Shown here: positions 1-64,000 of the stretch, piece after piece
Position numbering within the stretch: the stretch's first letter is position 1
Layout of the letters: each line of letters opens with the position of its first letter
Source: an uncultured Planctomycetia bacterium
Lineage (GTDB): Bacteria; Omnitrophota; Gorgyraeia; Duberdicusellales; 4484-171
Length of the DNA stretch: 64,000 nucleotides
NCBI GenBank assembly: GCA_964629785.1
Contig: CAZVRU010000002.1
Location: 34,861-98,860 of the forward strand
Direction of reading: 5' to 3'
Translations under genes and position numbers: made by a program
Notes under the pieces: generated by a model
Databases searched by the model: none
Told to the model about the DNA's origin: nothing
The model's input: only the letters and a program-made list of their open reading frames with translations

Positions 1-104
1 CGATCGGTGAAGATGACAATGAGCAGGGAGCGGTCAAGCCCTGGTCCTGGAAGGAAATATAGAGATAGGGCGAATGCAGTTCAAATAAAAAAGGAAAAGA
101 GAAA

Positions 105-1313
105 ATGAAAAATTTCAATTATACGGCCCGGGATGAAAAAGGCAAGATCATGCGCGGCACCCAGATGGCTGCCGACGAGATCGATCTGGCCAACCGCCTG
201 GCCAATTCCGGATATTTTCTTACTTCCTTTAAAGAAGTGTCGGCAGACAGCGGGCCCAGGAAAAAAAAGGCAGTCAAGATAAACGCGGCGGAGGTGCTTA
301 ATTTCACTATTCAGCTTTCCACTCTGGTCGATGCCGGGATGCCGCTTCTCGAAGGATTGCGGGAACTGGCCCAGGAAGCAGAGAATGAAAAAATACAGTA
401 TATGATCGACGATATCCGTTTCCGTATCGAGAGCGGCAGTACTCTCAAAGAAGCTCTGTCCATGCACCCCCAGACTTTTTCCAAACTTTATGTGTCGATC
501 GTGGGAGCCGGCGAGTCGACCGGTAAATTGTCGAGAGTGCTGCAGGATGTGGCTCATCTGCTGGAATGGCAGCAGGAACTGATGGCCAAGATAAAAGAAA
601 GTTCTATTTATCCGGTGATCCTGTTCGCGGTCATGATCGGCGTGGTATTACTTCTGGTGGTCAAAGTTATCCCGATCTTCGAACCGATGTTCGAGGAAAT
701 GGGCGTGGCCCTTCCGGTGCCTACTCAGATAGTTCTCGGCGTGAGCCAGGCCGTGCGCCGCTATTTTCTTCTGATGATCGTTGCGGCTGTCGGTTCGGGT
801 ATCGGACTTAAATTCTACAATAACACGGAAAAAGGCCGTTACCAGATCGACAGCGTCAAACTGCGCTTGCCGATCTTCGGAGAGCTGATAAAAAAGATCG
901 CCCTTTCCCGTTTTACCCATACTTTTGTGCTTTGTTTCAAAACCGGCCTTAACCTGCTTACTACCCTGGATATTGCCAAGGATACCACCGGCAATGCCCG
1001 TATCGAACAGGCTATCGCCCGGGCCAAAGAGTCGGTCAATGTAGGAGAGAAGCTGGCCAGCTCTTTGCAGATGACCGGCGAATTCCCGCCCCTGGTGATA
1101 CGCATGATCAATGTGGGAGAACAGTCAGGTGCTCTGGGCAATACACTGGAAAAGGTGGCCGAATTCTACGATAAAGAGGTCACTTCTACAGTGAAACGAA
1201 TATTTGCTTTGTTTGAACCGATCATGATTGTTATAATGGGACTTGTGGTAGGGGGCATTGCCATGTCTATCTTTCTGCCGCTGTTCAGTCTTATTTCGCA
1301 GGTAGGGGGTTGA
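105..1313 (+). CDS. pilC: Type IV pilus / type II secretion inner-membrane platform protein (PilC/GspF family)
   Basis: The 402 aa product has the duplicated GspF-type domain architecture and multiple TM segments (for example 'SIYPVILFAVMIGVVLLLV'). An AG-rich RBS precedes the ATG at 105. Confidence 0.85.
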   Translation: MKNFNYTARDEKGKIMRGTQMAADEIDLANRLANSGYFLTSFKEVSADSGPRKKKAVKINAAEVLNFTIQLSTLVDAGMPLLEGLRELAQEAENEKIQYMIDDIRFRIESGSTLKEALSMHPQTFSKLYVSIVGAGESTGKLSRVLQDVAHLLEWQQELMAKIKESSIYPVILFAVMIGVVLLLVVKVIPIFEPMFEEMGVALPVPTQIVLGVSQAVRRYFLLMIVAAVGSGIGLKFYNNTEKGRYQIDSVKLRLPIFGELIKKIALSRFTHTFVLCFKTGLNLLTTLDIAKDTTGNARIEQAIARAKESVNVGEKLASSLQMTGEFPPLVIRMINVGEQSGALGNTLEKVAEFYDKEVTSTVKRIFALFEPIMIVIMGLVVGGIAMSIFLPLFSLISQVGG

Positions 1314-1317
1314 TACT

Positions 1318-3150
1318 ATGCGTTCGTTAATCGGCATCGATATAGGCACCCGCTTTGTAAAAGTGGTGCGTTTTGAACAGGGGAAAAGGCTTTTGATAAA
1401 ACAGGCCTTCAGTTTTCCGGTTCCCCTTACTGATCCGGAAAATTTTTCCTTTGACCGGGAGGCTTTTGCCCGCCTGCTTACCGAACAGATTTCTTTGCCG
1501 GTTATCAGAAATTCGCGGCTGGCAGTTAATTTTTCTGCTTCGCTGGTCAGTATGCTTCTGGTCAATCTGCCTAAATTCCGCAATCAGAAAGAGATAGAGA
1601 CAGCGGTATGCGCCGAGGCCAAACGCAAGATGGTACCGGTACCGGGTCCGGACAGTATTTTTGAATACATGATCCTGGGCGAGAGCACAGCCACCAAAAT
1701 ACCCCGTTATGAAGTAATGGTGGCCAAAAGCGAAAAAAAACATGTCGACGAAATACTGGGACTTTTTTCCCAGTTCGGGGATGTTTATCCGGAATTGATC
1801 ACTCCCAGTTATTGCACAGTGCCTTTTCTTCTTCCACAGGAAAAAAATGATCTGAAAAAGGATACCCTTTTTGCCAATATCGGTTACGAAACTCTGAGCA
1901 TCAGTATTGTGCGGGAAGACAAGGTCTATCTTTCCCGCAGCGTCAAGTTCGGGCTGAAGGATATTATCGGCCATATCGGTTCTACTCTGGCCAGGACAAG
2001 CGAACAGACAATGGCCATAATCGATAAAGCAGGGGTGCCGGAAGTGGATTTCGATTTCAGCGATAAAGTCAAGGTCGCGGAAGAGATAATGCGCCAGAAA
2101 TACGAAAGTTCAGCCGATACATCCGGCGCCGAACAAGTGAACCTTATTGAGCTGCGCATGTGCTGGGATACCGAGATCGAACGTGTAGTCCATGAGATAC
2201 GCAGGACTCTGATTTTTTATAAAGATCAATCGCAGGGCCGCCGGGTCGAAAAGATGTTTTTTTACGGAGGCGGCGCGCAGATTAAAGGCATGACTTCGGC
2301 TTTGATGAAAAAATTGAGCGGTGTTCATGTCGAGGGAGTGCCGTTAAAGTCACTGGGCATACATATTTCCGGAGAAAACGAGTTATATGTGACAGAAAAC
2401 CAATTGGCGCTGACTCCGGCTTTTTCTCTGGCCTATTATCTTCATTCGGTCAAAGCAAAAACGATAATAAATTTCCTTCCCCTGGCATTGAAAAAGAAAG
2501 AAGCAACGCTCAGGGCCCAGGTGACGGCATTGATCGCCGGGGTGATCATTTCGGCAGCACTTTTTTTAGGCTGGATAACTCTGCTGGTCAATATCGGCGT
2601 TTACCAGAGAGAGGCTTCCTGGCTGGAATTCGAGATGACCAGGGCTCAGCGGATCATCGAAGATCTTAATCGCTTCAAGCAGGAGCAGCGGGAATTACAG
2701 CAGAAGAAATCGATGGTGGAAAAAGTATCCGGCAGTATTATCTATATGCCCCCTTTACTGGCGGCAGTAGCCGACAGTATTCCCGAAGAAGTGGTGATCG
2801 AGGAGATGGACATGGGCAATGCCGTTTCGGCAGCAGCCGGACAGGGGGGGGCTTCCCCGACCGGCAGGTTCTCGGCGCCTCAGCCTGCGGTAACTTCGCC
2901 CCAGAGCCAGACTTCCCTGCCGGGAGTGACCATTAAAGCGTATAGTCATGCCGATTATGAATCGACCTGCGCTTATGCCCTGGATTTCAAACAGGCTCTG
3001 GAAAAAAGCGGTAAATTCAGAAACGTGGAACTGGTATATCCGGAACTGGAAGAAATATCCCCGGTGTTTAAAAGCGAAAAAGATGTTTCTTTGACCGAAA
3101 AACGCGACCGTTTTTTCAGTATCAAAGCGGAAGTGGTGATATCCGAATGA
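1318..3150 (+). CDS. Fused PilM-PilN (GspL-like architecture): N-terminal actin-like ATPase, one TM helix, periplasmic coiled coil, and a Pro/Ser/Gln-rich linker
   Basis: The N-terminus 'LIGIDIGTRFVKVV' matches the PilM start. A single TM helix ('ALIAGVIISAALFLGWITLLV') lies near residue 400, followed by a PilN-like coiled coil. The gene sits immediately after pilC, and its stop overlaps the next gene by 4 nt. Confidence 0.7.
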   Translation: MRSLIGIDIGTRFVKVVRFEQGKRLLIKQAFSFPVPLTDPENFSFDREAFARLLTEQISLPVIRNSRLAVNFSASLVSMLLVNLPKFRNQKEIETAVCAEAKRKMVPVPGPDSIFEYMILGESTATKIPRYEVMVAKSEKKHVDEILGLFSQFGDVYPELITPSYCTVPFLLPQEKNDLKKDTLFANIGYETLSISIVREDKVYLSRSVKFGLKDIIGHIGSTLARTSEQTMAIIDKAGVPEVDFDFSDKVKVAEEIMRQKYESSADTSGAEQVNLIELRMCWDTEIERVVHEIRRTLIFYKDQSQGRRVEKMFFYGGGAQIKGMTSALMKKLSGVHVEGVPLKSLGIHISGENELYVTENQLALTPAFSLAYYLHSVKAKTIINFLPLALKKKEATLRAQVTALIAGVIISAALFLGWITLLVNIGVYQREASWLEFEMTRAQRIIEDLNRFKQEQRELQQKKSMVEKVSGSIIYMPPLLAAVADSIPEEVVIEEMDMGNAVSAAAGQGGASPTGRFSAPQPAVTSPQSQTSLPGVTIKAYSHADYESTCAYALDFKQALEKSGKFRNVELVYPELEEISPVFKSEKDVSLTEKRDRFFSIKAEVVISE

Positions 3151-3746
3151 AGATATTCAAGTTTTTATTCTGCCTGCTGTGCCTGGTCGTCATTGTCCTG
3201 GCAGTTTTATTCTTTCTGGCCTTTCAGAAGCACGATAAGTACAGCAGCGATGTTCGCCTGAAACGGCAACAGGTCGCCGAGGCTGCCAGCTATAAACAGG
3301 AAGCCATGCAGCTTTCCCGGACTCTGGAAGAGATCCGCAGAGATTCCGGGTTATTGTCTAAAAAAATTCCTTTTCACGAAACCCAGCCTCTGGCGACGAT
3401 AAAAGAGCTTACCGTGCTGGCCCGCCAGAGAAGGCTGGTCAATGTTTCCTTTATATGCCCGGACCGTACGGCTTCCGGCCAGAGCCAGATCACCTCTTCT
3501 CCGGCAGTAGCGGCCGGCTCCCCTTTCGCCGCTCCTGCTTCGCCTTCGGCCGCCTCAGGGGAAATAAATCCTCTGGAATTCAGTATGACCTGCGAATGCG
3601 ATTTTCGGCAGTTGCTGGGATTTCTTGAAGATATCTCGTCTCTGGAACGTCTGGTATCAGTGCGCAGTATCAGAGTGTCCAGAAACCAGACCATCATTCC
3701 CAAGCAAAAAGTAACGTTCGAGCTTACTTCCTATACTTTCCCCTGA
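3147..3746 (+). CDS. PilO/GspM-like bitopic pilus assembly protein
   Basis: The 199 aa product has an N-terminal TM anchor, a coiled coil and an Ala/Pro/Ser-rich linker. It is translationally coupled to the PilMN fusion upstream. Confidence 0.55.
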   Translation: MKIFKFLFCLLCLVVIVLAVLFFLAFQKHDKYSSDVRLKRQQVAEAASYKQEAMQLSRTLEEIRRDSGLLSKKIPFHETQPLATIKELTVLARQRRLVNVSFICPDRTASGQSQITSSPAVAAGSPFAAPASPSAASGEINPLEFSMTCECDFRQLLGFLEDISSLERLVSVRSIRVSRNQTIIPKQKVTFELTSYTFP

Positions 3747-3941
3747 CCAGAATAAGCGATGGACTGCCAGAACCGCCTCGCCTTTTTGGCCAAGCGGGAT
3801 CCCTGCTTCCAGCGGCGAAAAGCAAAGGGGAAGGGATGTCTTCGGCAAAAAAGCAAATATACCGGTGCGGTTTTAAAAAGTATATGATATAATATTTATC
3901 CTTTGTCAGGGGGTGGCATTAGGAGACAAGTATTTATCTCT

Positions 3942-5045
3942 ATGGGGTTTAAAAAGAATATTTTTGAAGAGATATTGAAAAATTTTCTCGAACGCAGTCT
4001 GTCGCTGCGCTTCGATATCTGCACCTGCGAAAAATGCCGGGCAGCGATGATGGTCCACCTTCTGGCTTTTTTCCCGCCCCGCTATGTGGATACTGACGAT
4101 CCGAAGTATAACGAGATATCTCAGAAGGTCGCTAAAGAAAAATTCAAGGATATCTTTACCGAGGTCAACCGGACAATCGACCGGGTCAGCCGCAACCTTC
4201 CCCATGCCGCGGAAGAAAACCGGGAAGAGGAGTTTGATATGCTTCTGGAAAAGATCAGGGCTGACCGGGGAGTCGATTTCACTCAGTATCACCGTAATAT
4301 CCTCAAACGCCGCATTGCTCCCCGTCTTCACGCCAATAATGTTCGATCCTATGCCGAATATCTGGAAGTACTGGCCCGCAAGCCCGAAGAGTATGCCGCG
4401 CTTTACGATGTGTTCACGATCAATGTCTCTTCTTTTTTCCGCGATCCTCCGGTGTGGCGGGGTATCAAGACCATATTGAAGAGCGTGATCCGGGAGTGTA
4501 ATGAGAAAAACGAGCCGGTGCGCATATGGAGTGCCGGCTGTGCTCAGGGGCAGGAGCCGTACTCTCTGGCGATCCTGGCCCTGGAACTTGACGATATCCG
4601 GGTGCCGTTCAAGATAATTGCCACTGATATCGACCGCCAGAGTCTGGAGAAGGCCCGTAAAGGAGAATATGCGGCTTATGATATGACCAAAGCCATGAAA
4701 TATCTGACCAAAGATCTTTTTGTCATAGATCTCGAGAAATACTTCGATGTCTGCGGCGAATTATGGCGGGTTCAGGCGCGGGTAAAAAAGATGATCGAGT
4801 TCGGTACCTTGAACCTTATTTCCGATAAGACCATCGAAGATCCGCATATCATACTCTGTCGCAATGTATTCATATATTTTACCAAACCGCTCCAGGAAAG
4901 GATTGTGGACAAATTTTACCGTTCACTGCGGCCTGAGGGGTATTTTGTCATCGGGAACACCGAGACCCTGGTAACGGAAGCCAAACCGGTGTTCCGGGAG
5001 ATCGATGCCATGAACCGCATTTATCAGAAAATAATGGTGCATTAG
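3942..5045 (+). CDS. ComFB-domain / CheR-type protein-glutamate O-methyltransferase fusion
   Basis: The N-terminal ~80 aa carry the ComFB hallmark cysteine motif 'DICTCEKCRAAMMVHLLAFFPPRY'. The rest is a full CheR fold ('FFRDPPVW', SAM-binding 'VRIWSAGCAQGQEPYSLA'). The track ORF starts with TTG at 3903; the ATG at 3942 is preferred but uncertain. Confidence 0.75.
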   Translation: MGFKKNIFEEILKNFLERSLSLRFDICTCEKCRAAMMVHLLAFFPPRYVDTDDPKYNEISQKVAKEKFKDIFTEVNRTIDRVSRNLPHAAEENREEEFDMLLEKIRADRGVDFTQYHRNILKRRIAPRLHANNVRSYAEYLEVLARKPEEYAALYDVFTINVSSFFRDPPVWRGIKTILKSVIRECNEKNEPVRIWSAGCAQGQEPYSLAILALELDDIRVPFKIIATDIDRQSLEKARKGEYAAYDMTKAMKYLTKDLFVIDLEKYFDVCGELWRVQARVKKMIEFGTLNLISDKTIEDPHIILCRNVFIYFTKPLQERIVDKFYRSLRPEGYFVIGNTETLVTEAKPVFREIDAMNRIYQKIMVH

Positions 5046-5127
5046 GCCGTCCGGATCTTGAACCGTTTTCCGGCTATTCGTCTGCTGATGAGGGCATTGA
5101 CTTTCTGTCAGAGTCTGGTATAGTTAT

Positions 5128-5928
5128 ATGTTTTTCAAATATATATACGCAGTGTTTCTGATTTTTTTTGTTTCGGCGGCCGGCCCTGGTTTCGCCCAGC
5201 AGACGGTGCGTGATTTTTATCTTTCCAATTATCAGGAAGACGGTTCCAAAGGATGGGAACTTAAAGGCAGGGAAGCGCAGGTTTACGAAAGTCGTGTCGA
5301 GATAAACGACATGAATGCCACCTATTACGGAAAAGATCAGAAAGTCGATATCAGTGCCGATCACGGCACGATGAACAAACCGGGACTGGATACATATTTA
5401 AAGGATAACGTGCGGCTGAAAGGCGAGGACGGTTCTGTTCTTTATACCGAATCGCTGTCCTGGAAGAACGATGCCAGTGTTATCGCCAGCCAGGACGATG
5501 TCTGGCTGGAAAAAGGTGATATGCGGATCAAGGCTGAAGGATTCCAGGCTGAACCCCGGCTTAAGAAAGTCGATTTTCAGAAGAACGTAAAGGTCGATGT
5601 GCCCCAGGAAGGCCGCAGCGCGCCGCTGGCCATAGAGTGCCGGGGCACTCTGGAAGTCGATTTCAATTCGGGCCTTGCCGTATTCAATGACGCGGTAGTG
5701 ATCGATTCCCGTGACGGCAAGGTTTTTTCCGATAAGGCCACGGTCTATTTCGATAGTGAAAATAAGGCTCTGCTCAAGATAGTTGCCGAAGGCAATGTCA
5801 AGATAATCAGGGATGATAATGTGACTTTTGCTCAGCGGGCCGTATACCTGGAAGCGGAAAAAAAATTGCTTCTGGAAGGAAGCCCGCGGCTTATTCTTTT
5901 TCCCGACAATGAAGATTTTAGAAATTAA
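5128..5928 (+). CDS. LptC/LptA (OstA-like) periplasmic LPS transport protein
   Basis: It has an N-terminal signal peptide or anchor and OstA-like repeated beta-jellyroll sequence. It lies directly upstream of, and overlaps, lptB. At 266 aa it is longer than a single LptA, so it may be a fused LptC/LptA. Confidence 0.6.
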   Translation: MFFKYIYAVFLIFFVSAAGPGFAQQTVRDFYLSNYQEDGSKGWELKGREAQVYESRVEINDMNATYYGKDQKVDISADHGTMNKPGLDTYLKDNVRLKGEDGSVLYTESLSWKNDASVIASQDDVWLEKGDMRIKAEGFQAEPRLKKVDFQKNVKVDVPQEGRSAPLAIECRGTLEVDFNSGLAVFNDAVVIDSRDGKVFSDKATVYFDSENKALLKIVAEGNVKIIRDDNVTFAQRAVYLEAEKKLLLEGSPRLILFPDNEDFRN

Positions 5929-6631
5929 AGGTTTGTCTAAAAGATACGGCGGCCGTACAGTAGTCAAGGGTGTTTCCTTGAACGTACAGCGCGGCGAGAT
6001 CGTAGGTTTGCTCGGGCCCAACGGCGCCGGTAAGACCACTACTTTTTACATGATCGTAGGGGTGGTCTTTCCGGACAGCGGCAATATTCTTTATGATAAT
6101 CAGGATATCACCTATCTGTCGATACATAAAAGAGCCCGTTTCGGCATCGGGTATCTTTCCCAGGACCCTTCGGTATTCAGAAAACTTACTGTAGAAGATA
6201 ATATAATGGCAATACTGGAAACTTTGCCTCTTTCCCGCAGCGAGCGGCGCCAGAGGCTGAACGCGCTTCTCAAGGAACTGGATATAAGTCATTTGCGCGA
6301 CAGTTTTGCTTACACTTTAAGCGGGGGAGAAATGAGACGTTTGGAGATAACCCGCAGCCTGGTTACTAATCCGTCCTTTCTTTTGCTTGACGAACCGTTT
6401 TCCGGTATTGACCCGATAGTGGTAAATGAAGCCAAGGAACTGATCGTCGAGTTGAAGAACAAAGGTATCGGTATTCTTCTTACCGATCATAATGTGCGGG
6501 AAACCCTGTCGATAACCGACCGGGCTTATATTATTTATGAAGGGAATATCCTTATTTCCGGGACCTCCCGGGATCTGATCAACGATCCCAAAGCAAGAGA
6601 GATATATCTGGGGAAAAATTTTCAGATGTAG
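5909..6631 (+). CDS. lptB: LPS export ABC transporter ATP-binding protein LptB
   Basis: It has the Walker A motif 'GLLGPNGAGKTTTF', the ABC signature 'LSGGEMRRLEI' and Walker B 'LLLDEP'. The start was chosen at 'MKILEIKGLSKRY', an internal ATG of the track ORF. Confidence 0.88.
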   Translation: MKILEIKGLSKRYGGRTVVKGVSLNVQRGEIVGLLGPNGAGKTTTFYMIVGVVFPDSGNILYDNQDITYLSIHKRARFGIGYLSQDPSVFRKLTVEDNIMAILETLPLSRSERRQRLNALLKELDISHLRDSFAYTLSGGEMRRLEITRSLVTNPSFLLLDEPFSGIDPIVVNEAKELIVELKNKGIGILLTDHNVRETLSITDRAYIIYEGNILISGTSRDLINDPKAREIYLGKNFQM

Positions 6632-6646
6632 TGAAAGGAGAGACTG

Positions 6647-7537
6647 ATGAATGTCACGATAAAAAAGACCAATAAACTTGCCCGGACCCTGACCATTACC
6701 GTGGACAGGGAACAACTGGAAAAAGACCGGGCAGAACTGTATAAGACCCTTGGTAAAAAACTTAAAGTACCGGGGTTCAGGGAAGGCTCGGCGCCAACAG
6801 AACTTCTGGAAAAACATCACGCTAAGGTGTTGCGGGAAGAGTTTTTGAAGTGGGCGATACCTTCCTATTATGAACAGGCCCTGAAAACTGAGGCGTTGTT
6901 GCCGGTAGGATTGCCTCATATTTCCGATGTCGAGTACACTGCCGGGAAGTTGGAATTCAATGCCGAAATAGAGCTGAAACCGGAACCGGTCCTGGAAACT
7001 TCGATGTATCGGGGAATAAAGATAAAATCGCCGATGCCCAAGGTGTCTTCGGAAGAATTGAAAAAGCTTATGAAAAATGTAAGGGAAAATATCCAGAAAG
7101 TACTTAAAAAAGAAGTGACCGACGAGGATGCGGCCCGCTGGTCAGGTTATGCCGGTGAGAACGATCTTAAAGAGGCGGCCCGGATCGAACTGGAAAGCGC
7201 TATGCTGCGTCAGCGTCGCCAGGAAGTGGAAAATCAGCTGGTAACGGCCCTGCTTAAAAAGGTCAGTATCGATGTCCCGGCCCGTATCGTCGATGAACAG
7301 ACTGCCAAACTGGTCAATCAGGAGAGTTACGGTCTGCGGGCCAAGGGCGTGCCTGACGAAGATATCCAGAAAAGCCGGAAAGATCTTGAGGACAAATGCC
7401 GACCCATTGCCGCAGATCAGGTTAAATTGTATTATATTCTGGAAGCCATCGCTGCCCGGGAGGTTCTGGAGGTAGATACCCAGAACCTTTATGAACGGGT
7501 GACAGGCTATCTGCTCAGTGTTGCCGAATATAAATAA
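6647..7537 (+). CDS. tig: Trigger factor, short form lacking the FKBP/PPIase domain
   Basis: The N-terminal ribosome-binding domain carries the 'GFREGSAP' signature (GFRxGxxP), and the gene sits directly upstream of clpP. It is only 296 aa and has no FKBP motifs. Confidence 0.75.
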
Positions 7538-7557
7538 CGTCAAAAGGGAGGAAAGAT

Positions 7558-8175
7558 ATGGATCAGCAATCACGCTGCCAGACCTATGTGCCGATGGTTA
7601 TCGAACATACCGGAAGAGCGGAACGGGCCTATGACATTTATTCCCGTCTGCTGAAAGACCGGATCATTTTTATCGGTACCCCGGTCGATGATAACGTGGC
7701 CAATATCGTCATTGCCCAATTGCTTTTTCTTCAGATGGAAGACACCAATAAAGATATCAATATCTATATCAATACTCCCGGCGGGGTAGTAACTGCCGGT
7801 CTGGCTATTTACGATACGATGCGTTTTGTCAAATGCGATGTGGCGACATATTGCGTAGGCCAGGCTGCCAGTATGGGGGCGGTTTTGCTTACGGCCGGCA
7901 CCAAGGGTAAACGATTCGCCCTGCCTAATTCAAGGATCATGATCCACCAGCCCTGGGGCGGGGTGCAGGGAAGTGCTGAAGATATTTCCCGTCAGACAAA
8001 CGAAATACTGCGTTTAAGGGAAAAAGTAAATGACATCCTTTCGGCCCACACCGGTCAGTCTCTGGAGAAGATCAAACAGGATACGGACCGTGATTATTTC
8101 ATCACTGCCGATGAAGCGCGTCGGTACGGTCTTATCGACGAAGTCATTTGCCCCCAGGACCAGCAGGCTTCCTGA
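7558..8175 (+). CDS. clpP: ATP-dependent Clp protease proteolytic subunit
   Basis: Strong ClpP similarity ('[24 protein letters not shown]', '[11 protein letters not shown]'). Confidence 0.93.
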
Positions 8176-8234
8176 GAGCAGTGACAGGTAGAAAAGAACA
8201 GATTTAAGAACGGCATAATGCGGAGGTAGATTCT

Positions 8235-9368
8235 ATGAAACGCAAAGCTCTTATGACTCCCGGACCATCTCCTGTACCTGCGGCGGTTCGCGAAGCTCTG
8301 GCCCGGGAAATAATTCATCACCGGACCGATGAGTTCAAAAGTATTCTGACCAGTGTTCATCAGGGACTGAAAGATATATTCTGCACCGATAATCCGGTGC
8401 TGGTTTTCTCTTCTTCCGGTACCGGGGCCATGGAAGCGGCCGTGGTGAATTTCCTTTCCCGTAAAGATAAGGTCATCGTGATCAACGGCGGAAAATTCGG
8501 CGAACGCTGGAAAGGTATTTGCCAGGCTTACGGCGTGGAGACAATCGAATACGTTTTGGAGTGGGGAACAGCGCCCGATGCCGGTCATATTGCCGAACTG
8601 CTCAAGAAGAACCGGGATGTCAAAGCCGTTTATACGACTCTCTGCGAAACATCAACCGGTACTGCCTATGATATTGAACAGATCGCCAGAGTGACCGGGG
8701 AAACCGATGCGCTTTGCGTGGTCGACGCGATCAGCGGTCTGGGGCAGGACGAACTGCGTACTGACGACTGGAAAGTGGATATAGTGGTCAGCGGTTCGCA
8801 AAAGGGTTTTATGCTGCCGCCCGGTCTTGCCTTTATGAGCCTGAGCCGGAAAGCAGAGGAATATCTGGGAAAAAGTGATCTGCCCTGTTATTATTTCGAT
8901 GTCCAGAAGGCCCTGAAAAGTCATGCCAAGAACGATACTCCCTATACTTCGGCTGTATCGTTGATCGTGGGCCTGGATGCGGCGATAAAACTGCTGAAAG
9001 AGGACGGTATGGAAAAACGCTGGGAATATTGCAAAACCTTGGCCAGAGCAGCCCGGGAAGCGGCTAAAGCCCTGGGATTGTCTCTTTTTTCCCAACGTCC
9101 TTCTTCTTCGGTCACGGCGATAATGGCTCCCCAGGGCATCAAATCCACTGACCTGGTCAAAAAGCTGCGCAATGAAGAAGGTTTGAGCATTGCCGGCGGC
9201 CAGGATGCGGTAAAGGATGCGATATTCCGCATTGCCCACATGGGCTGGATCAATGCCCAGGACCTGATAATGTGTTTTTCTCTGGTGGAGAAAGCACTGC
9301 GTTCTCTGGGATACGACTTTAAGTTAGGGGCATCTCTGCAGAAGATACAGGAGGTCATCTATGCATAA
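8235..9368 (+). CDS. serC: Class-V aminotransferase, probable phosphoserine aminotransferase
   Basis: It has the class-V aminotransferase fold with a PLP lysine region ('SGSQKGFMLPPGLAF'). Its stop overlaps the serA start. Confidence 0.7.
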   Translation: MKRKALMTPGPSPVPAAVREALAREIIHHRTDEFKSILTSVHQGLKDIFCTDNPVLVFSSSGTGAMEAAVVNFLSRKDKVIVINGGKFGERWKGICQAYGVETIEYVLEWGTAPDAGHIAELLKKNRDVKAVYTTLCETSTGTAYDIEQIARVTGETDALCVVDAISGLGQDELRTDDWKVDIVVSGSQKGFMLPPGLAFMSLSRKAEEYLGKSDLPCYYFDVQKALKSHAKNDTPYTSAVSLIVGLDAAIKLLKEDGMEKRWEYCKTLARAAREAAKALGLSLFSQRPSSSVTAIMAPQGIKSTDLVKKLRNEEGLSIAGGQDAVKDAIFRIAHMGWINAQDLIMCFSLVEKALRSLGYDFKLGASLQKIQEVIYA

Positions 9369-10941
9369 GGTTTTAGTTTCGGATAAATTAGCCCCGGAAG
9401 GAGTCCGCATCCTGGAGGAAAGCGGTTTTACTGTCGACTGTAAATACGGGTTGGAGAAAGAAGAATTAAAAAAGATCATCAAGGATTATGACGCGATAGT
9501 CATCCGCAGCGATACCAAACTCAGCGAAGACGTTCTTGAAGCGGCGGTGAATCTTAAATTCGTGGGCCGGGCCGGCGTGGGCACTGATAACGTGGACAAA
9601 AAAGCCGCTACCAAAAAAGGGATCGTGGTGATGAACGCTCCCGGCGGCAATACTGTCTCCACCTGTGAACATGCTTTTTCCATGATGCTGGCAACTGCCC
9701 GTAAGATACCTTTTGCCTATGCTTCGATGCAGAATAAAGAATGGAAACGTTCTCAGTTCAAAGGTGTGGAACTGAATGCCAAGACCCTGGGGATAGTCGG
9801 TCTGGGAAGGATCGGCAAAGAAATGGCCAAACGAGCTCTTTCTTTCAATATGGAGGTAGTAGCAGTCGACCCTTTCATCTCCCGGGAAGCAGCCGATGCT
9901 CTGGGCATAAAACTGGTAGATCTGGAACAACTGCTTAAAGTGTCGGACTTCATTACCGTCCATACTCCGCTTACCGAGGAGACCAGAGGAATGATCGGTG
10001 CCGGGCAACTGGCGATGATGAAAAAAAATGCTTTTATCATCAATTGCGCCCGCGGCGGAATCGTCGACGAGGCCGCCCTGGTCCAGGCCCTGAAAGACAG
10101 GAAGATAGCCGGCGCAGCCCTGGATGTGTTCGAAAACGAACCGCCTTTTGACTCGGAATTGATGGGGCTGGATAATCTGGTGATGACCCCGCATCTGGGC
10201 GCTTCCACAGAAGAGGCCCAGGTCAATGTGGCCGTGGAAATAGCTTATTGTATACGTGACGCTTTGCAGGGCCGGGCGATCAGGAATGCCGTGAATTACA
10301 TCCAGCTCGATCCCGAAGCCTATCGCATTCTGAAGCCGTTCATGGAACTGGCTGAACTGATGGGCAAGTTTATTTCCCAGCTTCTTGACGGAAGGCCCGA
10401 AGCGCTTACCCTAAGCTATATCGGCGAGATCGCCGCACAGAAGGTCGATCCTTTGAGCCTGTCCTTTGCCAAGGGATTTCTTTCTCATGTTCTGGAAGAG
10501 GATGTCAATCTGGTCAATGCTCTGGCCATTGCCAAAGAGCGGGGGATCAAGGTAGAACAGAGCAAACTTCCGGAAGAACTTGAATATGTAAATCTGATCA
10601 GGGCCAGGATCAAGACCGATAAGGCCGAGCGGGTTATCGAAGGAACTCTTTTTGCCAACCGTAAGCCGCGTTTTGTCAAACTGGATGATTTTTATATCGA
10701 GATCAATCCGTCCCCGGTCATGGTGGTGCTTACCAACTGGGACAAGCCCGGTGTAGTCGGCAGTATGGGGACGATCCTGGGGGCGCACAAGATCAATATC
10801 GCCGGGATGAGCCTGGGCCGCCAGGCTCCCGAAGGAGTGGCCGTTACTGTACTCAACATCGATACGGTCCCCGACGATGAAGTGGTTAAAGAAATTTTGG
10901 CCAACAACAACGTCATTTCCTTTAAACGGATCAAACTTTAA
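9361..10941 (+). CDS. serA: D-3-phosphoglycerate dehydrogenase with C-terminal ACT domain
   Basis: It has the 2-hydroxyacid dehydrogenase NAD-binding motif 'GIVGLGRIGKEMAKRA' and the catalytic 'CARGGIVDE'. The C-terminal ASB/ACT region brings it to 526 aa. Confidence 0.9.
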   Translation: MHKVLVSDKLAPEGVRILEESGFTVDCKYGLEKEELKKIIKDYDAIVIRSDTKLSEDVLEAAVNLKFVGRAGVGTDNVDKKAATKKGIVVMNAPGGNTVSTCEHAFSMMLATARKIPFAYASMQNKEWKRSQFKGVELNAKTLGIVGLGRIGKEMAKRALSFNMEVVAVDPFISREAADALGIKLVDLEQLLKVSDFITVHTPLTEETRGMIGAGQLAMMKKNAFIINCARGGIVDEAALVQALKDRKIAGAALDVFENEPPFDSELMGLDNLVMTPHLGASTEEAQVNVAVEIAYCIRDALQGRAIRNAVNYIQLDPEAYRILKPFMELAELMGKFISQLLDGRPEALTLSYIGEIAAQKVDPLSLSFAKGFLSHVLEEDVNLVNALAIAKERGIKVEQSKLPEELEYVNLIRARIKTDKAERVIEGTLFANRKPRFVKLDDFYIEINPSPVMVVLTNWDKPGVVGSMGTILGAHKINIAGMSLGRQAPEGVAVTVLNIDTVPDDEVVKEILANNNVISFKRIKL

Positions 10942-10949
10942 GGAAAGGG

Positions 10950-12710
10950 ATGATAATGAAAAGATTTTTTTTCCTGGGCCTGGTCTGTTTTTGTTTGAAC
11001 GGCACGGTCTGGGCCGACGAACTGGTCATTGCCTATACCGGCAATACTTATTCCTCGCTGTTCGATTGCGGTCATTGTCCGGCCAGCGTGGGGGGCAGCC
11101 TGGCCAGACGGGCCACGTTGCTTGACCAGTTGCGGGAAAAAAATGATTTTTTCGCGCTGGTCGATGCCGGTAATTTTACTGCCGGCGGCATTCTTGACGA
11201 GTTCAGTGTCAGTCAGGAACTTGACCAGAAACGCAGCGAACTTTATCTGTCGGTCATGGGAAAGATCGGCTATGACGTCCTCTGTCTGGGTGACGAGGAT
11301 TTGAACTTCGGTCAGAAATTTATCCAGAAAGCAGTGACTGACAACAGGCTGAACCTTCTCTCGGCCAATATCAAGATCAAAAAGACCGGGGATTACCTGA
11401 TAAAAAAATACGGCACTGCCCGGGTGGCGTTTATCGGGCTGACCAATCCGGTGGTCGCCAGGCGTCTGGGCGCAAAAAGCAGTGATTATGTCAGGGCACT
11501 TTCCCGGATCCTCTCTACTTTAAAGAAAAAAGCCGATATTTTGGTGCTTTTATCCAATCTGGGCGAAACCGCCAACAAAGACGTAGCCGGCCGTTTTCCG
11601 GAAATAAACCTGATCATCGCTTCCGGCAATATGACCACGGCAGCTGCCTACGAGACAGTGGGCCAGACAGTGCTTTGCCGGGCAGCTTACCAGGGTAAAG
11701 AAGTACGCCTTATACGCCTGACTGTCGATAAGGGCAAGGTGGTCGACTGGACTTTTGACCAGCAGCCGCTGAGCACTGACATCGCCGAAGACGATTCGGT
11801 CAAAGCTATGCTGCCCGATTGTTTTTCCGATAATGACTGCCGGACAGCAGAAAAAGGGCAGGGCCATTGTCTTAAGCCGGGCAGTAAAAACGCGGTCTGT
11901 CAGTACCCGGAAATAGATCCGGTAAATGTATGGGTAATCACTGATAAAAGCTGTACATCCTGCGCCACCGGTTATACCGAAGATTTTCTGGTCAATACCA
12001 TCCCCGGTGTCCGGTTCACGACTGTTGATTTTCGCGACGACCAGGGCGCAGCCCTGATCCGAAAATACGATCTGAAGACTCTCCCGGCATTTATCGTCGC
12101 TTTGGAAAAAAACGCGGAGGTTATTTTGTCCCGGCACGGGTCCTTTATGGAACGTCGCGATGACGTCGCTTTGATAAATAAAGAAATGAGCGGTATTTTC
12201 ATGTACCTGGACCGGCCGCTGCTGCCTAAACGGCTTGATCTGTTCGTCGATCCGGCTGTCCCGGAATTTGCCGATATGGTGACGGCCCTGGACACGCTTC
12301 GCCGGGAAAAAGAGATCGCCGTGCAGATCCATTTTCTGGAGACGGCTGAGGGCAGTCAGATAACAGCGCCTACTGCCCTGGAAGAAGAAGCAGACCGTCT
12401 GCGGGCCGTAGAAATGAAGTATCCGGATAAATTCTGGCCCTACCTGACCAGAAGGGTCTCCCGGCTCAGCGACAGCTGGTGGATATCTTCTTTCGAAGAA
12501 CTGGCTATCGACCATCAGACGATCAAAGCCTGTCTGCAAGGCAATGAGTTTGCCGCACGGCTTAAGGCAGAAGAAGATCTGAGAGAATCGCTGAGCATAA
12601 GTCACGGCCCGGCGATCCTTATCGACAATAAAATGATCTTTCAAATTATTACGATCGACGCCCAGGGATTACTGGCATTGATCGAGTACGCGTCATCACT
12701 GCCTCGCTGA
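10950..12710 (+). CDS. Secreted hypothetical protein with a degenerate calcineurin-like phosphoesterase region, a Cys-rich module and a C-terminal thioredoxin-like domain
   Basis: It has a signal peptide 'MIMKRFFFLGLVCFCLNGTVWA' and a 'CGHC' motif near the N-terminus. 'VDAGNFTAGG' and 'LGDEDLNFG' resemble metallophosphatase motifs but with altered catalytic residues. A C-terminal 'CTSC' and 'TLPAFIV' suggest a thioredoxin-like fold. Confidence 0.5.
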   Translation: MIMKRFFFLGLVCFCLNGTVWADELVIAYTGNTYSSLFDCGHCPASVGGSLARRATLLDQLREKNDFFALVDAGNFTAGGILDEFSVSQELDQKRSELYLSVMGKIGYDVLCLGDEDLNFGQKFIQKAVTDNRLNLLSANIKIKKTGDYLIKKYGTARVAFIGLTNPVVARRLGAKSSDYVRALSRILSTLKKKADILVLLSNLGETANKDVAGRFPEINLIIASGNMTTAAAYETVGQTVLCRAAYQGKEVRLIRLTVDKGKVVDWTFDQQPLSTDIAEDDSVKAMLPDCFSDNDCRTAEKGQGHCLKPGSKNAVCQYPEIDPVNVWVITDKSCTSCATGYTEDFLVNTIPGVRFTTVDFRDDQGAALIRKYDLKTLPAFIVALEKNAEVILSRHGSFMERRDDVALINKEMSGIFMYLDRPLLPKRLDLFVDPAVPEFADMVTALDTLRREKEIAVQIHFLETAEGSQITAPTALEEEADRLRAVEMKYPDKFWPYLTRRVSRLSDSWWISSFEELAIDHQTIKACLQGNEFAARLKAEEDLRESLSISHGPAILIDNKMIFQIITIDAQGLLALIEYASSLPR

Positions 12711-12741
12711 TAAACGGCGGTGACAAGAAGGAGGAATACTG

Positions 12742-13971
12742 ATGGCCAAAATATTTCTTATTGATGTGACCAACCGGGACGGGGTCCAGACTTCCCGGAT
12801 CTGTCTTTCCAAATTGCAGAAGACCATGCTCAACATATACCTGGACAAGTTCGGCATATTTCAGAGCGAATTCGGTTTTCCGGTCACCCGTCACGAGATA
12901 AATTATCTCAAAGCCAATCTTAAACTGAAAGAAAGAAAGGTGATCAAGAGGATCAGATTGTCGGGATGGGTCCGGGCTATCAAAGAAGATGTCGTCCTGG
13001 CAGTCAAGAATGTCCCCGGTCTCGAACATCTCAATATTTCCATTTCCACCTCAGACCAGATGATCAGAGGGAAGTTCATGGGTAAACTCGATCACGCGGC
13101 TATTATAAAAAATATGGTTACGGCGGTCAAAGAAGGGAAAAAGCGCGGCCTGAAAAGCATCGGGGTCAATGCCGAAGACGCTTCCCGGGCCGATCTTGAT
13201 TATCTGGTCGAATTCGTTGCCGCAGCCAAAGCTGCCGGTGCCGACCGTTTTCGTTACTGTGACACGCTCGGCCATGACACGCCGTTTTCCATTTACGACC
13301 GGATCTCCCATATCGCCCGGTCAGTCGACATACCGATCGAACTGCACGGCCATAATGATCTCGGCCTTGCCGTAGCCACGGCTATTGCCGGGGCCAAAGC
13401 GGCCATCGATGGAGGAAGAGACGCCTACATAAATACCTGTGTAAACGGCATGGGCGAACGGGCCGGCAATACTGATCTGGTCAGTGTGGTCCTGGCCCTG
13501 CGTTACGGCGCCGGTTTCGATAAATATAAGCTCGACGAAAAAATAGATCTTACCGTGGCCTGGCATATGTGCAAATACGCTTCCTATGCTTTCGGCATAC
13601 CTCTGCCGATCAATCAGCCGGGGATAGGGGCCAATGCCTTTGCTCATGAGTCCGGGATCCACGCCGACGGGGCGCTCAAGGACAGAAAAAATTATGAACT
13701 TTATGATTTTGCCGAATTGGGCCGGGGCGAGGTCGAAGTCATCGATACCGGACGTAAAATAACGGTTGGCGAATATTCGGGGATAAAAGGTTTTCGCAAT
13801 GTCTATGAAAAACTTCAGATAAGGTTCAAGAGTGATGCTGAGGCGCGGGAGGTACTGGAGCTGGCCCGTTATGCCAACGTGCATAACCAGAAACCGCTGA
13901 CCGAAGAAGAGCTGGCGTTTATCGCCCGCTATCCTGAGATCTCCCGGGATATTTTTACCATGATGCCGTAA
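12742..13971 (+). CDS. HMGL-like pyruvate carboxyltransferase (2-isopropylmalate/citramalate/homocitrate synthase family)
   Basis: It matches the family at 'IDVTNRDGVQT' and 'ELHGHNDLGLAVATAIAGAKAA'. It lacks the long LeuA C-terminal regulatory domain. Confidence 0.75.
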   Translation: MAKIFLIDVTNRDGVQTSRICLSKLQKTMLNIYLDKFGIFQSEFGFPVTRHEINYLKANLKLKERKVIKRIRLSGWVRAIKEDVVLAVKNVPGLEHLNISISTSDQMIRGKFMGKLDHAAIIKNMVTAVKEGKKRGLKSIGVNAEDASRADLDYLVEFVAAAKAAGADRFRYCDTLGHDTPFSIYDRISHIARSVDIPIELHGHNDLGLAVATAIAGAKAAIDGGRDAYINTCVNGMGERAGNTDLVSVVLALRYGAGFDKYKLDEKIDLTVAWHMCKYASYAFGIPLPINQPGIGANAFAHESGIHADGALKDRKNYELYDFAELGRGEVEVIDTGRKITVGEYSGIKGFRNVYEKLQIRFKSDAEAREVLELARYANVHNQKPLTEEELAFIARYPEISRDIFTMMP

Positions 13972-14017
13972 AAAATGCCGGGGCAGGAGTCGATAAAAAT
14001 ATCGTTTTACAGCGTAA

Positions 14018-15304
<1,287 letters not shown>

Positions 15305-15305
15305 T

Positions 15306-17354
15306 ATGCACTATCTGGTATTTGCCTTTGGCACTGCCCTGGCCGCATTGATCTTCTGCTGGTTCATAAAACAATGGATTTTCCGGAGAAGCGAAGGGAA
15401 CGACGCGATGCTGGCCATTGCCGGTTATATTAAGGAAGGGGCCCGGGGATATCTTAAACAGCAGTATAAAATCGTTTGTATCTTTTTTGCCGTCGTATTT
15501 CTGCTGATGCTGGCCATTGGTTTGAAAATAGTGGCTGTAGGATTTCTGGCCGGCGGCGTCTGCTCGGCGCTTTGCGGATGGATCGGTATGTTTATTTCCA
15601 CTCATTCCGGCAGTCGTACTGCCTTTGCCGCCAGTAACAGTCTTAATAACGGATTGCGGGTCGCTTTTTCCGCCGGAACGGTAATGGGGCTTTCGGTGGT
15701 CGGTTTTGCTCTACTGTTTTTAACGCTTTCTTATGTTATCCTGAACCGTATTTACGGGGGAGATCTGGCCCAGATAACGGCGACGATGCTGTCTTTCGGC
15801 ATGGGCGCTTCCAGCTATGCCTTGTTCGCCCGTGTGGGCGGTGGTATTTATACCAAGGCAGCTGATGTCGGTGCTGACCTGGTGGGGAAAGTGGAAGCCG
15901 GTATACCCGAAGACGATCCCCGTAACCCGGCGGTTATCGCCGATCAGGTAGGCGATAATGTGGGTGATGTAGCCGGTATGGGTGCTGATCTTTACGAATC
16001 TTACGTGGATTCTCTTCTGGCGGCAATGGCTCTGGCCGTATCTGCCGGTCTGGGGTCCAGAGGCGTGTTCCTGCCTCTGATGCTCGGTGCCTGCGGTGTG
16101 ATCGCTTCGATCATCGGTTATTTTTTCGTCCGTACCAGCCAGGAAACTCAGCGGGCTTTGCTGATGGCTTTGCGGAGGGGACTGTTTGTGGCTGCGGGTC
16201 TGATAGTAGGCCTGGCCTTTGTCTGTATCCGGCATATTTTTTTCCTGCCCCTGGGCATTTTCTGGTCGATCATCTGCGGTCTTGCCGCTGGTGTGCTCAT
16301 GGGTATCGTTACCGAATATTTTACCTCGGCGTCGTTTTCGCCGGTGCAGACGCTTTCCCGGTCCAGCCTGAGCGGGCCGGCACCGATCATTATCGGAGGT
16401 ATTTCTCTGGGGATGATGTCCACGGTCATACCGGTCCTTCTGGTCTGTGCTGCGATATTCCTGAGTTTTTATTTTGCCGGAGGCACGAGCAATTATTCGC
16501 TGGGCCTCTACGGCATCGGTATAGCCAGCGTGGGTCTTCTTTCCACTTTAGGTACTACCCTGGCCTCGGATGCTTACGGCCCGGTGGCCGATAATGCCGG
16601 AGGCATTGCCGAGATGTCCGGTCTGGAAAAGACTGTCCGGGAAAAGACCGACCAGCTCGATGCTCTGGGCAATACCACTGCCGCTACCGGAAAGGGTTTT
16701 GCCATCGGCAGCGCGGCGCTTACTACCCTGGCCCTTATCGTCGCCTTTAAGGAAAAAGTCGAATTCAGCGGGGCAACGATAACTCTTTCTCTGCTTAACG
16801 TGAAATTACTTATCGGTCTTCTTATCGGCGGTATGTTGCCATTTGCCTTCTGTTCGCTGACTATCAGTGCCGTAGGGACCGCGGCTCAGTTTATCGTGGA
16901 AGAAGTACGACGCCAGTTCCGGGATATAAAAGGATTGCTTGAAGGAAGCGGCAAGGCCGAGTATACTACCTGTGTAAAGATCACTACTCAGGCCGCTCAG
17001 AAAAAAATGATCGCTCCGGCTTTACTGGCGATCATCGCTCCGGTAGCCGTAGGCCTTCTTTTCGGGGTGGAAGCAGTGGCCGGTCTTCTTATCGGCGCTC
17101 TGGTATCGGGGTTTGTCCTGGCTGTGTTCATGGCCAATTCCGGCGGGGCCTGGGACAATGCCAAAAAGTTCATTGAAGAGGGCAATTTCGGAGGAAAAGG
17201 TTCGGCCGCTCATAAAGCGGCAGTGGTCGGCGATACTATCGGAGATCCCTTTAAGGATACTGCCGGTCCTTCGCTCAATATATTGCTTAAACTGATGTCC
17301 ATGGTCGCTATCGTGTTCAGCCGGTTTATGATCGCCCATACCTTATTTAAATAA
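15306..17354 (+). CDS. hppA: Membrane-bound proton-translocating pyrophosphatase (V-PPase)
   Basis: It carries the signature 'GDNVGDVAGMGADLYESY' and many TM helices. The start 'MHYLVFAF' was chosen because it abuts the purA stop. Confidence 0.9.
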   Translation: MHYLVFAFGTALAALIFCWFIKQWIFRRSEGNDAMLAIAGYIKEGARGYLKQQYKIVCIFFAVVFLLMLAIGLKIVAVGFLAGGVCSALCGWIGMFISTHSGSRTAFAASNSLNNGLRVAFSAGTVMGLSVVGFALLFLTLSYVILNRIYGGDLAQITATMLSFGMGASSYALFARVGGGIYTKAADVGADLVGKVEAGIPEDDPRNPAVIADQVGDNVGDVAGMGADLYESYVDSLLAAMALAVSAGLGSRGVFLPLMLGACGVIASIIGYFFVRTSQETQRALLMALRRGLFVAAGLIVGLAFVCIRHIFFLPLGIFWSIICGLAAGVLMGIVTEYFTSASFSPVQTLSRSSLSGPAPIIIGGISLGMMSTVIPVLLVCAAIFLSFYFAGGTSNYSLGLYGIGIASVGLLSTLGTTLASDAYGPVADNAGGIAEMSGLEKTVREKTDQLDALGNTTAATGKGFAIGSAALTTLALIVAFKEKVEFSGATITLSLLNVKLLIGLLIGGMLPFAFCSLTISAVGTAAQFIVEEVRRQFRDIKGLLEGSGKAEYTTCVKITTQAAQKKMIAPALLAIIAPVAVGLLFGVEAVAGLLIGALVSGFVLAVFMANSGGAWDNAKKFIEEGNFGGKGSAAHKAAVVGDTIGDPFKDTAGPSLNILLKLMSMVAIVFSRFMIAHTLFK

Positions 17355-17418
17355 AGGTGAATGGGTTGACTTTATAGAGGGCCTGTGATATTCTAAAAAA
17401 AATTCAAACCAAGGGAGG

Positions 17419-18060
17419 ATGGTTATGAAAAAAATGAAGACTCCCCTTATTCTGCTGGCGGTAGTTTTCTTCATCAGTGGCTGTTCGGTTATTCTGCAAA
17501 AAGGAAGGCGTTCGGATATCGAACGTATCCAGACGCTGGAAGACGAACTTGCTCAGCTTCGCAACACCCAGACCCTGCTTGAACAGCGGTTGTCCCAGGA
17601 AATAGCGGACAAACAGGTCCGTCTGTCGATGCAGGAAAAAGGTCTGGTAGTGACCTTTGTCGCCGAGATTTTGTTCGATTCCGGGAAAGCCAAACTCAAG
17701 GAAAACAGCATCGATGTACTGGGAAAAGTGGCGCGCGTGCTCAGGGAAGAAGTGCCCGGCAACACTGTCGGCATCGAAGGACATACTGACGATCAGCCGA
17801 TAAAATATTCCCCCTGGAAATCCAACTGGGAATTGTCGGCTCAGCGGGCCTTGAGCGTTCTCCATTTTCTGGAAGAGCAGGGGGTGGGTTCGAAACGTCT
17901 TTTCGCGAGCGGTTACGGCGAGTTCAGCCCGGTGGCTTCCAATGAGAGCGAAGAAGGTAAAAGCCTGAACCGGCGGGTCGAGATCGTTATCGTACCGATG
18001 AAGGTACAGAAGACCAGGTCCGGTCAGATAGGCGAAGAGGTCGAGGGGGAACTGAAATGA
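17419..18060 (+). CDS. OmpA/MotB-family lipoprotein (Pal-like) with N-terminal coiled coil
   Basis: It has a lipobox 'FFISGCS'. The OmpA C-like domain includes 'GHTDDQPI' and 'NRRVEIVIV'. Confidence 0.8.
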   Translation: MVMKKMKTPLILLAVVFFISGCSVILQKGRRSDIERIQTLEDELAQLRNTQTLLEQRLSQEIADKQVRLSMQEKGLVVTFVAEILFDSGKAKLKENSIDVLGKVARVLREEVPGNTVGIEGHTDDQPIKYSPWKSNWELSAQRALSVLHFLEEQGVGSKRLFASGYGEFSPVASNESEEGKSLNRRVEIVIVPMKVQKTRSGQIGEEVEGELK

Positions 18061-18413
18061 GCAACCAGCCTTTGACTTTAAGCATTCTGCTGGGAATAAT
18101 CCTTTTGCTGATAATCGGCGGTGTTTCGCTTTCGGTTAAGTTAAGCAATTCTTCCAAAGAAGGCGCTGTCTGCCTGAGCGAACGTATGGAATTGTTGAAA
18201 ATAAAGCAGCAACTGGAACAGGAAAACGAGTCGCTGACAGCGGAAAATCTTGATCTGGAAAAAAGACTGAACGAAATACAGTCTTTGCGTGATTCGGTTG
18301 TTACGGAAAAAGAACAGTGCGCGCTCGAGCTGCAGCGGACGATCAAGATAAAAGAAGCACTTGAGGAACGGTTAAAAGACGAATTGCTTAAAGAAGACTC
18401 ATCCCGCCGTTAA
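18057..18413 (+). CDS. Hypothetical bitopic coiled-coil membrane protein (FtsB/DivIC-like topology)
   Basis: It has an N-terminal TM helix followed by a leucine-heptad coiled coil. It is translationally coupled to the upstream lipoprotein gene. Confidence 0.45.
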   Translation: MSNQPLTLSILLGIILLLIIGGVSLSVKLSNSSKEGAVCLSERMELLKIKQQLEQENESLTAENLDLEKRLNEIQSLRDSVVTEKEQCALELQRTIKIKEALEERLKDELLKEDSSRR

Positions 18414-18510
18414 CCGTTTGCCAACGGAAAGAAAGTACGATAAAAGGGGGCTCTGGAGTCCCCTTTTATATTTTACCCCCGGTCGGAAAAACGGGCCGGA
18501 AAAGATAATT

Positions 18511-19245
18511 ATGAATATTCCCCGTCACATCGCAGTGATCATGGATGGCAACGGCCGCTGGGCCGAAAAGCAGGGGCTGCCCCGCAGTTTCGGGCACAAA
18601 CGGGGCGCCGAGCGGGTTGATGAGATAATCAGAAAAGCCAGTCAGCTGGGGGTAAGAGCTCTTACCCTGTTTGCTTTTTCCACGGAAAACTGGTCGCGGC
18701 CCCGCGCCGAGATCGAGATGCTGTTTCGTCTTCTGGGTGATATGCTGAGAAAAAAAAGACGGCTGCTGGAGGAAAAGAACATCCGTATTCGTTTTATAGG
18801 CCGGCGGGACCGGTTTTCTCCTGCGGTACTGAAAGTGATCCGGGAGGCCGAAGAGATGCCGGCGGATAAAGAGAGTTTCCTGGTCTTTATAGCCCTTGAT
18901 TACGGAGGCCGCGACGATATCCTGCGGGCTGCCCGGGCCTGGGGCAGAGAAGTCGTCTCCGGCAGCAGGGTCCCCGAAGATCTGGATGAAAAGACATTTG
19001 CTGCCTATCTTGACCTGGCCGATGTTCCCGAGCCCGATCTTTTGATCAGGACCTCGGGCGAACAGCGCATCAGCAATTTTCTGCTCTGGCAGCTTGCCTA
19101 CAGCGAGTTTTATTTTACGTCCTGCCTCTGGCCTGATTTTGACAGCGAACAACTGGACAGGGCTATTTCCGAATATACCGGCCGCCAGCGCCGCTTCGGC
19201 GCGATCAGCAAAAATCCGGAAAAAGCGGATAAGGAGAGGGGATGA
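18511..19245 (+). CDS. uppS: Undecaprenyl diphosphate synthase (isoprenyl transferase)
   Basis: The motif 'HIAVIMDGNGRWA' places the start at the internal ATG 'MNIPRH'. Confidence 0.9.
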   Translation: MNIPRHIAVIMDGNGRWAEKQGLPRSFGHKRGAERVDEIIRKASQLGVRALTLFAFSTENWSRPRAEIEMLFRLLGDMLRKKRRLLEEKNIRIRFIGRRDRFSPAVLKVIREAEEMPADKESFLVFIALDYGGRDDILRAARAWGREVVSGSRVPEDLDEKTFAAYLDLADVPEPDLLIRTSGEQRISNFLLWQLAYSEFYFTSCLWPDFDSEQLDRAISEYTGRQRRFGAISKNPEKADKERG

Positions 19246-20039
19246 TGAGACAAAGGATACAGACGTCTTTATTTTTGATCTTTCTGGTCGTTTTTTCCCT
19301 TAAATCATATATTCTGTTCGGTATAGTCATAAGTATTTTTACCGGGTTCAGCCTGCTGGAATTTTTCAATATGGTCGAAAAAAAAGGGGTCAGGCTGTTC
19401 AAGATTTTCGGCCTTCTGGTCGGAGTATTGATACCGGTATCGATTTTTTTCAAATTTCCGGTCAAGGAGGGATGGCAGTTCCTTTTTGTCATTCTGGGGT
19501 TGTTTTTTTTATTCCTGCTGGAACTTACCAAAAAAGAGAGATTCCAACCGGTACTTTCTCTTTCGGCTACGGTATTCGGGATCCTGTATATTTCCTGGTG
19601 CTTCAGTTTTCTGGTCAGGATCAGGCAGTTGGAAAGCGGAGTGGGAATGATTATTTTCCTGATTTTGATCACCAAAGCTTCGGATATCGGAGCTTATCTC
19701 TTCGGTTCCCGTTACGGCAAAATACCTCTGGTCCGCCGGGTAAGTCCCCAGAAAACGCTGGAAGGCGCTCTGGGCGGTTTTATATTCAGCCTGGCCGCCG
19801 GCCTGATCTTCATGGCCGTGAGCGGCAGCTTATCCCATTTCTGGGAAAAAATATTTCTTATTTCGGTATTGGCCATTCTCGGACAACTGGGTGATCTGTT
19901 CGAATCTTTGATCAAAAGAGATTGCGAGATAAAAGACTCGGGCGGCGTTTTTCCGGGGATGGGCGGTTTTCTCGACGTGGTCGACAGCCTGATCTTCACG
20001 GCCCCGACATTTTATCTTTACGTGACTATGGTGCAATGA
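19242..20039 (+). CDS. cdsA: Phosphatidate cytidylyltransferase
   Basis: The C-terminal signature reads 'GDLFESLIKRDCEIKDSGGVFPGMGGFLD'. There is a 4-nt overlap with uppS. Confidence 0.9.
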   Translation: MMRQRIQTSLFLIFLVVFSLKSYILFGIVISIFTGFSLLEFFNMVEKKGVRLFKIFGLLVGVLIPVSIFFKFPVKEGWQFLFVILGLFFLFLLELTKKERFQPVLSLSATVFGILYISWCFSFLVRIRQLESGVGMIIFLILITKASDIGAYLFGSRYGKIPLVRRVSPQKTLEGALGGFIFSLAAGLIFMAVSGSLSHFWEKIFLISVLAILGQLGDLFESLIKRDCEIKDSGGVFPGMGGFLDVVDSLIFTAPTFYLYVTMVQ

Positions 20040-21190
20040 AAAAAGTAACGGTATTCGGTTCGACTGGTTCTATCGGAAAGAGCGCCCTGGAGATAATCGA
20101 CACCTGTCGCCGGGATTTCTCGGTACAGGGATTATGCGCCTACGGCAATGACCGCCTGCTTTTTCACCAGGTCAGAAAGTACCGGCCCCGTTATGTCTGC
20201 CTGGTAGATGAAAAAAAGGCTGCTGCCTTTAAAAAAACACTTCCCCCTCGAACAAGATTTTTCTCGGGATTGCAGGGTCTGGATGAGTTCGCCTCGATAG
20301 CCGCGGACATTGCGGTAATGGGTATTTCCGGGCTGGCCTGTCTCAGGCCTTTGATCGAGGCCATGAAGCATTCGCCGCGAATAGCCCTGGCCAATAAAGA
20401 AGCGCTTGTCTGCGCTGCACCGCTGGTAAAGAAACAGGCCCGACGCTATAACACGGAGCTTCTTCCCGTGGACAGCGAGATCAATGCCCTGTTTCAGTTA
20501 TTTCAGGTCGTTCCTCTGAAAGCAGTGAAAAAGATATGCCTTACCGCATCGGGCGGAGCTTTGTTCGATTATAACAACAAAGAGAGGAGGCGGGCCACGG
20601 TCAGGGACGTGCTGGCCCATCCTACCTGGCGAATGGGAAAGCGCATCACTGTAGACAGCGCGACTATGGTCAATAAGGGATTTGAAGTGGTAGAAGCCCA
20701 TGAGTTTTTCGAGCTTGCCTATGATCGTATCGATGTCATCATTCATCGTCAATCAATGGTCCATGCCCTGATCCAGGCAGTTGACGGGATCAGTTTCTGC
20801 TGTGTCTATGCCCCGGACATGAAAGTGCCGATCTCACACGCTCTTTATTACCCGCGGCGGACAGCCGATCCTGCCGGAAAACCGTTATTCAGACAGGCCG
20901 GAACTAATTACGATTTTCTGCCGGTAAATCAGAAAAAATTTCCTTTGCTCAGGGTGGTTTTAAAAGCGGCGCAGCGCCGCGACAATTCGCTGGTCGTGTT
21001 CAATGCCAGCGATGAAACGGCTATCGAAAGTTTTCTCAAAGGGCGCATTACCTTTTCGGCTCTGTCTGATATTATAATGCATATGATGGACCATTATAAA
21101 TCGGCCCCTATGGCCGGCCTGAAAGATATTTTGTACTGGGATTCCTGGGCCCGGCGGACAACAAAGGAGTATATCGAATGGAAATATTGA
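20036..21190 (+). CDS. dxr: 1-deoxy-D-xylulose 5-phosphate reductoisomerase
   Basis: The 'VFGSTGSIGKSALEII' NADPH-binding N-terminus sets the start at an internal ATG that overlaps the cdsA stop. Confidence 0.9.
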   Translation: MKKVTVFGSTGSIGKSALEIIDTCRRDFSVQGLCAYGNDRLLFHQVRKYRPRYVCLVDEKKAAAFKKTLPPRTRFFSGLQGLDEFASIAADIAVMGISGLACLRPLIEAMKHSPRIALANKEALVCAAPLVKKQARRYNTELLPVDSEINALFQLFQVVPLKAVKKICLTASGGALFDYNNKERRRATVRDVLAHPTWRMGKRITVDSATMVNKGFEVVEAHEFFELAYDRIDVIIHRQSMVHALIQAVDGISFCCVYAPDMKVPISHALYYPRRTADPAGKPLFRQAGTNYDFLPVNQKKFPLLRVVLKAAQRRDNSLVVFNASDETAIESFLKGRITFSALSDIIMHMMDHYKSAPMAGLKDILYWDSWARRTTKEYIEWKY

Positions 21191-22449
21191 TATCCATAAT
21201 CAGTTTTCTTTTTTTATTGTCAGTGATCGTTCTTTCCCATGAATACGGTCATTTCCTGGCAGCCCGGCGGCAGGGCATCAGAGTGGAAAAATTCGCTTTC
21301 GGATTCGGGCCGCCTTTGCTGCGTTATCGCCTCAAGGAAACCGAACTTTTGATCTGTGCCCTGCCCCTGGGCGGGTACGTGAAGATGGCCGGAGATAACC
21401 GGGCCGAGATCTCGCGGCAGCCTGATGAGTTCTATTCCAAATCAATAGGCGCCAGGGCAGCGGTGGTGGTATCCGGGCCGCTGGCCAATTTTGTCCTGGC
21501 TGTTCTCATTTTCTGGCTGTTGTTTATTGCCGGCTATCCGGTTGCTCAGCCTTCGGTAGGCAGGGTCGCTGCCTATCAGCCGGTTGCCAGAAGCGAGTTG
21601 TCACCGGAAACAATCCAGTGTCTGGAAGAAAATCAGGCAGCAGCCAGCGATGAGCAGATGGTCTATCTGACGGTTTCCGGAGAAGATGAATTGAGGGAAA
21701 AGCTTTCTTCCTGTTCTCCAAATGAAGTTCAGGCGGTCATTGAATTATGCCGCAGCATACCTTATCCTGCCTATAGTGCCGGAGTCAGGGAAGGGGACCG
21801 GATCAGCGAAGTCAATGGGAAGGCAGTGCAGACCTGGGAATCGGCAGCGGCCTTGATACGGGAAAGCAGCGGCCAGACAGTTTTGACTATTTACCGGGAT
21901 AATGAGCGGCGGGTCATTGACGTCATTCCGGCCCAACGCCGTATAAAAGAGTTTGCCTGGCAGGTGAGACCGCCGTTTTTTACGATAGAGGAAAGACAGA
22001 TATCGTATATCGGTATAGAACCGAAGTATGAAGAAGTCAGGTTCAACCCTTTTACTGCCTTTGGGAAAAGCTTGAAAAAGGTCGGGGCCATAGTCGCGCT
22101 TTTGTTCAAGGGGATTTTGTTCACCATTGCCGGAGTAGTACCGTTCAAAGAAGCTTTTTCCGGCCCGGTAGGTATATTCAAGATCGGCGGAGAAGTTGCC
22201 AAGCTGGGGCTGATCCCCTTTTTCGATTTTATCGGCGTGCTCAGCGTAAGCCTGGGAGTGATCAATTTGTTTCCTTTGCCGGTACTTGACGGAGGACATC
22301 TGACGTTCATGGGGCTGGAAAAGGTGCGCGGCCGGCCGCTCAGCGAAAAATGGGAAAATATCATAACTAATGTCGGGTTGGGCCTTTTGATCGCGTTGAT
22401 GGTCCTGGTCCTTTACAACGATATAGTCCGGTTTATTTTAAAAAAATGA
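21178..22449 (+). CDS. rseP: RIP metalloprotease RseP (site-2 protease)
   Basis: It has the HExxH motif 'HEYGHFLAA', a PDZ region and a C-terminal 'LNLFPLPVLDGG'. Confidence 0.88.
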   Translation: MEILISIISFLFLLSVIVLSHEYGHFLAARRQGIRVEKFAFGFGPPLLRYRLKETELLICALPLGGYVKMAGDNRAEISRQPDEFYSKSIGARAAVVVSGPLANFVLAVLIFWLLFIAGYPVAQPSVGRVAAYQPVARSELSPETIQCLEENQAAASDEQMVYLTVSGEDELREKLSSCSPNEVQAVIELCRSIPYPAYSAGVREGDRISEVNGKAVQTWESAAALIRESSGQTVLTIYRDNERRVIDVIPAQRRIKEFAWQVRPPFFTIEERQISYIGIEPKYEEVRFNPFTAFGKSLKKVGAIVALLFKGILFTIAGVVPFKEAFSGPVGIFKIGGEVAKLGLIPFFDFIGVLSVSLGVINLFPLPVLDGGHLTFMGLEKVRGRPLSEKWENIITNVGLGLLIALMVLVLYNDIVRFILKK

Positions 22450-23495
22450 AGACACGCCAGGTTAAAATAGGGACATTGGCAGTGGGCGGGAAAAATCCTG
22501 TCCGCATCAAAGGGATGCTTAAGACCTCCTGCTCCAGGATCTCTCTGCTGGTCAAAGAAGCGATCGCTCTGGAAAAGGCCGGAGCAGAAGCCCTGCGTCT
22601 GGCTTTTAAAGACGCGAGCGATGTACGGGCCCTGGCTGCTTTGAAAAAGAACCTGTCACTTCCCCTGGCAGCCGATATTCATTTCAATCCCCGTATGGCT
22701 TTGCTGGCCATAGAAGCAGGTTGCGACCAGATACGCCTTAATCCTCTGAATATCAAAAAAAAGGCTGAGATAAAGGCAATTCTTCGCCAGGCCCGCCAGG
22801 CCGGTGTTTCCATAAGAATCGGAGTAAATTCCGGCGGATTTTCCTGCCCCGGGAAGAACGAAACGTCTCTGGCCCGGGCCATGGTCAGAAAAGTAATTAA
22901 TTATATAAAGCTTTTTGAAGATGAGCATTTTTTTGATATAATGGTTTCCTTAAAGGCATCGAGTGTAACAACTACTGTGCTGGCCAACAGGCTTTTTGCC
23001 AGTCAGAGCAATTATCCAGTGCATCTCGGGGTGACCGCAAGCGGTCCTTTTTTAGAAGGAGTGATAAAATCGTCTCTGGGCCTCAGTATTTTGTTGTCTG
23101 AAGGCATCGGAGATATAATCCGCGTTTCACTTACCGCTCCGGGAAAAGAAGAAATTTACGTAGCCCAGGCTATTTTGCAGTTTTTAGGGATCAGGGATTT
23201 TTTTACCGAAATCATATCCTGTCCCACCTGCGGCCGCTGTCAGGTCCGTCTTATGGATATCGTAAAACAATTCAAAAAGGCAGTCGAAAAAGAGCCGCCG
23301 GGCAGCCTGCCCAAAACCATTGCTTTGATGGGATGCGTGGTCAACGGTCCGGGGGAAGCCAGCCAGGCCGATATCGGCGTAGCCTTTGGCAAAGACAAAG
23401 GAGCTATTTTTCGTAAAGGCAGGGTTATCGGCCAGACCAGACAGGAAACGGCAGTAACCGATCTGCTGAGGAAAGCGAAAGATGTTATTCAGTAA
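22446..23495 (+). CDS. ispG: 4-hydroxy-3-methylbut-2-en-1-yl diphosphate synthase
   Basis: GcpE similarity runs throughout, and the C-terminus has the 4Fe-4S cysteines 'CPTCGRC' and 'GCVVNGPGE'. Confidence 0.9.
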   Translation: MKTRQVKIGTLAVGGKNPVRIKGMLKTSCSRISLLVKEAIALEKAGAEALRLAFKDASDVRALAALKKNLSLPLAADIHFNPRMALLAIEAGCDQIRLNPLNIKKKAEIKAILRQARQAGVSIRIGVNSGGFSCPGKNETSLARAMVRKVINYIKLFEDEHFFDIMVSLKASSVTTTVLANRLFASQSNYPVHLGVTASGPFLEGVIKSSLGLSILLSEGIGDIIRVSLTAPGKEEIYVAQAILQFLGIRDFFTEIISCPTCGRCQVRLMDIVKQFKKAVEKEPPGSLPKTIALMGCVVNGPGEASQADIGVAFGKDKGAIFRKGRVIGQTRQETAVTDLLRKAKDVIQ

Positions 23496-24708
23496 AAATT
23501 TCATACCAACCTTGCGGGAAGATCCGGCGTCGGCAGAATGCGTCAGTCATCGAATGCTGTTGCGCGGCGCATATCTTTATATGCTTTCCAGCGGTATGTA
23601 TGCCTATTTGCCGCTGGGTCTGCGCGTGCTGGAAAATATCTGCGGGATCATCCGCAGGCAAATGAACGAAAAGAACGCAGTAGAGCTGCTGATGACGGCA
23701 CTTCAGCCTCTGGAATTGTGGCAGAAGACCGGCCGGGACAAGGTGCTGGCAGAGGTGATGTTCTCTTTTCAGGACCGGCGGGGCCGTTCTCTCTGTCTGG
23801 GGCCTACTCATGAGGAGGAAATGACCGAGATAGCCAGGCGCTATATAGCATCCTACAAACAACTGCCGGTAACTCTTTATCAGATCCAGACCAAATATCG
23901 CGACGAAGCCCGTCCCCGTTTCGGTCTGGTCCGCAGTTGCGAGTTTATAATGAAAGACGCCTACAGTTTCGATAAAGACGTAACAGGACTTGATGAGAAT
24001 TACGAAAAGATGCGGGATGCCTATATGAATATCTTCAGCGAATGCGGCCTGGATTTCGTCAGTATTGAGGCTGATTCCGGGGCCATGGGCGGCAATTTTT
24101 CCCATGAGTTCATGGTGCCGGCCGAGATCGGTGAGGACCTTCTTTTTTATTGCGCTTCCTGCAATCGGTATCATAAAGAAAAACAGACCTGTGCTGGCTG
24201 CGGCGGCCGGGGCGAAGAGAAGCGGATGATCGAAGTAGGCCATATTTTCAAATTAGGCACCAAATATTCTTCGGCTCAGGAAGCGTTTTTCCTTGACCGC
24301 AACGGTGCCCGGAAACCGCTGATCATGGGATGTTACGGTATAGGTGTCAGCCGGATAATGAGCGCGGTCGTGGAACAGAACCATGACGAAAAAGGAATAA
24401 TCTGGCCGGCGGCTCTGGCTCCTTATGACGTAATGGTGACGATTCTGGATGTGGAGAACGAAGATCTGTACAGGGAAGGACTGGTGCTTCATGATTTTCT
24501 TCAGCAGCAGGGATTCGAGACTCTGGTCGATGACCGGCATGAGCCGGCCGGAGTAAAGTTCAAGGACGCATATTTGATCGGTATTCCCTATATAGTTATT
24601 CTGGGTAAGAATTATCTCAAGACCAGGAAGATAGAGGTGGAGAACAGAAAAAGCGGTGAAAAGCAGGTAGTGAGCCGGGAAGAACTGGGATCGTTGTTAA
24701 GATCATGA
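23482..24708 (+). CDS. proS: Prolyl-tRNA synthetase, minimal form without the INS editing domain
   Basis: It has class II motifs 1-3 and an anticodon-binding domain. At 408 aa it is short, and a Cys4 zinc ribbon 'CASCNRYHKEKQTCAGCGG' sits where the INS domain normally lies. Confidence 0.85.
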   Translation: MLFSKNFIPTLREDPASAECVSHRMLLRGAYLYMLSSGMYAYLPLGLRVLENICGIIRRQMNEKNAVELLMTALQPLELWQKTGRDKVLAEVMFSFQDRRGRSLCLGPTHEEEMTEIARRYIASYKQLPVTLYQIQTKYRDEARPRFGLVRSCEFIMKDAYSFDKDVTGLDENYEKMRDAYMNIFSECGLDFVSIEADSGAMGGNFSHEFMVPAEIGEDLLFYCASCNRYHKEKQTCAGCGGRGEEKRMIEVGHIFKLGTKYSSAQEAFFLDRNGARKPLIMGCYGIGVSRIMSAVVEQNHDEKGIIWPAALAPYDVMVTILDVENEDLYREGLVLHDFLQQQGFETLVDDRHEPAGVKFKDAYLIGIPYIVILGKNYLKTRKIEVENRKSGEKQVVSREELGSLLRS

Positions 24709-25154
24709 TCAGGAAAGAGCAGGAACAGTGTCTGAGATCCGATGTGGAAAAGATCCTGCGGCAGGAAGAGATTTATCTATTCGAGCTCCGGGTTGTTCCC
24801 CGCGGCGCGGCTTTTCTGGTCCGGATCCGGGCCGATCATCTGTCCGGCGGGATAACTATCGATGAATGTGCCCGCTGCAACCGGATCATCCGTTTTTATC
24901 TGGAAGAAAAAGGATTTTTGGGACAGGATTTCGAGCTGGAAGTAAGTTCTCCCGGCCTGGATACGAAATTGAAGACGCCCTTTGATTTTCAGAGGGTCAG
25001 AGGCAAGACAGTCTCTCTCTGGCTTTCTGAACCGTGGCAGGGCAAAGATTATATAGAAGGCGTGGTTGAAAAAAACGATGAAAATTCGGTTACTCTGCAG
25101 GGGAAAGGGGATTTTTCCCTGGGGATGATCAAATGCGCGAAACAGAGGATGTGA
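24705..25154 (+). CDS. rimP: Ribosome maturation factor RimP
   Basis: It is directly upstream of nusA and has RimP-like sequence ('LFELRVVPRGAAFLVRI'). Confidence 0.8.
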   Translation: MIRKEQEQCLRSDVEKILRQEEIYLFELRVVPRGAAFLVRIRADHLSGGITIDECARCNRIIRFYLEEKGFLGQDFELEVSSPGLDTKLKTPFDFQRVRGKTVSLWLSEPWQGKDYIEGVVEKNDENSVTLQGKGDFSLGMIKCAKQRM

Positions 25155-25155
25155 T

Positions 25156-26301
25156 ATGAATAAAGAGTTTATCAGTATGATCGAACAATTGGAACGGGAA
25201 AAAGGTCTTAATCGCGATGTGCTGATCGAAGCAGTTAAGCAGGCGTTGATCATTGCGGCTAAAAAGATCGCCAAGATGAATAATCCGGACATAGAAGATG
25301 CGGAGGTCGACGTGGAGATCGATATGCAGAAGGGAGACATCCGCGTGTTCACTGAAGGCAAGCCGGTAGTATCGAGAGAATTCGGACGGATAGCCGCCCA
25401 GACGGCGCGTCAGGTGATCATTCAGAAGATACGCGAGGCAGAGAAAGACAATGTCTATAACGAATACAAGGACAAGGTCGGTCAGATCGTGGGCGGGATA
25501 GTCTATCGTCTGGAAAAGAGAGGGGTCATCCTTGATCTTATGGGTAAAGCCGAGGGGATAGTCCCCAACAGTCTGCTTACTAACCAGGATAATTTCCGTA
25601 TGGGGGAAAGAGTGAAAGCCTATGTCCTGGAGGTGAAACGGGAACGGGGCGCCCAGATAATCCTTTCCCGTAAGCATGAAGGTCTGGTAAAGAAATTGTT
25701 CGAGCTGGAAGTGCCGGAGATCTATGACGGTATCGTGGAAGTGAAAAACATTGCCCGTGAACCAGGCGAAAGAACCAAGATCGCCGTGTTTTCCAAAGAC
25801 GATAAAGTGGATTGCGTGGGAGCCTGTGTAGGTATCCGCGGTTCGCGGGTCAAAAATATAATCGAGGAGCTGCGCGGGGAAAAGATCGATATTATCCGCT
25901 GGCATGAAGATATAAAAGAATTTATCAAAGCCAGTCTGGCTCCGGCAGTCGTTTCCAAAATAGAGATCGATCGTGATCTGAAGCGGGCCAAAGTCCTGGT
26001 GGCTCAGGACCAGCTTTCTCTGGCCATCGGTAGAAAAGGACAGAACGTGCGTCTGGCCTCTAAGCTGGTAGGCTGGGAGATCGATGTCCGGACCAAAGAA
26101 GCGATCGAACAAAGCCTGAAAGAAATAAGTACGTTGCACAGTGTCGGCGCCCGGACCGCGACCCTTCTGGTCAATGCCGGGCATTCGTCAATAAAGGAAT
26201 TAAGCACAGCCACTGAAGATGATCTGGCCAGGATCAAAGGGATCGGTTCGAAAAAAGCCGGTAAGATCATCGAAGAGGCCAAGAGTAAGGTAGAAGCATA
26301 A
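25156..26301 (+). CDS. nusA: Transcription termination/antitermination factor NusA
   Basis: It has the NusA N-terminal domain, an S1 domain and two KH domains, plus a C-terminal HhH motif ('GIGSKKAGKII'). Confidence 0.93.
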   Translation: MNKEFISMIEQLEREKGLNRDVLIEAVKQALIIAAKKIAKMNNPDIEDAEVDVEIDMQKGDIRVFTEGKPVVSREFGRIAAQTARQVIIQKIREAEKDNVYNEYKDKVGQIVGGIVYRLEKRGVILDLMGKAEGIVPNSLLTNQDNFRMGERVKAYVLEVKRERGAQIILSRKHEGLVKKLFELEVPEIYDGIVEVKNIAREPGERTKIAVFSKDDKVDCVGACVGIRGSRVKNIIEELRGEKIDIIRWHEDIKEFIKASLAPAVVSKIEIDRDLKRAKVLVAQDQLSLAIGRKGQNVRLASKLVGWEIDVRTKEAIEQSLKEISTLHSVGARTATLLVNAGHSSIKELSTATEDDLARIKGIGSKKAGKIIEEAKSKVEA

Positions 26302-28211
26302 TGAGAATTTACGAATTAGCTAAAGAGCTTAATATGGATTCCAAAGCTTTGCTGAAAAGGCTGAAGGAATTGAATTTTCCGGTCAAGAGCCATATGTCGG
26401 TAGTTGACGAGGATACTGCCGAGATAATCAAACATGAGGTGGAAAATCTGGCTGAAAAAGAGATCGCAGAAAACGTGATCGAGGTCGATTTTCCGATCTC
26501 GCTTAAAGATCTGGCAGTGAAACTGGGGCAGAAACCTTCGGAAATAATGAAACAGCTGATGCATCAGGGCAAGTTCGTTACCATCAACCATTCTTTCGAT
26601 GAAAAGACCGCCCAGGAAATAGCCTACGGTTACAAGGTTAATCTTAAATCCCGTCCTTCAGCCGAAGAACAGGTTCTGCAGCAGGAAGGCGAGGAAGACG
26701 TCAGGAATCGCGCCCCGGTAGTTACGCTGATGGGACACATCGATCACGGAAAGACATCTATTCTGGATTATATACGTAAAAGTCGCATTACCACCAAAGA
26801 AGTCGGCGGGATAACCCAGCATATCGGAGCTTATCGCGTGGCCTGCGGAAAAAAAGGGGCGATCAGTTTTCTCGATACCCCCGGCCATGAAACGTTTACT
26901 GCCATGCGGGCCCGGGGAGCCGATGTGACCGATATTGTGGTGCTGGTGGTTGCTGCTGATGAAGGGGTAAAACCGCAGACTGAAGAAGCTTACAGCCATG
27001 CCAAAGCAGCTGAAGTGCCGATCATCGTAGCGATCAATAAGATCGACCGGCCCAATGCCGATATCGATATGGTCAAACAACAGTTATCCAAGCTGGGATT
27101 GGTACCCGAGGATTGGGGCGGTAAGACTATTACTGTGCCGGTATCGGCCAAAACCGGCGAAGGTATTGACGATTTGCTGGAAATGATACTTCTTCAGGCC
27201 GAGATAATGGACCTGAAAGCCGATTATTCGCGCCCGGCTCTGGGCATAGTGGTAGAAGCCCGGCTTTGCAAAGGGCGGGGGCCTCTGGCATCTGTGCTTA
27301 TTCAGTCAGGGACAATAAAGCCGGGGCAGATCTGCGTCTGCGGACTGCACTGGGGCCGGATCAAGGCCATGCATGACGACCACGGAGATCCGATTCAGGA
27401 GGCCGGTCCGGCTATGCCGGCAGAACTTCTGGGTCTGAACGGTGTTCCTTCTCCCGGTGATCAGTGTTTTGTGGTGCCGGACGAATCGCATGCCAAGGAA
27501 ATAGTCTCTGTCCGCCGGGAAAAAGAGGAAAAAGCCAGGCTGGCGCCGGTCTCCCATATGAAACTGGAAGATCTGTATAATAAGGTCCAGTCCCAGCAGG
27601 CCAAACAGCTTAAGATAATCCTTAAAGCCGACGTAGGAGGTACTCTGGAAGCTGTCGAGCAGGCTCTGGCCAAGATGGCTACCCAGGAAGTGGAACTTGA
27701 TATAGTACATAAAGGAGTAGGCGGCATAACTTCTTCCGACGTATTGCTGGCAGAGGTCAGCGACGCCATTATCGTGGGGTTTAAGGTCAGTGCCGATGCC
27801 GTGGTCAAGGATCTGGCAAAATCAAAAGACATCGAGATCCGGAGCTATCAGATAGTCTACGAGCTGCTTGACGACCTGAAACTGGCTCTGGAAGGGATGC
27901 TTTCTCCCGAATATAAAAAGATCTTTCTGGGAAGAGCAGTGGTCAGGAAGGTATTCAAACTTTCCCGGGGAGTTATCGCCGGCTGTGTGGTGGATAAAGG
28001 AAAGATAGTCAGGGATGCCAAGTTTCAGCTTCTGCGCGGCAACGAAGTCAAGTTTGAAAACAAATTAGCTTCGCTTAAGCGTTTCAAAGACGACGTGCGG
28101 GAAGTCGTGGAAGGGCAGGAGTGCGGTATCAGCCTTAATTACACCGATATCCAGGAAGGTGACACGATCGACGTTTTCTTAGAGGAAACAATAACACGAA
28201 AACTTAAATGA
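26301..28211 (+). CDS. infB: Translation initiation factor IF-2
   Basis: The G-domain motif is '[16 protein letters not shown]'. The nusA-infB junction has the form ATAATG. Confidence 0.95.
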
Positions 28212-28243
28212 TCTTGCGGCTGGCGCGGCCGTAACAAAAAATT

Positions 28244-29242
28244 ATGGACCGTAAACGTATCTTAAGCGGGATGCGCCCTACCGGTAAACTTCACCTCGGG
28301 CACTGGCTGGGAGCTTTATCCAACTGGGTGGAATTGCAGGAGCAGTACCAGTGCTTTTTCATGGTTGCCGACTGGCACGCCTACATGAGTGAATATAAAA
28401 ATCTCAAAGGTATTTCGCCGGCCATTGTCGACAATGTAGCTGACTGGCTGGCCTGGGGTATCGATCCCCGAAAATCAGTCATTTTCATCCAATCGCAGGT
28501 GCCTCAGCACCTGGAACTGTTCATGATTTTTTCTCTGCTTACTCCCCTGGGCTGGCTGACCCGCTGTCCCACTTTCAAGGATCAGGTAAAACAGCTCAAG
28601 GAAAAAGAGATCAATACCTATGCTTTTCTGGGCTATCCGGTGCTCCAGGCCGCCGATATTCTTCTTTACGGGGCCGACTGTGTGCCGGTCGGTGAAGATC
28701 AGTTGCCTCATCTGGAGCTGACCCGCGAGATCGTGCGCCGTTTTCATTTTCTCTACGGTCCGGATGTTTTGACCGAGCCGCAGTCACTTTTGACCAGAGT
28801 GCCCAGGCTGTCGGGCCTGGACGGCAGGAAGATGAGCAAAAGTTACAATAATGCCATTGCTCTTGACGATGATGATGATTCGATCCGGCGGAAAATGATG
28901 AATATGTTCACTGATCCGCAGCGTTTGCGTAAAAACGACCCCGGCCATCCAAACGTCTGTAACGTCTATAGTTATTACAAAGTGTTTTTACCGGAAAAAA
29001 GCGAAGAAGCCTTTCACTGGTGCAGCAAAGCCGAGAAAGGGTGCAAAGAATGTAAATCAATGCTTGCCGATTCGATCATTGAATTGATCGGCCCGCGCCG
29101 CGCCGCCAAGAAAGGATTTTTAAAAGACAGTGATCATGTTTATAATATATTAGAGGAAGGAAGAAAAAAGGCTGCGGACTGCGCTGCGGCCACTCTGGCC
29201 CGGGTAAAAACGACAATGGGCCTGCCGGAAGCAGCGGCATAA
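28244..29242 (+). CDS. trpS: Tryptophanyl-tRNA synthetase
   Basis: It has a HIGH-like 'GKLHLGH' and a 'KMSKS' motif. Confidence 0.92.
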   Translation: MDRKRILSGMRPTGKLHLGHWLGALSNWVELQEQYQCFFMVADWHAYMSEYKNLKGISPAIVDNVADWLAWGIDPRKSVIFIQSQVPQHLELFMIFSLLTPLGWLTRCPTFKDQVKQLKEKEINTYAFLGYPVLQAADILLYGADCVPVGEDQLPHLELTREIVRRFHFLYGPDVLTEPQSLLTRVPRLSGLDGRKMSKSYNNAIALDDDDDSIRRKMMNMFTDPQRLRKNDPGHPNVCNVYSYYKVFLPEKSEEAFHWCSKAEKGCKECKSMLADSIIELIGPRRAAKKGFLKDSDHVYNILEEGRKKAADCAAATLARVKTTMGLPEAAA

Positions 29243-29260
29243 GAACGGGAAGAAACGGTA

Positions 29261-29965
29261 ATGCGGGTACGCCTGAATATTTTCGAAGGACCTCTTGACC
29301 TTTTGCTGTATCTGATAAAGAAAAATCATCTTGATGTTTATGACATCCCGATCAGTCTGGTAGTCGAACAATATCTGGAATTCCTGGAGGTGATGGAGGT
29401 CCTGGACATAGATATCGCCTCGGAATATCTGGTTATCGCCGCCAATCTGGTTTCGATAAAATCTAAAATGCTGCTTCCTCCGGAAAAGAGCGAGGAGGAA
29501 CTGCAGGAAGATCCCCGCGAAGACCTGGTCAATAAGCTTCTGGAATATCAGAAGTTCAAAGAAGCAGCCGGTTTTCTCCGCGAGCGCGAACAGGACCGGA
29601 CTAAATATGTGTCCCGCCCTACAAGCGAAGGGCCGCAGGAAGTCTTTATCGAAGCTTCTATTTTCGATCTTATCACTGCTTTTAAATCGGCCCTTAAAGA
29701 GGTTCCCAAAGATATCTTTTTCGAGATCATCAAGGATGAGTTCACTATCGAGGAAAAGATCCATGATATTCTGCATGTGCTGGTCCGCCAGGAACGGATC
29801 GGCCTGAAAGATATATTCAGCAGAGCGAAAAACAAGCTGGAAATAATAGTTTCTTTTCTGGCGATACTGGAGTTGATCCGTCTGAGAGAGATCGTTGCGG
29901 TGCAGCACAGTTTGTTCGCCGAAGTGGAGATTATCCGCAGAAACAGCGTGTCGTCGGCAGTATAG
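29261..29965 (+). CDS. scpA: Segregation and condensation protein A
   Basis: The N-terminus 'FEGPLDLLLYLIKKNHLDVYDIPISLVVEQYLEF' is typical of ScpA. Confidence 0.88.
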   Translation: MRVRLNIFEGPLDLLLYLIKKNHLDVYDIPISLVVEQYLEFLEVMEVLDIDIASEYLVIAANLVSIKSKMLLPPEKSEEELQEDPREDLVNKLLEYQKFKEAAGFLREREQDRTKYVSRPTSEGPQEVFIEASIFDLITAFKSALKEVPKDIFFEIIKDEFTIEEKIHDILHVLVRQERIGLKDIFSRAKNKLEIIVSFLAILELIRLREIVAVQHSLFAEVEIIRRNSVSSAV

Positions 29966-29978
29966 GTACAGTCCGCTC

Positions 29979-31004
29979 ATGGAAGAAAAACGAATCATCG
30001 ATTTTTCCCGGGAAAATGAGGAAGAGAAGGTTTTATATCTCTCTCTGCGTCCTCATACTTTTGCCGAGTTTATCGGCCAGCCCCATGTAGTACAGCCCCT
30101 GGCAGTGGCAGTAACTGCTGCCCAGAAACGCCAGGAGCCGCTGGAACATGTTCTTCTTTCCGGCCCTCCCGGCCTGGGTAAGACTTCTCTGGCTTATTGT
30201 ATCGCTCAGGAAATGGGAACGAAAATGGTTTCTACCAGCGGCCCGGCTATCGAAAGGCCCGGTGATCTGGTGGGTATCCTTACTAACCTGGAAAAGGGTG
30301 ACATCCTGTTCATCGATGAAATACACCGTCTTTCCCGTGTGGTCGAGGAATTCCTTTATCCGGCCATGGAGAATTACCAGATCGATTTTGTCATCGATAA
30401 AGGCCCCTATGCCAAAAGTATAAAATTCCAGCTTAAACCGTTCACTCTGATCGGTGCGACGACCCGTAAGGGATTGCTGAGCGCGCCGCTGCGGGGAAGA
30501 TTCGGATTATTCTATGATTTTGATTTTTATGAGGCCCGGGAGCTTGTGGCCGTGGTCAAGCGCAGCGCTGCTTTGCTGGAAATACCCATTGATGAAGAAA
30601 GCTGTTATCAGATATCCCTGCGGTCCCGTGGCACTCCCCGCCTTTGCAACCGTCTGCTGAGACGGGTGCGTGATTATGCCCAGGTCGAAGGTAACGGGAC
30701 CATTACCCCTGAGATCACTCAGCGAGCCTGCGATAATGTCCGGATAGACGCCCAGGGCATGGATGAGCTGGACCGCAGATACCTGCGGACGATAATCGAG
30801 ATCCATGGCGGAGGTCCGGCAGGCATCGAAGCGATCGCCGCTTCTCTGGGAGAGGAACGGGATACGCTGGAAGATGTGGTCGAGCCCTATCTCCTGAAAA
30901 GAGGTTTTATCCGTAGAACTCCCCGCGGCCGGGAGGTTACCGAGTCTTCCTATAAGCACCTGGCGATCTGCCCTCCCGGAGAAACTCAGGAAAAAATATT
31001 CTGA
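29979..31004 (+). CDS. ruvB: Holliday junction branch migration ATPase RuvB
   Basis: It has Walker A 'GPPGLGKTSLA', Walker B 'ILFIDEIHRL' and a winged-helix C-terminus. The start was chosen at the internal ATG 'MEEKRI'. Confidence 0.92.
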   Translation: MEEKRIIDFSRENEEEKVLYLSLRPHTFAEFIGQPHVVQPLAVAVTAAQKRQEPLEHVLLSGPPGLGKTSLAYCIAQEMGTKMVSTSGPAIERPGDLVGILTNLEKGDILFIDEIHRLSRVVEEFLYPAMENYQIDFVIDKGPYAKSIKFQLKPFTLIGATTRKGLLSAPLRGRFGLFYDFDFYEARELVAVVKRSAALLEIPIDEESCYQISLRSRGTPRLCNRLLRRVRDYAQVEGNGTITPEITQRACDNVRIDAQGMDELDRRYLRTIIEIHGGGPAGIEAIAASLGEERDTLEDVVEPYLLKRGFIRRTPRGREVTESSYKHLAICPPGETQEKIF

Positions 31005-31049
31005 TTGCAGGATGGACCAGGTGGCTTTATGCCGGAAATGAGTTCATAC

Positions 31050-31262
31050 ATGGGAAAGTTTTTTATTTTTCTGGGGGTTTTATTGGTGCTGGCCGGTGTT
31101 TTACTCATTGCCGGGCCTGATATTAAATTTCCTTTTCCGGGCAGGCTGCCCGGCGATATTATTATAAAAAAAGATAATTTCACTTTTTATTTTCCGCTGA
31201 CGACGTCATTGCTGATAAGTATCCTGATCTCGGCAGTATTTTATCTGATAAACAGGAAGTAA
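31050..31262 (+). CDS. DUF2905-family small membrane protein
   Basis: It has two TM helices and a conserved 'GRLPGDI' motif. The start was taken at 'MGKFFIF'; the track ORF begins earlier at TTG 31005. Confidence 0.6.
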   Translation: MGKFFIFLGVLLVLAGVLLIAGPDIKFPFPGRLPGDIIIKKDNFTFYFPLTTSLLISILISAVFYLINRK

Positions 31263-31281
31263 TGTCTGAATATTCGAAAAA

Positions 31282-31407
31282 GTAGCGAGTAGCAGGTAGA
31301 GAGTAGAGAGAAGGGGAAGGGATATTTACATCTTGATGTTCGATGATTTTCAGGAAAATTGCAATCTGTATTTTTCTCGCTACTTGCTACTCTCTACTCG
31401 CTACTGG
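31282..31407. repeat. Inverted arrays of degenerate AGTAG / CTACT pentamer words flanking a ~65 bp spacer
   Basis: The left arm is agtagcgagtagcaggtagagagtagagag. The right arm is ctcgctacttgctactctctactcgctact. Both end in the 12-nt perfect complement agtagcgagtag / ctactcgctact. Confidence 0.6.
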
Positions 31408-31417
31408 GATAAGCATG

Positions 31418-32533
31418 TTCAAAGTACTGAAGAATGATAAAAAGACTAAAGCACGGCTGGGGAAATTCACCACGCCGCACGGCGAAGTGTCTACTCCGGC
31501 TTTTTTCCCCGTGGCTACTCAGGCGGCCATTAAAGGCATGTCGACCAGACAGCTGAAAGAGATCGGCCCTCAGGGAATACTGGTAAATGCTTATCATCTT
31601 AATCTGCGGCCCGGCACCGAGATCATAAAAGCTGCCGGAGGATTGCATTCCTTTATGGGTTTTGACCGGACAATCGTCAGCGACAGCGGCGGTTATCAGG
31701 TTTTCAGTCTGGAGGGGCTGCGCAAAGTATCGTCAGAGGGAGTCGAGTTTCAATCTCATCTGGACGGAAGCAGGATATTCCTTACTCCGGAAGAAGTAGT
31801 CCGGATCCAGCTTGATCTGGGGACTGATGTGGTGCTGCCTCTCGATGAATGCGTTAAATATCCAACGTCCCGCGATTATGCGGTCCTGGCAGTGGACAGG
31901 ACAGTGGAATGGGCCCGGAAGTCGGTTTCTTTTTTCCGCGCTTCAGACAGTAAGTCGTTGTTTTTTGCCATAAGCCAGGGAGCCACTTATTCTGAGCTGA
32001 GGCAGGAATGTCTAGAGCGGCTATGTGAACTGGATATTGACGGCATTGCCGTGGGGGGATTGAGCGTCGGCGAGCCGGAAGGTCTGCGTTACGAAATGCT
32101 TTCTTTGACTACCGACAGGCTGCGAACCGGGAAAAAAGACTGTCTGGTTTATTTTATGGGTTATGGAAAGCCGCGCGATATTCTGGAAGCAGTAGAGCTG
32201 GGCGCCGATATGTTCGATTGCGTGGTGCCGACCCGTTACGGACGTACCGGCACTGCCTTTACTTCCCGCGGCAAACTGGTCGTGAGGAACGCCGAATTTG
32301 CCCGCGATTTTTCGCCTCTTGATGAGAATTGCCAGTGTTTTGTCTGCCAGAACTACAGCCGCGCCTATCTGCGGCATTTGATCAATGCCCGGGAGATAGC
32401 CGGTGCCGAAATGCTTACTTACCATAATCTCTGGTGGTATAAGAATTTTATCCGCTCTCTGCGCCGGGCCATCGAAGAAGACCGTTTTTCTGAATTCAAA
32501 AAAGAATTTCTTTCTGCCTATAAAGAAGATTAG
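31418..32533 (+). CDS. tgt: Queuine tRNA-ribosyltransferase
   Basis: It has 'TPHGEVSTPAFFPVATQAAIKG' and the zinc site 'CQCFVCQNYSRAYLRHL'. The start was chosen at 'MFKVL', because the upstream part of the track ORF is occupied by a repeat arm. Confidence 0.9.
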   Translation, partial: FKVLKNDKKTKARLGKFTTPHGEVSTPAFFPVATQAAIKGMSTRQLKEIGPQGILVNAYHLNLRPGTEIIKAAGGLHSFMGFDRTIVSDSGGYQVFSLEGLRKVSSEGVEFQSHLDGSRIFLTPEEVVRIQLDLGTDVVLPLDECVKYPTSRDYAVLAVDRTVEWARKSVSFFRASDSKSLFFAISQGATYSELRQECLERLCELDIDGIAVGGLSVGEPEGLRYEMLSLTTDRLRTGKKDCLVYFMGYGKPRDILEAVELGADMFDCVVPTRYGRTGTAFTSRGKLVVRNAEFARDFSPLDENCQCFVCQNYSRAYLRHLINAREIAGAEMLTYHNLWWYKNFIRSLRRAIEEDRFSEFKKEFLSAYKED

Positions 32534-32642
32534 GCGGATCTTCTGACAGATAAATGCTTGGAAACAACCGGATAAAAAGAGTATAATTTTATGAGCTATG
32601 AGTATCCTTTATGGTAATTGTTGAACTTAACCTGTTTCTATT

Positions 32643-33362
32643 ATGCTGATCGATGTATTGACGATTTTTCCGGGTATGTTCGAACCGGTAATGAACGAGA
32701 CGCTGATCAAGCGGGCTCAGGCAAAAGGGCTTCTTAAAGTCAATGTCCATGACCTGCGCGCTTACAGCGACGATTCTCACCGCAAGGTCGACGCCCCTCC
32801 TTACGGGGGAGGGCAGGGCATGGTCTTTTCGCCTCAGCCGGTGTTCAAAGCAGTGGAATCCCTGCTGGGCTATCCGGTCTATCCGGCGGCCGGAAAAGAT
32901 CCGGCCAAGCGGATAATCCTTTTTTCTCCCCAGGGCCGGCAAATGAACCAGAAAATGCTTCGCCAATACCTTGCCTATGAGAGGCTTATCCTTATCGCTC
33001 CCCGTTACGAAGGGATCGATGAACGGGTCCGCCGCTATTGCGCCGAAGAAGAAATTTCCCTGGGCGATTATATCCTGAGCGGAGCCGAGTTGGCCGGGAT
33101 GGTATTTATTGATTGTCTGACCAGGCTTATACCGGGAGTCGTTTCCAGTCCCGATTCGATCGTTCAGGAAAGTTTCGAGAACGGTCTGCTGGATTATCCC
33201 GTGTATACCAGACCTCAGGATTTCCGCGGCCTGAAAGTGCCGGATGAACTGATGTCCGGTGACCATAAAAAGATCGAAGAGTGGCGGAAAAGAAAAGCCG
33301 AGGAAATCACCCGTTGTCAGCGTCCTGATCTCTGGGAGAAATATGACAAAAGGGGGCTCTAG
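32643..33362 (+). CDS. trmD: tRNA (guanine37-N1)-methyltransferase
   Basis: The N-terminus is 'IDVLTIFPGMFEPV'. The SPOUT knot region includes 'GGGQGMVFSPQP'. Confidence 0.93.
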   Translation: MLIDVLTIFPGMFEPVMNETLIKRAQAKGLLKVNVHDLRAYSDDSHRKVDAPPYGGGQGMVFSPQPVFKAVESLLGYPVYPAAGKDPAKRIILFSPQGRQMNQKMLRQYLAYERLILIAPRYEGIDERVRRYCAEEEISLGDYILSGAELAGMVFIDCLTRLIPGVVSSPDSIVQESFENGLLDYPVYTRPQDFRGLKVPDELMSGDHKKIEEWRKRKAEEITRCQRPDLWEKYDKRGL

Positions 33363-33476
33363 TCGGGCCGGACCTTTTTAAAACTTCTTCTTTTAAAATT
33401 CAAAAAATAGGGTACAATATAAAGTTATTTATATAAGGCGCAGAATAATTTTCCCTGCAATGACGAACAGGAGGAG

Positions 33477-33827
33477 ATGATGAAGAAATTAACCGAGATC
33501 GAACAAGAGATGATGGATGCCATGAAAAAAGACCTTCCCGAGTTTAATTCCGGGGATATTATCAAGGTCTATTATCAGATCAAGGAAAAAGACAAGGTCA
33601 GGATCCATCCCATAGAAGGGATCGTGATCAAGACCCAGGGGCAGCGCCACCGCCGGACCTTTACCCTGCGCCGTATCAGTTACGGCGAAGCGTTCGAGGT
33701 GACCTTTCCTTTTTATACTCCTTTGATCAGCAAGATCGAAGTGGTGAAGCCATCGCGCAAGCGCCCGCGTCGCAAGCGGCTTTATTATCTGCGCGGCCGG
33801 GTAGGCAAAAAGGCAATGATCGCCTGA
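33477..33827 (+). CDS. rplS: 50S ribosomal protein L19
   Basis: L19 similarity is present ('SGDIIKVYYQIKEKDKVRIHPIEGIVIK'). A basic C-terminal tail follows. Confidence 0.92.
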   Translation: MMKKLTEIEQEMMDAMKKDLPEFNSGDIIKVYYQIKEKDKVRIHPIEGIVIKTQGQRHRRTFTLRRISYGEAFEVTFPFYTPLISKIEVVKPSRKRPRRKRLYYLRGRVGKKAMIA

Positions 33828-33879
33828 TCTTTTTATCGTTGAGGTGTCAGGACAGGCCTTTGCCGGATGAAAACGATGA

Positions 33880-34494
33880 ATGAAGAATAATCCCGGATCG
33901 GCAATCCACAATCAGTCCGCGGTCGGCCGCAGTATCGTCGGGTTGGACGAGGCTGGCCGGGGTCCCTTGTGCGGTCCGGTTGTTGCCTGTGCCTATATGT
34001 TTACCGAGGATGATCCTGACCTGCCGGTAAAAGATTCAAAAAAACTGAATCCCCTCAAACGGCCGGAGCTCTTTGAGAGACTTCTGGATAAAGGTGTTTT
34101 TTCCCTGGGCCTGGCCACAGCGCAGGAGATCGACCGTATCAATATACTGCAGGCCACGATGCGTGCTTTTAACCGGGCAATAAAAAAACTCATCGATTTT
34201 TATCCTGCGGCTCAACAGGCGACATTTATCGTCGACGGCAATTATTTCCGTACTGATCTGGATATAAATTACCGCTGCCAGGAAAAGGCCGATGACACGG
34301 TCCGGGAAGTATCGTCGGCATCGATCATCGCTAAAGTATTCCGCGACCACCTGATGGGCGTATTGGACTGTCTTTATCCAGAATGGCAGTTTTTCCGGCA
34401 TAAAGGTTATCCGACCAGATTTCACCGCGAAATGGTGGATAAAGGAGGGCTGACCCCTTTTCACCGGAAGACATTTTGTTCCGGCCATGAATAA
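33880..34494 (+). CDS. rnhB: Ribonuclease HII
   Basis: Active-site motif 'VGLDEAGRGPLCGPVV'. Confidence 0.9.
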   Translation: MKNNPGSAIHNQSAVGRSIVGLDEAGRGPLCGPVVACAYMFTEDDPDLPVKDSKKLNPLKRPELFERLLDKGVFSLGLATAQEIDRINILQATMRAFNRAIKKLIDFYPAAQQATFIVDGNYFRTDLDINYRCQEKADDTVREVSSASIIAKVFRDHLMGVLDCLYPEWQFFRHKGYPTRFHREMVDKGGLTPFHRKTFCSGHE

Positions 34495-34840
34495 AGGTGC
34501 CTGGTACGAACAAAAAGCCAGAGAACTGCTCGGCTATAAGCATTACGCGATTATTGCCAGTAATTTTCGGACACGGTTCGGTGAAATAGACATTATTGCC
34601 CGGCAGGGGAAAGAGATCGTTTTTGTCGAAGTAAAGGCCCGTAGCGCCGGATGCGGATATGCCCCGGAAGAAGCAGTTACCGGGGACAAAAGAGATAAAC
34701 TGCTGGCAGCGGCTAAAGTTTACAGCAGTCAGAAGCCCGACGCGGCCTACCGTTTCGATGTGATAAGCATTGTGCAGGGCAGGCAATGGAGGATATATCG
34801 TCTTATACAAAACGCTTTCAGTGCCGATGAAAAATTATAG
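34487..34840 (+). CDS. yraN: YraN-family (UPF0102) predicted endonuclease
   Basis: It has 'GEIDIIARQGKEIVFVEVKAR'. The 117 aa length matches the family. Confidence 0.85.
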   Translation: MNKGAWYEQKARELLGYKHYAIIASNFRTRFGEIDIIARQGKEIVFVEVKARSAGCGYAPEEAVTGDKRDKLLAAAKVYSSQKPDAAYRFDVISIVQGRQWRIYRLIQNAFSADEKL

Positions 34841-35354
34841 GAGTCATTTCAGAACTTATCTTGACGACCTTGCGGCACGCCGGCCGCATCCGGGAGGCGG
34901 CAGTTGTGCGGCTCTTGCCTTTTGTGCCGGCATTTCCCTTATCGAAATGGCTCTTGCCTATAGCAAACTAATCCCTGCCAGCGAGAAAAAGTTTTTTGAA
35001 AAGGCGAAAAGCCGTGTATTCCCGTTTATCGACAAGGACGGCGAAATATTTGCCGCGTTGATGAAAGAGAAAAAAGCGGGGAAAAAGAAGGTCCTGCTGG
35101 GCCGGGCCCAGAAAATGATCTGTCAACTGGGCTGTCTTTGCGATGAGGCGCTTGCCCGGGCCCGCAAGATTTGTCCGAAAATAAATAAGGGATTGAACAG
35201 CGATTTTTATCTGGGCCTGAAATTTCTGGAAAGCGCCCTTTATGCTTCGCTTCTGAACCTGGAAGCTAATGAAAAATTGTTCGCTGTTGACAACCGCTGT
35301 CATATCCGGCAGTTAAAAACGGTTATGAGGAAGTACAAAGCATGGCTGAAATAG
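34827..35354 (+). CDS. Cyclodeaminase/cyclohydrolase-family protein (FtcD C-domain / FchA-like)
   Basis: It has the 'PGGGSCAALAFCAGISLIEMAL' motif typical of the formiminotransferase-cyclodeaminase C-domain family. It sits immediately upstream of folD, and the start was chosen at an internal ATG. Confidence 0.65.
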   Translation: MKNYRSHFRTYLDDLAARRPHPGGGSCAALAFCAGISLIEMALAYSKLIPASEKKFFEKAKSRVFPFIDKDGEIFAALMKEKKAGKKKVLLGRAQKMICQLGCLCDEALARARKICPKINKGLNSDFYLGLKFLESALYASLLNLEANEKLFAVDNRCHIRQLKTVMRKYKAWLK

Positions 35355-36187
35355 GCACGGCCCGATCTCTGGCGAAAAATATTCTGGCCCGTCTGAAAAG
35401 AAAACGAAGAGCCGCGGGGCCGTGCGCCCTGGCTTCTCTCCATGTGGGCAATGACCCGGCCACTGATGTCTATGTGTCCTCTCAGATGAAAACAGCCCGC
35501 GAACTGGACATCGAATATGAATTATACCGCTTTCCCCGGACCGTTTCGGCCCGCACTCTTGGCCGTTGTCTGGATGAACTTAATGCTTCAAAAAAAATAA
35601 AGGGGATCATCGTCCATCATCCTCTTCCCAAAGGTATCGATTGCGGCAAACTCTATTCCCGTATTTTTCCGGTTAAGGACGTGGAAGGGGTTTCGCCGGA
35701 AAATCTGGGACGCATCCTTATCGGCGCGCCGCGCTTTATACCGCCTACTGTTTTGAGCGTGCTTTGTTTCCTGGAAAAGAGCGGAATCGATCTTTACGGA
35801 AAAGAAACGGTTATCGTCGGATTCAGCCCGCACATCGGCAGGCCGTTATGCCTTATTCTGGGTAATCGTTTTTCCACGGTCACGGTCACTCATATCGCTA
35901 CTTACGAAAAAAAACGTCTTCCGGCTCATCTGGCCCGGGCCGACATAGTGGTATCCTGCGTGGGCAAACCGCATCTGATCAAAGGAGCCTGGATAAAAAA
36001 AGGCGCGGTGGTTATCGACGTGGGCATATCGCGGCAGCGGGGGAGTATAGTCGGCGATGTAGAATTCGATAAGGCCGCTGAAAAAGCGTCCTATATTACT
36101 CCGGTACCCGGCGGAGTGGGAGCATTGACAACATTGTTTTTATTCGAAAATCTGCTTAAAACAGGGATTGTAAATGACCGAAAATAA
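35342..36187 (+). CDS. folD: Bifunctional methylene-THF dehydrogenase / methenyl-THF cyclohydrolase
   Basis: FolD similarity ('ASLHVGNDPATDVYVSSQMKTA', 'GIIVHHPLP', 'PVPGGVGALT'). Confidence 0.92.
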   Translation: MAEIGTARSLAKNILARLKRKRRAAGPCALASLHVGNDPATDVYVSSQMKTARELDIEYELYRFPRTVSARTLGRCLDELNASKKIKGIIVHHPLPKGIDCGKLYSRIFPVKDVEGVSPENLGRILIGAPRFIPPTVLSVLCFLEKSGIDLYGKETVIVGFSPHIGRPLCLILGNRFSTVTVTHIATYEKKRLPAHLARADIVVSCVGKPHLIKGAWIKKGAVVIDVGISRQRGSIVGDVEFDKAAEKASYITPVPGGVGALTTLFLFENLLKTGIVNDRK

Positions 36188-37154
36188 AAAAGCACATATC
36201 TGCGTGATCGGCGGAGGGCGGGCCGGCCTGGCTTTGATCAGTGAGCTGCGTCGCCAGGGAAGCGATGCCCGGCTGACGCTTATCGACAAAAAACAGTATT
36301 TCTGCGACCATGAAGATCTCTGGCCGTTGCTGTTTAAAAAAGATATAAAAAAAGTGGTCGATCTGAACCGTTTTGCCGAAGCCCGGCAGGTATCTTTTGT
36401 CCGGGCCGAAGTGGACCGGATAAATTTCAATAAAAAGATCGTTTACTGCAAGGATAAAAGTTCTTATAGCGCGGACAAAATCGTCGTCTGCTGCGGTCTG
36501 GTTTCCCGTGATCTCGATTTGAAAGGTGATCACCGCGAAGGGTTTTTTTATTTTTCCGATATCGATTTTTTCGCCCTGCGCGATCATCTTTCCTGGGTAG
36601 AGGACATCGTGGTCTATGCCGGAACATTTATCGGCCTGCGCGCGGCCTTCTACCTTTCCTATTTCAAAAAGGAACTTAAATTGCTGGTCCCGGCCTCTGA
36701 TTTTCTCGGCAGTCGCACGGCGCGGGTACTTTCCCTTCTCCGCGAAAAAAAGATCGATGTTTATGAAAATGCCGCGATCACCGAGATCGTGGGGGAGAAA
36801 GCGGTGAAAGCCGTTAAGACTTCCCTGCCCAAGGTGTTTTCGGCTCAGCTGGTGTGCGTGGACAGCGGTTACTGCCCCAGTTCCCGTATTCTTGACTTGG
36901 AGTGCTGCGCCGGAACCCATAAAACTTCCTATGAAGGCGTATTTGTTATCGGTGATCAACGTTTGCCGGATTCGCCGTCGGAAAATTTTTATCTGGGGCA
37001 CAGCGTTCAGGCAGAGCAGGAAGGGGAAGGCCTGGCCCGTATTTTCGCCGGTCAGCAGGAGACCCTGCCGCCCCGCCGTGATCTGCTGCCGGAAGAAATC
37101 GATAAGTTTATTGAACAGGAACTGCGTGTTGACCGTCAGATGTCGGTGGTCTGA
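36174..37154 (+). CDS. NAD(P)/FAD-dependent oxidoreductase
   Basis: The N-terminal Rossmann motif is 'HICVIGGGRAGLALI', and a second dinucleotide-binding region 'IVVYAGTFIGLRAA' follows. No redox-active CxxC is seen. Confidence 0.6.
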   Translation: MTENKKAHICVIGGGRAGLALISELRRQGSDARLTLIDKKQYFCDHEDLWPLLFKKDIKKVVDLNRFAEARQVSFVRAEVDRINFNKKIVYCKDKSSYSADKIVVCCGLVSRDLDLKGDHREGFFYFSDIDFFALRDHLSWVEDIVVYAGTFIGLRAAFYLSYFKKELKLLVPASDFLGSRTARVLSLLREKKIDVYENAAITEIVGEKAVKAVKTSLPKVFSAQLVCVDSGYCPSSRILDLECCAGTHKTSYEGVFVIGDQRLPDSPSENFYLGHSVQAEQEGEGLARIFAGQQETLPPRRDLLPEEIDKFIEQELRVDRQMSVV

Positions 37155-37207
37155 TTGCTGACAGCGCAGGATATAGCGCGTATTCGTATTAAAGACAGGA
37201 GGTTAGT

Positions 37208-38368
37208 ATGGCTGAATGGATAGGTAAAGGAAAACGTGCCCGGAGATGTTACGGCTTCGATGAGATAGCTCTGGTCCCCGGGAAGGTGACGGTAAATCCC
37301 GAAGAGGTGGATTCTTCCTGGGATTTTAACGGTAAAAAATTCGATGTGCCGATCCTGGCTGCGGCCATGGACGGTGTGGTCGATGTAAAGTTCGCCGTGG
37401 AGATGTCCCGTCTGGGGGGTATGGCCGTGCTTAACCTCGACGGTGTTCAGACCCGCTATGAAAATCCGGAAGAAGTTCTGGAGGATATAGCCAATGCCAC
37501 GCCGGAAGAGGCGACCAATCTTATTCAGAAAGTCTATACTACCCCGATTAAAGAAAAATTGATCCCGATCCGGGTGGAACAGATAAAGTCAAAGGGCGGT
37601 TATGCTGCGGTAAGTTGTATTCCGCAAAACGCCGAAAAATTTGCGGCTATGGCCGAAGATGCCGGTGCCGACTGTTTTGTTGTCCAGTCCACGGTAACCA
37701 CTGCCCGCCACCTTTCCCGGAAATACAAGCCGCTCGATCTTTATAAATTCTGCGAACAGCGAAAGATACCGGTAGTGATCGGCAACTGCGTCACCTATGA
37801 AGTGACCCTTGATCTTATGGAAACCGGCTGCGCTGCAGTCCTGGTCGGCGTAGGACCCGGCGCTGCCTGCACGACCCGCGGTGTTCTGGGTATCGGCGTG
37901 CCTCAGGTCACCACGACCATCGATTGCGCGGCTGCCCGTGATTTTTATTTTCAGAAAACAGGAAAATACGTATCGATAATCACTGACGGCGGTATGCGCA
38001 CCGGCGGTGATGTCTGTAAAGCTTTTTCCTGCGGCGCCGACAGCGTAATGATCGGTTCGCCCTTTGCCCGGGCCAAAGAGTCTCCGGCAGCCGGATATCA
38101 CTGGGGCATGGCGACTTCTCATTCCAACCTGCCGCGCGGCACGCGGATCAGGGTCGGAGTAAGCGGTACGCTGGAGCAGATCCTTTTTGGTCCGGCGACT
38201 GTCGATGACGGATCGCAGAACCTGGTGGGCGCTCTGGCAACCAGCATGGGGACCCTGGGCGCGAGCAATATAAAGGAAATGCATTACGTGGAAGTGATCA
38301 TCGCTCCTTCGATCCAGACCGAAGGAAAACTTTTTCAGGTGGTCCAGAAAGTCGGCATGGGCAAATAG
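37208..38368 (+). CDS. IMP dehydrogenase/GMP reductase-family protein lacking the CBS pair
   Basis: It has a TIM-barrel catalytic loop 'GVGPGAACTTRGVLGIGVPQ'. At 386 aa it has no Bateman (CBS) insertion. It sits upstream of guaA. Confidence 0.8.
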   Translation: MAEWIGKGKRARRCYGFDEIALVPGKVTVNPEEVDSSWDFNGKKFDVPILAAAMDGVVDVKFAVEMSRLGGMAVLNLDGVQTRYENPEEVLEDIANATPEEATNLIQKVYTTPIKEKLIPIRVEQIKSKGGYAAVSCIPQNAEKFAAMAEDAGADCFVVQSTVTTARHLSRKYKPLDLYKFCEQRKIPVVIGNCVTYEVTLDLMETGCAAVLVGVGPGAACTTRGVLGIGVPQVTTTIDCAAARDFYFQKTGKYVSIITDGGMRTGGDVCKAFSCGADSVMIGSPFARAKESPAAGYHWGMATSHSNLPRGTRIRVGVSGTLEQILFGPATVDDGSQNLVGALATSMGTLGASNIKEMHYVEVIIAPSIQTEGKLFQVVQKVGMGK

Positions 38369-38471
38369 CCGTTTTTACCGTATTTTCGCCTTTCCCGGCT
38401 GTTAAACCCCTTAATGCCGGAAAAGGCGGTGAAGCGCATCCGGCAGAGTCCGGTGCCGACTGAAACAGATT

Positions 38472-40019
38472 ATGGCTAAAAAAACCGACACCATTCTGAT
38501 ACTTGATTTTGGTTCGCAGTACACTCAACTGATCGCCCGCCGGGTCAGAGAACTGAAAGTTTTCAGTTTGATCGAACCCTGTAATCTGAGCGCCGAGAAA
38601 ATAAAAAAAATAGCGCCGCGCGGGATAATCCTTTCCGGTGGTCCGCATAGTGTCTATGAGCCTGAGGCGCCGGCTCTTAATCCAGCCATACTCAAAAGCG
38701 GAGTACCGGTTCTGGGCATCTGTTACGGGATGCAGATCCTGATGAAAGAACTGGGCGGAAAGGTCCGGGCTTCGGCCGAACGGGAATACGGTAAGGCCGA
38801 GATGTATGTCGATCGCAGAAATGAGCTGTTGTATTCCCTGCCGGTGAAATTCACTTCCTGGATGAGCCATACTGACCAGGCCGTGGAAATACCCAAAGGA
38901 TTTCAGCGGCTGGCTCACACGCTTAATACGGAAAATGCCGCGGTCGGCCATACCCGGAAAAAGATCTACGGTGTCCAGTTCCATCCCGAAGTCGTCCATA
39001 CCCGCTATGGTACGCAGATAATCTCCAACTTTCTTTTCCGTATCTGCGAATGTTTTGCCAACTGGCAGCTGGAGGATTTTGTCGAGATCCAGATCGATAA
39101 GATCCGGAAAAAAGTGGGCAGGAAAAAAGTCATCTGCGGTTTAAGCGGAGGGGTCGATTCGTCGACTCTGGCCGTGCTCATTCACCGGGCGATCGGATCG
39201 CGGCTTAAATGTATCTTTGTCGATCAGGGGTTGCTGCGTAAGAAAGAGGCCCGGAGCGTGGAAAAGATATTCGGCGAGCACTATAAGCTCGATCTTCGCG
39301 TAGTCGATTCGTCAAGCCTGTTTTTGAACAAGCTTAAAAAAGTCACTGATCCGGAAGAAAAACGCAAGATAATCGGGCATACTTTTATCGATGTTTTCGA
39401 GGCTGAAGCAAAAAAAGTGAAAAATGCCGAATTCCTGGCCCAGGGAACGCTTTATCCCGATGTTATCGAATCAATCCCCCTGTTCGGCGGTCCGACGGCG
39501 ATGATAAAATCTCATCATAACGTAGGCGGGCTTCCCGAAAAAATGAGATTGAAACTTATCGAACCCTTTCGCCAGCTGTTCAAGGACGAAGTGCGGGAAG
39601 TCGCTGCCCTGCTTAAACTGCCCGAACAACTTATTCACCGTCATCCTTTTCCCGGTCCGGGACTGGCAGTCCGCATTGTCGGCGAGATCACGCCGCAGCG
39701 GCTCAGGATCTTGCGCAATGCCGACGCCATTTTAACAAAGATAATAAAAAAACGCGGTCTTTACCGCGACATCTGGCAGTGTTTCTGCGTTTTGCTGCCT
39801 TTGCGTACAGTAGGGGTAATGGGTGATAAGCGCACTTATGAGCATGTTGTCGCGGTCCGTGCCGTTACCAGTCTGGACGGTATGACTGCCGATTGGTTCC
39901 GCTTTCCTTCCGAAGTCCTGGAAGAGATATCCAATACCATTATCAATAGTGTTAAAGGTATCAACCGCGTGGTCCTGGACATAAGTTCCAAACCGCCGGC
40001 TACCATCGAGTGGGAATAA
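38472..40019 (+). CDS. guaA: GMP synthase (glutamine-hydrolysing)
   Basis: It has the class-I glutamine amidotransferase Cys ('GICYGMQ'), the PP-loop 'SGGVDSS' and the C-terminal 'ATIEWE'. Confidence 0.95.
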   Translation: MAKKTDTILILDFGSQYTQLIARRVRELKVFSLIEPCNLSAEKIKKIAPRGIILSGGPHSVYEPEAPALNPAILKSGVPVLGICYGMQILMKELGGKVRASAEREYGKAEMYVDRRNELLYSLPVKFTSWMSHTDQAVEIPKGFQRLAHTLNTENAAVGHTRKKIYGVQFHPEVVHTRYGTQIISNFLFRICECFANWQLEDFVEIQIDKIRKKVGRKKVICGLSGGVDSSTLAVLIHRAIGSRLKCIFVDQGLLRKKEARSVEKIFGEHYKLDLRVVDSSSLFLNKLKKVTDPEEKRKIIGHTFIDVFEAEAKKVKNAEFLAQGTLYPDVIESIPLFGGPTAMIKSHHNVGGLPEKMRLKLIEPFRQLFKDEVREVAALLKLPEQLIHRHPFPGPGLAVRIVGEITPQRLRILRNADAILTKIIKKRGLYRDIWQCFCVLLPLRTVGVMGDKRTYEHVVAVRAVTSLDGMTADWFRFPSEVLEEISNTIINSVKGINRVVLDISSKPPATIEWE

Positions 40020-40210
40020 GTTCAGACAGAAAAACTTTCTTTAATATTTGACCGGACTTCCGGCTTTTGGTAAATGGTTTTGTTTGACGGTTAAGCTGCC
40101 GGTTTTGGCCCGAGCCAGCGGTTACGTCTTCATTCAGGATGTTTTTACGTTGCCGTTAAACGTTAAACGATACGGTTTGGCAACCTTAAATCCTATACTC
40201 TGAATAAAAG

Positions 40211-43200
40211 ATGAAAACACATTCTGATTTCGTCCATCTTCATGTTCATACCCAGTACAGCCTTCTTGACGGCGCCTGCTCTCTGGAGCGGCTGGTAGAC
40301 AAGGCTGTTCAATATCGTCTTCCGGCCCTGAGCATAACCGATCACGGCAATCTTTTCGGAGCAGTGAAATTTTACAGCCTCTGTCTGAAGAAAGGGATCA
40401 AACCTATTCTGGGAAGCGAGGTCTATATCGCGCCGGGGGGTCGTCTGAAAAAAGAAGGTAAGATCAGCGACGAGGGCAACTGCCATCTCCTGTTGCTGGC
40501 CAAAGATGAAGAAGGGTACTCCAATCTGGTAAAACTGATCAGCCTGGCCAACCTGGAAGGGTTTTATTATAAACCGCGTATCGACCGGGAATTGCTGCAG
40601 CGATATTCTGCGGGACTTATCGCCTTGAGCGCCTGTCTTAAGGGCGAGATCCCGACGATGATTTTGAGAGGCGATAGCAACGGGGCCTACAAAAAGGCCG
40701 ACGAATATCTGTCGCTGTTCGGCAAAGGGAATTTTTATCTCGAATTAATGGATAACGGCATGAAAGAACAGCAGAAGGTCAATGCCGAACTGGTAAAGAT
40801 CTCCCGCGATCTGAACATACCGCTGGTAGCGACAAACGATATCCATTATCTTAACCGCGATGAATCCTTTGCTCATGAGGTATTGCTCTGCCTGCAGACC
40901 CAGACCACTCTGCTCGATCCCAATCGCCTTAAATTTTCCAGCGACACCTTTTACTTCCGCAGTCCCCAGGAGATGAAGGAGCTCTTCCGGGAATTTCCCG
41001 AGGCAATAAAAAACACTATTGAGATCGCTCAAAAATGCAATGTGACTTTCGACTTTTCGCGTATTCACCTGCCGCACTTCCCTTTGCCGCCGGGCGAGGA
41101 GAGTGAGGATTCTTTTTTGCGGAAACTCTGTCAGGAAGGCCTTTGTCGATGCTATCCCGGCTCCGGTAAAGAGGTCCAGGAGCGGCTGGAATATGAATTA
41201 GGCGTTATCAGTCAGATGGGTTTTTCCAGTTATTTTCTTATTGTCTGGGATCTGATAAGTTTTGCCAAACAGGAAGAGATACCGGTAGGTCCGGGCCGCG
41301 GTTCGGCTGCCGGAAGCATCGTCAGTTATCTGCTGGGTATTACCGACATCGATCCTCTGAAATATCAGCTGATCTTCGAACGTTTTCTCAATCCCCAGCG
41401 TATATCCATGCCTGATATCGATATGGATTTCTGTTATGAAAACCGGCAGCGAATCCTGGAATATGTGAGCCAGCGTTACGGAAAAGAGAACGTGGCCCAG
41501 ATCATTACTTACGGTACCTTACAGGCCCGGGCCGCGGTCCGGGACGTGGGCCGGGTTATCGGCATGAGTTATGCCGAAGTCGACCGTATTGCCAAGATGA
41601 TCCCCCATGGATTGGGTGCGCAGATATCGCTGCGCGAAGCTCTCACGGCGAGCAGCGAACTGAAAACAGTTTATGAGGGGGATGAACGGGTCAAACGGCT
41701 TATCGATACGGCGATAAAACTGGAAGGATTAAGCCGCCATTCGTCGACCCATGCGGCAGGAGTGGTCATATCCGATAAACCGTTAATGGACCGTATTCCC
41801 CTGTCCCGGGGCAGTGAAGGTGAAGTCATCACCGGTATGGACATGTCGTCTCTGGAAAAGGTGGGCATGCTGAAAATGGATTTTCTGGGGTTAAAGACTC
41901 TGACGGTCATCGAACAGACCAAAAAGATCATCCGCCGGGTGCGTTCGATAGACGTTGATATCAGTTCGATACCGCTTGATGATGCCAGAACTTTTTCCCT
42001 GCTCTCCCAGGGCAACACCATCGGGGTATTCCAGCTGGAAAGCAGCGGCATGAGGGATATACTGCAGAAAATGTCTCCCACCGAGTTTCGCGATCTGATC
42101 GCTGTGCTGGCCCTTTACCGGCCCGGCCCTCTGGGCAGCGGTCTGGTTTCCGATTTTATCGAACGTAAACTGGGCAAAAAACCGATACGCTATCTTCATC
42201 CCCGGCTCGAGTCTCTGCTGAAAGAAACCTACGGGATAATTTTATATCAGGAACAGACCATGCGGATCGTTCATGATCTGGCCGGTTTTTCCCTGGCTCA
42301 GGCCGACCTGTTGCGCAAAGCCATCGGCAAAAAAATACCGGAGATCATGCAGGAACAGCGTTCGATGTTTATCGAAGGATGCAAAAAGAACCGTATTGCG
42401 CCGGCAGTGTCGGCCAAGATATTCGACCTCATAGAATATTTTTCCGGATACGGGTTCAACAAAAGCCACAGTACTGCCTATGCCCTGATCACTTACCGGA
42501 CCGCTTATCTGAAAGCCAATTATCCGGTGGAATTCATGGCCGCTTTGCTGACCAGTGAACGTACCAATACCGATAAAATCGTGGAGTATATCCATGAAGC
42601 CCGGCAGATGGGCATTCAGGTGCTGCCGCCGGATATCAACACCAGTTTCGCCAATTTTACGGTCACTGACCGGGATAATATACGTTTTGGTCTTCTGGCG
42701 GTCAAGAACGTGGGAGAGGCGGCTCTGGAGAACATCATTAATGTGCGCAAAGAGCGGCTTTTCGATGATTTTTTTGATTTTTGCCAGAGAGTCGATTCGC
42801 GGGCCGTCAACAAAAAAGTCATTGAAAGCCTGATCAAATGCGGGGCAATGGACAGTCTGGGCCTGCGCCGTTCACAGATGGCCACGGTCCTCGACGATAT
42901 CCTGGAAAAAAACAACCGTCGCTCCCGGGAGGACAGCCGGCAATTGCTTTTCTTCGAAGAACCGGCACCTTCGGCGGCCCGGGACATACCGGATATCGAG
43001 GAATGGCCTTTGCAGCAGATCCTTCAATTCGAGAAACAGCTTCTCGGCATATATCTGAGCAGCCATCCTCTGCATTCCTACGAGAAGATGTTGAAATTAT
43101 TCGGGGTCCGAAAAATAAAAGATCTTTATGATATGACCCGAAGCGAGGAAGTGATCGTCGCCGGGATAATCGAGAACGTGAAAAAACTGACTACCCGCCG

Positions 43201-43636
43201 GACGCGGGAAGAGATGGCGGTGATCAAGATCGAGGACGACACTTTTCATATCGAGACACTGTTGTTTCCTAAAGTGTATGAGGTCTGCCAGCCCTGTCTG
43301 ACATCGTCTACGGCAGTGCTTGTTCAGGGTACTCTGGAACCGAAAGAGAGGGTGCCCAAGGTCCTGGCCAACCGCCTGCTGCTGATCGACGATCTCTGGC
43401 CGCAGGTCAAAGAGGTCAAGATCAGCTTAAAGGATAAGACAGTAAATCTTAAAGGGCTGAAGGAGATACTGCTCGGCAATAAGGGGGACACTCCGGTAGG
43501 GTTCGTTCTGGATAGCAAAAAATTCCCCAATGTCCGGGTCAAGGCTTCCCAGAGTTTCCGGGTCCGGCTTGACCAGCAGGTGATCGAATCCATAGCCTCG
43601 ATAGTCGGCCGGGAAAACTTATCCTTGACACTTTAG
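40211..43636 (+). CDS. dnaE: DNA polymerase III alpha subunit
   Basis: It has the N-terminal PHP domain ('FVHLHVHTQYSLLDG'), the Pol III core and OB-fold. It is 1141 aa. Confidence 0.95.
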   Translation: MKTHSDFVHLHVHTQYSLLDGACSLERLVDKAVQYRLPALSITDHGNLFGAVKFYSLCLKKGIKPILGSEVYIAPGGRLKKEGKISDEGNCHLLLLAKDEEGYSNLVKLISLANLEGFYYKPRIDRELLQRYSAGLIALSACLKGEIPTMILRGDSNGAYKKADEYLSLFGKGNFYLELMDNGMKEQQKVNAELVKISRDLNIPLVATNDIHYLNRDESFAHEVLLCLQTQTTLLDPNRLKFSSDTFYFRSPQEMKELFREFPEAIKNTIEIAQKCNVTFDFSRIHLPHFPLPPGEESEDSFLRKLCQEGLCRCYPGSGKEVQERLEYELGVISQMGFSSYFLIVWDLISFAKQEEIPVGPGRGSAAGSIVSYLLGITDIDPLKYQLIFERFLNPQRISMPDIDMDFCYENRQRILEYVSQRYGKENVAQIITYGTLQARAAVRDVGRVIGMSYAEVDRIAKMIPHGLGAQISLREALTASSELKTVYEGDERVKRLIDTAIKLEGLSRHSSTHAAGVVISDKPLMDRIPLSRGSEGEVITGMDMSSLEKVGMLKMDFLGLKTLTVIEQTKKIIRRVRSIDVDISSIPLDDARTFSLLSQGNTIGVFQLESSGMRDILQKMSPTEFRDLIAVLALYRPGPLGSGLVSDFIERKLGKKPIRYLHPRLESLLKETYGIILYQEQTMRIVHDLAGFSLAQADLLRKAIGKKIPEIMQEQRSMFIEGCKKNRIAPAVSAKIFDLIEYFSGYGFNKSHSTAYALITYRTAYLKANYPVEFMAALLTSERTNTDKIVEYIHEARQMGIQVLPPDINTSFANFTVTDRDNIRFGLLAVKNVGEAALENIINVRKERLFDDFFDFCQRVDSRAVNKKVIESLIKCGAMDSLGLRRSQMATVLDDILEKNNRRSREDSRQLLFFEEPAPSAARDIPDIEEWPLQQILQFEKQLLGIYLSSHPLHSYEKMLKLFGVRKIKDLYDMTRSEEVIVAGIIENVKKLTTRRTREEMAVIKIEDDTFHIETLLFPKVYEVCQPCLTSSTAVLVQGTLEPKERVPKVLANRLLLIDDLWPQVKEVKISLKDKTVNLKGLKEILLGNKGDTPVGFVLDSKKFPNVRVKASQSFRVRLDQQVIESIASIVGRENLSLTL

Positions 43637-43663
43637 TTTGCCGGTGATACATTGTCTGTGATT

Positions 43664-43936
43664 ATGACAAAGCGCGATATTGTTCTAAAAATCAGTGAAC
43701 AGACCGGCATCAAACAGATCGTGGTCAAAGAGGTCGTGCAGAAGACGTTCGATACGATCTATGAGGCGTTGAAGAGCGGCAAACGCATCGAAATACGCAA
43801 CTTCGGTGTGTTTTATCTTAAACGCCGTAAAAAGAAAGTCGGACGGAATCCCAAGACCGGTCAGGTCGTTCCTATTCCGGAACGGACCACGGTTGCCTTT
43901 AAGCCCGGGCTGGAAATGAAGAACACTATCTCCTAA
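43664..43936 (+). CDS. HU/IHF-family DNA-binding protein
   Basis: It has 'MTKRDIV...RNFGVFYLKRRKKKVGRNPKTGQVVPIPERTTVAFKPG', including the signature arm. The start was taken at an internal ATG. Confidence 0.88.
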   Translation: MTKRDIVLKISEQTGIKQIVVKEVVQKTFDTIYEALKSGKRIEIRNFGVFYLKRRKKKVGRNPKTGQVVPIPERTTVAFKPGLEMKNTIS

Positions 43937-43951
43937 TTTTCTTCCTTCCCG

Positions 43952-45223
43952 ATGGAAAACAATCACCAAAACAGGGGGAAAGTATTCGAACATGTGAAGG
44001 GTACTGTCGACTGGTTTTCTACCCAGAGCCTTTTGTTTCGAAAGATCATGGATGATGCCGCTGATCTGTTCAGGGTCTACGGTTACGAAGAGATAAATCT
44101 CCCTTTACTGGAAGAGCAGGGAGTGTTCATCAGGAGCGTGGGCGAGACAACTGATATCGTTGAAAAACAGATGTTTAAAATAGAAGGCCGGGACATAGTC
44201 CTGCGTCCCGAAGGGACTGCCCAGGTAGTCCGGTTTTTCAACGAAAAAAATCTTCATAAACAGAAAGATATCCATAAGTTTTTTTATCTGGGCCCGATGT
44301 TCAGGGGCGAACGGCCGCAAAAAGGGCGGTTGCGTCAGTTTCACCATCTGGGATGCGAGGTGTTCGGCGTGCCCGGTCCTTATGGCGATGCTGAAGTTAT
44401 CATGCTGGCCCGGGCCATACTGGAACGCAGCAAGATCAAAGACGTGTCTCTGCGCCTGAACAGTCTGGGCTGCGCCGAAGACAAAAAACGCCTGATGGCT
44501 GTTTTGCAGAAGAAGCTGGAAAAGAAAAAGAGCTCATTATGTGAGCTTTGCCAGCGCCGCCTGAAAAAGAACCCCCTGCGCGTGCTGGATTGCAAATCCC
44601 GGACCTGCCAAAAGGCAGTGGCCGGACTGGAACTGGGTAAAAATATGCTTTGTGATCCCTGTCGCCAGCATTTTGAAAAGGTCTGCTTTCTGCTGGATAT
44701 GATGGAGATACCTTATACCTATGATCCGTTTCTGGTACGGGGGCTGGATTATTATACCAATACTGTGTTTGAGTTCATTGCTTCCGGCCTGGGGGCTCAG
44801 GACGCCTGTGGTGCCGGAGGTCGTTATAACAGTCTGGTGCGTCGTATGGGCGGCCCGGATGTGCCGGCTCTGGGGTTTGCCCTGGGCCTGGAACGGCTCA
44901 TGCTCCTTTGCGATAAATCTGTTTTGCCGGACCAGGCCGCGGTATACGTCGCCTGTACTCCGGATACGATGATAGAACACGCCTTTAAGATCACTTCTTT
45001 TCTGCGTCAGCAGGGAATACCGGCTGATTGCAGCCTCAAGCCCAAATCATTAAAAGCGCAATTGCGCAGTGCCGAACGAAGCAAAGTCCGGGCCGTGATC
45101 CTGGTAGGGGAAGACGAGCTAAAAGAAGGTTGCCTTGTAGTGCGAAATATGAGACAATCTACCCAGGAAAAAATCGCCTGTGACCAACTGGTTACGGTAG
45201 TGCGTCAGTTACTGACCCTGTAA
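43952..45223 (+). CDS. hisS: Histidyl-tRNA synthetase
   Basis: It has class IIa motifs ('FRGERPQKGRLRQFHQ', 'GGGRYNSL') and a C-terminal anticodon-binding domain. Confidence 0.9.
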   Translation: MENNHQNRGKVFEHVKGTVDWFSTQSLLFRKIMDDAADLFRVYGYEEINLPLLEEQGVFIRSVGETTDIVEKQMFKIEGRDIVLRPEGTAQVVRFFNEKNLHKQKDIHKFFYLGPMFRGERPQKGRLRQFHHLGCEVFGVPGPYGDAEVIMLARAILERSKIKDVSLRLNSLGCAEDKKRLMAVLQKKLEKKKSSLCELCQRRLKKNPLRVLDCKSRTCQKAVAGLELGKNMLCDPCRQHFEKVCFLLDMMEIPYTYDPFLVRGLDYYTNTVFEFIASGLGAQDACGAGGRYNSLVRRMGGPDVPALGFALGLERLMLLCDKSVLPDQAAVYVACTPDTMIEHAFKITSFLRQQGIPADCSLKPKSLKAQLRSAERSKVRAVILVGEDELKEGCLVVRNMRQSTQEKIACDQLVTVVRQLLTL

Positions 45224-45239
45224 GAAGAGAGGTTTTTTT

Positions 45240-46634
45240 ATGCTGCGCAGCCATACCTGCGGACAACTGAGGGAGAGCGATATCGGAACTACGGCTACTC
45301 TTTGCGGCTGGGTCTTTGCCCGGCGCGATCACGGTAAGCTTATATTTATCGATATTACCGACCGTTACGGCGTGACCCAGGTGGTCATTACTCCCAAACC
45401 TTTTCCCGATGCTTATGAGCAGGCCAGGCAGTTGAAGACCGGTGACGCCATAAAGGTAACCGGTGAGGTCAACCGCCGTCCGGGAAAGACCGAAAATCCC
45501 AGATTGCCTACCGGCCTGGTGGAAGTATTCACTCAGGCCATCGAAATACTGGGACCGGCCAGCGAACTTCCTTTTCCGCCGGAAGACGAGATCGAGGTTT
45601 CCGAAGAGGTGCGTCTTTATCATCGTTATCTGGATCTGCGGCGGAATTCGGTACGCGATAAATTCATTCTCCGGCATCGTTTTAATCATGCTTTTCGCCG
45701 GTTTCTCGACAGTGAGGGGTTTTTGGAAGTCGAGACCCCTTTCCTTACCAAATCAACGCCGGAAGGGGCGCGCGATTTTCTGGTGCCGTCGCGGCTGAAT
45801 CCCTGTAACTTCTACGCGCTTCCCCAGTCGCCTCAGCTGTTCAAACAGATTTTGATGGTATCGGGTTTCGATAAATATTATCAGATAGCGCGTTGTTTTC
45901 GGGATGAAGACCTGCGTAAAGATCGACAGCCGGAGTTTACCCAGCTTGATCTGGAAGCCTCTTTCGTCGATGAAGAAGATATTTATGCTCTCAGCGAGAA
46001 GATGTTCGCCTTTGTCTTTAAAGAAGTATTGGGCGTTGATCTGCCCACGCCTTTTCCCCGTATTTCCTATAAAGAAGCCAGGGAGAAATATAATTCGGAT
46101 AAACCGGATGTGGGAGAAGGACCGTATCGTTTTCTCTGGGTCTGTGATTTCCCGCTTTTCGAATATGATCAGGAACAACAACGCTGGGATCCGTCCCATC
46201 ATCCTTTTACCGCGCCTCATCCCGATGATCTGGGATTTCTGGGCGGGGATAACGCTAAAGTCAGGGCCCGGGCCTATGACCTGGTCCTGAACGGTACTGA
46301 ACTGGCCAGCGGCTCGGTAAGGATACATTCTCAGGAACTGCAGAAAAAAATATTTTCGCTGATCGGTATTTCCCCGGAGGAGGCTCAGAAGAAATTCGCT
46401 CATCTGCTGCGCGCTTTTCAGTACGGAGCTCCGCCCCATGCCGGTATTGCTTTTGGTCTGGACCGTTTTTACGCCATGATGACCGGTTCGGAAAGTATCC
46501 GCGAGGTGATAGCCTTTCCCAAAACGCAGAAGGGTTTTTGCCTGTTGACCGACGCGCCTTCTTCGGTGGCGCCGGATCAGCTGGCAGAACTTTTTATTGA
46601 TGTATGCGAGCAGGAAAAAGGAGGTGAAAAATGA
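45240..46634 (+). CDS. aspS: Aspartyl-tRNA synthetase, short form without the GAD insertion
   Basis: It has an OB anticodon-binding N-domain ('ATLCGWVFARRDHGKLIFIDI'), the motif-2 region 'FYALPQSPQLFKQ', 'QIARCFRDEDLR' and motif-3 'GIAFGLDR'. It is 464 aa. Confidence 0.88.
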   Translation: MLRSHTCGQLRESDIGTTATLCGWVFARRDHGKLIFIDITDRYGVTQVVITPKPFPDAYEQARQLKTGDAIKVTGEVNRRPGKTENPRLPTGLVEVFTQAIEILGPASELPFPPEDEIEVSEEVRLYHRYLDLRRNSVRDKFILRHRFNHAFRRFLDSEGFLEVETPFLTKSTPEGARDFLVPSRLNPCNFYALPQSPQLFKQILMVSGFDKYYQIARCFRDEDLRKDRQPEFTQLDLEASFVDEEDIYALSEKMFAFVFKEVLGVDLPTPFPRISYKEAREKYNSDKPDVGEGPYRFLWVCDFPLFEYDQEQQRWDPSHHPFTAPHPDDLGFLGGDNAKVRARAYDLVLNGTELASGSVRIHSQELQKKIFSLIGISPEEAQKKFAHLLRAFQYGAPPHAGIAFGLDRFYAMMTGSESIREVIAFPKTQKGFCLLTDAPSSVAPDQLAELFIDVCEQEKGGEK

Positions 46635-47131
46635 GATATACCGTGTTTTTGCTGATCCTGATCATGATGAGCGGCTGTCTGGTCCGTTCTTATACTGTGG
46701 AAAAACCGAGGGTCGATACAGATGTCTCCGGCAACCGGGGCTATCTTGCCGGTGCGCCGGCCGAAGAGCAGACGGAAATAAAAGAGACCAGGCCGGTAAC
46801 GGTGTTTGAGTTCGAACTGGGTTCGCACCGTCCGCGCAAAAAGAAAGCTGTTGCCGAACAACCGGCAGCAGTCGAAGAAGAGGCCGTGGAATCGTATATG
46901 GAAGAGGAAGTGGTGCTGGAAGAAGAAGTTTATCCGGTGATCGAAGAGACGGTCGAATCAGCAGAGGAGAACTACACTGTGCAGGAAAACGATACCCTGC
47001 AGAAGATCTCCCGGAAGTTTTACGGCACTACTAAAAAATATCTCCAGCTTTACGAATACAATAAAGACGTTCTGAAAAGTCCGGATAGACTGTATCCGGG
47101 GATGGGAATAAAGATCCCGGTACTGAATTAG
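46631..47131 (+). CDS. LysM-domain lipoprotein with acidic Glu/Val-rich linker
   Basis: It has a lipobox 'MMSGCLV' and a C-terminal LysM domain ('YTVQENDTLQKISRKFYG...YPGMGIKIP'). Confidence 0.7.
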   Translation: MRYTVFLLILIMMSGCLVRSYTVEKPRVDTDVSGNRGYLAGAPAEEQTEIKETRPVTVFEFELGSHRPRKKKAVAEQPAAVEEEAVESYMEEEVVLEEEVYPVIEETVESAEENYTVQENDTLQKISRKFYGTTKKYLQLYEYNKDVLKSPDRLYPGMGIKIPVLN

Positions 47132-47132
47132 G

Positions 47133-48125
47133 ATGGAGCGGTTACTGGAGATAGGGAACAAGGATTTCCTTAGATCGCTGTGCGGTGTGGCCGACCGCAA
47201 TCTCAAGGCCATCGAACAAAAAATCGGCGTGTCTTTGCTTATCAAAAGCCATGGCCTGCAGATTGCCGGCAAAGAAGGCGAGGTAAAAAAAGCCGCAGCT
47301 CTTATCAGCCGGCTTCAGACCCTGTTCAAAGAAGGGGTAGTACTGCAGGAAGAAGAGGTCGCGGCCATGGCTTCGGCCAGGTCCGGAGCAGAGTCTGAGC
47401 CTTCCCTCCGCATTCCTGTGCCTTCAGCACAGAAAAAATTCATATTTCCCAAAACTCCGGGCCAGCGGGAATATGTCAAGGCAATGAAAAAATCGGATAT
47501 CACCTTTGCCATAGGCCCGGCCGGTACGGGCAAGACCTATTGCGCCATGGCCATGGCTGTCAATGCTTTGATGAAACAAAAAGTCAGCCGGCTTATCCTG
47601 ACCCGGCCGGCAATAGAAGCCGGAGAGTCACTGGGTTTTTTGCCCGGTGATATGCAGGCCAAGCTGGGGCCTTATCTGCGGCCCCTTTATGATGCCTTGT
47701 ACGATATGATCGAGGCCGATACAATAGAAGAATATCTGGAAACCGGTATCGTGGAGATCGTACCCCTGGCGTATATGCGGGGCCGGACCCTTAACAATGC
47801 CTTTATCATCCTGGATGAGGCTCAAAACTGTACATCCGAACAGTTAAAGATGTTTTTGACCCGTCTGGGGTTTGATTCCCGGGCTGTGATCACCGGCGAT
47901 ATAACCCAGAGCGATCTTCCCGGAGGCAAACCGCTGGGGCTGCTTAAAGCTCTGGATATAGTAAAACCGATAGAAGGAATCACGACGATCTGTCTTACCC
48001 AGAAAGACGTGGTCAGACATCCTTTGATCCAGAAGATAATCGAAGCCTATGAGAAAAGCAGCGGCAGAAAAAAAGAGGGCCGGGCCCGCAGCAGCAGAAA
48101 AAAGAAAGGCAGCGAAGCCGTATAG
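47133..48125 (+). CDS. phoH: PhoH-like ATPase (YbeZ)
   Basis: It has a KH-like N-terminus and the P-loop 'GPAGTGKTYCAMAMA', with 'DEAQN' following. Confidence 0.9.
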   Translation: MERLLEIGNKDFLRSLCGVADRNLKAIEQKIGVSLLIKSHGLQIAGKEGEVKKAAALISRLQTLFKEGVVLQEEEVAAMASARSGAESEPSLRIPVPSAQKKFIFPKTPGQREYVKAMKKSDITFAIGPAGTGKTYCAMAMAVNALMKQKVSRLILTRPAIEAGESLGFLPGDMQAKLGPYLRPLYDALYDMIEADTIEEYLETGIVEIVPLAYMRGRTLNNAFIILDEAQNCTSEQLKMFLTRLGFDSRAVITGDITQSDLPGGKPLGLLKALDIVKPIEGITTICLTQKDVVRHPLIQKIIEAYEKSSGRKKEGRARSSRKKKGSEAV

Positions 48126-48158
48126 CTGCTGTTGACCGGCGAATAAAGAGGAGTCAAG

Positions 48159-49601
48159 ATGGCCAAAATGATTCAGAGTATTCTGGGAAAGAAAAGACGC
48201 AACTGGAGTCTGCTGCTGATTCCACTGGCTTTTTTTTCGGTCAGCGGATTTGTCTTTAAACTGTACGGGGTCGATTTTTCCCCTTTATTTCTGGCTCTGA
48301 TCCTTTTTGCCTATGCCAGATTCGTAAGGAAAATAGAAAAGCTGCCTTCCAATATAGACCTGCTTATTCTTTTCGGCCTGGCGGTGGTCATTGCTTTGCT
48401 TGTCAACCAGGTCGATCCGCTGCATAAGAATCTCGCCTATGGTATCTATGCCATAGGTTTTGCCATGCTGGTCACTCTTCTTTTCGATAACATGGAAATA
48501 TCCCTGCTTTTTTCCCTGCTCGTCTCTTTTTTGACCGCCAGTGTCGAGAAAGGCGATTTTACCGTGCTGATCTCTCTTTTCTGCGCCTTAGCCTGCGTGA
48601 GCATGCTCAGTTACCGTATCCGCCGCCGTTCCCAGATAATCAGGGCCGGTCTGCTCAGCGGTTTTGTCCAGTTTTTTATCCGGCTGGCAGTGGAGGACTA
48701 TCAGAATTTTTCCATGCTCAACCTGTCTGATATGTTTTTTTTCCGGACCTTTGCCCTGGACAGCCTGTCCTTTCTGGCCAGCGGTCTTATCGCCTCGGTA
48801 GTGGTCATCGGCGTTCTGCCGATCTTCGAATATGTGTTCAAGACCGTGACCAACATATCTCTGCTGGAACTTTCCGATTTTAATCATCCCTTATTGAGAA
48901 AAATGATCCTCGAGGCACCAGGTACCTACCAGCATTCTCTGGTGGTGGCCAATCTGGCCGAAAGCGCGGCTGAAGCCATTTCTGCCAACCCGCTGCTGGC
49001 CCGGGTCGGTTCCTATTATCACGATATCGGAAAAATACCCAAAGCCAATTATTTCGTGGAAAATCTGATACCTTACCGTGATGTGCATAAAGACCTTAAA
49101 CCATCGATCAGCAAGATGATCATCATGAACCATGTCAAAGAAGGCGCAGAGCTGGCCGCCCGTCATAAGCTGAATCCCCGCATAATCGATTTTATCGAGC
49201 AGCATCACGGAAAAAGCCTGGTCTATTACTTCTATCACCGGGCCAAGGAACTGGAGCCGGATAAAGAGAGAGAATATGAAGAAGAATACCGCTATCCCGG
49301 ACCGCGTCCTCAATCCCGGGAAGTGGCTATAGTGGCCCTGGCTGACGCTATCGAAGCTCTGTCCCGGACTATGGAAGAGCCTACGCCGTCACGCCTGGAA
49401 GAAATGGTCAGGGAAGTGGTGCGTAAAAAGTTCATGGAAGGAGAGCTTGACGAAAGCAACCTGACGCTCCGCGACCTGGAACGGATCACCCAGAGCTTTG
49501 TCCGGGTGCTCAATGCCATATTCCATACCCGGATAAATTACCCTAAAGATGAAAGTTCGACTAAAAAATCTTCAAAAGGCAAAGAAGATAGATCTGATTG
49601 A
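48159..49601 (+). CDS. 7TM-HD membrane phosphohydrolase (YqfF/HDIG family)
   Basis: It has seven N-terminal TM helices followed by an HD domain ('HSLVVANLAE', 'YHDIGK'). The phoH-HD-ybeY context is conserved. Confidence 0.85.
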   Translation: MAKMIQSILGKKRRNWSLLLIPLAFFSVSGFVFKLYGVDFSPLFLALILFAYARFVRKIEKLPSNIDLLILFGLAVVIALLVNQVDPLHKNLAYGIYAIGFAMLVTLLFDNMEISLLFSLLVSFLTASVEKGDFTVLISLFCALACVSMLSYRIRRRSQIIRAGLLSGFVQFFIRLAVEDYQNFSMLNLSDMFFFRTFALDSLSFLASGLIASVVVIGVLPIFEYVFKTVTNISLLELSDFNHPLLRKMILEAPGTYQHSLVVANLAESAAEAISANPLLARVGSYYHDIGKIPKANYFVENLIPYRDVHKDLKPSISKMIIMNHVKEGAELAARHKLNPRIIDFIEQHHGKSLVYYFYHRAKELEPDKEREYEEEYRYPGPRPQSREVAIVALADAIEALSRTMEEPTPSRLEEMVREVVRKKFMEGELDESNLTLRDLERITQSFVRVLNAIFHTRINYPKDESSTKKSSKGKEDRSD

Positions 49602-49977
49602 ACTGCGCCGCCGGATAGGCAAAGTCCTCTGCGCCCTGGGTCAAGAAGAAAAACAAATCGAGATCGTTCTCTGCGATAATCGCCTTATCCGGGAATTGAA
49701 CCGCGATTTTCTGGGCAAAGACAATCCCACGGATGTCATCGCCTTCCCCCTGGACGGAGAAGACTGTCAGGGGATATGGGGGATAGTTGTGATATCTGTG
49801 GAAGAAGCGGATATTTACAGCCGCGCCCATGGCCTTGCCTGGCAGGAAGAAATGTTGCGCTATATCGTTCACGGCATCCTTCATCTGCACGGCTATAAAG
49901 ATAAGGCCGCTGATGACCGGCAGCGGATGCGGCGCAAAGAAAACCAGCTGTTAAAAAAAGTAGAGAGTAGAGATTAG
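49549..49977 (+). CDS. ybeY: Endoribonuclease YbeY (16S rRNA 3' maturation)
   Basis: It has the zinc motif 'HGILHLHGYKD'. It overlaps the upstream gene by about 50 nt, so the true start may be downstream. Confidence 0.85.
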   Translation: MKVRLKNLQKAKKIDLIELRRRIGKVLCALGQEEKQIEIVLCDNRLIRELNRDFLGKDNPTDVIAFPLDGEDCQGIWGIVVISVEEADIYSRAHGLAWQEEMLRYIVHGILHLHGYKDKAADDRQRMRRKENQLLKKVESRD

Positions 49978-50178
49978 GGTGATACGAATGCAAATTGCAA
50001 CCTGCCTCGACGGCAAGGCGGGATTTAACATTTAGCATTGCAAAATTGGACTGTGGACTGTGGTCCGCTCGCCCTGAGCGAAGCCGAAGGGTGGTCTGGC
50101 GTCTGTTTTACTTGTCGCCTTCAGACTTGTCGACTTGCAACTTGTCACGTGTAACTTGCGACTTTTTCCTATAGGCCA

Positions 50179-50913
50179 GTGACTATTATGGTAGAAAAAG
50201 ACATTGCTTTCGTATTGAAGCGGACCGATTTCCGGGAAACAAGCATAATCGTTACTATGTTCAGCCGCAACTACGGGAAGATGACCGGCATATTAAAAGG
50301 GTTCTATACGGCAAAGAAAGAGTTTACTTCGTCCATGGACACCTACACTCTTAATCAGATAGTCTTTTATCCCAAACAGACCAGTATCTGGCTGGTATCT
50401 TTCTCTGACCTGCTGAAGGACTGTCCTTATCTGCGAACCGACTATGCCAGGAATCGCGCGGCTGCCAAATGCAGCGAGGCCCTGGATACAGTGCTGCCTT
50501 TCTGGGAAAAAAATGAAGCCGTGTTCAGGCTTTTTTACCTGACCCTTGCGGCCCTGAAACAGGTCGAGGTCCAGAAGGCGGTCTATATTTTTTTCATTAA
50601 ACTGCTGACTTTGTGCGGATTGAAGCCTCAGTTCAAGACCTGCCTGCATTGCGGCCTGTCTCTGGAAAGAAATCTTTTTTTCAGTTATTCGGCCGGGGGC
50701 CTGGTCTGCGGCCGCTGCCGTTCTTTCTACGGCGATGCCTATCCGCTTTTGCCGGAAACAGCATCGTCTATTTATTACATTCAGCATAATAATTTCCCTC
50801 ATGTGCTGCGCATTAATCCCACCCTGCGCTGTACAGAACAGATATTGTCGCTTCTTGACCGGTTCCTTGCTTATCATCTGCATTTTAATCTATTAGCCAA
50901 AGCGGAGATGTGA
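50179..50913 (+). CDS. recO: DNA repair protein RecO
   Basis: It has an OB-fold N-terminus ('VLKRTDFRETSIIVTMFSRNYGKMTGILKG') and a C-terminal zinc finger 'CLHCG...CGRC'. The first ATG is at 50188, and the track has GTG at 50179. Confidence 0.8.
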   Translation: MTIMVEKDIAFVLKRTDFRETSIIVTMFSRNYGKMTGILKGFYTAKKEFTSSMDTYTLNQIVFYPKQTSIWLVSFSDLLKDCPYLRTDYARNRAAAKCSEALDTVLPFWEKNEAVFRLFYLTLAALKQVEVQKAVYIFFIKLLTLCGLKPQFKTCLHCGLSLERNLFFSYSAGGLVCGRCRSFYGDAYPLLPETASSIYYIQHNNFPHVLRINPTLRCTEQILSLLDRFLAYHLHFNLLAKAEM

Positions 50914-51353
50914 TCATGATCTATGAAGACAGATTGACCAGCGCTATCGAAAAAAAAGCCAAAAAACTGCAGGGTTCGACTTTCTCTCCTGATCAGGTCG
51001 ACGCGTCCATACTGCAGACCATTTCTTACGAGTATCCCGGCCGCCGAACAACCGTAGAACTGACCTCGGATGAATTCACCTGCCTTTGCCCCTTTTCCGG
51101 TCTGCCGGATTTTGCCAGACTGGTGATTTCCTATGTGCCGGCCAGGAAACTTATCGAAATGAAAGCTTTAAAATATTATCTTTGTGCTTTTCGCAATGTA
51201 AAGATATACAACGAACACGTTGTGAACAAGATCCGGGACGATCTTAAGAAAGCGCTTTTACCGCGTGAACTTTCCGTGACCGGTTATTTTACGTCGCGGG
51301 GCGGTATCACCAACAAGGTCGTGGCCTCCTATAAAAAGAATACCAGGGTATAG
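50910..51353 (+). CDS. queF: NADPH-dependent 7-cyano-7-deazaguanine reductase (type I QueF)
   Basis: It has the catalytic Cys region 'EFTCLCPFSGLPDFA' and a QueF motif. Confidence 0.88.
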   Translation: MIMIYEDRLTSAIEKKAKKLQGSTFSPDQVDASILQTISYEYPGRRTTVELTSDEFTCLCPFSGLPDFARLVISYVPARKLIEMKALKYYLCAFRNVKIYNEHVVNKIRDDLKKALLPRELSVTGYFTSRGGITNKVVASYKKNTRV

Positions 51354-51513
51354 CGTCTGGCGTTTAGCGGATAGGGTTGCGACTTCGTCGCGAGGTAATG
51401 TGAAATAGATAATTTCTAATTGACCTGATTTGGAAAATGTCTGAATATAAATTTATGTGTAGCGCGGAGCGTTCCCTGAACGCTAACCGCTAAACCCTAA
51501 CCGCTGTTTTACT

Positions 51514-53241
51514 ATGAAGAACGAATTGGTGGCTGCTATCTTCCGCGATATTGCCCGTCTTCTGGAATTGAAAGGCGAAAATATTTTCCGCATCCGCGCT
51601 TATGAACGGGCAGCCCAGGTTGTCGAAGGACTGGGCGAGGATATCGAGCTGCTGTCCCGGCAGAACAGGCTGCGCGAGCTTTCCGGAATCGGAAAGGATC
51701 TGGAAGAAAAGATAAGATCGATCGTTTCCCGCGGCACCTGTGCCCAGTATGAGACTTTAAAAAAAGAGGTCCCGGCAGGACTTCTGGCCATGCTGGATAT
51801 CCCCGGCCTGGGCCCGAGAACAGTGAAGTTGTTTTTTGACAGATTGGGGATCGATGATCTTGAAAAACTGGAAAAAGCCGCCCGCAGCGGACAACTGCGA
51901 AAGCTGGAAGGAATAAAAGCCCGGACCGAGGAAAATGTCCTTAAAGGTATCGATCTGTTGAAAAAAGGAAGAGAGAGGATTTCTCTTTACAGTGCCCGGG
52001 AAGCGGCTGATTGGTTTGTCCGGGAATTGAAAAAGATATCCGCAGTCAAAAAGATCGAAGTCGCCGGATCACTGCGCCGCAAACGGGAGACAGTAAAGGA
52101 TATCGACATCCTGGTGACTTCTTCTTCTCCGGAAAAGGTCATAAACGCTTTTGTGGCCCTGCCCCGTGTCAGGGAAGTCATTGCCAAGGGCGAGACCAAA
52201 GCTTCGCTGATTTCTGATGAGCACGATATGCAGGTCGATGTGCGGGTGGTGGATGACAGCGAGTTCGGATCGGCCCTGGTTTATTTTACCGGCTCCAAAC
52301 AGTTTAATATAAAATTACGCCAGAAAGCGATCAAAAAGGGGCTTAAGATAAACGAGTACGGAGTTTTTTCCCTGGATGCCCGGGGCCGGGAAAAACGGCA
52401 GGCCGGGAAAAGCGAAAAAGAAGTATTCAAGGTCCTGGGCCTGGAATATGTTCCTCCGGAAATGCGCGAAGACCGCGGCGAGATCGAACTGGCCGAGAAG
52501 AAAAAACTGCCCAGACTGGTCTCGGGTGACGATATCAGAGGCGAATTTCACGTGCATTCGACTTACAGCGACGGTCAGGCCACGATAAAAGAAAACGCTT
52601 TGTATGCCGGGAATAAAGGATATACTTATTTAGGGATCGCCGATCATTCTCAGAGCCTGAGAGTGGCCAACGGTCTCGATAAAAAGGAGGTATACAGGAA
52701 AATAGAGGAGATCCGCAAGGTCAACCGCTTACTGAAAAATATCCGGATCCTCTGCGCTACTGAAGTCGACATTCTGAAAGACGGCAGCCTTGATTATCCC
52801 AATGAACTGCTTGATGAGTTCGATGTGGTTATTGCCGCGGTTCATTCCGGTTTTAAACAGGACAGCCGGCAGATGACAAGCCGGCTGGTAAAAGCCTGTC
52901 AGAATAAAAGGGTCCATATTATCGCTCATCCTTCGGGCCGTTTGTACGGCAGCCGAAACGAATATGATTTTTCTTTTTCCGAACTGGTAAAGGCCGCTGC
53001 CGATAATAATGTGGCCCTGGAAATAAACTGTCATCCCCAGCGCATGGATCTGAACGATGTGCGCTGTATGCAGGCCGCTGCCAGCGGAGTAAAGCTGGCC
53101 ATTGGTACTGATGCCCATAGGGTCGGCGATATGGATTTTATGGATCTGGGCCTGGCTATTGCCAGACGGGGCTGGCTGGAAAAAAAAGATCTCCTGAATT
53201 GCCTGACGATACAAGAGGTGACGAAATGGCTAAAAAAATAA
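51514..53241 (+). CDS. DNA polymerase X family protein with C-terminal PHP phosphoesterase domain
   Basis: It has N-terminal HhH motifs, a Pol beta-like nucleotidyltransferase region ('GSLRRKRETVKDIDILV') and a PHP domain ('EFHVHSTYSDGQ'). Confidence 0.88.
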   Translation: MKNELVAAIFRDIARLLELKGENIFRIRAYERAAQVVEGLGEDIELLSRQNRLRELSGIGKDLEEKIRSIVSRGTCAQYETLKKEVPAGLLAMLDIPGLGPRTVKLFFDRLGIDDLEKLEKAARSGQLRKLEGIKARTEENVLKGIDLLKKGRERISLYSAREAADWFVRELKKISAVKKIEVAGSLRRKRETVKDIDILVTSSSPEKVINAFVALPRVREVIAKGETKASLISDEHDMQVDVRVVDDSEFGSALVYFTGSKQFNIKLRQKAIKKGLKINEYGVFSLDARGREKRQAGKSEKEVFKVLGLEYVPPEMREDRGEIELAEKKKLPRLVSGDDIRGEFHVHSTYSDGQATIKENALYAGNKGYTYLGIADHSQSLRVANGLDKKEVYRKIEEIRKVNRLLKNIRILCATEVDILKDGSLDYPNELLDEFDVVIAAVHSGFKQDSRQMTSRLVKACQNKRVHIIAHPSGRLYGSRNEYDFSFSELVKAAADNNVALEINCHPQRMDLNDVRCMQAAASGVKLAIGTDAHRVGDMDFMDLGLAIARRGWLEKKDLLNCLTIQEVTKWLKK

Positions 53242-54191
53242 TCGCGGCGCTGTTATTGCTAACAGCGATCTCCTGCGGCCCGGGACGTTATGAACAAACC
53301 TTTGTCGTGGCCGGGACTTTTGTCCGGGTCATTTCCGATGATCCCCGGGCAGCATCGATAGTCCATGCCGAATTCATCCGTCTGGATAATATCCTGAACG
53401 CCTATAAACCGGATTCGGATATCAGCCGTCTCAACGCCGGAAAAACGGCAGCGGTCAAAGTTTCGCCTGAGCTCTGCGAGCTTGTTGTCCTGGCCTGTTC
53501 GGCTTACGAGACCAGTGAAGGTCATTTCGACGCCAGCCAGGGAGCGGTCTATGCCCGCTGGAAAGAATGCCTGGACCATTTTGAATCCGCTCAATGTCCG
53601 CCGGAACAAAAGGAGATCGCCTCTCTGCTTGTGAATAAGGGAATAAATTCACTGCTGGTGGACAGCGATAATAATACCGTGACCATCACCGATGAACGAG
53701 TGATCCTTGATCTGTCCGGGATTGCCAAAGGTTTCATGGTCGATAAAGCAGTGAATAAGTTGCGCCGGGCCGGGGTATCGTCGGCCTTGATCGATGCCGG
53801 CGGCGATATCTATTGTCTGGGAAGCAACCCCCGGGGCGGGCCCTGGATAGTGGGGATACGTCATCCCTCGGATAAAAAAGAGGTCGTTTATCCCCTGGCC
53901 CTGGCTGATCAGGCAGTGGCTACCTCCGGCAGTTACGAACAGTTTTTTGAATGGCAGGGTGAGCGCTACAGCCATATAATCGATTTATTGAGCGGACAAC
54001 CGGTTCCCCGCAAGATGATAAGTATGACTGTGGTTGCCGCCAACGCCACTACCGCCGATGCTCTGGCCACGGCTTTTTTTTCCATGGGAGTGGAAGGTAC
54101 CCGCAATTATCTGATCCGGCATGCCACTACGCTTCAGGTATATGCCCTGACCGAAGAAGAGAAAGGATTGAAGATAGATGTCCTGCAGTAG
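53226..54191 (+). CDS. apbE: FAD:protein FMN transferase (ApbE family lipoprotein)
   Basis: It has a lipobox 'LTAISCGPG' and ApbE similarity ('LDLSGIAKGFMVDKA', 'ALIDAGGDIY'). Confidence 0.85.
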   Translation: MAKKIIAALLLLTAISCGPGRYEQTFVVAGTFVRVISDDPRAASIVHAEFIRLDNILNAYKPDSDISRLNAGKTAAVKVSPELCELVVLACSAYETSEGHFDASQGAVYARWKECLDHFESAQCPPEQKEIASLLVNKGINSLLVDSDNNTVTITDERVILDLSGIAKGFMVDKAVNKLRRAGVSSALIDAGGDIYCLGSNPRGGPWIVGIRHPSDKKEVVYPLALADQAVATSGSYEQFFEWQGERYSHIIDLLSGQPVPRKMISMTVVAANATTADALATAFFSMGVEGTRNYLIRHATTLQVYALTEEEKGLKIDVLQ

Positions 54192-55026
54192 ATCGATCGA
54201 AGATATTGTCTCTGCCAAAAACAGGAAAAAGCTGGTCATGCTGACCTGTTATGATTTTTCTTTTGCCCGCATCCTTTCGCGCTGCGCCATAGATATGCTT
54301 CTGGTCGGAGATTCTCTGGCCAATGTCGTACTGGGAATGGAGCGTATCAATGACATCAGTTTTGAAGAGATGCTGGCCCATACCCGGGCAGTAAAAAAAG
54401 GTGCGCCCCAAACCCTGGTCGTGGCTGACATGCCCTATGTCTGCTGTCAGAAAAATACCCGCAAAGCAGTTTATTATGCCCGGCGCTTTGTCGCAGAGGG
54501 GGGAGCCGACGCAGTAAAAATAGAGTGGTTCGAAGACTGCCTTAAAGTATGCCGCAGACTGATCAAAGCCGGTATACCGGTCATGGGCCATATCGGGCTG
54601 ACCCCCCAGAGCGCGGACAAGATCGGGGGATTCAAAGTGCAGGGGAAAGACAGCCAGGCCGCAGCCCGGCTCCTGGATCAGGCAGCATTATTTGAGCGGG
54701 AAAAAGTGTTCAGTCTGGTTTTGGAATGTATTCCCCGGGCTCTGGCCCGGCTTATCACCGGGCAGGTAAAAGTCCCCACTATCGGTATAGGATCGGGAAG
54801 TTTCTGTGACGGACAGGTCCTGGTGCTTTATGACCTGCTCGGCCTTTATCGGGAAAACCGCCCGAAATTCGTAAAGCTCTATGCCGATTTGCAGACAGTT
54901 ATCGACAAGGCCGTGAATAAGTTTGGCGAAGAGATCCAGGGCGGTATTTTTCCCGGGGAAAAAGAGAGCTATTCCATAAGCGCAGAGGAGTTAAAAAAAA
55001 TAAAAAATTTATTAAACGAAAAGTAG
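54178..55026 (+). CDS. panB: 3-methyl-2-oxobutanoate hydroxymethyltransferase
   Basis: PanB similarity ('LTCYDFSFARIL', 'LLVGDSLANVVLG', 'ADMPY'). Confidence 0.92.
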   Translation: MSCSRSIEDIVSAKNRKKLVMLTCYDFSFARILSRCAIDMLLVGDSLANVVLGMERINDISFEEMLAHTRAVKKGAPQTLVVADMPYVCCQKNTRKAVYYARRFVAEGGADAVKIEWFEDCLKVCRRLIKAGIPVMGHIGLTPQSADKIGGFKVQGKDSQAAARLLDQAALFEREKVFSLVLECIPRALARLITGQVKVPTIGIGSGSFCDGQVLVLYDLLGLYRENRPKFVKLYADLQTVIDKAVNKFGEEIQGGIFPGEKESYSISAEELKKIKNLLNEK

Positions 55027-55050
55027 TTTTTAGTATATAATACTTCTCTT

Positions 55051-56385
55051 ATGCCTCAGAAAGATCTTGAAAAAATCGTATCGCTGGCCCGGCGCCGGGG
55101 ATTTGTTTTCGGCGGATCCGAGATCCACGGCGGTCTTTCCAGTATCTGGGATTACGGCCCCCTGGGGGCAATGATCAAAAAGACCCTGAAAGACCTCTGG
55201 TGGCGGGAATATGTGGAGCGCCGGGAAGATATTGTCGGTCTGGACAGCGCTATTATCATGAACCAGGGGGTATTTATCGCCTCGGGACATCTGGAAGGAT
55301 TCACTGATATGCTGGTCGATTGTCCCCAGTGTAAAAAACGCTTCCGGATCGATAAGATCGAAAAGATAACCGATACCTGCTACCGCTGTCCGGACTGCAA
55401 GGCCGATATCGATATTTCCCGGAATCAGCCCCGCAAGTTCAATCTCATGCTCAAGACCAATATGAGCGCTTCTGAAAACGACCCCTATTATGCCTATTTA
55501 CGCCCGGAAACGGCCCAGGGGATCTTTACCAATTTTCTCAATGTCCTTAATACGGTCCATAAAAAACTTCCTTTCGGCATTGCTCAGATCGGAAAAGCCT
55601 TCCGCAACGAAGTGACTACCGGAAGTTTTATTTTCCGGATGAAAGAATTCGAGCAGATGGAAATAGAGTATTTTTCTCTTCCTGAGGAAGCCGACCAGTG
55701 CTATGAGCACTGGGTAAAGGAACGTTACCGCTTTTATACCGAACTGCTCGGGATAAAAAAAGAAAATCTTCGCCTGCGTCCGCACCGCGCCGATGAACTG
55801 GCCCATTATGCCCGGGCCTGTACGGATATCGAATACAATTTCCCCTTCGGCTGGAGCGAGCTGGAAGGGATAGCCAACCGTACTGATTACGATCTGCGCC
55901 GTCATTCGGAAATCAGCAAAAAAGATCTTTCCTATTTCGACGATAAAGCCGGCACTCATGTCATCCCTTATGTGATCGAACCGTCTTCGGGCGTGGACCG
56001 GATGTTCTTTGCCCTGTTCTGCGATGCCTATGCTGAAGAAGAGGTGAAGGGAAAGACCAGAGTAGTGCTTAAGCTCAAGCCGGAACTGGCCCCCTATAAG
56101 GCCGCGTTTTTCCCTTTGCTTAAAAATAAACCGGAACTGGTCGAGCTTGCAAAAAAACGTGTTTGTGATAGAAGAAATAAGATTACGGTTGTCTATGACG
56201 ACAGCGGGGCCATCGGTAAATTATACCGGCGCCAGGACGAGATCGGTACTCCTTTCTGCGTCACTGTCGATGTGCAGAGTCTGGAGGATAAATGCGTCAC
56301 GGTACGCTCCCGGGACGATATGGCCCAGGAACGGGTTGCCGGAGAAAGATTGTTAGAGTATTTCAAGGATAAAATGACGGTTTGA
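55051..56385 (+). CDS. glyQS: Glycyl-tRNA synthetase (dimeric alpha2 type)
   Basis: The N-terminus is 'RRGFVFGGSEIHGGLSSIWDYGPLG', and a class II core plus anticodon-binding domain follow. Confidence 0.92.
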   Translation: MPQKDLEKIVSLARRRGFVFGGSEIHGGLSSIWDYGPLGAMIKKTLKDLWWREYVERREDIVGLDSAIIMNQGVFIASGHLEGFTDMLVDCPQCKKRFRIDKIEKITDTCYRCPDCKADIDISRNQPRKFNLMLKTNMSASENDPYYAYLRPETAQGIFTNFLNVLNTVHKKLPFGIAQIGKAFRNEVTTGSFIFRMKEFEQMEIEYFSLPEEADQCYEHWVKERYRFYTELLGIKKENLRLRPHRADELAHYARACTDIEYNFPFGWSELEGIANRTDYDLRRHSEISKKDLSYFDDKAGTHVIPYVIEPSSGVDRMFFALFCDAYAEEEVKGKTRVVLKLKPELAPYKAAFFPLLKNKPELVELAKKRVCDRRNKITVVYDDSGAIGKLYRRQDEIGTPFCVTVDVQSLEDKCVTVRSRDDMAQERVAGERLLEYFKDKMTV

Positions 56386-56434
56386 GGATGTTTTCTTAAA
56401 CAGTTTTTAAAACGGAAAAAGGAGGTCCAGGATC

Positions 56435-59260
56435 ATGGCAAAAAAGAAAATGGTTTACTTCTTCGGGAAAAAAGCAGACGGCAACGCCACTATGAAGCAG
56501 CTTCTGGGAGGAAAGGGCGCCAATCTTGCCGAGATGTGCAGCATCGGACTTCCCGTGCCTCCCGGTTTTACGATCAGTACCGAAGTCTGTCAGAGTTATT
56601 ATGATAACAAACGTAAATATCCCAAAGGATTGCGCGAGGAAGTCGATGCCAACCTGAAGAAACTGGAAAAAGAGACCGGCAAAAAATTCGGTGACAAAAA
56701 AAATCCGCTTCTGGTTTCGGTACGCAGCGGAGCTGCCGTATCCATGCCCGGGATGATGGACACTATCCTGAACCTGGGCCTTACCGACGAGGCTGTAGAG
56801 GGGCTGGCTGACCTGACCGGCAATCCCCGTTTTGCCTGGGATTCTTATCGTCGTTTTATTCAGATGTTCGGTGATGTGGCCATGGGCGTTCCCCATCATG
56901 CCTTTGAACACGAAATGGAAGAGGTAAAACGGGATCTGGCCGGGAAAAAAGGCATTGCCAATGCCGATCAGCTGGTGCAGGAACAACTGATGAAAGTCGT
57001 TCCTGATACGGCGCTGGACGTGGAGCATCTTAAAGAACTGGTCCGCCGTTATGAGGCAATATATAAAAAATATACCAAAGAGAGTTTTCCCCAGGATCCC
57101 AAGGTGCAGTTGTGGCATGCCATAAATGCCGTATTCGGTTCCTGGAACAATGACCGCGCCGTGGCCTACCGTGAGCTTAATGAGATCAGAGGATTGATCG
57201 GCACCGCGGTCAATGTCCAGACCATGGTCTTCGGCAACATGGGCGAAGATTCAGGTACCGGTGTTGGTTTTACGCGTAATCCTTCCACAGGAGATAATCA
57301 CCTTTACGGCGAATACCTGATGAATGCCCAGGGTGAGGATGTGGTCGCCGGTATCCGCACTCCCCATCCCATGGACGATCTTAAAAAAGCCAATAAAAAG
57401 ATCTATGACCAGCTTCAGGCTATCCGCGCCAGACTGGAAAAACATTACAGAGAGATGCAGGATTTTGAATTTACTATCGAACGCGGGGTTCTGTATATGC
57501 TTCAGACCAGGAACGGCAAACGTACTGCCCATTCGGCCATACAGATAGCGGTCGATATGTGCAGGGAAAAGCTGATAGATGAAAAAGAAGCCTTGAAAAG
57601 GATTCAGCCCCAGCAGATAGATCAGTTGCTGCATCCCATGTTCGATCTGGCTGAGGAAAAGAAAGCCAAGATTTTTTCCAAATCGGGTCTGCCGGCTTCC
57701 CCGGGAGCTGCCGTGGGACAGGCGGTATTTACTGCCAAAGCTGCCGAGGAATGGAAAAAAGACGGTAAAAATGTGATTTTATGCCGTCTGGAAACTTCAC
57801 CGGAAGATATCCGCGGCATGCATGCTTCGTCAGGCATTCTTACGGCCCGGGGCGGAATGACTTCCCATGCTGCAGTCGTTGCCAGAGGCATGGGGAAATG
57901 CTGTGTAGCCGGCGCCGGAGATATCGTAATGGAAGAAAGCAAAAAACAGATGCGCTGCGGCGATATGGTGATAAAAGAAGGCGACTGGGTATCTCTTAAC
58001 GGAAGCAAAGGCGTAGTTTATCAGGGGCAGATCAAAACGATTCCCCCGATGATGACCGGTCCTTTCGGCGTGATCATGAAATGGGCCGACAAATACCGTC
58101 GGCTCGGTGTGCGTACCAATTCCGATACGCCTAAAGATACCGAAGTCGCCGTAAAATTCGGTGCCGAGGGTATCGGCCTCTGCCGCACCGAACATATGTT
58201 TTTCGAAGGCGAGCGGATCGTTTCTTTCCGCAAGATGATCATCGTGGCCCCGGAAGTAAAGAGGCTGCGTGATGCCATAAGCCAGGCCCGTGACGCCGAA
58301 GACAGAGAAAAACTGGAAAAACAGCTCAAGGCGCCTCTGGCCCAGTATCTGACTGCTCTGGCCGAACTGCTCCCCTTACAGAGAAAGGATTTCGAAGGGA
58401 TATTCAAAGCTCTGAGCGGCAAGCCCTGCACTATCCGCCTGCTTGATCCGCCATTGCATGAATTTCTGCCGCACGACGAAAAGGGTCAGAAAGAGCTGGC
58501 TCAGGCAATGGGTATCAGTTACGAAAAAGTAAAAGAGACAGTCGAGTCTCTCCATGAATTCAATCCCATGCTCGGCCATCGCGGCTGCCGTCTGGGTAAT
58601 TCCTATCCTGAGATTACCGAAATGCAGGCCCGGGCCATTATCGAGGCAGCCCTGAACGTGGCAGCCAGGAAGATCAAGGTAAAGCCCGAGATAATGGTTC
58701 CTCTGGTGGGCACGGTCAAGGAACTTTCTCTGCAGAAAAAGATCATTGTCGAAACTATGGAAAAGGTAAAGAAAGATAAAAAATTGAAAAAGTTCCCCTT
58801 CAGCGTGAAGATCGGGACGATGATCGAAGTGCCGCGGGCAGCCATTACTGCCGACGAAGTGGCTCAGGAAGCTGAGTTCTTTTCCTTCGGAACCAATGAC
58901 CTTACCCAGATGGGTTGCGGTTTTTCGCGGGACGATGCCGGCAAATTTCTTGTCGATTATGTCAATCAGGGTATTTACGAGCGTGATCCGTTCCAGTCTC
59001 TGGATACCGAAGGAGTGGGTAAGCTGGTACAAATGGGTACCGAACTGGGAAGAAAGACCCGTAAAGACCTTAAGGTAGGTATTTGCGGTGAGCACGGCGG
59101 CGATCCGCTGTCTATTGCTTTTTGCCATAAAGCAGGCTTGAATTATGTGAGCTGTTCGCCGTTCCGGGTGCCTATTGCCCGTTTGGCTGCGGCTCAGGTA
59201 GTATTGGCTCAGACCGGCGCTAAGAAAAAAAGTAAAGCCAAAAAGGCTAAAAAAAAGTAA
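56435..59260 (+). CDS. ppdK: Pyruvate, phosphate dikinase with lysine-rich C-terminal tail
   Basis: It has an ATP-grasp N-terminus, a phosphohistidine domain ('GGMTSHAAVVARGMGK') and a PEP-utilising TIM barrel. The last ~17 residues read 'TGAKKKSKAKKAKKK'. Confidence 0.95.
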   Translation: MAKKKMVYFFGKKADGNATMKQLLGGKGANLAEMCSIGLPVPPGFTISTEVCQSYYDNKRKYPKGLREEVDANLKKLEKETGKKFGDKKNPLLVSVRSGAAVSMPGMMDTILNLGLTDEAVEGLADLTGNPRFAWDSYRRFIQMFGDVAMGVPHHAFEHEMEEVKRDLAGKKGIANADQLVQEQLMKVVPDTALDVEHLKELVRRYEAIYKKYTKESFPQDPKVQLWHAINAVFGSWNNDRAVAYRELNEIRGLIGTAVNVQTMVFGNMGEDSGTGVGFTRNPSTGDNHLYGEYLMNAQGEDVVAGIRTPHPMDDLKKANKKIYDQLQAIRARLEKHYREMQDFEFTIERGVLYMLQTRNGKRTAHSAIQIAVDMCREKLIDEKEALKRIQPQQIDQLLHPMFDLAEEKKAKIFSKSGLPASPGAAVGQAVFTAKAAEEWKKDGKNVILCRLETSPEDIRGMHASSGILTARGGMTSHAAVVARGMGKCCVAGAGDIVMEESKKQMRCGDMVIKEGDWVSLNGSKGVVYQGQIKTIPPMMTGPFGVIMKWADKYRRLGVRTNSDTPKDTEVAVKFGAEGIGLCRTEHMFFEGERIVSFRKMIIVAPEVKRLRDAISQARDAEDREKLEKQLKAPLAQYLTALAELLPLQRKDFEGIFKALSGKPCTIRLLDPPLHEFLPHDEKGQKELAQAMGISYEKVKETVESLHEFNPMLGHRGCRLGNSYPEITEMQARAIIEAALNVAARKIKVKPEIMVPLVGTVKELSLQKKIIVETMEKVKKDKKLKKFPFSVKIGTMIEVPRAAITADEVAQEAEFFSFGTNDLTQMGCGFSRDDAGKFLVDYVNQGIYERDPFQSLDTEGVGKLVQMGTELGRKTRKDLKVGICGEHGGDPLSIAFCHKAGLNYVSCSPFRVPIARLAAAQVVLAQTGAKKKSKAKKAKKK

Positions 59261-59269
59261 AATAAGAGT

Positions 59270-60094
59270 ATGGAAGCGATCAAAGCCTATCTGGAGCGGA
59301 TAAAGCATATCCCGGTCCTGGAAAAAAAAGAAGAGGAGGACCTTATCCGTAAAGCCAAACGCGGCAACCGTGAGGCGCGCCGTAAACTGATTGCTGCTAA
59401 CCTGAAGCTGGTGGTCAATATTGCCAAACATTACAGCCATTTCGGTCTTCAGCTGATGGACCTTATTGCCGAGGGCAATATCGGACTGATGAGGTCTATC
59501 AATAAATTCAATATCAGCAAAGGTTACCGTTTTTCCACTTATGCTGCCTGGTGGATCCGTCAGGCTGTTACCCGTGCCCTGATCGATCAGGGAAAGACTA
59601 TCCGTATCCCGGTCTACATGAGCGAACTTATTTCCAAATATAAACGGGCCAAGGAGGCGCTTCGTCAGAAACACAAACGGGAACCGTCCACCGGAGAGAT
59701 AGCCAAGAAACTGCGTCTTCCCGTGGAAAAAGTGTCTGATATCGAATTGTGGACTACGAAAAAAGCTTCTCTGGAAGCGCCGGTAGGCGATGACGGAGAA
59801 TCGCAGCTGGGAGATTTTATCCGGGCTACAGGCTATGCGGACACCGAAAAAGAGATCGAGCGGTTTTTCCAGCACGAAGAGATAATGAACCTGCTCAATG
59901 CTCTCAGCGACCGGGAACGTACTGTCCTGGATATGCGCTTCGGACTTACTGATCAGGGAAAGACCTTTACCCTGGCTGAAGTAGCCAAACGCCTTAAAAT
60001 ATCCCGGGAACGGGTCAGACAGATCGAGGCCGCGGCATTGAAAAAGCTGAAAAGCTATGTCGTGGAACAGCAAAAAGAAGAAATAGATATCTGA
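59270..60094 (+). CDS. Compact sigma-70 family RNA polymerase sigma factor (RpoD/RpoS-like regions 2-4)
   Basis: Region 2 '[37 protein letters not shown]' and region 4 '[27 protein letters not shown]' are present. It is 274 aa with no region 1.1. Confidence 0.85.
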
Positions 60095-60107
60095 AAAGAA
60101 CCGGCTC

Positions 60108-60620
60108 ATGAACCTTTCCGAAAGAATAAGGGCGATACCCGATTTCCCCCATAAAGGCATATTATTCCGTGATATTACCACCCTGCTTAACGATAAAAAA
60201 GCTTTTCACGCTGCCGTGGATGCTTTGGCCGGTCTGGTAAAGGGGAAAAAGATCGATTATCTGGTCTGTGCCGAGGCCAGGGGATTTATTTTCGGCGGGG
60301 CCCTGGCTTACAAACTGAAATGCGGTTTTGTACCGGTACGCAAGCCCGGAAAACTTCCGGCCCGGATCTTTCGGCACACCTATTCGCTGGAATACGGAAA
60401 AGATTCCCTGGAAATGCATCGCGATGCTTTCCCTGAAGGAGCCTCGGTATTGATCCTTGACGATCTTCTGGCTACCGGCGGTACTGCCGCAGCCCTGGTC
60501 AAGCTGGCTGGTAAACTCCAGGCCAGGATTGCCGGAATCGTCTTTTTGATCGAATTAGCCGGTCTCAAGGGCAGAAAAAAATTCAAAGGCTATCCGGTCT
60601 ATTCGCTTATCAAATATTGA
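60108..60620 (+). CDS. apt: Adenine phosphoribosyltransferase
   Basis: It has 'IPDFPHKGILFRDIT' and a PRPP-binding 'VLILDDLLATGGTA' motif. Confidence 0.93.
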   Translation: MNLSERIRAIPDFPHKGILFRDITTLLNDKKAFHAAVDALAGLVKGKKIDYLVCAEARGFIFGGALAYKLKCGFVPVRKPGKLPARIFRHTYSLEYGKDSLEMHRDAFPEGASVLILDDLLATGGTAAALVKLAGKLQARIAGIVFLIELAGLKGRKKFKGYPVYSLIKY

Positions 60621-60644
60621 ATTTTTTCTCAATCGTATTTTAAA

Positions 60645-60717
60645 GCGCCCATAGCTCAGCAGGACAGAGCGCTGGCCTCCTAAGCCGGAAATGGCCGTTC
60701 GAGTCGGCCTGGGCGCA
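60645..60717 (+). tRNA. tRNA-Arg (anticodon CCU), CCA not encoded
   Basis: A manual cloverleaf gives a 7-bp acceptor stem GCGCCCA/UGGGCGC, a D-stem GCUC/GAGC, and an anticodon stem CUGGC/GCCGG with one G-U pair. The anticodon loop is cUCCUaa (U33, CCU, A37), and the T-arm is GGCCG-UUCGAGU-CGGCC. The discriminator is A, followed by UAU. Confidence 0.8.
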
Positions 60718-60719
60718 TA

Positions 60720-60840
60720 TATCAGCTCTTAGCTCATGGCTCATAGCTCATAATCAAAAGTTATGCGTTATACGTTATAAGTTATGAGTTAAAATCCGGG
60801 AAATCCGCACTGATAACTGATAACTGATAACTTGTAACTC
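60720..60840. repeat. Three consecutive degenerate word arrays (AGCTCAT x4; GTTAT x5; ATAACTG x3), the last two forming an inverted pair
   Basis: The three arrays read agctcttagctcatggctcatagctcat, aagttatgcgttatacgttataagttatgagtt and tgataactgataactgataacttgtaact. A 20 nt spacer separates the last two. They lie immediately 3' of tRNA-Arg. Confidence 0.6.
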
Positions 60841-60985
60841 CGCGATAGCGGTGGGGGACTGTCCCGGACAGGCCGGGAAAAACCCTGATTTGTCGCAAAA
60901 TACGGCCTTTTTAAGGGGAGTCACTACATTTTGGGCTTATATTTTTCGGAATGCCCATATATGGGCAGTCTTTGTCAAAAAAGTG

Positions 60986-61015
60986 TTGACAATAAAGGAG
61001 TTATTTGATTAAATT
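60986..61015 (+). promoter_or_regulatory. Sigma-70-type promoter for the major OMP gene (TTGACA, 17-18 nt spacer, TTAAAT/TAAATT)
   Basis: A perfect -35 hexamer TTGACA is followed by an A/T-rich -10. A ~230 nt leader precedes the ATG at 61247. Coordinates are approximate. Confidence 0.55.
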
Positions 61016-61246
61016 GTAGTAAGCTCTTTGAAAAAAGTTTGTTTTCCAATGACCAAAATTGCCAGTTATACCATTCACAGACAGTCTCAATCTTGGAAAG
61101 AAAGGGGGTGAGGATAACAGACATTTCCATAAATTGGTTCAGAGATTGTCCCCAAAAGTGAATGATATAACCATAGATGGTTGATATGTGCAAGGAATGC
61201 TAACCTTGTTCCTGATAAATAGAACTCTCTGAAAGGAGGCTTTACA

Positions 61247-62485
61247 ATGAGAAAGCTTATTGCTTTAATTGCGATTTTCGCGCTGACTGCCACAGCGGCA
61301 TTTGCTGCGGTGGAAAATATCAAAGTCAGCGGTGATTACACTGCTTTGGGCGTAAGCCGGGATTATACTCTCGGTGTCAATACCAGCACTGATGAAGTCA
61401 GCGCTCTGGCCAGCGTTACCAATCTGCGTTTCGACGCTGATCTGACCGAAGACGTGATGTTCACTGCCGTGCTCACTGATGAAAGAGCATGGGGATCAGA
61501 TGCTGCTGATCAGTTGTACACATCACAGGCCTATGCTACTTTGAAAGATTTCCTGAGCTATCCGGTGACCTTGAAGATCGGTGTACAGCCGGTTTTTCTG
61601 GGCAGCGGTCTTGTCGTTGCCGATCCTGATACCAACCGTGAAGGCGGCGGCGCATTGACCGGTGTACTGGGAGATCTCAGCCCGAGAAAATCATTCGCGG
61701 GTATGCTTGCTGTTGTCGACCTCGATCCGGCAATGCTCACTCTGGGATGGATCAAGGAAGATGAAAGTACGCTCAATATGGACGATGACGTGAATGCCTA
61801 TATAGTCAATCTCGGCTATAATTTCGAAGATTACAACACTATGGCCGAAGTCTACGGCGTATGGGCGGACGAAGAAGGCAACGGAACCGAGGCCAGAGAA
61901 CGCGTTGATGTGTATGGTTTGAGAAGCGTATCTACGCTGCTTGACAGCCTGACACTCAGCGGTGAATTCGCCTATCAGGTCAAGAAAGATTTCCGCGGCG
62001 ACAATACTGATGCTTCGGACAGAGCTTTCCGTCTGGCTGCTGATTACGCGTTTCTTGACGCGGATTACGCGCCGACAATCGGCTTTGACTATGTAAATCT
62101 TTCTGAGAACTGGAGCCCGATGTATGAAGGCTGGACACCGGCAAATATTGCCAATAAGCTGTTCACCAATTCCAATGTGGAATTGTATGGCCTGACTTTT
62201 ACAGCCGAGCCCAGAGAAGATATGTCTGCCAGTCTGCGCTATGCCTATCTGAAGGCAGCCAGCAAGCCTGGTGTGACTGCTTATCAGTCGGATTATGCCA
62301 CTTATGTGGTAAAAGCCGATGAAGATGATCTGGGATCAGAACTTGATTTTGCGTTGACCTATGACTACACAGAAGATGTGCAGTTCGGGTTCAACTTCGA
62401 TTATTTCATGCCCGGCGACTGGTTTGATGGCGTCAATGACGATGAAGCCTATCAGGCCCTCGGTTCCATGAAAGTATCGTTCTAA
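61247..62485 (+). CDS. Acidic outer-membrane beta-barrel protein (putative major porin)
   Basis: It has a signal peptide 'LTATAAFA|AVE', alternating amphipathic beta-strand patterning and a C-terminal aromatic '...SMKVSF'. It is Asp-rich. It has its own strong promoter, a long leader and an intrinsic terminator. Confidence 0.7.
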   Translation: MRKLIALIAIFALTATAAFAAVENIKVSGDYTALGVSRDYTLGVNTSTDEVSALASVTNLRFDADLTEDVMFTAVLTDERAWGSDAADQLYTSQAYATLKDFLSYPVTLKIGVQPVFLGSGLVVADPDTNREGGGALTGVLGDLSPRKSFAGMLAVVDLDPAMLTLGWIKEDESTLNMDDDVNAYIVNLGYNFEDYNTMAEVYGVWADEEGNGTEARERVDVYGLRSVSTLLDSLTLSGEFAYQVKKDFRGDNTDASDRAFRLAADYAFLDADYAPTIGFDYVNLSENWSPMYEGWTPANIANKLFTNSNVELYGLTFTAEPREDMSASLRYAYLKAASKPGVTAYQSDYATYVVKADEDDLGSELDFALTYDYTEDVQFGFNFDYFMPGDWFDGVNDDEAYQALGSMKVSF

Positions 62486-62499
62486 CAGTTTCGCTATTT

Positions 62500-62535
62500 A
62501 AAACCCCCGGGGATTTTCCCCGGGGGTTTTTTTTT
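62500..62535 (+). terminator. Rho-independent terminator (13-bp GC-rich stem AAAACCCCCGGGG / CCCCGGGGGTTTT plus U9 tract)
   Basis: A perfect inverted repeat with a 5-nt loop is followed by nine T. It lies 15 nt after the OMP stop codon. Confidence 0.9.
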
Positions 62536-62604
62536 ACCTGGGACTGCGGCTTGCTATCCGGAAAAAATACGCTATAATATAGTTCTGATCTTAGCAAGAA
62601 AAGC

Positions 62605-62970
62605 ATGGCAGCGACAATCGCAGAGGAGGAGAATATGTCTGAAGACAGGAAGCTGAATGAGCAGGAAATAAGGGAGGGGGCAGGCCTGGCCGCGCTTTCT
62701 TATGTGTTTTTTTTATGGGTCCTGGCCTTTTTATTCAGGAAAGACAATAAATTTTCTCATTTCCATGCTAAACAGGGGCTGGTACTTTTTATTTTCGAGG
62801 TGATAGTGTTTTTCTTTTTGTCATTTATTCCTTTTTTCGGCGCCCTGGTCCGTGTTCTCGGGCTGATCGTATTTCCGCTTTGCGCGTTTTACGGGATCTA
62901 TGCCGCGTTGACCGGCAGGATGGCTGAAATACCGGTAATAGCTGATCTGGCAAAGAAATTGGTGGTGTAA
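62605..62970 (+). CDS. DUF4870-family small membrane protein
   Basis: It has two to three TM helices with a conserved 'LSY...HAKQG' pattern. The true start may be the internal 'MSEDRK'. Confidence 0.6.
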   Translation: MAATIAEEENMSEDRKLNEQEIREGAGLAALSYVFFLWVLAFLFRKDNKFSHFHAKQGLVLFIFEVIVFFFLSFIPFFGALVRVLGLIVFPLCAFYGIYAALTGRMAEIPVIADLAKKLVV

Positions 62971-62971
62971 A

Positions 62972-63628
62972 ATGGCCAAAATATTTCAAAATGATTTTCG
63001 CAAACAGGACACCTGGCGGGTATTCCGGATCATGAGCGAGTTTGTGGAAGGATTCGAAGGACTTTCCCACGTTAAAAAAGGGATAGCTATTTTCGGTTCC
63101 CGGCGCACCCCGGAAAAACATCCCTACTACCAAAAAGCTTTTAAGACCGCCCAATTGCTGTCAAAGAACGGTTACAGTATAATTACCGGCGCCGGTCCGG
63201 GCATCATGGAAGCTGCCAATCGCGGGGCACATTCAGTGGGTAAGAAGGCCTCCATAGGTCTGAATATCCTGCTTCCCGAAGCGCAAAATCCCAATTGCTA
63301 TATCGACGAACTGCTTGAATTCCGTTATTTTTTCGTGCGTAAAGTCATGTTCGCCAAATATTCCAGGGCCTTTGTAGTTTTTCCCGGAGGCTTCGGCACG
63401 CTTGACGAATTGTTCGAAGGTCTGGCTTTGGCCCAGACCGATAAAGTGCAGCCTTTTCCCATTATCCTGGTCGGTAAGAAATTCTGGAAAGGGGTTATTG
63501 ACTGGTGCAAAACCACGCTGGTCGATGAAAAAGCCCTTCTCGGCGCGGATATGAAACTGTTCAAGCTGGTCGACACTCCCCAGGAAGTCGTGACCCAGAT
63601 AAAAAAATTCTATTCCCGGAAAAGATGA
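62972..63628 (+). CDS. LOG-family protein (cytokinin riboside 5'-monophosphate phosphoribohydrolase-like, TIGR00730)
   Basis: LOG similarity ('IFGSRRT', 'IITGAGPGIMEAANRGA', 'VVFPGGFGTLDELFE'). Confidence 0.85.
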   Translation: MAKIFQNDFRKQDTWRVFRIMSEFVEGFEGLSHVKKGIAIFGSRRTPEKHPYYQKAFKTAQLLSKNGYSIITGAGPGIMEAANRGAHSVGKKASIGLNILLPEAQNPNCYIDELLEFRYFFVRKVMFAKYSRAFVVFPGGFGTLDELFEGLALAQTDKVQPFPIILVGKKFWKGVIDWCKTTLVDEKALLGADMKLFKLVDTPQEVVTQIKKFYSRKR

Positions 63629-63924
63629 GCAATTTTGTCCGTATCTGGCAGGAAGTAAAGGTAAACGATATTGAGCAGCATCTCCTGGTGATCGGAGAAC
63701 TGTCGGCAGAATGCTATAACTGTCACAATTTAGGTCTGCCGGTATCGGCAACTGCCTGTCCCCAATGCCAGGCCCGCTTCAAATACCTGGGATTCCGCAG
63801 GACTGTCGATATTCAGGCCGTGAAAAGGTTTAAAGATATGCATCCTTCCCTGATCATGATCGATTTTCAGGATTTTAAAAAACTCGTCTCCAAAAGCGAC
63901 GCCCGCAAACTGCTCGACCTCTGA
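63625..63924 (+). CDS. Hypothetical zinc-ribbon protein
   Basis: It has a C-x2-C...C-x2-C motif ('CYNCHNLG...CPQCQ'). Its start overlaps the LOG gene stop by 4 nt. Confidence 0.45.
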   Translation: MSNFVRIWQEVKVNDIEQHLLVIGELSAECYNCHNLGLPVSATACPQCQARFKYLGFRRTVDIQAVKRFKDMHPSLIMIDFQDFKKLVSKSDARKLLDL

Positions 63925-64000
63925 TTGGCTAACCGCCAAAGTTATAAGTTACACGTTACAAGTTATGAGTTGATGAATGCAAAATTCGTCCCGGCAACTC

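Follow-up and report, generated by a model that had tools for sequence, protein, structure and literature searches.

The window, a 64,000-nt stretch of DNA from a member of Candidatus Omnitrophota, carries in several spacers between housekeeping genes a real, non-random family of heptad arrays. We argue that these arrays belong to lineage-specific elements that are copied between spacers, would be co-transcribed as RNA hairpins and could act as intercistronic punctuation, a reading to which we give a probability of roughly 0.45. The repeat unit appears to be an 'arm' of three to six tandem imperfect 7-nt words, which occurs solo or, more often, as an inverted pair. The two arms of such a pair would typically occupy opposite edges of a spacer and enclose a unique loop of 20-100 nt, and the clade seems to share a small vocabulary of words (AGTAG, TAGCG/CGCTAA, AGTTAT/TAACTGA/ACTTG, AGCTC, TAAGY, GTCAC and GCTGATAG).

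Heptad arrays in the spacers of the window

Together with a 5-kb extension (L029), the window covers 69 kb of this genome. The window alone contains six arrays with at least four copies, compared with 0.1 in shuffles, and Tandem Repeats Finder (TRF) reports period 7 at 11 places. Arrays of period 8-12 are absent both from the window and from its shuffles, and the excess of periods 4-6 over shuffles is much smaller than that of period 7. When the window is taken together with three syntenic relatives, 24 arrays fall in 4.6 kb of spacer and three in 121.5 kb of coding DNA (5.2 against 0.025 per kb, approximately 200-fold), and among periods 6 to 10 only 7 is enriched. The spacers are thus too patterned for chance, as the preliminary description of this DNA had maintained, although the words that it put at 5-7 nt have a period of exactly 7 nt. 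Within the spacers the arrays keep to the edges, at relative positions 0.06-0.27 and 0.75-0.9, and at least eight unrelated heptad words are found across the elements. A proposed pattern of five conserved and two variable positions per heptad was dropped, as the mismatches are not significantly clustered in two adjacent columns (combined p 0.9). The sequence is the same in independent assemblies and samples.

All features described below are given on the plus strand. Element A has a 5' arm at 31281..31310 (AGTAGCG AGTAGCA GGTAGAG AGTAGAG; TRF period 7, 4.3 copies), a loop at 31311..31375 that holds AAGGGGAAGGGAT (31311-31323) and an in-frame ATG at 31343, and a 3' arm at 31376..31405 (CTCGCTA CTTGCTA CTCTCTA CTCGCTA CT). 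The 3' arm, detected by TRF and by folding, repeats the AGTAG words in reverse complement and pairs with the 5' arm in the MFE fold; 9 nt separate its end from the tgt ATG at 31415. In element C, the 5' arm at 51351..51378 (TAGCGTC TGGCGTT TAGCGGA TAGGGTT) starts with the TAG that is the queF stop codon, and the 5' end of the element is conserved in the related sequence L025 (tagCGTCTAGCGTTT). Its 3' module at 51436..51505 consists of AATGTCTGAATAT, a mini-hairpin (AGCGTTC-CCT-GAACGCT) and the array GAACGCT AACCGCT AAACCCT AACCGCT (51481-51505 in TRF), and lies 8 nt before the polX ATG at 51514.

Element D follows a tRNA gene. Directly 3' of tRNA-Arg(CCT) (60645-60717) stands a solo array of AGCTCAT x4 at 60724..60752, followed by a 5' arm at 60758..60791 (GTTATGC GTTATAC GTTATAA GTTATGA GTTA), both found by TRF. 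The 3' arm at 60809..60840 (TGATAAC x3 and TTGTAAC) pairs with this 5' arm, and its segment 60809-60832 reads as (TAACTGA)3 (TRF 100% match, 3.4 copies), with the next start codon 405 nt away. The 5' arm of element E lies at 63938..63971 (AGTTATA AGTTACA CGTTACA AGTTATG AGTT; TRF 63939-63965). Its loop and 3' arm run past the window end, and the 3' arm, CAACTCAT...AACTCATAACTTATAACTT, was recovered from L029 at the window-equivalent of ~63998-64038.

Element B, in the ybeY-recO spacer, holds three unrelated arrays found by TRF: a solo AGTAGAG x2.7 at 49959..49977, GACTGTG x2.4 at 50047..50063 and about six units of ACTTGNN at 50110..50166 (50110-50164 in TRF). The ybeY reading frame crosses the first of them and ends at the TAG at 49975-49977. 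The last stops 21 nt short of the recO ATG at 50188 and has TGTAACTTGCGACTT in common with the orthologous L016 spacer. No inverted partner and no excess structure (z +0.67) were found in element B. Shorter arrays of two units occur in the tgt-trmD spacer (32589..32602, ATGAGCT ATGAGTA), where TTATGAGCTATGAG at 32589 is the reverse-complement word of the AGCTCAT array of element D, and in the guaA-dnaE spacer (40154..40169, CGTTAAA, by TRF), a junction at which L019 and L023 have complete inverted heptad hairpins. The spacer at 3826 has neither an array nor excess structure (z +0.09). Of the six spacers to which a single architecture had been ascribed, A, C, D and E hold arrays with an inverted partner, B holds arrays that are partnerless and the 3826 spacer holds none. 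The elements also mislead gene callers, giving Tgt a false N-terminus of 24 residues and YbeY an extended tail.

The seven strings that had been quoted as shared between pairs of spacers each occur exactly twice and where they had been located. They include GTAGAGAGTAGAGA at 31296 and 49960, AATGTCTGAATAT at 31261 and 51436, AGGGGAAGGGAT at 3826 and 31312, GAATGCAAA at 49986 and 63975, and GTCTGGCGT at 50094 and 51355. The GTTAT block of element D (60758-60791) matches that of element E (63938-63971) over 34 nt at 88%. Exact words of at least 12 nt are shared between spacers six times against 0.43 in shuffles, and five of the six are array words. Masking the arrays brings sharing down to chance level, both for words of at least 12 nt (1 against 0.49 expected) and for words of at least 9 nt (23 against 21.8). 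The 9-mers, aggggaagggat and aatgtctgaatat are therefore indistinguishable from coincidence. AAGGGGAAGGGAT was likewise rejected as a module, since its near matches are not enriched and the 13-mer that it shares with 3825 is at chance after masking. The claim of a mosaic of reshuffled modules consequently holds to the extent that pieces are common to several loci, but the shared piece is the heptad arm and the reshuffling of unique modules fails. The words reused in this way are AGTAG, AGTTAT/TAACTGA, AGCTCAT and TAGCG; in the 69 kb of this genome, AGTAG arrays are found at three loci (31281, 49959 and ~67143), AGTTAT arrays at two (60758 and 63939) and AGCTCAT at two (60724 and, as the reverse complement, 32589).

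Predicted hairpins, start codons and gene context

The inverted arms of elements A, C, D and E (the last completed from L029) are predicted to fold with z-scores of -4.5, -3.8, -4.1 and -5.2 relative to shuffles. This agrees with the earlier remark that a reverse-complement partner array is usual. Together with L019, L023, L001 and L016, the range is -3.3 to -6.3, far beyond shuffles. Of five control spacers, the four that are array-free give z between +0.7 and -2.4, and the fifth (40020-40210), with a two-unit array only, gives -2.3. The predicted hairpins consist of 5-12-bp helices with a mismatch about every 7 nt. No inverted partner accompanies the AGCTCAT array, the arrays of element B or the one at 67143.

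Co-transcription of the elements is suggested by the flanking genes, which are co-directional and stand in conserved gene strings. The mRNA would then fold into long mismatched hairpins, the base of which could bring the upstream stop and the downstream start within roughly 8-27 nt. Downstream translation may in this way be kept coupled, or be permitted without a Shine-Dalgarno site, and the hairpin may also offer a site for double-strand-specific processing or for 3'-end protection. The anatomy, the 7-nt period, the exclusion from coding DNA, the copying between loci and the Shine-Dalgarno deficit are seen in the sequence itself, and from these we infer that the elements are transcribed, fold in vivo and affect expression. 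The sense strand folds better than the antisense strand in seven cases, about equally well in two and worse in three, with an advantage of 11 kcal/mol for element A and 8 kcal/mol for element C and a disadvantage of 10 kcal/mol for element E. Since sense folds are not consistently more stable, the structure may matter in DNA or not at all. A G·U bias of the sense strand, which would have pointed to RNA function, looks strong in A and C and is reversed in E, L019 and L014.

Genes preceded by arrays are deficient in Shine-Dalgarno sites. Between the 3' arrays and the start codons that follow them lie 0-24 nt, and the mean Shine-Dalgarno pairing of array-preceded genes is -0.7 kcal/mol as against -5.0 kcal/mol (Mann-Whitney p 0.0006). 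After element A, tgt has a weak site (-4.0 kcal/mol), and after element C, polX has no Shine-Dalgarno site (+1.5 kcal/mol). This deficit could be a legacy of formerly overlapping, coupled genes. Not all elements are associated with start codons, as D and E and a convergent spacer (L029 4586-4811) lie elsewhere. The label of operon-boundary elements fits D and E, which are preceded by a tRNA or a gene and followed by promoter-like sites, but not A, B and C, which lie inside gene strings that are tightly coupled in relatives, with 0-4 nt gaps or overlaps.

A consensus scan found no canonical promoter in elements A-C. It was empty for AATGTCTGAATAT as a -10 element, whose degenerate copies are not enriched, and for TTGACC-N17-GAATAT in element C; a sigma-54 reading of TTGCA motifs was also rejected, as their spacing is wrong by inspection. 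A terminator scan found no intrinsic terminator at the elements. A canonical terminator lies at 62500-62530. No element reached the gathering threshold in Rfam, where only the tRNA passes, and permissive Rfam searches of the elements returned only sub-threshold matches to miRNA precursors, that is, generic hairpins. Stop-type trinucleotides are enriched approximately 1.6-2 fold in the arms, to the same extent on either strand and in 5' and 3' arms; the idea that 5' arms give stops in all three frames was dropped because the enrichment has no polarity.

Copying between junctions and possible neutral turnover

The closest relatives have 64% identity in Tgt (genome scan), 58% in RecO (metagenome scan) and 69% in RecO (protein search). 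Syntenic relatives with 52-69% RecO identity have the same architecture with different words, and this architecture is found in at least six related genomes. At orthologous junctions the spacer is variably empty, occupied or furnished with a different word, so the comparison across related genomes that had been proposed as a check does reveal presence and absence. The DUF2905-tgt gap is 3 nt in L001 and 152 nt here, and the ybeY-recO gap in five genomes is 3, 33, 97, ~210 and at least 228 nt. Word turnover leaves the orthologous arms unalignable.

Arms have been copied between the spacers of one Candidatus Omnitrophota clade, and a given junction can therefore be empty, occupied or differently worded in its relatives. 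The case rests on the array words that recur at several loci of this genome and on the 3' module of element C, the last 50 nt of which are 90% identical to the L025 spacer upstream of recO (E 9e-13), a non-orthologous junction in a second genome. Moreover, two inverted copies in L022 match perfectly over 37 nt at a distance of 1.4 kb, and AGCTGATAGCTG is common to L022 and L014 at different junctions. No enzyme able to copy arms was found.

The spacers could instead be neutral or selfish repeat DNA, in which heptamers, the unit length favoured in many bacteria, are expanded by slippage, arms are copied or gene-converted and persist only in harmless places outside genes, and hairpins and missing Shine-Dalgarno sites are by-products. 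This explanation has an appreciable chance of being correct. Some relatives have empty junctions at no evident cost, orthologous junctions carry different words, fold stability shows no strand bias, solo arms occur, and mismatches are spread over the heptad as in decaying repeats. According to the account of Mrazek et al. (2007) given in PMC4679880, the long simple-sequence repeats of prokaryotes most often have heptanucleotide units, with slippage as their proposed origin; the repeats in that account are perfect or near-perfect and length-variable, whereas the elements here are degenerate, inverted-paired and stable among near-identical strains. Reverse-complement partners around unique loops are, however, not made by slippage alone. 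The 50-nt module is kept at 90% at different junctions although RecO is only 69% identical, which points to recent copying or constraint, and a 15-mer upstream of recO is kept between the window and L016 at 58% RecO identity. Near-identical strains (99.9-100% identity) show no indels and no variation in array copy number. Since the arrays are imperfect and length-stable among these strains, they are not actively slipping, and phase-variable contingency loci were rejected on the same 0 indels.

The reading of copied elements that would form RNA hairpins also has a bolder form. Heptad arms may be the mobile unit of an undescribed copy-and-paste process at operon stop-start junctions, and the hairpins a clade-wide stop-start bridge that replaces the Shine-Dalgarno site. 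The process would be replication- or RNA-mediated, perhaps, and would leave no target-site duplication and involve no recognisable transposase. We consider this form unlikely, but if it were true, one mechanism could account for the heptamers of Cyanobacteria, Beggiatoaceae, Bacteroidetes and Omnitrophota.

Comparison with known repeat families

The nearest precedents are the TAACTGA heptamers and the STRR repeats, the latter being the name used for cyanobacterial heptamer repeats. The preliminary description was right to see a real repeat family, but among the precedents that it named it missed the heptanucleotide repeats of Cyanobacteria and Beggiatoaceae, even though element D contains TAACTGA x3. 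TAACTGA heptamers occur in marine Beggiatoaceae, some Cyanobacteria and Bacteroidetes (MacGregor 2015, PMC4679880), and Omnitrophota are absent from the phyla of that study. In Beggiatoaceae they stand close in front of start codons without ribosome-binding sites, are predicted to be unstructured and include one inverted case among 170 sets (PMC4679880). The elements here resemble them as tandem repeats of 2-6 units of 7 nt in intergenic DNA and in their patchy phylogenetic distribution. In the window, the arrays that end 0-24 nt before starts without a Shine-Dalgarno site are made of other words. The TAACTGA word itself forms a single array in the window, that of element D, with degenerate reverse complements (AGTTATN) at 60758 and 63938. 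Whereas Beggiatoaceae favour one perfect word in forward orientation, the window has many words in imperfect units, and inverted partner arrays are present in A, C, D and E.

In Nostoc 7120, heptamer repeats overlap the recO start codon (bioRxiv 10.1101/2022.06.06.494920). In Nostoc/Anabaena, GACYAAT x8 lies over the recO start, and TTGTCAG and TAGGGGT arrays lie in the hyp operon spacers. As in the window, such genomes have several words, each reused at many intergenic loci and often near starts or promoters, and recO is among the array-preceded genes in both, coincidence or not. The cyanobacterial arrays are mostly near-perfect direct repeats, while the elements here are imperfect, and in the literature we found no description of a systematic reverse-complement partner at the opposite edge of the spacer.

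The arrays might also be periodic sites for a single-strand RNA- or DNA-binding protein that regulates translation or termination of adjacent genes. Candidates would be an S1, cold-shock or ring-type protein, with HutP and its UAG-N4 repeats as a lead for the last. The strict period of 7, the 3' arrays that cover the expected position of the ribosome-binding site and the many 5' words with UAG or UAA at 7-nt spacing would suit such a protein, and one has been proposed before for TAACTGA (PMC4679880) and for Nostoc recO (bioRxiv 10.1101/2022.06.06.494920). On the other hand, reading at least eight unrelated words would take several proteins or a very loose specificity, the stop-like trinucleotides have no polarity, pairing of the arms would hide single-strand sites, and no candidate protein gene was found in the window. 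We therefore judge this explanation improbable. The iteron-like or shared-regulator code suggested earlier does not suit the arrays. GC skew across the window is monotonic, so there is no origin in it, and contiguous 7-bp repeats with at least eight words and no promoter in A-C fit iterons or a single double-strand DNA regulator poorly.

It is very unlikely that the elements belong to a known mobile family, whether REP/BIME/REPIN repeats moved by RAYT or MITEs derived from an insertion sequence, as had been proposed from their mosaic appearance. REP-type elements are GTAG- and CGTC-tagged palindromes that lie between co-directional or convergent genes and form inverted dimers (PMC3733652). Inverted arms are found in the same settings here. 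The elements are, like REPs, short, intergenic, often inverted dimers within larger hairpins, reused in mosaic fashion among loci and genomes and probably transcribed, and some words contain GTAG or CGTC strings. Each REP unit of 20-40 nt is an imperfect palindrome, however, whereas single heptad arms fold weakly (0 to -6 kcal/mol). In REPs the tag is terminal and unpaired; here GTAG recurs once per heptad inside the arms of A and B, and most words lack it. No transposase, RAYT included, was found among the annotated window genes by Pfam.

Correia/NEMIS, ERIC and RUP are hairpin-forming MITEs of 100-250 nt with terminal inverted arms, which are inserted between operon genes, co-transcribed with them and polymorphic for presence and absence. 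Elements A, C, D and E share their size, inverted arms and presence or absence between relatives, but the arms here consist of internal repeats of period 7, and a parent insertion sequence was not found. There is no target-site duplication at A (TCGAAAA / GGGATAA), C (AGGGTA / GTTTTA), D (ATCAAA / CCGCGA) or E (CGCCAA / CTTTAT). The 69 kb contain no two full-length copies and no common consensus, as only arms match and loops are unrelated.

Chance similarity, low complexity or assembly artefact has a negligible probability, for although 9-mers and non-array 12-13-mers are at chance level, the shuffles, the intergenic excess, the independent assemblies and the relatives refute it for the arrays.

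Heptamers adjacent to start codons are a decades-old puzzle of heterocystous cyanobacteria and giant sulfur bacteria. Their occurrence in yet another phylum, the fourth, which is uncultured and unrelated to the others, favours a general mechanism over a lineage quirk. The form that they take in Omnitrophota would give rise to hairpins, spreads by copying from one gene junction to another and goes together with the absence of a Shine-Dalgarno site. As one and the same junction may be empty, occupied or differently worded across relatives, these genomes offer natural comparisons by which the mechanism becomes testable.

Heptad arrays and paired arms in the spacers

Five spacer elements of the window, A (31281-31405), B (49959-50166), C (51351-51505), D (60724-60840) and E (from 63938 past the window end), carry runs of tandem imperfect 7-nt words. 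Tandem Repeats Finder returned 11 period-7 arrays in the window, all of them in spacers named in the preliminary description or at 40154-40169. A self-match scan of the window found six period-7 arrays of at least four units versus 0.1 in shuffled sequence; arrays of period 8-12 were found neither in the window nor in the shuffles, and the excess of period 4-6 arrays was far smaller. When the window was pooled with three syntenic relatives and arrays of at least three units were counted, 24 period-7 arrays fell in 4.6 kb of spacer (5.2 per kb) versus three in 121.5 kb of coding DNA (0.025 per kb), and no intergenic array had a period of 6, 8, 9 or 10. Since only period 7 is enriched, the repeat word is a heptad and not the 5-7-nt word first described. 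A division of each heptad into five fixed and two free positions failed a statistical test. Independent Logan assemblies of SRR2187629 agree exactly over A, C and E, which excludes an assembly artefact as the source of the arrays. Near-identical strains showed no variation in array length, which rules out slipping contingency loci. The spacer arrays are thus a real and strongly non-random feature.

Four of the elements have reverse-complement arms around a unique loop, and their fold energies are far below those of dinucleotide shuffles: A (31281-31310 and 31376-31405; z -4.5), C (51351-51378 and 51478-51505; z -3.8), D (60758-60791 and 60809-60840; z -4.1) and E, whose 3' arm lies just past the window end and was recovered from L029, another assembly of this genome (z -5.2). 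The predicted stems are short helices broken at about every seventh base, and arms taken singly are predicted to have no structure of their own. D contains (TAACTGA)3.4, and a degenerate complement of TAACTGA is present in both D and E. The three arrays of element B (AGTAGAG, GACTGTG and ACTTGNN) are unrelated to one another, and B has neither an inverted partner nor surplus structure (z +0.67). The architecture was originally ascribed to six loci; arrays are borne out for A-E and partner arms for A, C, D and E, while the sixth spacer, at 3826, has no array and does not fold beyond expectation (z +0.09). No Rfam family matched the elements.

The short strings quoted as shared modules do occur exactly twice each in the window, where they had been placed. 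Exact words of at least 12 nt common to spacers numbered six, versus 0.43 in dinucleotide shuffles (18 spacers, 2.4 kb). Five of the six fall within heptad arrays, so the sharing reflects one heptad word reused at two loci, as for AGTAGAG (31296 and 49960, and 31387 on the opposite strand), AGTTAT and GTAACTT (60774-60827 and 63941-63960) and AGCTCAT (60740; complement at 32589). The window's genome has AGTAG arrays at 31281, 49959 and ~67143. Once the arrays were masked, sharing fell to the level of chance, both at 9 nt or more (23 versus 21.8 expected) and at 12 nt or more (1 versus 0.49). The strings gaatgcaaa and gtctggcgt, the 12-mer aggggaagggat and aatgtctgaatat are therefore indistinguishable from coincidence in this sample, and degenerate copies of the latter two are not enriched. 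What is common to the spacers is the arm; the proposal of mosaic mobile repeats or an iteron code was partly right about mechanism and mistaken about the unit. Three copies of the motif WTGCAAAWT lie in the window (49988, 50038 and 63977), all inside B or E, with 4.5 expected anywhere, and array-bearing spacers of two relatives have it too (L019:20658 and L016:888, minus strand); as the motif was defined post hoc, its clustering is only a lead.

Turnover and copying of arms among relatives

The window belongs to a 197-kb NCBI contig, and the closest relatives of its Tgt are all Candidatus Omnitrophota MAGs (57-64% identity). Syntenic loci of relatives were fetched via RecO homologues (identity to the window: L025 69%, L019 65%, L016 58%, L022 55%, L023 and L001 52%, L014 43%). 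The gene order guaA-dnaE-HU-hisS-aspS-LysM-phoH-pgpH-ybeY-recO-queF-polX-apbE-panB-proS-ppdK-sigma70-hpt is kept, and the relatives' spacers share the architecture but use different words. The guaA-dnaE spacer reads TAAGCGA TAAGCAG TAAGTCG TAAGTCC TAAGCCG ... GCTTAAG ACTTACA GCTTACG ACTTAGG ACT in L019, 8 nt before the ATG, and TAGCGGT CAGCGGA TAGGGAT TAGCGAT ... CTAGACG CTATACG CTCACCG CTAAACG CTAGTAA-ATG in L023, where recO-queF has CAATTNN arrays and their complement. L001 has GTCACA and TGTGAC arrays and four ACCAGAG units immediately 5' of an ATG. Upstream of recO, L025 has six ATAGGCA units followed by CCCTAAA CGCTAAC CGCTAAA CCCTAAA, and L016 and L014 have inverted arrays. Fold z-scores of most of these elements range from -3.3 to -6.3. 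In Omnitrophota loci further removed (L002-L012, ~140 kb) arrays are essentially absent, and the feature is confined to one clade. In L022 the pyruvate phosphate dikinase gene (L022:16271-20464) encodes 1397 aa, compared with 941 aa in the window and L019, and faint intein and LAGLIDADG matches suggest an intein insertion.

Orthologous junctions are found empty or filled. The DUF2905-tgt gap is 3 nt in L001 versus 152 nt in the window; between ybeY and recO the gap ranges from 3 nt (L023) through 33 nt (L022), 97 nt (L019) and ~210 nt (window) to at least 228 nt (L025); queF and polX overlap in L022 versus a gap of 160 nt in the window. Words at orthologous junctions are mostly unlike between genomes, an exception being the 15-mer TGTAACTTGCGACTT, common to the window and L016 upstream of recO.

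Words do recur at other junctions. Over its final 50 nt, element C, which lies in front of polX, matches the end of the recO-upstream spacer of L025 at 90% identity (E 9e-13), and the succession of variant heptads and a small hairpin inside the module are both part of the match. With RecO identity between the two at 69%, convergence cannot account for this: arms or arm modules are being copied. The TAGCG/CGCTA words of C also make up the guaA-dnaE element of L023, and AGCTGATAGCTG is common to L022 (LysM-phoH) and L014 (ybeY-recO). In L022, the spacers either side of aspS (L022:5091-5127 and L022:6526-6562) contain GTTTACATTAAAGCTCTAGCTCAATTGTCAACTTAAG and its complement, an inverted repeat of 37 nt without mismatch; it may stem from very recent copying of an arm, or it may pair over a long range and loop out the 1.4-kb gene. 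Matches between loci are confined to arms and never extend to loops. We regard the elements, with a probability of roughly 85%, as a clade-specific heptanucleotide-repeat family in which arms are reused at different spacers and copied between them. REP/BIME and MITE elements are analogous in architecture only, most of their defining features being absent when tested; no target-site duplications were seen at the elements, nor a transposase among the window genes examined.

Flanking genes and a possible role in translation

Arrays occupy both spacer edges (0.06-0.27 and 0.75-0.9 in relative position). The array on the 5' side often starts at or inside the stop codon of the preceding gene: C opens with TAG, the queF stop, and the ybeY frame runs through the AGTAGAG array (49955-49977) to a TAG at 49975 inside B, so that the last residues of YbeY, KKVESRD, are encoded by repeat DNA. 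At the other edge, 0-24 nt separate the end of the 3' array from the following start codon. Predicted anti-Shine-Dalgarno pairing averaged -0.7 kcal/mol for 10 array-preceded genes versus -5.0 for 102 further genes at these loci (Mann-Whitney p 0.0006). D and E lie after a tRNA or small gene and before promoter-like sequences. The convergent spacer L029:4586-4811 (equivalent to ~67121-67346) has AGTAGCA AGTAGCA AGTAGCG, repeated ACGTCTAAG / ACGTCTTAC units and GACTATC GACCATC, so 3'-3' junctions with no nearby start codon are also occupied. Start-codon proximity is therefore common but not obligatory.

Several features of the surroundings were observed in passing. An ATG at 31343 in the loop of A is in frame with tgt and is used by the Logan automatic gene call, giving a Tgt of 396 aa whose first 24 residues, MIFRKIAICIFLATCYSLLATGIS (31343-31414), come from the loop and 3' arm; Tgt of relatives begins MF(K/E)V, which corresponds to 31415. 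D is followed by ~400 nt of non-coding DNA (60841-61246) that includes hairpins rich in GC and, at 60986, TTGACA-N18-TAAATT, which resembles a promoter; next comes a gene of 412 aa with no Pfam match. AAAACCCCCGGGGATTTTCCCCGGGGGTTTTTTTTT at 62500-62530 is a bidirectional intrinsic terminator, GC-rich and perfect over 14 bp, and indicates that the organism uses canonical terminators besides heptad hairpins. The 121-aa protein at 62605-62970 has a faint precomputed MamF/MmsF (magnetosome protein) match as its sole hit and none at E<=1e-5 in a Pfam scan. All ~58 credible window genes are on the plus strand and cumulative GC skew climbs monotonically, so the directions of transcription and replication are inseparable for orientation arguments in the window.

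The flanking genes all point the same way, and in relatives the strings to which they belong are tightly packed. The elements are therefore most likely part of polycistronic transcripts, in which A, C, D and E would fold as interrupted hairpins of 25-35 bp. In A, C, L019 and L023, the base of the hairpin brings the upstream stop codon to within ~8-27 nt in total of the next start codon, and the gene that follows has no Shine-Dalgarno site. This geometry fits a hairpin that would keep the downstream gene translationally coupled. More loosely, insertions may be tolerated only where coupling is preserved, or the hairpin could be a processing or stability determinant. We put forward such a role of the hairpins tentatively, with less than even confidence. 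In the main rival reading, a serious if doubtful one, the elements are neutral or selfish DNA and their hairpins serve no function; it is kept alive by sense-strand folds that have no consistent stability advantage. It is improbable that the arrays serve a periodic single-strand-binding protein, as proposed for TAACTGA repeats (PMC4679880) and for Nostoc recO (bioRxiv 10.1101/2022.06.06.494920), since the words are many and different and their stop-like trinucleotides have no strand polarity.

Relation to known heptamer repeats

The elements most resemble the TAACTGA repeats known from Beggiatoaceae, Cyanobacteria and Bacteroidetes (PMC4679880) and the heptamer repeats of Nostoc/Anabaena, which use many words. 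Like these, the window elements have a 7-nt unit, are intergenic only, are reused at many loci, lie close to start codons and go with absent ribosome-binding sites. A full-text literature search found no paper combining Omnitrophota with heptamer. The elements are one form of a repeat type that is already known, if unexplained; what sets them apart is that their units are degenerate, that an inverted partner and hairpin are systematic, that arm modules are copied from one junction to another, and that they occur in a different phylum.

Follow-up and report, generated by a model that had tools for sequence, protein, structure and literature searches.

The gap between ybeY and recO raises the question of whether a tract in which several unlike repeats lie close together, the first of them beginning inside ybeY, is an inserted element, a structured RNA or a more ordinary repeat tract. 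The locus was analysed within its window (the whole 64-kb stretch of DNA under study) and compared with related loci. The relatives compared were all Omnitrophota MAGs, approximately 270 kb of which was used for the array census.

Period-7 organisation of the ybeY-recO spacer

The start of recO is the ATG at position 50188, from which the N-terminus MVEKD, kept in relatives, is encoded; this gives a spacer of 210 nt (49978-50187) where the initial annotation had estimated 200 nt. All of the strings listed in that annotation were present at their places in the sequence. It had distinguished three different repeat motifs, but these were found to be one phenomenon, all with a period of 7. The lag-7 self-identity of positions 49957-50187 was 0.455 (z = 7.0), with lag 15 (z = 3.1) and lag 14 (z = 2.7) the next best, while lag 3 (z = -1.0) indicated no coding periodicity. 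Six lag-7 segments were identified in the spacer and the end of ybeY (0.18 expected; maximum of 2 in shuffled sequences), and TRF returned arrays of period 7 at 49959-49977 and 50047-50063 and of period 14/15 at 50110-50164. Period 7, and no other, organises the spacer. Taken with the final five codons of ybeY, this sequence is pieced together from six or more degenerate tandem arrays of heptanucleotides. The features of the locus are as follows:

49549-49977, + strand: ybeY coding sequence, 142 aa (Pfam PF02130, E 2.6e-27, residues 31-137)
49959-49977, + strand: heptamer array 1, AGTAGAG AGTAGAG ATTAG, 2.7 copies (TRF period 7; lag-7 segment)
49989-50000, + strand: heptamer segment 2, TGCAAAT TGCAA (lag-7 segment)
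50001-50022, + strand: short GC-rich local stem CCTGCC...GGCAAGG, not heptamer-periodic (predicted in MFE and centroid structures; without a terminator-like tail)
50023-50039, + strand: heptamer segment 3, ATTTAAC ATTTAGC ATT (lag-7 segment, score 7)
50047-50063, + strand: heptamer array 4, TGGACTG x2.4, perfect (TRF period 7, 100% matches)
50064-50093, + strand: GC-rich stem-loop CGCCCT GAGCGAAGCCGA AGGGTG, not heptamer-periodic (predicted in MFE and centroid structures; without a copy elsewhere)
50094-50105, + strand: heptamer segment 5, GTCTGGC GTCTG (lag-7 segment)
50110-50167, + strand: heptamer array 6, ACTTGnn, recO-proximal, 6-7 units, one of them 8 nt (TRF periods 14/15)
50168-50187, + strand: rest of the recO leader (alignment with relative L028)
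50188-50913, + strand: recO coding sequence (Pfam RecO_N and RecO_C)

Two of the strings required a different reading. What had been described as a perfect tandem, ggactgtg-gactgtgg, is indeed a tandem, but its unit is 7 nt long (TGGACTG at 50047-50063), and gcaaattgcaa, taken for a near-palindrome, consists of the two heptamer units of segment 2.

The Pfam domain of YbeY stops at residue 137, and the last five codons and the stop lie inside array 1. The 3' end of the gene reads gta gag agt aga gat TAG, array 1 supplying codons 138-142 (VESRD) plus the TAG stop, which agrees with the earlier statement that the repeat starts inside ybeY. The C-termini of YbeY were variable in the homologue alignment, and the VESRD tail was absent from every YbeY homologue found, the closest of which (56% identity) ends in QKIG; the tail is lineage-specific, the point for which the initial annotation had asked that C-termini of relatives be aligned. 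YbeY and RecO of the best relatives were 56% and 65% identical, respectively. At the same junction in relatives L005/L006, L021 and L028 much longer YbeY tails are translated from arrays, and a homologue search with the L005/L006 tail returned those two genomes only. The last residues of QueF are likewise repeat-encoded in relatives. Arrays that extend into the 3' ends of genes write lineage-specific C-terminal tails, VESRD and the stop codon of YbeY being the case in this genome.

The 14-mer GTAGAGAGTAGAGA, said to be common to the end of ybeY and an element upstream of tgt, was found exactly at 49960-49973 and at 31296-31309, with two near-copies on the minus strand at 31384-31404. Matches with no more than two mismatches numbered 4 against 0.21 expected (0 of 100 shuffles reached 4), so that the sharing is non-random, and the unit family of array 1 (AGTAGAG) is also present in the arrays upstream of tgt.

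The five ACTTG words previously noted in the spacer were confirmed as exact, at 50110, 50125, 50133, 50140 and 50154; there are 21 in all on the window's + strand (Poisson P approximately 1.6e-11 for at least five in 55 nt). Two AAGTTAY arrays, at 60758-60791 and 63939-63973, are complementary to the ACTTGnn array, and an inverted match of 78% over 36 nt links the latter to positions 63938-63973. Positions 50141-50164 were identical at 22 of 24 sites to an array located just upstream of recO in L028 (BLAST E 0.002-0.013), and third codon positions of the window and L028 were 38-39% identical, i.e. synonymous sites are saturated. Compared with L028, the leader at 50168-50187 has a 14-nt (2 x 7) insertion followed by a degenerate GTGACTA unit; the array ends approximately 20 nt before the recO ATG in the window and 4 nt before it in L028. 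No Shine-Dalgarno-like motif was visible in this leader, and no significant inverted partner was detected for any of the spacer arrays (z from -1.7 to 0.7, the ACTTG array giving 0.7). The ACTTG array is missing from the nearest relative, L001. A candidate relic of a 5' arm, TGCAAAT TGCAACC, was rejected as indistinguishable from chance.

Heptamer arrays in the window and in related Omnitrophota

The ybeY-recO spacer is the densest local example of a heptamer feature that probably runs through the non-coding DNA of the whole genome and is present in relatives too. Eight period-7 arrays were found across the window at the lower threshold (0.7 expected) and four at the stricter one (0 expected); most other periods were at background, with period 15 giving 4 against 0.2 at the lower threshold. 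No period-7 arrays were found in a 50-kb E. coli control. Five or six of approximately 20 non-coding stretches of the window had lag-7 z-scores of 2.2-7.4, and the period-7 signal marks about one third of its larger spacers, as it does numerous spacers of related genomes. Two apparently ORF-free stretches (5046-5827 and 29243-29894) were rejected, as both hold real genes. The other arrays of the window are:

31277-31405, + strand: inverted pair of AGTAGnG arrays, with a predicted hairpin that stops 10 nt short of the tgt ATG (fold -50.8 kcal/mol, z = -4.6)
40154-40169, + strand: CGTTAAA x2.3 in the guaA-dnaE spacer (TRF)
51458-51505, + strand: array of CGCTAAC type that has a short inverted partner and stops 8 nt short of the polX ATG (TRF; fold z = -2.4; inverted partner z = 5.1)
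60724-60832, + strand: AGCTCAT x4, then AAGTTAT x4.9 paired with TAACTGA x3.4, downstream of tRNA-Arg (TRF; fold z = -3.65)
63939-63973, + strand: AAGTTAY array lying 14 nt downstream of a stop codon (TRF; lag-7 z = 4.1); any partner would fall beyond the end of the window

Arms homologous to those of the tgt-upstream hairpin were found in L006, upstream of polX. The guaA-dnaE slot of L001 is occupied by a GTAAGTC/CTTACGA inverted pair, and in general the window and L001 have entirely different units in the same intergenic slots, the lengths differing too. Two exact copies of a 12-mer, ATGTCTGAATAT, precede array hairpins; with up to two mismatches its excess was weak (9 against 4.7 expected).

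In the 270 kb of relatives 37 period-7 arrays were found, 20 of which lay mostly within the non-coding fraction (6.6%), whereas arrays of period 6, 9, 12 and 15 were mostly coding. The arrays of one genome have unit sequences in common: when arrays were compared in pairs, 18% of the same-genome pairs differed by no more than one base, compared to 1.1% of between-genome pairs (permutation P <0.0002). An inverted partner was present within 200 nt of 22 of 57 arrays (approximately 40%), and such pairs are predicted to fold into long hairpins that span the interval from the stop of one gene to the start of the next. Fold z-scores of the hairpins lay between -2.4 and -8.3, a set in which the ybeY-recO junctions of L028, L006, L021 and L022 are included. 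The first arm of the ybeY-recO hairpin in relatives is translated as the YbeY tail. The arrays end 4-25 nt before start codons that are without a Shine-Dalgarno motif. The length of the ybeY-recO spacer varies among relatives, and in many Omnitrophota the two genes overlap or are less than 30 nt apart.

The junction hairpins of L005 and L006 were approximately 98% identical, compared to 67% for their flanks, and their array copy numbers were equal. No array indels were found among five population samples of the nearest relative (99.9-100% identical).

Origin of the spacer and alternative readings

The ybeY-recO spacer is likely to be composed of short, degenerate heptanucleotide simple-sequence repeats (SSRs) in a mosaic arrangement, kin to the repeats of cyanobacteria, Xanthomonas, Beggiatoaceae and Geobacter, and to have arisen in the following way. 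An ancestral tight ybeY/recO junction would have expanded into the present spacer through repeated 7-nt slipped-strand duplication followed by decay through point mutation, processes from which a similarity fading quickly beyond one or two units would result. The ACTTGnn array may be the surviving 3' arm of an inverted-array hairpin, which would still be intact in L028, extending there from the YbeY tail to the start of recO, and the 5' arm of which would have been lost or replaced in this genome. With that arm gone, ybeY and recO would be co-transcribed, and the spacer would form an intercistronic leader with essentially no structure. In keeping with this account as a whole, no sigma-70-like promoter was found on the + strand of the spacer, nor in two related elements scanned, in which + strand terminators were likewise absent; no intrinsic terminator was found on the + strand between 49800 and 50300, and the one terminator-like match lies on the minus strand inside ybeY. 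Canonical terminators do occur in this organism (e.g. at 62500-62530). The ACTTGnn tract probably continues to affect recO expression through the RNA, whether as part of the recO translation-initiation region or as a protein-binding tract, and the other spacer arrays are probably near-neutral filler.

Slippage itself was not seen in the five near-identical population samples, the arrays of which had no indels. The conservation of the L005/L006 hairpin amid diverged flanks argues that at least some arrays are constrained and are not freely expanding and decaying. In addition, the lack of an ACTTG array in L001 means that descent from a common hairpin would need either that L001 has lost the array or that arrays were seeded independently from units common to these genomes.

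It may tentatively be suggested instead that Omnitrophota possess an as yet undescribed class of long intercistronic hairpins whose arms are complementary heptanucleotide arrays, reaching from a stop codon (or coding tail) to the next start. These would be maintained by purifying selection, or else homogenised or transferred, and would act in operon punctuation in the manner of REP/BIME elements or of phage T7, as an RNase site, a 3'-end protector or a translational coupling unwound by the ribosome. The spacer would then be a half-decayed member, the 3' arm of which acts on recO.

Another reading, which we regard as doubtful, treats the arrays as binding platforms, kept by selection and not by slippage, on which an oligomeric RNA-binding (less likely DNA-binding) protein would read a core every 7 nt and so control how the downstream cistron is translated or how stable it is. 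In Bacillus, HutP binds UAG triplets 7 nt apart, a spacing that AGUAGAG units resemble. For TAACTGA repeats, binding of S1, Csp or CsrA has been proposed by MacGregor (PMC4679880). The retention of 22 of 24 positions with L028 despite saturated synonymous sites, the conservation of the L005/L006 junction, the genome-specific unit vocabularies and the position of the arrays close to starts without a Shine-Dalgarno motif are all consistent with such a platform. However, AGTAGAG, TGGACTG, ATTTAAC and ACTTGnn coexist in one spacer, and one binder cannot cover them all; a conserved 5-nt core with a variable 2-nt spacer was not significant within arrays, the same slots carry entirely different units in the window and in L001, and no candidate binding protein emerged.

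The initial annotation had proposed that a module shared with the region upstream of tgt inserted into the 3' end of ybeY. That the C-terminus was replaced in this way by a self-contained mobile or modular unit resembling a MITE or a REP is improbable. In its favour are the lineage-specific YbeY tail, the exact 14-mer together with a 16-mer with one mismatch (AAAAAGTAGnGAGTAG) in common with 31277-31309, the occurrence of AAATTGCAAYCTG (a 13-mer with two exact copies) in both the spacer element and the tgt-upstream element, in the same order, and the recurrence of the tgt-upstream arms before a different gene, polX of L006. Yet when the spacer was searched by BLAST against the window and 280 kb of related loci the matches were array-to-array only, and neither its flanks nor its central 100 nt recurred there. 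Terminal inverted repeats, target-site duplication and full-length copies, the hallmarks of a MITE, were not found in the spacer, and the spacer arrays are without inverted partners, so that the stem-loop of a REP/BIME is formed by other arrays of the window and not by these. A 12/13 match is expected by chance in the whole window (approximately P = 0.04 if restricted to the tgt element), and the overall enrichment of AAATTGCAAYCTG was not significant.

A structured non-coding RNA or a cis-regulatory RNA (riboswitch or attenuator) in the spacer, which had also been put forward, is very improbable. Three local stems are predicted (50001-50022, 50047-50065 and 50069-50092), and hairpins of high stability are predicted for the corresponding junction of relatives; but a search with Rfam 15 gave nothing in the spacer at gathering thresholds and, at E up to 10, chance hits inside ybeY only. 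Across the whole window Rfam returned tRNA-Arg alone, and among the hairpins and seven related loci of the relatives only a cobalamin riboswitch in L007. The spacer folded no better than shuffled sequences (MFE z = +0.82; 163 of 200 shuffles folded at least as well), and its 3' part gave z = -0.76. No relative has an alignable spacer, and when four CAGCTGA-type hairpins of the relatives were examined for covariation the paired columns were invariant.

Finally, it is scarcely credible that the spacer encodes a small protein, in keeping with the initial annotation, which had found no ORF to be supported: mechanical ORFs are present on both strands, but the 59-aa TTG ORF (49995-50174) and two 38-aa ORFs had no Pfam match, lag 3 carried no signal, the dominant period of 7 shifts the reading frame at every unit, and every relative either lacks the spacer or has an unrelated sequence in its place.

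Relation to known heptameric repeats

The spacer is a heptanucleotide SSR tract, with tandem 7-nt copies that exceed chance and are enriched in non-coding DNA. Heptameric repeats are a known bacterial kind; they are new for the phylum Omnitrophota, where they are common between genes. To our knowledge neither the role of such repeats nor the way in which they are generated has been established; they have been on record since 1990 (in cyanobacteria). Among the repeat-rich genomes of bacteria that Mrazek (2007) surveyed, most had heptamers as their most abundant class of long SSR, and polymerase slippage was proposed as the cause, according to the accounts given in PMC4679880 and PMC4692102.

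The arrays resemble the STRR heptanucleotides of heterocystous cyanobacteria (Calothrix and Anabaena/Nostoc; Mazel et al. 1990, as cited in PMC4692102) in having a 7-nt unit repeated head-to-tail between genes, with several families per genome and a species-specific vocabulary. They differ in their Omnitrophota host, in being short (2-6 copies), in the packing of unrelated units into one spacer and in the frequency of inverted pairs. STRR units include CCCCAGT, TTGGTCA and CAACAGT; the present tract is not STRR proper, the host being non-cyanobacterial and the canonical units not being seen among those found here (AGTAGAG, TGGACTG and ACTTGnn).

TAACTGA direct repeats occur in marine Beggiatoaceae, cyanobacteria and some Bacteroidetes, where they sit directly upstream of starts without a Shine-Dalgarno sequence (MacGregor 2015, PMC4679880). 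The Omnitrophota arrays are similar in copy number (2-6), in their intergenic location, apparently directly upstream of such starts, and in their association with housekeeping genes; a perfect (TAACTGA)x3.4 is present in the window at 60809-60832, although no TAACTGA unit was found in the ybeY-recO spacer. In Beggiatoaceae one unit is dominant, related heptamers are rare, and 169 sets are direct against a single inverted one (PMC4679880), whereas many units coexist in the Omnitrophota and approximately 40% of arrays form inverted pairs.

The GGGAATC and GGGGAYT heptamers of Xanthomonas and Nostoc (Rehm et al. 2015, PMC4692102) share with the present arrays an intergenic excess, the occupation of same-gene slots with varying length and sequence, and some inverted pairs capable of forming stem-loops (PMC4692102). 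Those units are G-rich and form G-quadruplexes, whereas the units found here are not G-tracts. Geobacter metallireducens, too, has multicopy elements, in which a heptanucleotide (GGACCGG; MTYCTGA) is repeated four or five times in tandem (PMC2700814). These are alike in being short arrays of 4-5 heptamers at tens of sites, some in opposite-strand pairs, with a proposed regulatory role, and differ in having a single consensus per family, in lying inside genes in some copies and in belonging to another phylum.

REP/BIME elements of Enterobacteria and pseudomonads shield the mRNA upstream of them and serve as operon punctuation; REPs are associated with RAYT transposases and marked by a GTAG/CGTC tag, and their arms are not tandem heptamers. 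The inverted-pair arrays are comparable by functional analogy, as extragenic, dispersed, imperfect hairpins between cistrons, but the ybeY-recO spacer is not palindromic.

Contingency loci also place a tandem simple-sequence repeat upstream of a gene, and the hmw loci of Haemophilus influenzae have a 7-nt repeat unit. In that species 5'-UTR repeats control phase variation (PMC12721329). Contingency loci, however, are long hypervariable arrays at surface-antigen genes, whereas the arrays described here are short, stand beside housekeeping genes and showed no length variation in five samples.

For the ybeY-recO spacer itself the outcome is for the most part a sobering one: the repeats are dense but the tract is otherwise ordinary, and it is neither a new RNA nor a mobile module. 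The Omnitrophota, which are uncultured and little studied and have very small cells and compact genomes, nonetheless offer an independent lineage in which heptameric repeats may be studied, the informative features being the inverted hairpins, the rewritten C-termini of housekeeping proteins and one hairpin far better conserved than its neighbouring genes. As the ends of YbeY, and of QueF in relatives, are repeat-encoded, gene ends and starts beside such arrays should be called with care.

Repeat structure of the ybeY-recO spacer

The spacer (49978-50187) lies in an operon-like gene order on the + strand (phoH, a 7TM-HD hydrolase gene, ybeY, recO, queF and polX) and is an ordinary, though unusually dense, repeat tract. 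The observation of the initial annotation was confirmed, and all of the strings which it listed were found in the sequence. The last ybeY codons form the 14-mer GTAGAGAGTAGAGA, of which an exact second copy is found upstream of tgt (31296-31309) and two near-copies on the opposite strand (4 matches in total compared to 0.21 expected). ACTTG occurs 21 times on the + strand of the window, and 5 of these occurrences fall inside 55 nt (Poisson P ~1.6e-11). Three arrays were called with Tandem Repeats Finder and are listed with the flanking genes:

49549-49977, + strand: ybeY, upstream neighbour of recO
49959-49977: AGTAGAG x2.7, period 7
50047-50063: TGGACTG x2.4, period 7
50110-50164: ACTTGnn units of 7 nt, one of 8 nt, period 14/15
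50188 (ATG) to 50913, + strand: recO, downstream neighbour of ybeY

Three different repeat motifs had been described, and these proved to be one period-7 phenomenon. Self-identity of the tract when shifted by 7 nt (lag 7) was 0.455 (z=7.0), with lags 14 and 15 at z ~3 and other lags at background; as lag 3 was among the latter, the tract is not coding. Six separate lag-7 segments were found, compared to 0.18 in shuffles. Adjacent units are alike when read in a 7-nt register, along the whole tract (AGTAGAG AGTAGAG ATTAGGG / AATGCAA ATTGCAA / GATTTAA CATTTAG CATTGCA / ACTGTGG ACTGTGG / TGGTCTG GCGTCTG / ...CTTGCAA CTTGTCA CGTGTAA CTTGCGA CTTTTTC); thus, the reported near-palindrome and perfect tandem are both heptamer pairs. 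Heptamer periodicity is lacking only in the GC-rich short stems at 50001-50022 and 50064-50093.

Heptamer arrays in the window and in related genomes

Eight period-7 arrays were found in the window compared to 0.7 expected (with a stricter cutoff, 4 compared to 0). Of the other periods between 4 and 15, most were at background, while period 15 gave 4 compared to 0.2 at the lower threshold. A lag-7 signal was present in 5 or 6 of ~20 non-coding stretches and was strongest in the ybeY-recO spacer. No period-7 arrays were found in 50 kb of E. coli using the identical analysis. Outside the spacer, the heptamer arrays of the window are:

31277-31405: arrays upstream of tgt
40154-40169: array in the guaA-dnaE spacer
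51458-51505: array upstream of polX
60724-60832: arrays downstream of tRNA-Arg
63939-63973: array after the last ORF

Related loci (~270 kb, numbered with an L prefix) were recovered via the neighbouring HD protein and are mostly labelled as Omnitrophota metagenome-assembled genomes, three being labelled Planctomycetia or Planctomycetales; the nearest relative, L001, is metagenome-derived and has the same gene order as the window. The commonest tandem period in these loci was 7 (n=37 arrays), and 20 of the 37 lay mostly within the non-coding 6.6% of the DNA, a fraction which rests on crude gene calls, while periods 6, 9, 12 and 15 were mostly inside genes. Array pairs differing by at most one base made up 18% of pairs within a genome compared to 1.1% between genomes (permutation p<0.0002). 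The 14-mer found both in the ybeY tail and upstream of tgt is therefore explained by the sharing of units among the arrays of one genome, and the heptamer arrays are a feature of the genome and lineage.

An exact 12-mer, ATGTCTGAATAT, has two window copies (31262-31273 and 51437-51448), both intergenic and each soon followed by a heptamer-array hairpin, the first upstream of tgt and the second upstream of polX; TTGACC occurs at 51420, 17 nt upstream of GAATAT, and neither ATGTCTGAATAT site was called in a promoter scan. At 63938-64000 an AAGTTAY array starts 14 nt past a stop codon. It is complementary to the ACTTGnn array of the spacer (78% over 36 nt), and the sequence after it, GAATGCAAAATT, is similar to GAATGCAAATT in the spacer; a possible partner arm would lie beyond the window end. 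The intergenic stretch 38369-38471 has lag-9 (z=4.7) and lag-10 (z=4.0) self-similarity and no lag-7 signal.

Inverted array pairs and the 3' end of ybeY

A complementary array was found at most 200 nt away for 22 of 57 period-7 or period-14 arrays. Such inverted pairs are predicted to fold into long, regularly mismatched hairpins which are far more stable than shuffles:

Tgt-upstream, window: -50.8 kcal/mol, z -4.6
tRNA-Arg downstream, window: z -3.65
L028 ybeY-recO junction: z -5.8
L006 ybeY-recO junction: z -6.0
L022 ybeY-recO junction: z -8.3
L021 ybeY-recO junction: z -2.9

The three called arrays of the window spacer had no inverted partner (z -1.7 to 0.7). The suggestion that the spacer may encode a structured RNA was not borne out, as its predicted fold had no excess stability (z=+0.82; -0.76 when only the recO-proximal part was folded) and no Rfam family was matched by the spacer or by the relatives' hairpins. 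A cobalamin riboswitch in L007 (20849-20999; RF00174, 33.6 bits) is unrelated to the spacer.

Within 31262-31418, the tgt-upstream hairpin consists of AGTAGnG inverted arrays with its 3' end 10 nt before the tgt ATG. Its arms nearly match those of an element upstream of a different gene, polX, in the distant genome L006 (6310-6482); the common strings include AGTAGCGAGTAGCA, and CTCTCTACTCGCTACT stands ~10 nt ahead of the start codon in both.

Adjacency of ybeY and recO is kept throughout the Omnitrophota loci. Overlap of the two genes, or a gap of less than 30 nt, is seen in L009-L012, L015, L016, L019, L024-L027 and L029, sometimes with a Shine-Dalgarno motif, and a long spacer occurs only in some lineages, where it is made of arrays or hairpins. 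In L005/L006, L021 and L028 the first hairpin arm falls in the ybeY frame and codes for a long, idiosyncratic protein tail, while in L001 an AGAGGCA array starts at the ybeY stop codon. In the window, the Pfam domain ends at residue 137 and the array encodes residues 138-142 (VESRD) and the stop, a tail found in none of ~140 homologues examined. The proposal that a repeat had redefined the 3' end of ybeY was thus right in substance, and of the initial interpretation this part stands, while those of an inserted module and a structured RNA do not. Using BLAST, no copies of the spacer flanks or centre were found elsewhere in the window or related loci. Repeat growth, and not the insertion of a module, probably reshaped the ybeY 3' end.

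The queF 3' end is also overrun by heptamer arrays in L001 (11668-11705), where the final residues and the stop come from (AAAAAGT)x5.4, and in L006 (6318-6329), where the first AAAAAGTAG unit provides the stop codon (TAG). In two more distant Omnitrophota (L017, 11535-11637; L014, 3532-3603) the ybeY-recO spacer has ordinary GC-rich hairpins without heptamer arrays, the first in L017 being followed by a T-rich run; some hairpin therefore recurs at this junction even without heptamers.

Conservation, known repeats and possible roles

Some arrays show signs of constraint. In the window, the array nearest recO (50141-50164) matches the one directly before recO in L028 at 22 of 24 positions (E 0.002-0.013, even when all of the data were searched), while third codon positions of recO and ybeY are only 38-39% identical. 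L005 and L006 share 67% identity over 3.6 kb (third positions 39-48%), and the sole island above 90% in this alignment is the junction hairpin (~130 nt, three mismatches); together with the array-encoded YbeY tail (L005 2085-2273, L006 4986-5174) it is ~98% identical, with third positions saturated. This island may reflect purifying selection, or transfer or conversion. By contrast, divergence between the window and L001 is similar, yet wholly different units occupy the same slots in these two, and no array changed in length among five population samples of L001. The arrays are thus neither classical hypervariable contingency repeats nor conserved throughout. The family of heptamer-array hairpins merits further study, as does the ultraconserved junction of L005/L006.

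By its features the tract fits the definition of heptanucleotide simple-sequence repeats, but not that of STRR proper, the TAACTGA network, REP/BIME, MITEs, Rfam families and intrinsic terminators. The nearest known repeats are cyanobacterial STRR sequences, Geobacter elements of four or five heptamers (PMC2700814), the TAACTGA repeats of Beggiatoaceae, cyanobacteria and Bacteroidetes (PMC4679880), and the GGGAATC/GGGGAYT repeats of Xanthomonas and Nostoc, which, like the Omnitrophota arrays, lie between the same genes, vary in sequence and at times form inverted pairs (PMC4692102). No published report of heptamer repeats in Omnitrophota was found in a full-text literature search.

It is established that the arrays have a period-7 tandem structure, lie in non-coding DNA, share a unit vocabulary within a genome, are frequently paired in inverted orientation and encroach on gene 3' ends. 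The tract probably arose through 7-nt slipped-strand duplication followed by decay, the mechanism proposed for why heptamers are in general over-represented among the long simple-sequence repeats of bacteria (Mrazek 2007, as cited in PMC4679880 and PMC4692102), and would have expanded an ancestrally tight junction, with the ACTTGnn array as the putative retained 3' arm of an L028-like hairpin. As neither a sigma-70-like promoter nor a + strand intrinsic terminator was found in the spacer, it would be transcribed within the ybeY-recO mRNA as a largely unstructured recO leader. Ordinary terminators appear to be used by the organism, given a perfect 14-bp GC-rich palindrome between A and T runs at 62500-62530 (AAAACCCCCGGGGATTTTCCCCGGGGGTTTTTTTTT), which resembles a canonical intrinsic terminator of the bidirectional kind.

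By analogy, paired arrays would most likely have roles like those of REP/BIME or phage-type intercistronic stem-loops, either in mRNA processing or protection or in masking of the downstream initiation region, which would be freed by ribosomes translating arm 1. Unpaired tracts could possibly serve as a protein-binding platform, as MacGregor proposed for TAACTGA repeats (PMC4679880). This unit also occurs in the window, where three heptamer arrays in series (60724-60832) begin 7 nt downstream of tRNA-Arg (60645-60717); the third of these is a perfect (TAACTGA)x3.4, which pairs with the preceding AAGTTAT array.
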